Source of the DNA: Promethearchaeota archaeon
GTDB lineage: Archaea; Asgardarchaeota; Lokiarchaeia; Sigyniarchaeales; SOKP01
Direction: 5' to 3'
Assembly (NCBI GenBank): GCA_016839745.1
Contig: JAEOTS010000184.1
Coordinates: 1 to 14,059, forward strand
Length of the DNA stretch: 14,059 nt
Part shown: positions 1 through 14,059 of the stretch, piece by piece
Position numbering within the stretch: the stretch's first letter is position 1
How the letters are laid out: each line of letters begins with the position of its first letter
Made by a program: the position numbers and the translations under genes
Notes under the pieces: model-generated
Database searches by the model: none
Told to the model about the DNA's origin: nothing
What the model saw: the letters and a program-made list of their open reading frames with translations, nothing else

Positions 1-60
1 ATTTATTTTAAACATAAGGTATTAACCTAGTTGGTGGTATAAATTCATATTTGTATAATA

Positions 61-1203
61 ATGGACACCACCCATGAGAATAAGGAATTAAATCTAGTTG
101 TAGGAGGTAAAAATACTCATCTCCTCGAGCTCTTACCTCTTTATGAGAAAATAGAGGATTTAAAAATTACAATTTTAACAAAATATTCTAAATATCAGCC
201 ATCCACTAATAGGGTTAAAATAAAGACTATTCACAAATTTAAGATTAGTAAAATTAGTACGGTATATTTTTTCTTAAAAAGCTTCAAAGAACTTGTCGAA
301 ATTAACAAAAAAGAACCAATAGATGTAATTAATATTCATTCCTATTATTATGACATAATTTCTCCTTTATTAATGAATTATCTTTTTAATATACCATTAT
401 TATTAACAACACCTACAGACTTTACTACTGCCCAAAAAGAGGAATTCGTCTCAAAACCCCAATCATTATTTTATAGAATTGCTTATTATGCTTGGATGAA
501 ATTCTTCACTAAAATCGTAAGAAGGAGAAAAATTATTTACATACAAGCGATAAATGAAAAGATTTATAGAGATTTAATTAACTTTCATTTCTCAAAAGAT
601 AATCTAATTAAAATGCCCAATTGTATATCTAGTAAGGAATATTTAAGGGTAAAGAAAGATGATCATAAAGCTATTGTTTATGGTTTTCTTGGTAGATTAC
701 TAAAAAGCAAAAATATAAGATTTCTATTAAGAAGTTTTTCTAAATATATATCTAATTATCCAAATGATAAATTGTTTATTTTTGGTAAAGGCCCTGAAGA
801 ACCATACATCAAGAAATTTATTTCAGATAATAATTTAGAGAAAACTATTACTTTTTGGGGTTTCTTGAAAAGCAAATTTGATATCTACAAGAAAATTGAT
901 GTATTGATTCATCCCTCATTTGGGGAAGGATTTCCAATGACTATATTAGAGGCAAATTTAACAAATACCTTTGTAATAGCTTCGAATGTGTCAGGTTCTA
1001 AAGATATTATAGATCATAAAGAAAATGGTTTATTATTCAATCCTTATAATGAAAATGATTTAATAGAGCAACTCAATTACTACAAAGAACATCAGAACCT
1101 TTTGCCACAATTATTAGAAAAAGCGAAAAATAAAGTTTTAACGAATTTTGACATAGAAATAGAGGTAAATAAAATCTATAGTTTCTTAAAATCAAAATTG
1201 TAA
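61..1203 (+). CDS. Glycosyltransferase family 4 (GT-B fold, retaining), 380 aa
   Basis: C-terminal Glycos_transf_1-like motifs: FLGRLLKSKN, IFGKGP, PSFGEGFPMTILEA (E-x7-E), VIASNVSG, DIIDHKENGLL. Confidence 0.9.
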   Translation: MDTTHENKELNLVVGGKNTHLLELLPLYEKIEDLKITILTKYSKYQPSTNRVKIKTIHKFKISKISTVYFFLKSFKELVEINKKEPIDVINIHSYYYDIISPLLMNYLFNIPLLLTTPTDFTTAQKEEFVSKPQSLFYRIAYYAWMKFFTKIVRRRKIIYIQAINEKIYRDLINFHFSKDNLIKMPNCISSKEYLRVKKDDHKAIVYGFLGRLLKSKNIRFLLRSFSKYISNYPNDKLFIFGKGPEEPYIKKFISDNNLEKTITFWGFLKSKFDIYKKIDVLIHPSFGEGFPMTILEANLTNTFVIASNVSGSKDIIDHKENGLLFNPYNENDLIEQLNYYKEHQNLLPQLLEKAKNKVLTNFDIEIEVNKIYSFLKSKL

Positions 1204-1217
1204 TTTGATTTTTTCTT
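1204..1217 (+). terminator. Possible archaeal oligo-T terminator after the first GT4 gene
   Basis: TTTGATTTTTTCTT directly after the TAA, in a convergent intergenic gap. Weak evidence given the AT-rich background. Confidence 0.3.
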
Positions 1218-1279
1218 ATAAATATTTTATAGCCTATGAAAAATAGTCTGGGGTGGAATAATTAACATATTTTTTTAAT

Positions 1280-2455
1280 CTATTTCGAATTTAAAACCAT
1301 TTTATACAAATCTAAATGAGTTTCGGCTGCTTTTTTCCAAGAGTATAAGGACTGCACTCTTTTTCGAGCGCTTTTTCCCATAACCTTTAGTCTTTCCTTG
1401 TCTTTTAGTAAATCTAAAACCAATTCGCTTAATTCATTAATATTTTCAAAATTCGAAGTAAATCCGGTATTATAATTGTCAATGATTTCACTTGGACCCA
1501 TAATATCTGAGCCTATAACTGCTTTTTCACATGCTCCTGCTTCAGTTATAACATGCCCGAAAATCTCTTGTCTAGAGGGATATATGACTAAATCTGACAT
1601 GGAGTAATAACTTGGTAAATTTATCTTCGGTATAAAACCTGTAAAAATAATGTATTTAGAGAGATTATATTTCTGAATTAGTGAATTAACAATCTGGGAA
1701 TAACCAGAATCTTCACCTACTATAAGAAGTTTGGCATTCTGATTTTTCTGAACTATAAGATTGAGAAGTTTAATTAAAATATCGACACCTTTTCCCTTAG
1801 CAATTCTTCCCACATATAAAATTATATCTTTACCTTCTAAATTATATTTCTTTACTAAATCGCTTGAATTTGTTGGTTTAAACAATTCTGTATTTATTCC
1901 ATGCGGTATATAGTGAATTCGATCATCTTCAATACCATATTTCTGAATAATAGGGATTTCATTTCTCGCAACAGCTATGAAATGAGCATTTAAGAACTTT
2001 TTCTTGAGAGATCCTAGCGAGATATCATGCAGAACTTTTGGAATTTTATCGCCATAATCCCAGTTTATACTAATTGCTCCATGTGTCGTGATAATTAAAG
2101 GTTTTTTTTTAATTAAGCATACAATTGAGCCGATATCTTCTTGAAAACTTCTTAAAGCATGCGAATGGAAAATGTCAATGTTCTTTGCCTCTTTAAGTAA
2201 ATAACTGATCAAACTTAACGAAATTCTATATTCTTTGAATCTTAGAAATGAGTTAAATTTATAAATAGAAAATAAATCACTTTTTTTCTCATAAAATTGT
2301 GTTCTCCTTCGGCCGACTTGTGATATATGAGAGGTTGTAAAAACCTTGGTATTAACTCCTAGTTTTTCTAATTCGGGAGTTAATTCCATAATATGATTAT
2401 AAGGACCACCCGTTTTTCCGGTAAAAGTCGGAATTAATCTTCCAATTGTAATCAT
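1280..2455 (-). CDS. Glycosyltransferase family 4, 391 aa
   Basis: N-terminal GG loop (TGGPYNH), TTHG, IPHGI, LYVGRIAKGKG, PSRQEIFGHVITEAGA (E-x7-E). The start ATG overlaps the upstream gene's TGA (ATGA, 2452-2455), suggesting translational coupling. Confidence 0.92.
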   Translation of the reverse strand: MITIGRLIPTFTGKTGGPYNHIMELTPELEKLGVNTKVFTTSHISQVGRRRTQFYEKKSDLFSIYKFNSFLRFKEYRISLSLISYLLKEAKNIDIFHSHALRSFQEDIGSIVCLIKKKPLIITTHGAISINWDYGDKIPKVLHDISLGSLKKKFLNAHFIAVARNEIPIIQKYGIEDDRIHYIPHGINTELFKPTNSSDLVKKYNLEGKDIILYVGRIAKGKGVDILIKLLNLIVQKNQNAKLLIVGEDSGYSQIVNSLIQKYNLSKYIIFTGFIPKINLPSYYSMSDLVIYPSRQEIFGHVITEAGACEKAVIGSDIMGPSEIIDNYNTGFTSNFENINELSELVLDLLKDKERLKVMGKSARKRVQSLYSWKKAAETHLDLYKMVLNSK

Positions 2456-3681
2456 TTTGATTTCTGCGATTTTTTATTTTTTTCTTTAAGTAATTCAATT
2501 ATTACATCTTTAAAATCACTAATTATCTTGGTCCATGTATAATTATTTTTAACTACTTCAAAGCCTTTTTGACCAATTTTCCTCAATTCTCCCTTAATGA
2601 GGATTAAATCCCTTATTTTTCTTATTAAAGCTTTTTGATTATCTGCGAATATAACACCGTTATTTTCTCCAATTTCATAAAAGACACCAGGCAACATATT
2701 TGATAAAACGGGTTTTTTCATTGCCATATATTCAAATATTTTGATAGGAATAATTTCTCGTGTTATTTCATTAACCTCAAAACTCATCAGACATAAATCC
2801 GCAAGTTCAATATATTCAGTGATATCGAAGAAAGGGATTCTACCTTCTAAATATACCCAATTCGCTCCAATCTTTTGGACGTGTTTTACTAGACTATTAT
2901 AAACTCCACCATCGCCTATTATGATAAACTTTAAGTTAAGTTTATTATCTAAAACTTCTTTATTATAGAAATCTATAATATCTTGCAGACCCGCAAAATC
3001 ATATAAGAAGCCCATGAAAAATATCACAAAAAACTCATCAGAAATAGAAAATTTTGATTTTAAATTATTTAATTTTGCTTTATCCACTATTACATTTTTT
3101 AAAGTTATACCATCAGGTAGGTTTCTAACCTGTTCTGGTTTGGCACCTTCATTTATTACATAATCTTGATGAAATTTTGATTGAATTATGACTCGGTCAG
3201 CAAATTTTATACAGAAACGGGTTGTTATTCTTCCAATTTCCTGGACATAAGGTATCGTTACTAATTTATGTAATACATCAATATAATAGAAAATATATGG
3301 AATTTTGAAAAGTTTGGCTAACAACAAACCAATTAAGCCATTAGTCATTGAAAATCCAACGATCACATCTGGTCTATCTATTCTGATTATTTTTAAAATT
3401 TCTTTAAAATTAGTAATTAACGAGGTGATTCTTCTTAGATATGGAATTTGTAGATGAGATGTTCTTACGATTTTTACATTAGAAGCTTCAGTGGAACGAG
3501 ATATATTCTCATATATTTTCTTTTTTATAAAGACAGAATCAGACTTCTGGATTTTATCAATATCATAATCTAACACAATCACATTAATTTTTATATTATG
3601 AGAAAGGTTTTCGAAGACATGGTGTTGTGTATGAGGCCCTCGTGTTAACCAGTCAGTTTCTTGTAATACAAGAATATTCAT
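2452..3681 (-). CDS. Glycosyltransferase family 4, WbuB-like subgroup, 409 aa
   Basis: GT-B motifs IIIGDGG and PIKIFEYMAMKKPV (P-x-K-x-x-EYMA, typical of WbuB-like GT4). Adjacent to L-FucNAc/L-QuiNAc-type biosynthesis genes. Confidence 0.85.
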   Translation of the reverse strand: MNILVLQETDWLTRGPHTQHHVFENLSHNIKINVIVLDYDIDKIQKSDSVFIKKKIYENISRSTEASNVKIVRTSHLQIPYLRRITSLITNFKEILKIIRIDRPDVIVGFSMTNGLIGLLLAKLFKIPYIFYYIDVLHKLVTIPYVQEIGRITTRFCIKFADRVIIQSKFHQDYVINEGAKPEQVRNLPDGITLKNVIVDKAKLNNLKSKFSISDEFFVIFFMGFLYDFAGLQDIIDFYNKEVLDNKLNLKFIIIGDGGVYNSLVKHVQKIGANWVYLEGRIPFFDITEYIELADLCLMSFEVNEITREIIPIKIFEYMAMKKPVLSNMLPGVFYEIGENNGVIFADNQKALIRKIRDLILIKGELRKIGQKGFEVVKNNYTWTKIISDFKDVIIELLKEKNKKSQKSK

Positions 3682-3807
3682 AGATTATTTCTTATAACTT
3701 GTTATTGTAATAGTTAATTTCGTCAAATATATTAATTTTTGGTAGTTGTAAATTTTAAAAAGGACTTTTTCGATTAATTATTTGACAAATTTTTAATTAA
3801 AGGAGAA

Positions 3808-4665
3808 TTAATACAAGTCATAATCCCAATTCTTCATCCATTCATTCAATTCAATCAACATATCCGGATAATTTGGGATTTTATAATCGAAGTCATTTCT
3901 ATTATTAATTAAGCTTTTATCATTATAGTATTCTCCGTATTTTAAAATTTCAATGTTTCTGTTCCAAATTTCATTTATTAATTTCAATAAATCATATTTA
4001 GAGATATTCTCATCTGGCACTAAATGATAAAGCGAAGATAAATCTTGTTCAATTGCGTTTTCAATCACTTTAGCTAACTCTAAAGTAGTTACGCCTGTCC
4101 AATATACATTTGTGAATCCATTTATAGGTCCTTTCTGAGTCATGAACCAATGAAAAAGCCCAGTTCCGTTCTTTTTTATTTCAGGTCCGATAATTGAAGT
4201 TCTGAAAGTGAGATCTCTATTATTTATTACTTCTCCTAATGCTTTCGTTTTGGCATAATGATCTTCTCCATCTTTCAAATCATCTTCAGAATAACCCCCC
4301 TTCTTACCAGAAAATACGCAATCTGTGCTTAGATGGATCAATTTAAAATTAAATTCTGTTCCCAATTCTGCTAGAAAATGAGGAAAAAAACTATTTATAT
4401 AAATTGCTAAAGCGGGTTTCTCAGATGATTCTTTTATCAGAAGTCCTATGCAATTGATTACAATATCCGGTCTAATATTCCTTATTTGATTTATAACTGA
4501 CTCCCGATCCTCGATATTGAGTTCAATTGTTTTTTCATGCAGTTTATTTAACGACACATCGAAAATTTCATATTTATTAATAGATTTGAGATACCGTGTT
4601 ATTACGTGACCGGCCATTCCTGTAGAACCAAATATCAGAATTTTTTTAATTATCAAAGCCTCCAA
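3808..4665 (-). CDS. RmlD-like SDR NDP-4-keto-6-deoxy-sugar reductase (QnlA/WbvR-type); true start may be 4653 or 4650
   Basis: GSTGMAG Rossmann motif, INCIG, HLSTDCVFSG, YAKTK (YxxxK), RTSIIGPE, GLFHWF, WTGVTT. Confidence 0.85.
   Translation of the reverse strand: MEALIIKKILIFGSTGMAGHVITRYLKSINKYEIFDVSLNKLHEKTIELNIEDRESVINQIRNIRPDIVINCIGLLIKESSEKPALAIYINSFFPHFLAELGTEFNFKLIHLSTDCVFSGKKGGYSEDDLKDGEDHYAKTKALGEVINNRDLTFRTSIIGPEIKKNGTGLFHWFMTQKGPINGFTNVYWTGVTTLELAKVIENAIEQDLSSLYHLVPDENISKYDLLKLINEIWNRNIEILKYGEYYNDKSLINNRNDFDYKIPNYPDMLIELNEWMKNWDYDLY
4659..4663 (-). promoter_or_regulatory. Shine-Dalgarno-like GGAGG for the reductase gene
   Basis: Minus strand reads TTGGAGGCTTTGATAATTAAAAAA. GGAGG lies 5 nt before an in-frame ATA and 8 nt before an in-frame ATT. 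Confidence 0.5.
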
Positions 4666-4714
4666 TTATCATGTTTTGATTAATATGGGTCTACATTTCA
4701 TGTTTAAGGATTAT

Positions 4715-5794
4715 TTAAAGTATTCCATTTACATACTTAACGATTTTTTCTGAAACTCTTTCATCAATATATCCATCAGGAAAATCCCATTGAGTGTCAC
4801 CAGCTAACATGATTTTTGTGCAATTCAAGATATTATCCCTATTCACACCTGATATGATATTACTACCGCACGCTACGGTTTCTGGTCTCTCAGTTGTATC
4901 CCGAATGGTTACTGTAGGAATTCTAAATATACAACATTCCTCTTGAACAGTTCCACTATCTGTAAGAACAAGTTTAGCATTTTTTTCCAGTTTAACAAAA
5001 TCAAAAAAGCCAAATGGTTCCATCAATCGTATATTTTTATTTTCTATCTGAATGTTAAAATCCTTTAATCGTTGTTTTGTTCGTGGATGAATGCTGCAAA
5101 TTATTGGCATATTATATTCATTAGCTACTAAATCTAATCCGTTAAAAATGGTTTGTAATCGTTCTTTGATGTCTACATTCTCAGCACGATGAGCTGTCAT
5201 CAAAAAATATTCTTGAGGTTTTAGATTTAGTTTATGTAAAATACTACTTCCATCAACTTTGTCTTTATATTCCATTAACACTTCATAAATAGGATTTCCC
5301 GATGTATAGATGCGACTTTTTTCAATTCCTTCTTTAAGAAGGTTTTCTCTACTATTCGTAGTATAGGGGATCGCAAAAGATGAAATTGAATCGATTATTT
5401 TCCTATTTTTCTCTTCGGGTACCTTTAAGTCGTAACAACGATTTCCCGCTTCCATGTGATAAACGGGAATCATTAATCTCTCTGCAACTATCGCTGATAA
5501 CCCACTATTTGTGTCACCTAATATTAATATTTTATCTGGTTTTAACTTAAGCAATAATCTTTCAGTTTCTCTTATTATTATCGATACTTGTTCTCCAAAA
5601 GATACTGCTTCTGCACCCAAATAATAATCAGGTTGGCGAAGGTCAAGTTCTTTGAAAAATACTTCATTTAAGTTAAAATCAAAATTTTGTCCTGTGTGGA
5701 TTAAAATATGATCATTCATTCGATCTAATTTTTTTATGATTAAACACAGGCGAATTATTTCGGGACGTGTGCCTATAATAGTTATAATTCTCAT
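4715..5794 (-). CDS. wecB: Non-hydrolysing UDP-N-acetylglucosamine 2-epimerase family, FnlC/Cap5G/WbjD/QnlB-like clade, 359 aa
   Basis: GTRPEIIR, HTGQNFD, LGDTNS, HMEAGNRCYD..VPEE.NR, TAHRAEN, HPRT, TDSGTVQEE, TERPE. The EIIRL and EAGNRC variants match the FnlC/Cap5G clade as I recall it, rather than classical WecB/MnaA. Confidence 0.92.
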   Translation of the reverse strand: MRIITIIGTRPEIIRLCLIIKKLDRMNDHILIHTGQNFDFNLNEVFFKELDLRQPDYYLGAEAVSFGEQVSIIIRETERLLLKLKPDKILILGDTNSGLSAIVAERLMIPVYHMEAGNRCYDLKVPEEKNRKIIDSISSFAIPYTTNSRENLLKEGIEKSRIYTSGNPIYEVLMEYKDKVDGSSILHKLNLKPQEYFLMTAHRAENVDIKERLQTIFNGLDLVANEYNMPIICSIHPRTKQRLKDFNIQIENKNIRLMEPFGFFDFVKLEKNAKLVLTDSGTVQEECCIFRIPTVTIRDTTERPETVACGSNIISGVNRDNILNCTKIMLAGDTQWDFPDGYIDERVSEKIVKYVNGIL

Positions 5795-6012
5795 ATCTTT
5801 TATTTGGGGCTATTCTAGAATATTTTGAATTGTTATTACATTTTAAATTTAATTATTTGAATTTTATCTTTGTTTTAAAATTCAGTTATTGTTAAAAAAT
5901 GTAAATTATATAATGCTATAATTCAAAATTTTGCTCCGTTAATTAAGTCTGCTAATATTTGTATTCTTTCTTAAAATATAAATGTCTGAATGCTAAATTT
6001 AGCTTTAAATCG

Positions 6013-6879
6013 TTACCATAGAAAGCCTTTTATTGTTTTTCTTTTTTTTAATAGATTCAACTTAAATTTTATAAGATAATAAATAAGAAGGCTAGCGAAA
6101 ATATTGAGCGTTAATCTTCGCAAAATGATTTTTGAATAACCGTATTCACGGTCGTACACTTTAATTGGACGTTCTAAAATTCTATGTTCTGACAATTTAG
6201 CCTGAAGAATTTGTTCAGTACAGAATGCATAGCCTAAAAATTTAGCTTTTCTAAAGGTGGGGATAAGGTCTTTATTAAAAGCACGAAACCCATTTTGATT
6301 ATTCTTGATATTAATTCCAAAAAAGACTCGAAAAAATTTTTCGACTAAAATTTCGCCAAGTCTCGTAGATAAAGGTAAGCGGTAATGATAACTACCTAAA
6401 TATCTTGAACCAATTGTATAGTCCGCTTTTCCTTCAAAAATTGGTTTTATTAGGCTAAATATGTCATCTGGGCTATGTTGACCATCAGTATCCATGCTTA
6501 CAATTACATCTCCAATTGCATATTGCATTCCCGTAAGAATTGCATTACCATATCCTCTATTTTCTAGATGGTGAATAATTTTAAACTTGCTATGATGCTT
6601 TACTTTTTTAATTTCTTTAAGGCTATTATCGGAAGAAAAATCGTCAATAATTATTATTTCAATTAATTCATTTTTAGGTAACTTTTCTAAAATTGATCGA
6701 ATAGTATTTTCTTCGTTATACATTGGTAATATTATAGAAAGCAAGACTGAGTTATCTTTTTTTTTAAACAGTTTCAAAAAATTATATAATTCTTGATAAT
6801 CAGAAACAGTTGTGGGATTTTTATAAGTATATTTATTCAATGAAGCTGTATTTGATTTCATACGATTTAAAAGCTTCAA
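6013..6879 (-). CDS. Glycosyltransferase family 2, DPM1-like (polyprenol-phosphate glycosyltransferase), copy B; TTG start (alternative ATG at 6861)
   Basis: SIILPMYNEE, IDDFSSD, NRGYGNA, MDTDGQH (DxD), IGSRY, GFRAF, R-x-x-G-x-SK; hydrophobic/basic C-terminal segment. Confidence 0.9.
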   Translation of the reverse strand: MKLLNRMKSNTASLNKYTYKNPTTVSDYQELYNFLKLFKKKDNSVLLSIILPMYNEENTIRSILEKLPKNELIEIIIIDDFSSDNSLKEIKKVKHHSKFKIIHHLENRGYGNAILTGMQYAIGDVIVSMDTDGQHSPDDIFSLIKPIFEGKADYTIGSRYLGSYHYRLPLSTRLGEILVEKFFRVFFGINIKNNQNGFRAFNKDLIPTFRKAKFLGYAFCTEQILQAKLSEHRILERPIKVYDREYGYSKIILRRLTLNIFASLLIYYLIKFKLNLLKKRKTIKGFLW

Positions 6880-7134
6880 GATAAAACCTAATAAACAATT
6901 ATTTTTAAAGATAAAAGAAAATCCAAATGAGTTATTAAAGAAAGGGGATAATCCAATTTAAATTTAATGAAATAACAAGTGCTTAAGAAACTCTTCCTAT
7001 TATTTCTTTCCATAAATCTATACCAATTATTTATGAATTTCTCTAAAAGAGCTTAATGGATACTTTATTCTTTCGTGGTGTTTGGTTTCGTAAATAATAA
7101 AATATCGAAACATGTATTAAGATCTATGGAAATT

Positions 7135-8106
7135 TTATAAAACAGGTCGTGAACTTCGTTCAATAAAGAATACAGGGTTAATAGTGTCTATATCTCTAGT
7201 GTATTTTAGGTGTGAGTAAATTTTACTTCTTTTTACTGCCTTTTGGTATATTTGCATTTGTTCGCTATTCAATCTCTTAAATATTGTAATATTTAATTTC
7301 ATAAGAAGATACTGTAGAATACAAGAGAAGAGATTTATTGTCAGTTTGGTTAAAATTATATTGGATTTTCCAAATTTTCTATCATATACCTTAATAGGAC
7401 ACTCTTTAATTTTAAACCCCTTTAGTGTTACCCTAATTATTTGTTCAGTACAAAAAGCATATCCTTCGTATTTGAATTCTTTAAAAATTGGGATTACCTT
7501 TCTATTAAAAGCTCTAAAACCATTCTGATTGTTCATAATTCTTTTTCCAAAGAAAATTTGGATCAATTTTTCGATAAGAACTTCTCCTAATCTTGTTGAA
7601 ACGGGTAATTTATAGAAATACGATCCTAAATATCTTGAACCAATCGTATAATCAGCTTCGCCATCTAATATAGGTTTAATCATTGCCAAGATATCATAAG
7701 GGCTATGCTGCCCATCAGAATCCATAGTGACTAAAACTCTTCCTCGAGCGTTGTTAATTCCCGTAACAATCGCTGCACCGTATCCTTTGTTTTCTTTGTG
7801 CTTTATCACTTTAATTTTTTTATTTCCGTTTACCTTATTGATCTCTTCTAAACTGTTGTCTGTTGAGTGATCATCGACTACAATTACCTCAATTAATTTT
7901 CCGGATGGTAAATTTTCTAAAACTTTCCTTATAGTATTTTCTTCATTATACATCGGTAAAATGATTGACAATAGAATCTTATCATTGTGAGGTTTAAAAT
8001 GATGAATGTAATCGTAAAATTCGCTAAATGTGTTATCGATTAGATTACTCTCTTTCACCTGTTTAAAATGTACAGATGATTTATTTTTAGATTCTATTGC
8101 TTTCAA
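7135..8106 (-). CDS. Glycosyltransferase family 2, DPM1-like, copy A; TTG start
   Basis: Same motifs as the neighbouring copy (SIILPMYNEE, VDDHSTD, MDSDGQH, IGSRY, NNQNGFRAF). AAGGAG lies 7 nt upstream of the TTG. Confidence 0.9.
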   Translation of the reverse strand: MKAIESKNKSSVHFKQVKESNLIDNTFSEFYDYIHHFKPHNDKILLSIILPMYNEENTIRKVLENLPSGKLIEVIVVDDHSTDNSLEEINKVNGNKKIKVIKHKENKGYGAAIVTGINNARGRVLVTMDSDGQHSPYDILAMIKPILDGEADYTIGSRYLGSYFYKLPVSTRLGEVLIEKLIQIFFGKRIMNNQNGFRAFNRKVIPIFKEFKYEGYAFCTEQIIRVTLKGFKIKECPIKVYDRKFGKSNIILTKLTINLFSCILQYLLMKLNITIFKRLNSEQMQIYQKAVKRSKIYSHLKYTRDIDTINPVFFIERSSRPVL

Positions 8107-8113
8107 AAAAAAG

Positions 8114-8119
8114 CTCCTT
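8114..8119 (-). promoter_or_regulatory. Shine-Dalgarno-like AAGGAG supporting the TTG start at 8106
   Basis: Minus strand reads TAAGGAGCTTTTTTTTGAAAGCA. Confidence 0.55.
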
Positions 8120-8201
8120 ACAACTGGTTATTTGAATTTTCATTTTTTTAACAGTTGTTATCTTCTAAATTAATACTCTAAAATATAAAGTTATTTCAAG
8201 C

Positions 8202-8217
8202 AAAAAATCAGAAAAAA
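8202..8217 (-). terminator. Possible archaeal oligo-T terminator after the epimerase gene
   Basis: Minus strand reads TTTTTTCTGATTTTTT about 10 nt after the stop codon at 8228. Confidence 0.35.
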
Positions 8218-8227
8218 GGGGTAATTT

Positions 8228-9199
8228 TTAAGTTGATTTTAAAAAAGAGAGTTGCCATTCATATTGTTTTTCTAATCCCACATCGATGTTCACCTTCGGT
8301 TTGAAATTCAGTATTCTCCTTGCTTTGGATATATCTGAATGAGTAATATTAACATCCCCTTTTTGTTTTTCTATGAAACTAATCTTCTTCTCCACTTTTG
8401 CTATACCATACATTTTACTAACAAGTTCGTTTACGGAAATTGGGTTAGATCCCCCAATATTGATTATTTCTCCGTTTGATTTGTCATTCTCTCCAGCTAG
8501 AATTAAACCATCAATGATATCTGTAATGTAAGTAAAGTCTCTTTTTTGAGTCCCATCACCATAAATTAATATTTCTTTATTTTGTAGCATATGAGAAAAA
8601 AATTTCTTTACTGCCATATCAGGGCGACCTCGAGGTCCATAGACTGTATAGAACCTCAAAGAAGTGACTGGGAGATCATTTTCCTTGAAATATAGATTAG
8701 CATAATTTTCTCCGCATAATTTTGAAACTGCATATGGAGAAATGGGATTCTTTGGATGATCTTCATCAACGGGAGTGTATAGCGGATTTCCATATACCGA
8801 TGAAGAAGAAGCATAAATTACCTTTTTAATTGAAGGCATCTTTGAGGCGTATTCAAATACATTTACGGCTCCTACAATATTATTATAAGTTACTTCTGAG
8901 GCATTATCGATTGAATATCTTACACCAGCTTGAGCTGCTAAATGAAAAATATAATCAATTTCATTATTAATCGTATTAAAAGTTGATTTTTCAACGATGT
9001 TTGCCTTAATTAATTTGTACTTTCGGTTTTCCTCGTATTTATTTAATATTTTTTGTAATTGTTCCTCCTTTCCGGGGTAGTAATCGTTAAAGTTATCTAT
9101 TAGAACGAGAAAGTTATTGTGCTTCAGCAATGTCTCGGTTAAATGCGATCCTATGAATCCAGCCGCACCAGTTATCATGACACTTTTATTATTAATCAT
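8228..9199 (-). CDS. NAD-dependent epimerase/dehydratase, UDP-glucuronate 4-epimerase-like (CapI/LpsL type), 323 aa
   Basis: TGAAGFIGS, HLAAQAGVRYS, ASSSSVYG, PISPYAVSK (YxxxK), LRFYTVYGPRGRPDMA, GDGTQKRDFTY. AQAGVRYS and GRPDMA are characteristic of UDP-GlcA 4-epimerases. Confidence 0.88.
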   Translation of the reverse strand: MINNKSVMITGAAGFIGSHLTETLLKHNNFLVLIDNFNDYYPGKEEQLQKILNKYEENRKYKLIKANIVEKSTFNTINNEIDYIFHLAAQAGVRYSIDNASEVTYNNIVGAVNVFEYASKMPSIKKVIYASSSSVYGNPLYTPVDEDHPKNPISPYAVSKLCGENYANLYFKENDLPVTSLRFYTVYGPRGRPDMAVKKFFSHMLQNKEILIYGDGTQKRDFTYITDIIDGLILAGENDKSNGEIINIGGSNPISVNELVSKMYGIAKVEKKISFIEKQKGDVNITHSDISKARRILNFKPKVNIDVGLEKQYEWQLSFLKST

Positions 9200-9313
9200 A
9201 TTGTTATGAAAAATAATACTTATAAGAATTTTTCTTATTTTCTTAGTAATTTTGAGTTTGAATAATAATCCCGCAAAAAAATAGACTTTTGTTTGATGGA
9301 ACGTGAATGATTA

Positions 9314-11605
9314 ATGACTATGTACAATTGTAAATTGAAGTTAATAAAATTGATTTTTCACATACGTAATCATATTAATTTCTATTTCTTCATTATTTCT
9401 TTAATTTCTATAATTCTATTACTTTTAAAATTAATGAACCTTGATGTTGTTCTTCAGTTAGACACTAACTTACTACTTAATATTACACTACAATTTTTAT
9501 GGATGGGTTCTTCGATATTTATTATACTATTTTTACCATCTTATCCCCTCTTTTTCAAAATCTCTAAAAGCGTAAGATTCAACCTTTTAGAAAAGTTATG
9601 CTTAACCATAGTATTTAATTTGAGTTTCTATATAGTGATAGGTTATTTTGGAAATGGGTTTGACTTTGTAATTGATGCTAATTACTTTTTCATATTATTA
9701 CTAGTGTTTTATTTTTCACAAGTAGCTCTAATTTTAATGTATAAAATAAAGAATAATGGTAAAGAAACACTAAAATTTAATACCTCCTCTAAGGAATTAT
9801 TGAAAAAATACGATAATTTCTCATTTAGCACCTATTTAAAGAAGAAGCTTTCTTGGAATGGGTTGTTGCTTATAATTTTTATGATTTTATTGATATTTTC
9901 ATTACTAGCTAATGTAGGAATTTTCGGAGGTACTGATCCGTGGTATCACATTTTTATAATTAAAATAATTACAACCGCGCATTCCTTACCTCTTAACGAA
10001 TATTTCGGTGCAATGGGTTTTCACATAATAGGAGCGGTATTTCATTTCTTTTCTGGTATAGATTTAATTTTTTTTCCAAATATTTCCTTATTTTTTACTA
10101 TTCCTATAACATCTTTAATAGTATATAACATCCTGAGAAGAATCTTTGTAAATAAATCATTAGCAATTTTTGGAATATATATTTTGTTAATCTCGAGTTT
10201 AGGTTTTATTAACTTAACTTTTCAATACTGGCCATCTAGCCTTGTATTTATACAAGGATTAACTATTTTTTTTCTGCTATATACTCGATTAAAAATTTTT
10301 ATTACAAAAGATAAACCTACTTGGAGAACGGTATTATTGAGTTTACCGTTTACTTATATCTATGTTATTTTTACATTCATTGCCTTGTATCTTTCCCATT
10401 CTCTAATTGCACTAATTTTTCTAATCTCTTTTGCGTGGTTATATTTGATTTACTTAGTCAAAGATTTAATCCGCGGTTTTGATTTTGTGTTAATATCTAT
10501 TCTCTTAGTTATTTTTTTAATATTTTATGTTTCCAATGTGAGCACTGGTCATCTAGTTGTATTTGGATTTGTTCTTTTTCTACCCTGGATTTACTTATTA
10601 TTTGGTGTAATCCTAATTACTGTGATTGGAGGCATTCTAATCCTCTATTTACGAGCTCAAATTACTTTTGAAAAGGGAAGGTTTAATTTAATCCTATTAG
10701 GCAAGAAATTTAAGGTTTATACAACAATAGAGAAATTTTTTATCCCTCTTGTACTAATAATAACTTTGGTTTTTAGTTTTAGTTTTTTTATAGCAAATCT
10801 CTTGTGGCTAAATTTAAATTTAGTGACAATTTTTGTTGGTTTTGAAGTCATTGTGTTAGTCATTTTTTCTATTTGGGGTTTAGTTGTTTTTCAGAATAAA
10901 CCGAAAGGAAAACCCTTATTTCTGTGGTTATTGGGTTTTGTTTTTTTGGTTTTATTTGGGTTTCTTTCCGATGTATTTAGAGGAGATCTTAGTTTCTTTT
11001 CAAGATTATTTTATCTTAGCTCTCCAATTTTAGCAATTGGCTTTATTTCATATATATATAAATTAATTAAAATGGGAAAAATAAAATTAAGAAATGTAAA
11101 GATATTTCTTATTGTACTTATATGCTATTCTTCTACAGCTTCATACTTAGAATTTTTCTCGTCAATAGATTTCTTTAGCGTTAATAATAACGAATTAACA
11201 GCAGTGGATTGGTATCTTGATAACTCGGATAATAAAAACACACTAATATTAGAATTTGGGTGGAATCCAGTATATGTTTTTTATGATTATCCTTATGATG
11301 AAGAAAATAGTTCACTCCCATTCACAATAACACAAAATTACATTACTTTCAGCAATAATCTTATTATTCCAGATAACCACATCGATGAAAATGGAACAAA
11401 TGCTTTAGTTGAGTTAAAAGCAAGATACAATACAGATGTGTTTATATTACTCACTAAAAATTACTTAACTACAAATGAAATGGAATTTTATGGAGAATTA
11501 ACTGAAGAACAATATGAAAAGTATTACTCTTTAAATTATTTGAACAGGATTTTTTCAGTCAAGAGTGAAAATGGAAAAAGTTTACCGTATTATTGGGTTA
11601 TTTAA
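9314..11605 (+). CDS. Polytopic membrane protein, putative GT-C fold glycosyltransferase (AglB/STT3-like, lacking WWDYG), 763 aa
   Basis: Many hydrophobic segments. GGTDPWYH (9926-9949) follows a TM helix and is followed by Y...GFH. Late R-L-F-Y-L motif. A soluble C-terminal domain of about 140 aa begins ELTAVDWYLDNS. The N-terminal FLPSY...LLEKLCLTI resembles DUF1616-type segments. Confidence 0.6.
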   Translation: MTMYNCKLKLIKLIFHIRNHINFYFFIISLISIILLLLKLMNLDVVLQLDTNLLLNITLQFLWMGSSIFIILFLPSYPLFFKISKSVRFNLLEKLCLTIVFNLSFYIVIGYFGNGFDFVIDANYFFILLLVFYFSQVALILMYKIKNNGKETLKFNTSSKELLKKYDNFSFSTYLKKKLSWNGLLLIIFMILLIFSLLANVGIFGGTDPWYHIFIIKIITTAHSLPLNEYFGAMGFHIIGAVFHFFSGIDLIFFPNISLFFTIPITSLIVYNILRRIFVNKSLAIFGIYILLISSLGFINLTFQYWPSSLVFIQGLTIFFLLYTRLKIFITKDKPTWRTVLLSLPFTYIYVIFTFIALYLSHSLIALIFLISFAWLYLIYLVKDLIRGFDFVLISILLVIFLIFYVSNVSTGHLVVFGFVLFLPWIYLLFGVILITVIGGILILYLRAQITFEKGRFNLILLGKKFKVYTTIEKFFIPLVLIITLVFSFSFFIANLLWLNLNLVTIFVGFEVIVLVIFSIWGLVVFQNKPKGKPLFLWLLGFVFLVLFGFLSDVFRGDLSFFSRLFYLSSPILAIGFISYIYKLIKMGKIKLRNVKIFLIVLICYSSTASYLEFFSSIDFFSVNNNELTAVDWYLDNSDNKNTLILEFGWNPVYVFYDYPYDEENSSLPFTITQNYITFSNNLIIPDNHIDENGTNALVELKARYNTDVFILLTKNYLTTNEMEFYGELTEEQYEKYYSLNYLNRIFSVKSENGKSLPYYWVI

Positions 11606-12386
11606 AGATTTCGTATCTTCCGGGAAAGAGATTATCTATTTTATCTTTTAAAATATTTTTTTTATTACCCTCAATTTTAAAAATTTTCGGTAGTTTACCT
11701 ACTTGCCCAATTTTATTATCTCGAGATATAAAAGCCCCGTAGACCCCCTCAATATCTTCGGCGGCATCTAAGGCATTTTTAATAGATTTTTCTACATCAA
11801 ATCCTTTAACTAAATTTGCTATTCTTGTAGCAGCACAATCTGCTAAAGTTGCATTTTTTGCAAATATAGTTACTGCATCGGCTTGTCCCAAACTAATTGC
11901 ATGCCCTATCGTAGCAGAGCTGGTTCCAATTCCAATAGGGCAATTTCTTTTTTCAATCATGAAACCAATATTCAAATTGAGTTCATTTAATCCAGCATAT
12001 AACGCGATCTTCATATTTTCTTCCGAATCAACAGCGATTTCGCCACCATTTTCAACTAAAGCAATTTTTGCAGGAATAAAATCCTTCTTATCTCCTCCTT
12101 TCATAACATTTAACATAATATCGGCAAATGCGCCTGCTACAGCTGCCATTGGACCGACATCACATATAACTGATGCTTCACTCATTAAATTTATAATCTC
12201 AAATTCAGTTTTGATTTTAATAGGTGAAAAAGAGGTGAGGAATTTGTTATTTTTTTTTATAAATTTTTCTAAAATTAAACGATTATTAAGTAGACTTTCT
12301 TTAGCTTTTATAATGGCTGTTTTTGACTCTGAAATTAAAGTGATATCCGATTCTTTTTCTAAAAATTGATATTTATATATTTTCAT
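11598..12386 (-). CDS. UPF0280 family protein (ApbE-like superfamily), 262 aa
   Basis: VGPMAAVAGA, VENGGEI, TSSATIGHAISLGQADAVT, ADCAATRIAN. Its 3' end overlaps the membrane-protein gene convergently by 8 bp. Confidence 0.9.
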   Translation of the reverse strand: MKIYKYQFLEKESDITLISESKTAIIKAKESLLNNRLILEKFIKKNNKFLTSFSPIKIKTEFEIINLMSEASVICDVGPMAAVAGAFADIMLNVMKGGDKKDFIPAKIALVENGGEIAVDSEENMKIALYAGLNELNLNIGFMIEKRNCPIGIGTSSATIGHAISLGQADAVTIFAKNATLADCAATRIANLVKGFDVEKSIKNALDAAEDIEGVYGAFISRDNKIGQVGKLPKIFKIEGNKKNILKDKIDNLFPGRYEIFK

Positions 12387-12469
12387 TTAGACTTTAATGA
12401 GACTTTTATTTAATTAAATATATATAAACAAGATTTTATTAATTATTCAAAAAATTTATAATTCATACC

Positions 12470-12958
12470 ATGAAGCAAATTAACTACGACGAAATCATCT
12501 CACAACTGAAAGTTGAGCTAAATTCTGAATGTGCGATTGCAAATATATATGGAATTGTCTTAGCTTCCAACATTAAAGAATTTTCTAAAGGAAAGATTAT
12601 TCCCCATAAAATTCTTTCTCTTATTGGAAGTTCAAAAGATATTGCGGACGAATTAAAATTAAATAAAATAAATTCTTTTGCTTTAGAAGCTCAAGAGTAC
12701 AATTATTTATTTACTTTCAGTGGAGAGTTAATTTTAATCTCTAAATTAGGCTTGAGTATGAATTTAGCTAAATATATGCCATCTATTTCAGTCTTTTTAA
12801 AGAAGTTGAGTGAAAAACATAAAAAACAAGAAGTTAGTGAGTTTTCAGTTTTTGATTTTTCAAAAGAAATTCAGAAAATTAAAGAGACTTTTCAAGATAA
12901 TAAAAGGAAAGACGACAAGTATTCTATAATTAAGGATCTTGTAAAATACATCGCGTAA
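12470..12958 (+). CDS. Roadblock/LC7 (MglB/LAMTOR-like) domain protein with a C-terminal extension of about 45 aa, 162 aa
   Basis: alpha-beta-beta-alpha-beta-beta-beta-alpha pattern: YDEIISQLKVEL / CAIAN / YGIVLASN / KILSLIGSSKDIADEL / INSFALEA / YNYLFTF / LILISKL / NLAKYMPSISVFLKKL. Lies directly upstream of a small GTPase. Confidence 0.7.
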   Translation: MKQINYDEIISQLKVELNSECAIANIYGIVLASNIKEFSKGKIIPHKILSLIGSSKDIADELKLNKINSFALEAQEYNYLFTFSGELILISKLGLSMNLAKYMPSISVFLKKLSEKHKKQEVSEFSVFDFSKEIQKIKETFQDNKRKDDKYSIIKDLVKYIA

Positions 12959-13000
12959 TAATGCAATTTTAAATAAATAACACTATATTAACTTAGATTG

Positions 13001-13006
13001 GGTGAT
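13001..13006 (+). promoter_or_regulatory. Archaeal Shine-Dalgarno-like GGTGAT upstream of the GTPase gene
   Basis: GGTGAT (part of the archaeal GGAGGTGA consensus) lies 5 nt before an in-frame ATA at 13012. Confidence 0.55.
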
Positions 13007-13011
13007 ATGTT

Positions 13012-14059
13012 ATATTAAGACAGGTTTACATATATAAGGGCGGTAAACTACTTTATTATCGGCATTTCGGAAAGGCGCTTAAGAAAGCGGCTTTCGATGC
13101 ATTAGTTGGGGATTTAATGAAAGATGCCTTTGCTAAAGGAGGAAAAAAAGTAGAATATCACGATTATTATAAATACAGAATATCCTATATTACGGAAAAA
13201 GATCAAGAATTGATGTTTTTATTTGTAACTGGGTTAACGGATAATTTTGAAAACATTAAGAAAGAATTAATTAAATGCAAAAAAGAGTTTTTAAATTTTT
13301 TTGAAGATATTCTCCAACACAAGTTTGACGCTAAGACATTTGAGATTTTCGATCCTACCATCGATTCAACCCATAGAAATTTAAGACCTAAAATTTCCCT
13401 AGTAGGTTTTTCGGGTGTTGGAAAAACTACAATAACACGCTTAATTAAAGCTGAAGAAATCCCAATGGAACATATACCGACTATAACAGGAGACATAGCT
13501 ACAATTAGAATAGGGAAATTGCATTTTCATTTGTGGGATTTTGCAGGTCAAGAGCAGTTCAGTTATTTGTGGAACAACTTTATCAAGGGAAGTGATGCTG
13601 TTTTATTGATCACTGACTCTACTTTAGAAAATGTCGAAAAAAGTAAATTTTTCTTGGAACTTATAAAAGAACAAGCTGCTCAAGCTCACACATCGGTTAT
13701 TGGTAATAAACAAGACCTAGACGATGCTATGAAGCCTGAGCAAATCGAAAAAATCTTAGGTCTAAAAACATATTCTATGGTCGCAAAAGATTCCGGGAAC
13801 CGAGATAAAATGATAACTATTATTGCAGACATACTAGAAATGAGTGCAGAAGTTTCACCTTTATTGCAACCATTATTGGAACGAGATACATATACAGAGA
13901 AAGCCGTAAAAGCGTTGGAAGCTGCAAGATTTGATGAAGCTGCATTGTATTTTGAGAAAATCAGTGATTTGTGTATAGAACTAGGAGATGATTCACTTGG
14001 TAAAGAATTTTATGAAAAATCTCAAAAAATAAAAACTATGATCCAACAAACGAAAACTA
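13012..14059 (+). CDS. Longin-domain / Arf-like small GTPase / helical-tail fusion protein, 3'-partial (at least 349 aa; not in the ORF track)
   Basis: Manual translation shows an open frame from after TGA 13003-13005 to the window end: ILRQVYIYKGGKLLYYRHFGK...RPKISLVGFSGVGKTT (G1, 13405-13428)...HIPTIT (G2)...LWDFAGQEQFSYLW (G3, W at 13534)...DAVLLITDS...GNKQDL (G4, N at 13705)...SMVAK (G5-like)...EAALYFEKISDLCIELGDDSLGKEFYEKSQKI. Confidence 0.9.
   Translation, partial: MLRQVYIYKGGKLLYYRHFGKALKKAAFDALVGDLMKDAFAKGGKKVEYHDYYKYRISYITEKDQELMFLFVTGLTDNFENIKKELIKCKKEFLNFFEDILQHKFDAKTFEIFDPTIDSTHRNLRPKISLVGFSGVGKTTITRLIKAEEIPMEHIPTITGDIATIRIGKLHFHLWDFAGQEQFSYLWNNFIKGSDAVLLITDSTLENVEKSKFFLELIKEQAAQAHTSVIGNKQDLDDAMKPEQIEKILGLKTYSMVAKDSGNRDKMITIIADILEMSAEVSPLLQPLLERDTYTEKAVKALEAARFDEAALYFEKISDLCIELGDDSLGKEFYEKSQKIKTMIQQTKT

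Follow-up and report, generated by a model that had tools for sequence, protein, structure and literature searches.

Layout and conservation of the gene

The window analysed here is a whole contig of 14,059 bp (C173) from a source genome of 3.5 Mb (89% complete, ~28% G+C), and on its forward strand it ends within a gene for a multidomain small GTPase (13012–14058; 349 codons, cut by the contig end). Frame 1 contains a TGA at 13003–13005 and is then open up to the last base of the contig, the first ATG, GTG or TTG after this stop being found at 13117 (M36). From 13012 onwards the frame encodes 349 of the ~685 residues expected from the orthologues, arranged as a longin domain (residues 1–124), a two-residue linker, a complete small-GTPase domain (residues 125–277) and a three-helix region (residues 286–348). 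A gene for a divergent roadblock/LC7-like protein of 162 amino acids (12470–12958, forward strand) is located upstream in the same orientation, 53 nt away.

The initial annotation had recognized that the open reading frame track overlooked this gene, and we agree: it was missed because it begins with ATA, with no ATG, GTG or TTG before 13117, and because its frame runs off the contig end. Of the limits first given to it (13012–13830), the start is retained, whereas position 13830 is still inside the G domain, close to its end, and the frame stays open to 14058.

A protein search returned more than 1200 homologues, the best at 87–93% identity (E ~1e-196). All named homologues come from Asgard metagenome-assembled genomes (Promethearchaeota, Loki-, Thor-, Heimdall-, Hod- and Hermodarchaeota) and are usually annotated in the databases as ‘ADP-ribosylation factor-like protein’ or ‘GTP-binding protein’. 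Among the related genomes, 26 of 31 contained a match at E ≤ 1e-40, nearly always across residues 1–349. We thus confirmed a real gene, conserved far beyond chance, which represents the 5′ half of a multidomain small GTPase of the Lokiarchaeia type.

A near-cognate start codon

Start codons were compared by aligning the 5′ ends of 20 loci. An ATA near-cognate codon (13012–13014) aligned with the start codons of the orthologues and followed a Shine–Dalgarno-like GGTGAT (13001–13006), which contains the in-frame TGA (13003–13005) that closes the frame upstream. Residue 1 was encoded by ATA, ATT or ATC in 14 of the 15 same-genus genomes and by ATG in one same-genus orthologue, while five loci with only 46–50% identity in the N-terminal domain (four from other families and one short same-genus paralogue) used ATG or GTG. 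In the same-genus loci a GGTGA lies 5–7 nt 5′ of the aligned start codon; its TGA is two codons ahead of the start, and in 14 of these loci the frame opens just 6 nt upstream.

Residues 2–35 are conserved at the protein level, with synonymous codon changes, in 19 relatives (L2, V5, I7, G20, L23 and F28 are invariant, R3 is nearly so, and K21 is invariant among close orthologues), and they make up β1, β2 and half of α1 in the predicted fold. Because the starts align, residues 2–35 are conserved and an out-of-frame ATG at 13007 is not, translation is predicted to start at ATA 13012 behind GGTGAT. A minus-one shift out of the mini-ORF ATG-TTA-TAT-TAA at 13007 was also considered and was rejected, this ATG being absent in the relatives. 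A start at ATG 13117 with the upstream 35 codons untranslated, or a broken pseudogene copy, would accord with the lack of any ATG, GTG or TTG between the stop at 13003 and 13117 and with an ORF that has no stop in the window, but can practically be dismissed, as the residues that would be lost are conserved and form part of the fold, other families use ATG or GTG at the exact codon equivalent to 13012, and the absent 3′ end is simply the end of the contig.

Near-cognate starts were also counted quickly across the genome, in long ORFs without a canonical start in the first 20 codons. Among the first five codons of these ORFs, 12.6% of ATA, ATT and ATC had a Shine–Dalgarno-like site ahead compared with ~1.5% for AAT and TTT, two similarly common control codons (an approximately eight-fold enrichment), which suggests that near-cognate starts are a habit of the lineage. 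Further 5′ ends of this kind, with a near-cognate codon behind a Shine–Dalgarno-like site, were seen at C20(−) 33409, C125(+) 39933 and C191(+) 1827. Gene callers truncate such genes; in the present family the first 35 residues, i.e. two strands and half a helix, are lost through the ATA/ATT/ATC start.

A divergent longin domain

The first 124 residues (13012–13383, forward strand) had been described as following the longin β-β-α-β-β-β-α-α pattern, and the segments listed in support correspond one for one to the elements of an AlphaFold2 model run on a 63-sequence alignment: strands at residues 4–9 and 12–18, a helix at 25–41 (25–42 when the domain is folded alone), strands at 48–52, 55–62 and 67–74, and helices at 79–97 and 107–124 (107–123 alone), with β1 of the G domain following at 127. 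This is the longin order, in which two helices close the domain at the C-terminus and none precedes the first strand. D77 in this domain is invariant. The model of all 349 residues reached a pLDDT of 85.8 and a pTM of 0.76, and residues 1–124 folded alone reached 91.1 and 0.85 respectively. Fold searches with the whole model were uninformative on this domain, as the G domain fills the match lists, and the longin domain was therefore folded alone. Its model can be superposed along its full length on solved longins, and the fit is better than to roadblock domains; VAMP7, Sec22, synbindin and adaptor (AP) subunits score as well as or better than SRX. A roadblock fold for this domain was rejected, with a lower score, a partial match and, in a control hhalign comparison of the longin alignment with roadblock proteins, a probability of 0.5%. 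As modelled, the N-terminus is a true longin fold.

Comparison with longin profiles, the check proposed for this domain in the initial annotation, had a different outcome at the sequence level. Pfam and NCBIfam gave no match to the N-terminal domain of the window protein (Pfam at E ≤ 0.1), Pfam on 36 family members gave one Fuz_longin_1 (E 0.017) and one Longin (E 0.025), both sub-threshold, the family profile found only noise for this domain among PDB sequences, and a search of the genome with the PF13774 profile found nothing. The longin assignment is thus carried by the structural match to solved longins and not by any sequence profile. An exhaustive search of residues 1–122 against 1.8 billion representatives retrieved only 89 clusters; apart from a few short fragments the matches start at or near the first residue of the protein, and the full-length ones are ~350–750 amino acids long, the size of the longin-GTPase family. 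Since the matches are so few and are N-terminal in proteins of this size, the domain appears to occur only at the N-terminus of the longin-GTPase family, as a divergent longin private to it.

The G domain and its relation to the Arf family

The small-GTPase (G) domain (13384–13842, forward strand; residues 125–277) is complete, as had been proposed. It contains G1 GFSGVGKT (residues 132–139; 13405–13428), the G2 threonine T157 (13480–13482), G3 DFAGQ (residues 176–180; 13537–13551), G4 NKQD (residues 232–235; 13705–13716) and G5 VAK (residues 257–259; 13780–13788), and the catalytic Gln180 is kept. Across 63 family members there is no variation at G132, G137, K138, T140, T157, D176, G179, Q180, N232–D235 and A258. 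Judged by these motifs it is a catalytically complete domain of the Ras superfamily. Switch I is the part of the model with the lowest confidence (pLDDT ~60 at residues 150–160), with no stabilizing contact there.

Several comparisons point to Arf proteins as the closest matches. In Pfam the Arf profile (PF00025) scored 79.6 bits (cut-off 22.3), above Roc (60.5 bits), which had been named beforehand as a competing non-Arf grouping, and Ras (54.8 bits); Gtr1_RagA was marginal and far below Arf (25.5 bits against a cut-off of 22), and the SRPRB profile did not match the G domain at E ≤ 0.1. Among PDB sequences, the 60 best-scoring matches were without exception Arf or Arl proteins. Foldseek placed Arl1, Arl8b and Arf6 at a TM score of ~0.8 and 8oum_B at 0.76, and VIA gave Rab6 21.3 and Arf6 20.4 for the whole model. 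A WD precedes G3, and the phmmer alignment to Arl1 (1r4a_A) is gapless between IPTI and the strand that follows switch II, i.e. with Arf-type switch spacing. Genuine membership of the Arf family (the ArfR/AArf clade), with a direct relationship to eukaryotic Arf, Sar and SRβ, would account for the Arf matches that head the Pfam, PDB-sequence and Foldseek results as well as for the WD, the NKQD and the interswitch of Arf length, and some AArfs do have longin N-termini (PMC11914678).

Features specific to Arf proteins are GLDxxGKT, DxGGQ and an N-terminal amphipathic helix (PMC11914678), and none of these was found: G1 reads GFSGVGKT, G3 reads DFAGQ, with A178 invariant in the family, and in place of the amphipathic helix the AlphaFold2 models show the 124-residue longin domain, a substitution that the initial annotation had anticipated. 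The genome's own ArfR-type protein served as a calibration, scoring 121.8 bits for Arf against 48 for Ras (a margin of 74 bits), whereas the margin of the present G domain is 19–25 bits; 12 other GTPases of the genome carry GLD or GID in G1. A maximum-likelihood tree of 55 G domains, drawn from the GTPases of the source genome only, resolved three clans, one of 13 members with the Arf signature, one of 36 Ras-like members and one of six members that includes the query (SH-aLRT 95). The latter also holds two longin-fused paralogues (contigs C5 and C19) and two short stand-alone NKQD GTPases, and together with the 13-member clan it is split from the 36 Ras-like rows (support 93). An AU test did not reject joining the query to the Arf-signature clan (p 0.45). 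Finally, most reports of AArf/ArfR proteins concern Heimdall-, Gerd- and Hodarchaeales, and for Lokiarchaeum GC14_75 just one ArfR is reported (bioRxiv 10.1101/2024.02.28.582541). With the signatures absent, the margin small, the query outside the Arf-signature clan and the clade mainly reported from other lineages, we regard true Arf-family membership as improbable.

From the literature and from the tree of this one genome we infer instead that the G domain belongs to the Asgard-only ArfL group, two traits of which are seen here, namely restriction to Asgard archaea among the named homologues and fusion to a longin domain. The description ‘Arf-like’ given initially is therefore apt for the best matches in Pfam, PDB and Foldseek but not for the G1 and G3 signatures or the position relative to the Arf-signature clan, and ‘Arf-like’ database names on Lokiarchaeial proteins should not be equated with membership of the Arf family.

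At least 58 small-GTPase loci in the genome match the Arf profile at E ≤ 1e-8, and in ~24 of the small-GTPase loci the domain lies more than 100 residues into the open frame, which suggests many fused forms. The paralogue on contig C5 (L066:323–1804, reverse strand; 494 amino acids) shares the layout of MLRQ-longin, G domain and helices and begins with an ordinary ATG, but its G3 reads DFEL rather than DxxG and no roadblock gene lies upstream; its sequence marks it as probably a pseudo-GTPase. The genuine ArfR-type GTPase mentioned above (contig C84; L036:1489–2382, forward strand; 298 amino acids) carries GLDSAGKT, has GerdArfR1 (8OUN/8OUM) as its best PDB matches, and combines a short basic N-terminus with a C-terminal extension of ~130 amino acids that is roadblock-like by eye.

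The 3′ region and the contig break

Downstream of the G domain lies a three-helix, TPR-like region (13867–14055, forward strand; residues 286–348) that is conserved in alignments of the family and for which AlphaFold2 predicts helices at residues 286–303, 307–323 and 327–348 with a pLDDT of ~90. Complete orthologues from the same genus are 617–720 amino acids in length. Beyond the part covered by the window they continue with an extended low-complexity linker rich in proline and the short conserved motif LKLNPEDFMV, and they end in a coiled coil; to judge from them, the Pro-rich disordered part plus the terminal coiled coil that lie outside the window comprise ~200–300 residues.

Contigs of relatives break inside the same Pro-rich linker (contig ends in L001, L002, L004, L013 and L017; a run of N in L003). 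These breaks are a repeat-driven assembly gap, which leaves many ‘partial’ entries in the databases, and because they recur in relatives the truncation seen here is an effect of assembly and not a sign of a pseudogene. The coiled coil of one orthologue (residues 597–666 of L016:1498–3498, forward strand) gave a weak, sub-threshold CdvA-like match (PF18822, E 0.005), probably a mere coiled-coil resemblance.

A conserved roadblock-like neighbour

The 162-amino-acid gene was found directly upstream in all 18 of the 18 orthologous loci, including those of other families, where the protein is only 28–34% identical, and was missing only beside the short paralogue and beside the genome's two longin-fused paralogues. 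Pfam gave no match on this protein or its family members, and the Atlas gave a weak lead to Robl_LC7. An hhalign comparison of the family with the genome's 12 Robl_LC7 proteins reached a probability of 87.7% (E 3.4e-6) and spanned the whole core over 95 columns (21–115 aligned to 25–120). The idea that the upstream protein is a copy of the N-terminal domain of the GTPase was rejected (hhalign probability 0.3%). The profile comparison and the conserved adjacency indicate a divergent roadblock-like protein that is a probable partner of the GTPase, and since the gene is conserved upstream we take the unit to consist of both genes, the one for the roadblock-like protein and the one for the longin-GTPase.

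Further upstream, a gene for a 262-amino-acid protein without clear family (11598–12386, reverse strand) is conserved beside this pair in same-genus loci, and two loci of another family have it as well, on the opposite strand. It is preceded by an ORF of 763 amino acids (9314–11605, forward strand) that the initial annotation flagged as AglB/STT3-like; it has no Pfam match at E ≤ 0.1 and lies beside two GT2 glycosyltransferases and sugar epimerases.

Proposed mechanism

Our overall reading, to which we assign a probability of roughly 0.6, is that of a longin-ArfL-type GTPase with an ATA start, in which a longin/roadblock platform would regulate the protein's own G domain and an arm would be used for tethering. 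The pTM of the whole model suggests a fixed packing of the three domains. Longin and roadblock domains dimerize and form platforms for small GTPases, as described for MglB–MglA, Ragulator–Rag, TRAPP, Mon1–Ccz1, FLCN-type GAPs and SRX–SRβ (PMC10933270). By analogy, the fused longin and the roadblock-like protein encoded beside it may form a platform that binds or regulates small GTPases and that could act in cis on the attached G domain, determining its nucleotide state or its partners. For the disordered arm and the coiled coil, roles in oligomerization or tethering are conceivable, and the weak ATA start might keep expression low. A more specific version, which we offer only tentatively, is that the longin domain and the roadblock-like protein would form a heterodimeric platform acting on the attached G domain, a self-contained archaeal equivalent, encoded by two genes, of the eukaryotic GEF/GAP platforms (Ragulator–Rag, TRAPP, Mon1–Ccz1 and FLCN-type), its expression throttled by the near-cognate AUA/AUU start.

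Two other arrangements were weighed. In one, the longin domain and the C-terminal coiled coil would make the GTPase a homodimer, in the way that C-terminal roadblock domains dimerize Rag GTPases, and the upstream gene would encode an MglB-type GAP that is separate and works in trans. The data fit a homodimer and a heterodimer alike, the Gtr1_RagA profile is only marginal on the G domain, and we consider this arrangement unlikely. In the other, which is that of the initial annotation and which we also doubt, the longin domain would act in the manner of SRX on SRβ, as an intramolecular, effector-type lid on its own switch I/II in the GTP state that needs no roadblock partner. In the SRP receptor, SRX (of SRα) and SRβ are on separate chains. 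The longin domain resembles SRX no better than it resembles longins of the SNARE and adaptor types, the SRPRB profile is unmatched by the G domain, and the conservation of the upstream partner speaks for a unit of two proteins. The longin/roadblock platform is the preferred reading.

Relation to known systems and significance

In Myxococcus and Thermus the roadblock GAP MglB and the Ras-like GTPase MglA are encoded by adjacent genes. The present locus is similar in that a roadblock-type gene adjoins a small-GTPase gene and in the use of the roadblock/longin fold as a platform for GTPases, but it differs in that the GTPase has its own longin domain and a long tail, its G domain is not MglA-like, and the partner is a divergent roadblock protein below the Pfam threshold with a C-terminal extension of 45 residues. 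Rag proteins carry a C-terminal roadblock domain and different G motifs; the combination of a small GTPase with roadblock/longin-type domains and partners is shared with Rag/Gtr and Ragulator, whereas here the accessory domain is an N-terminal longin and the C-terminal part of the orthologues consists of a helical hairpin, a disordered linker and a coiled coil. With the Asgard ArfR/AArf proteins (GerdArfR1 and HodArfR1; PDB 8OUM/8OUN) the G domain shares the fold, the WD motif and the interswitch length, but not the two sequence signatures or the amphipathic helix of ArfR.

The closest known counterparts are lokiarchaeal, and the initial statement that longin-GTPase fusions had been reported from Lokiarchaeota is borne out by published instances (PMC4917890, PMC10933270, PMC11914678). 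Five longin domains fused to lokiarchaeal Arf-like GTPases were described in 2016 (PMC4917890), where ArfL is cited as the Asgard-only Arf-like group of Klinger et al. 2016. Tran et al. 2024 modelled longin-GTPase fusions and found 26 of the 74 GTPases of MK-D1 combined with roadblock or longin domains, those of the Rag/Arf-like class being fused to one or the other (PMC10933270), and such fusions were mentioned again in 2025 (PMC11914678). Like the lokiarchaeal ArfL proteins and the MK-D1 fusions, the protein described here is Asgard-restricted, has its longin domain N-terminal to a G domain annotated as Arf-like and belongs to a genome with many paralogues. Neither the Pro-rich arm and the coiled coil nor the roadblock-like neighbour and the start at ATA/ATT/ATC, however, are among the features described for published lokiarchaeal fusions in the accessible portions of these papers. 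The kind of protein is thus already published, and the present copy is a further, truncated member; the conserved pair of regulator and GTPase genes adds useful detail, as does the near-cognate start, but neither is surprising.

Small GTPases with longin and roadblock regulators organize eukaryotic membranes, and their relatives in Asgard archaea inform the origins of eukaryotes. A recurring difficulty is that gene order does not reveal which regulator goes with which Asgard GTPase (PMC10933270); Tran et al. state that in MK-D1 the GTPase genes do not, as a rule, share operons with roadblock or longin genes (PMC10933270). The longin-GTPase family is an exception, in that one regulator-type fold is fused to the GTPase and a second regulator-type gene is adjacent to it, and it therefore offers a defined pair for biochemistry.
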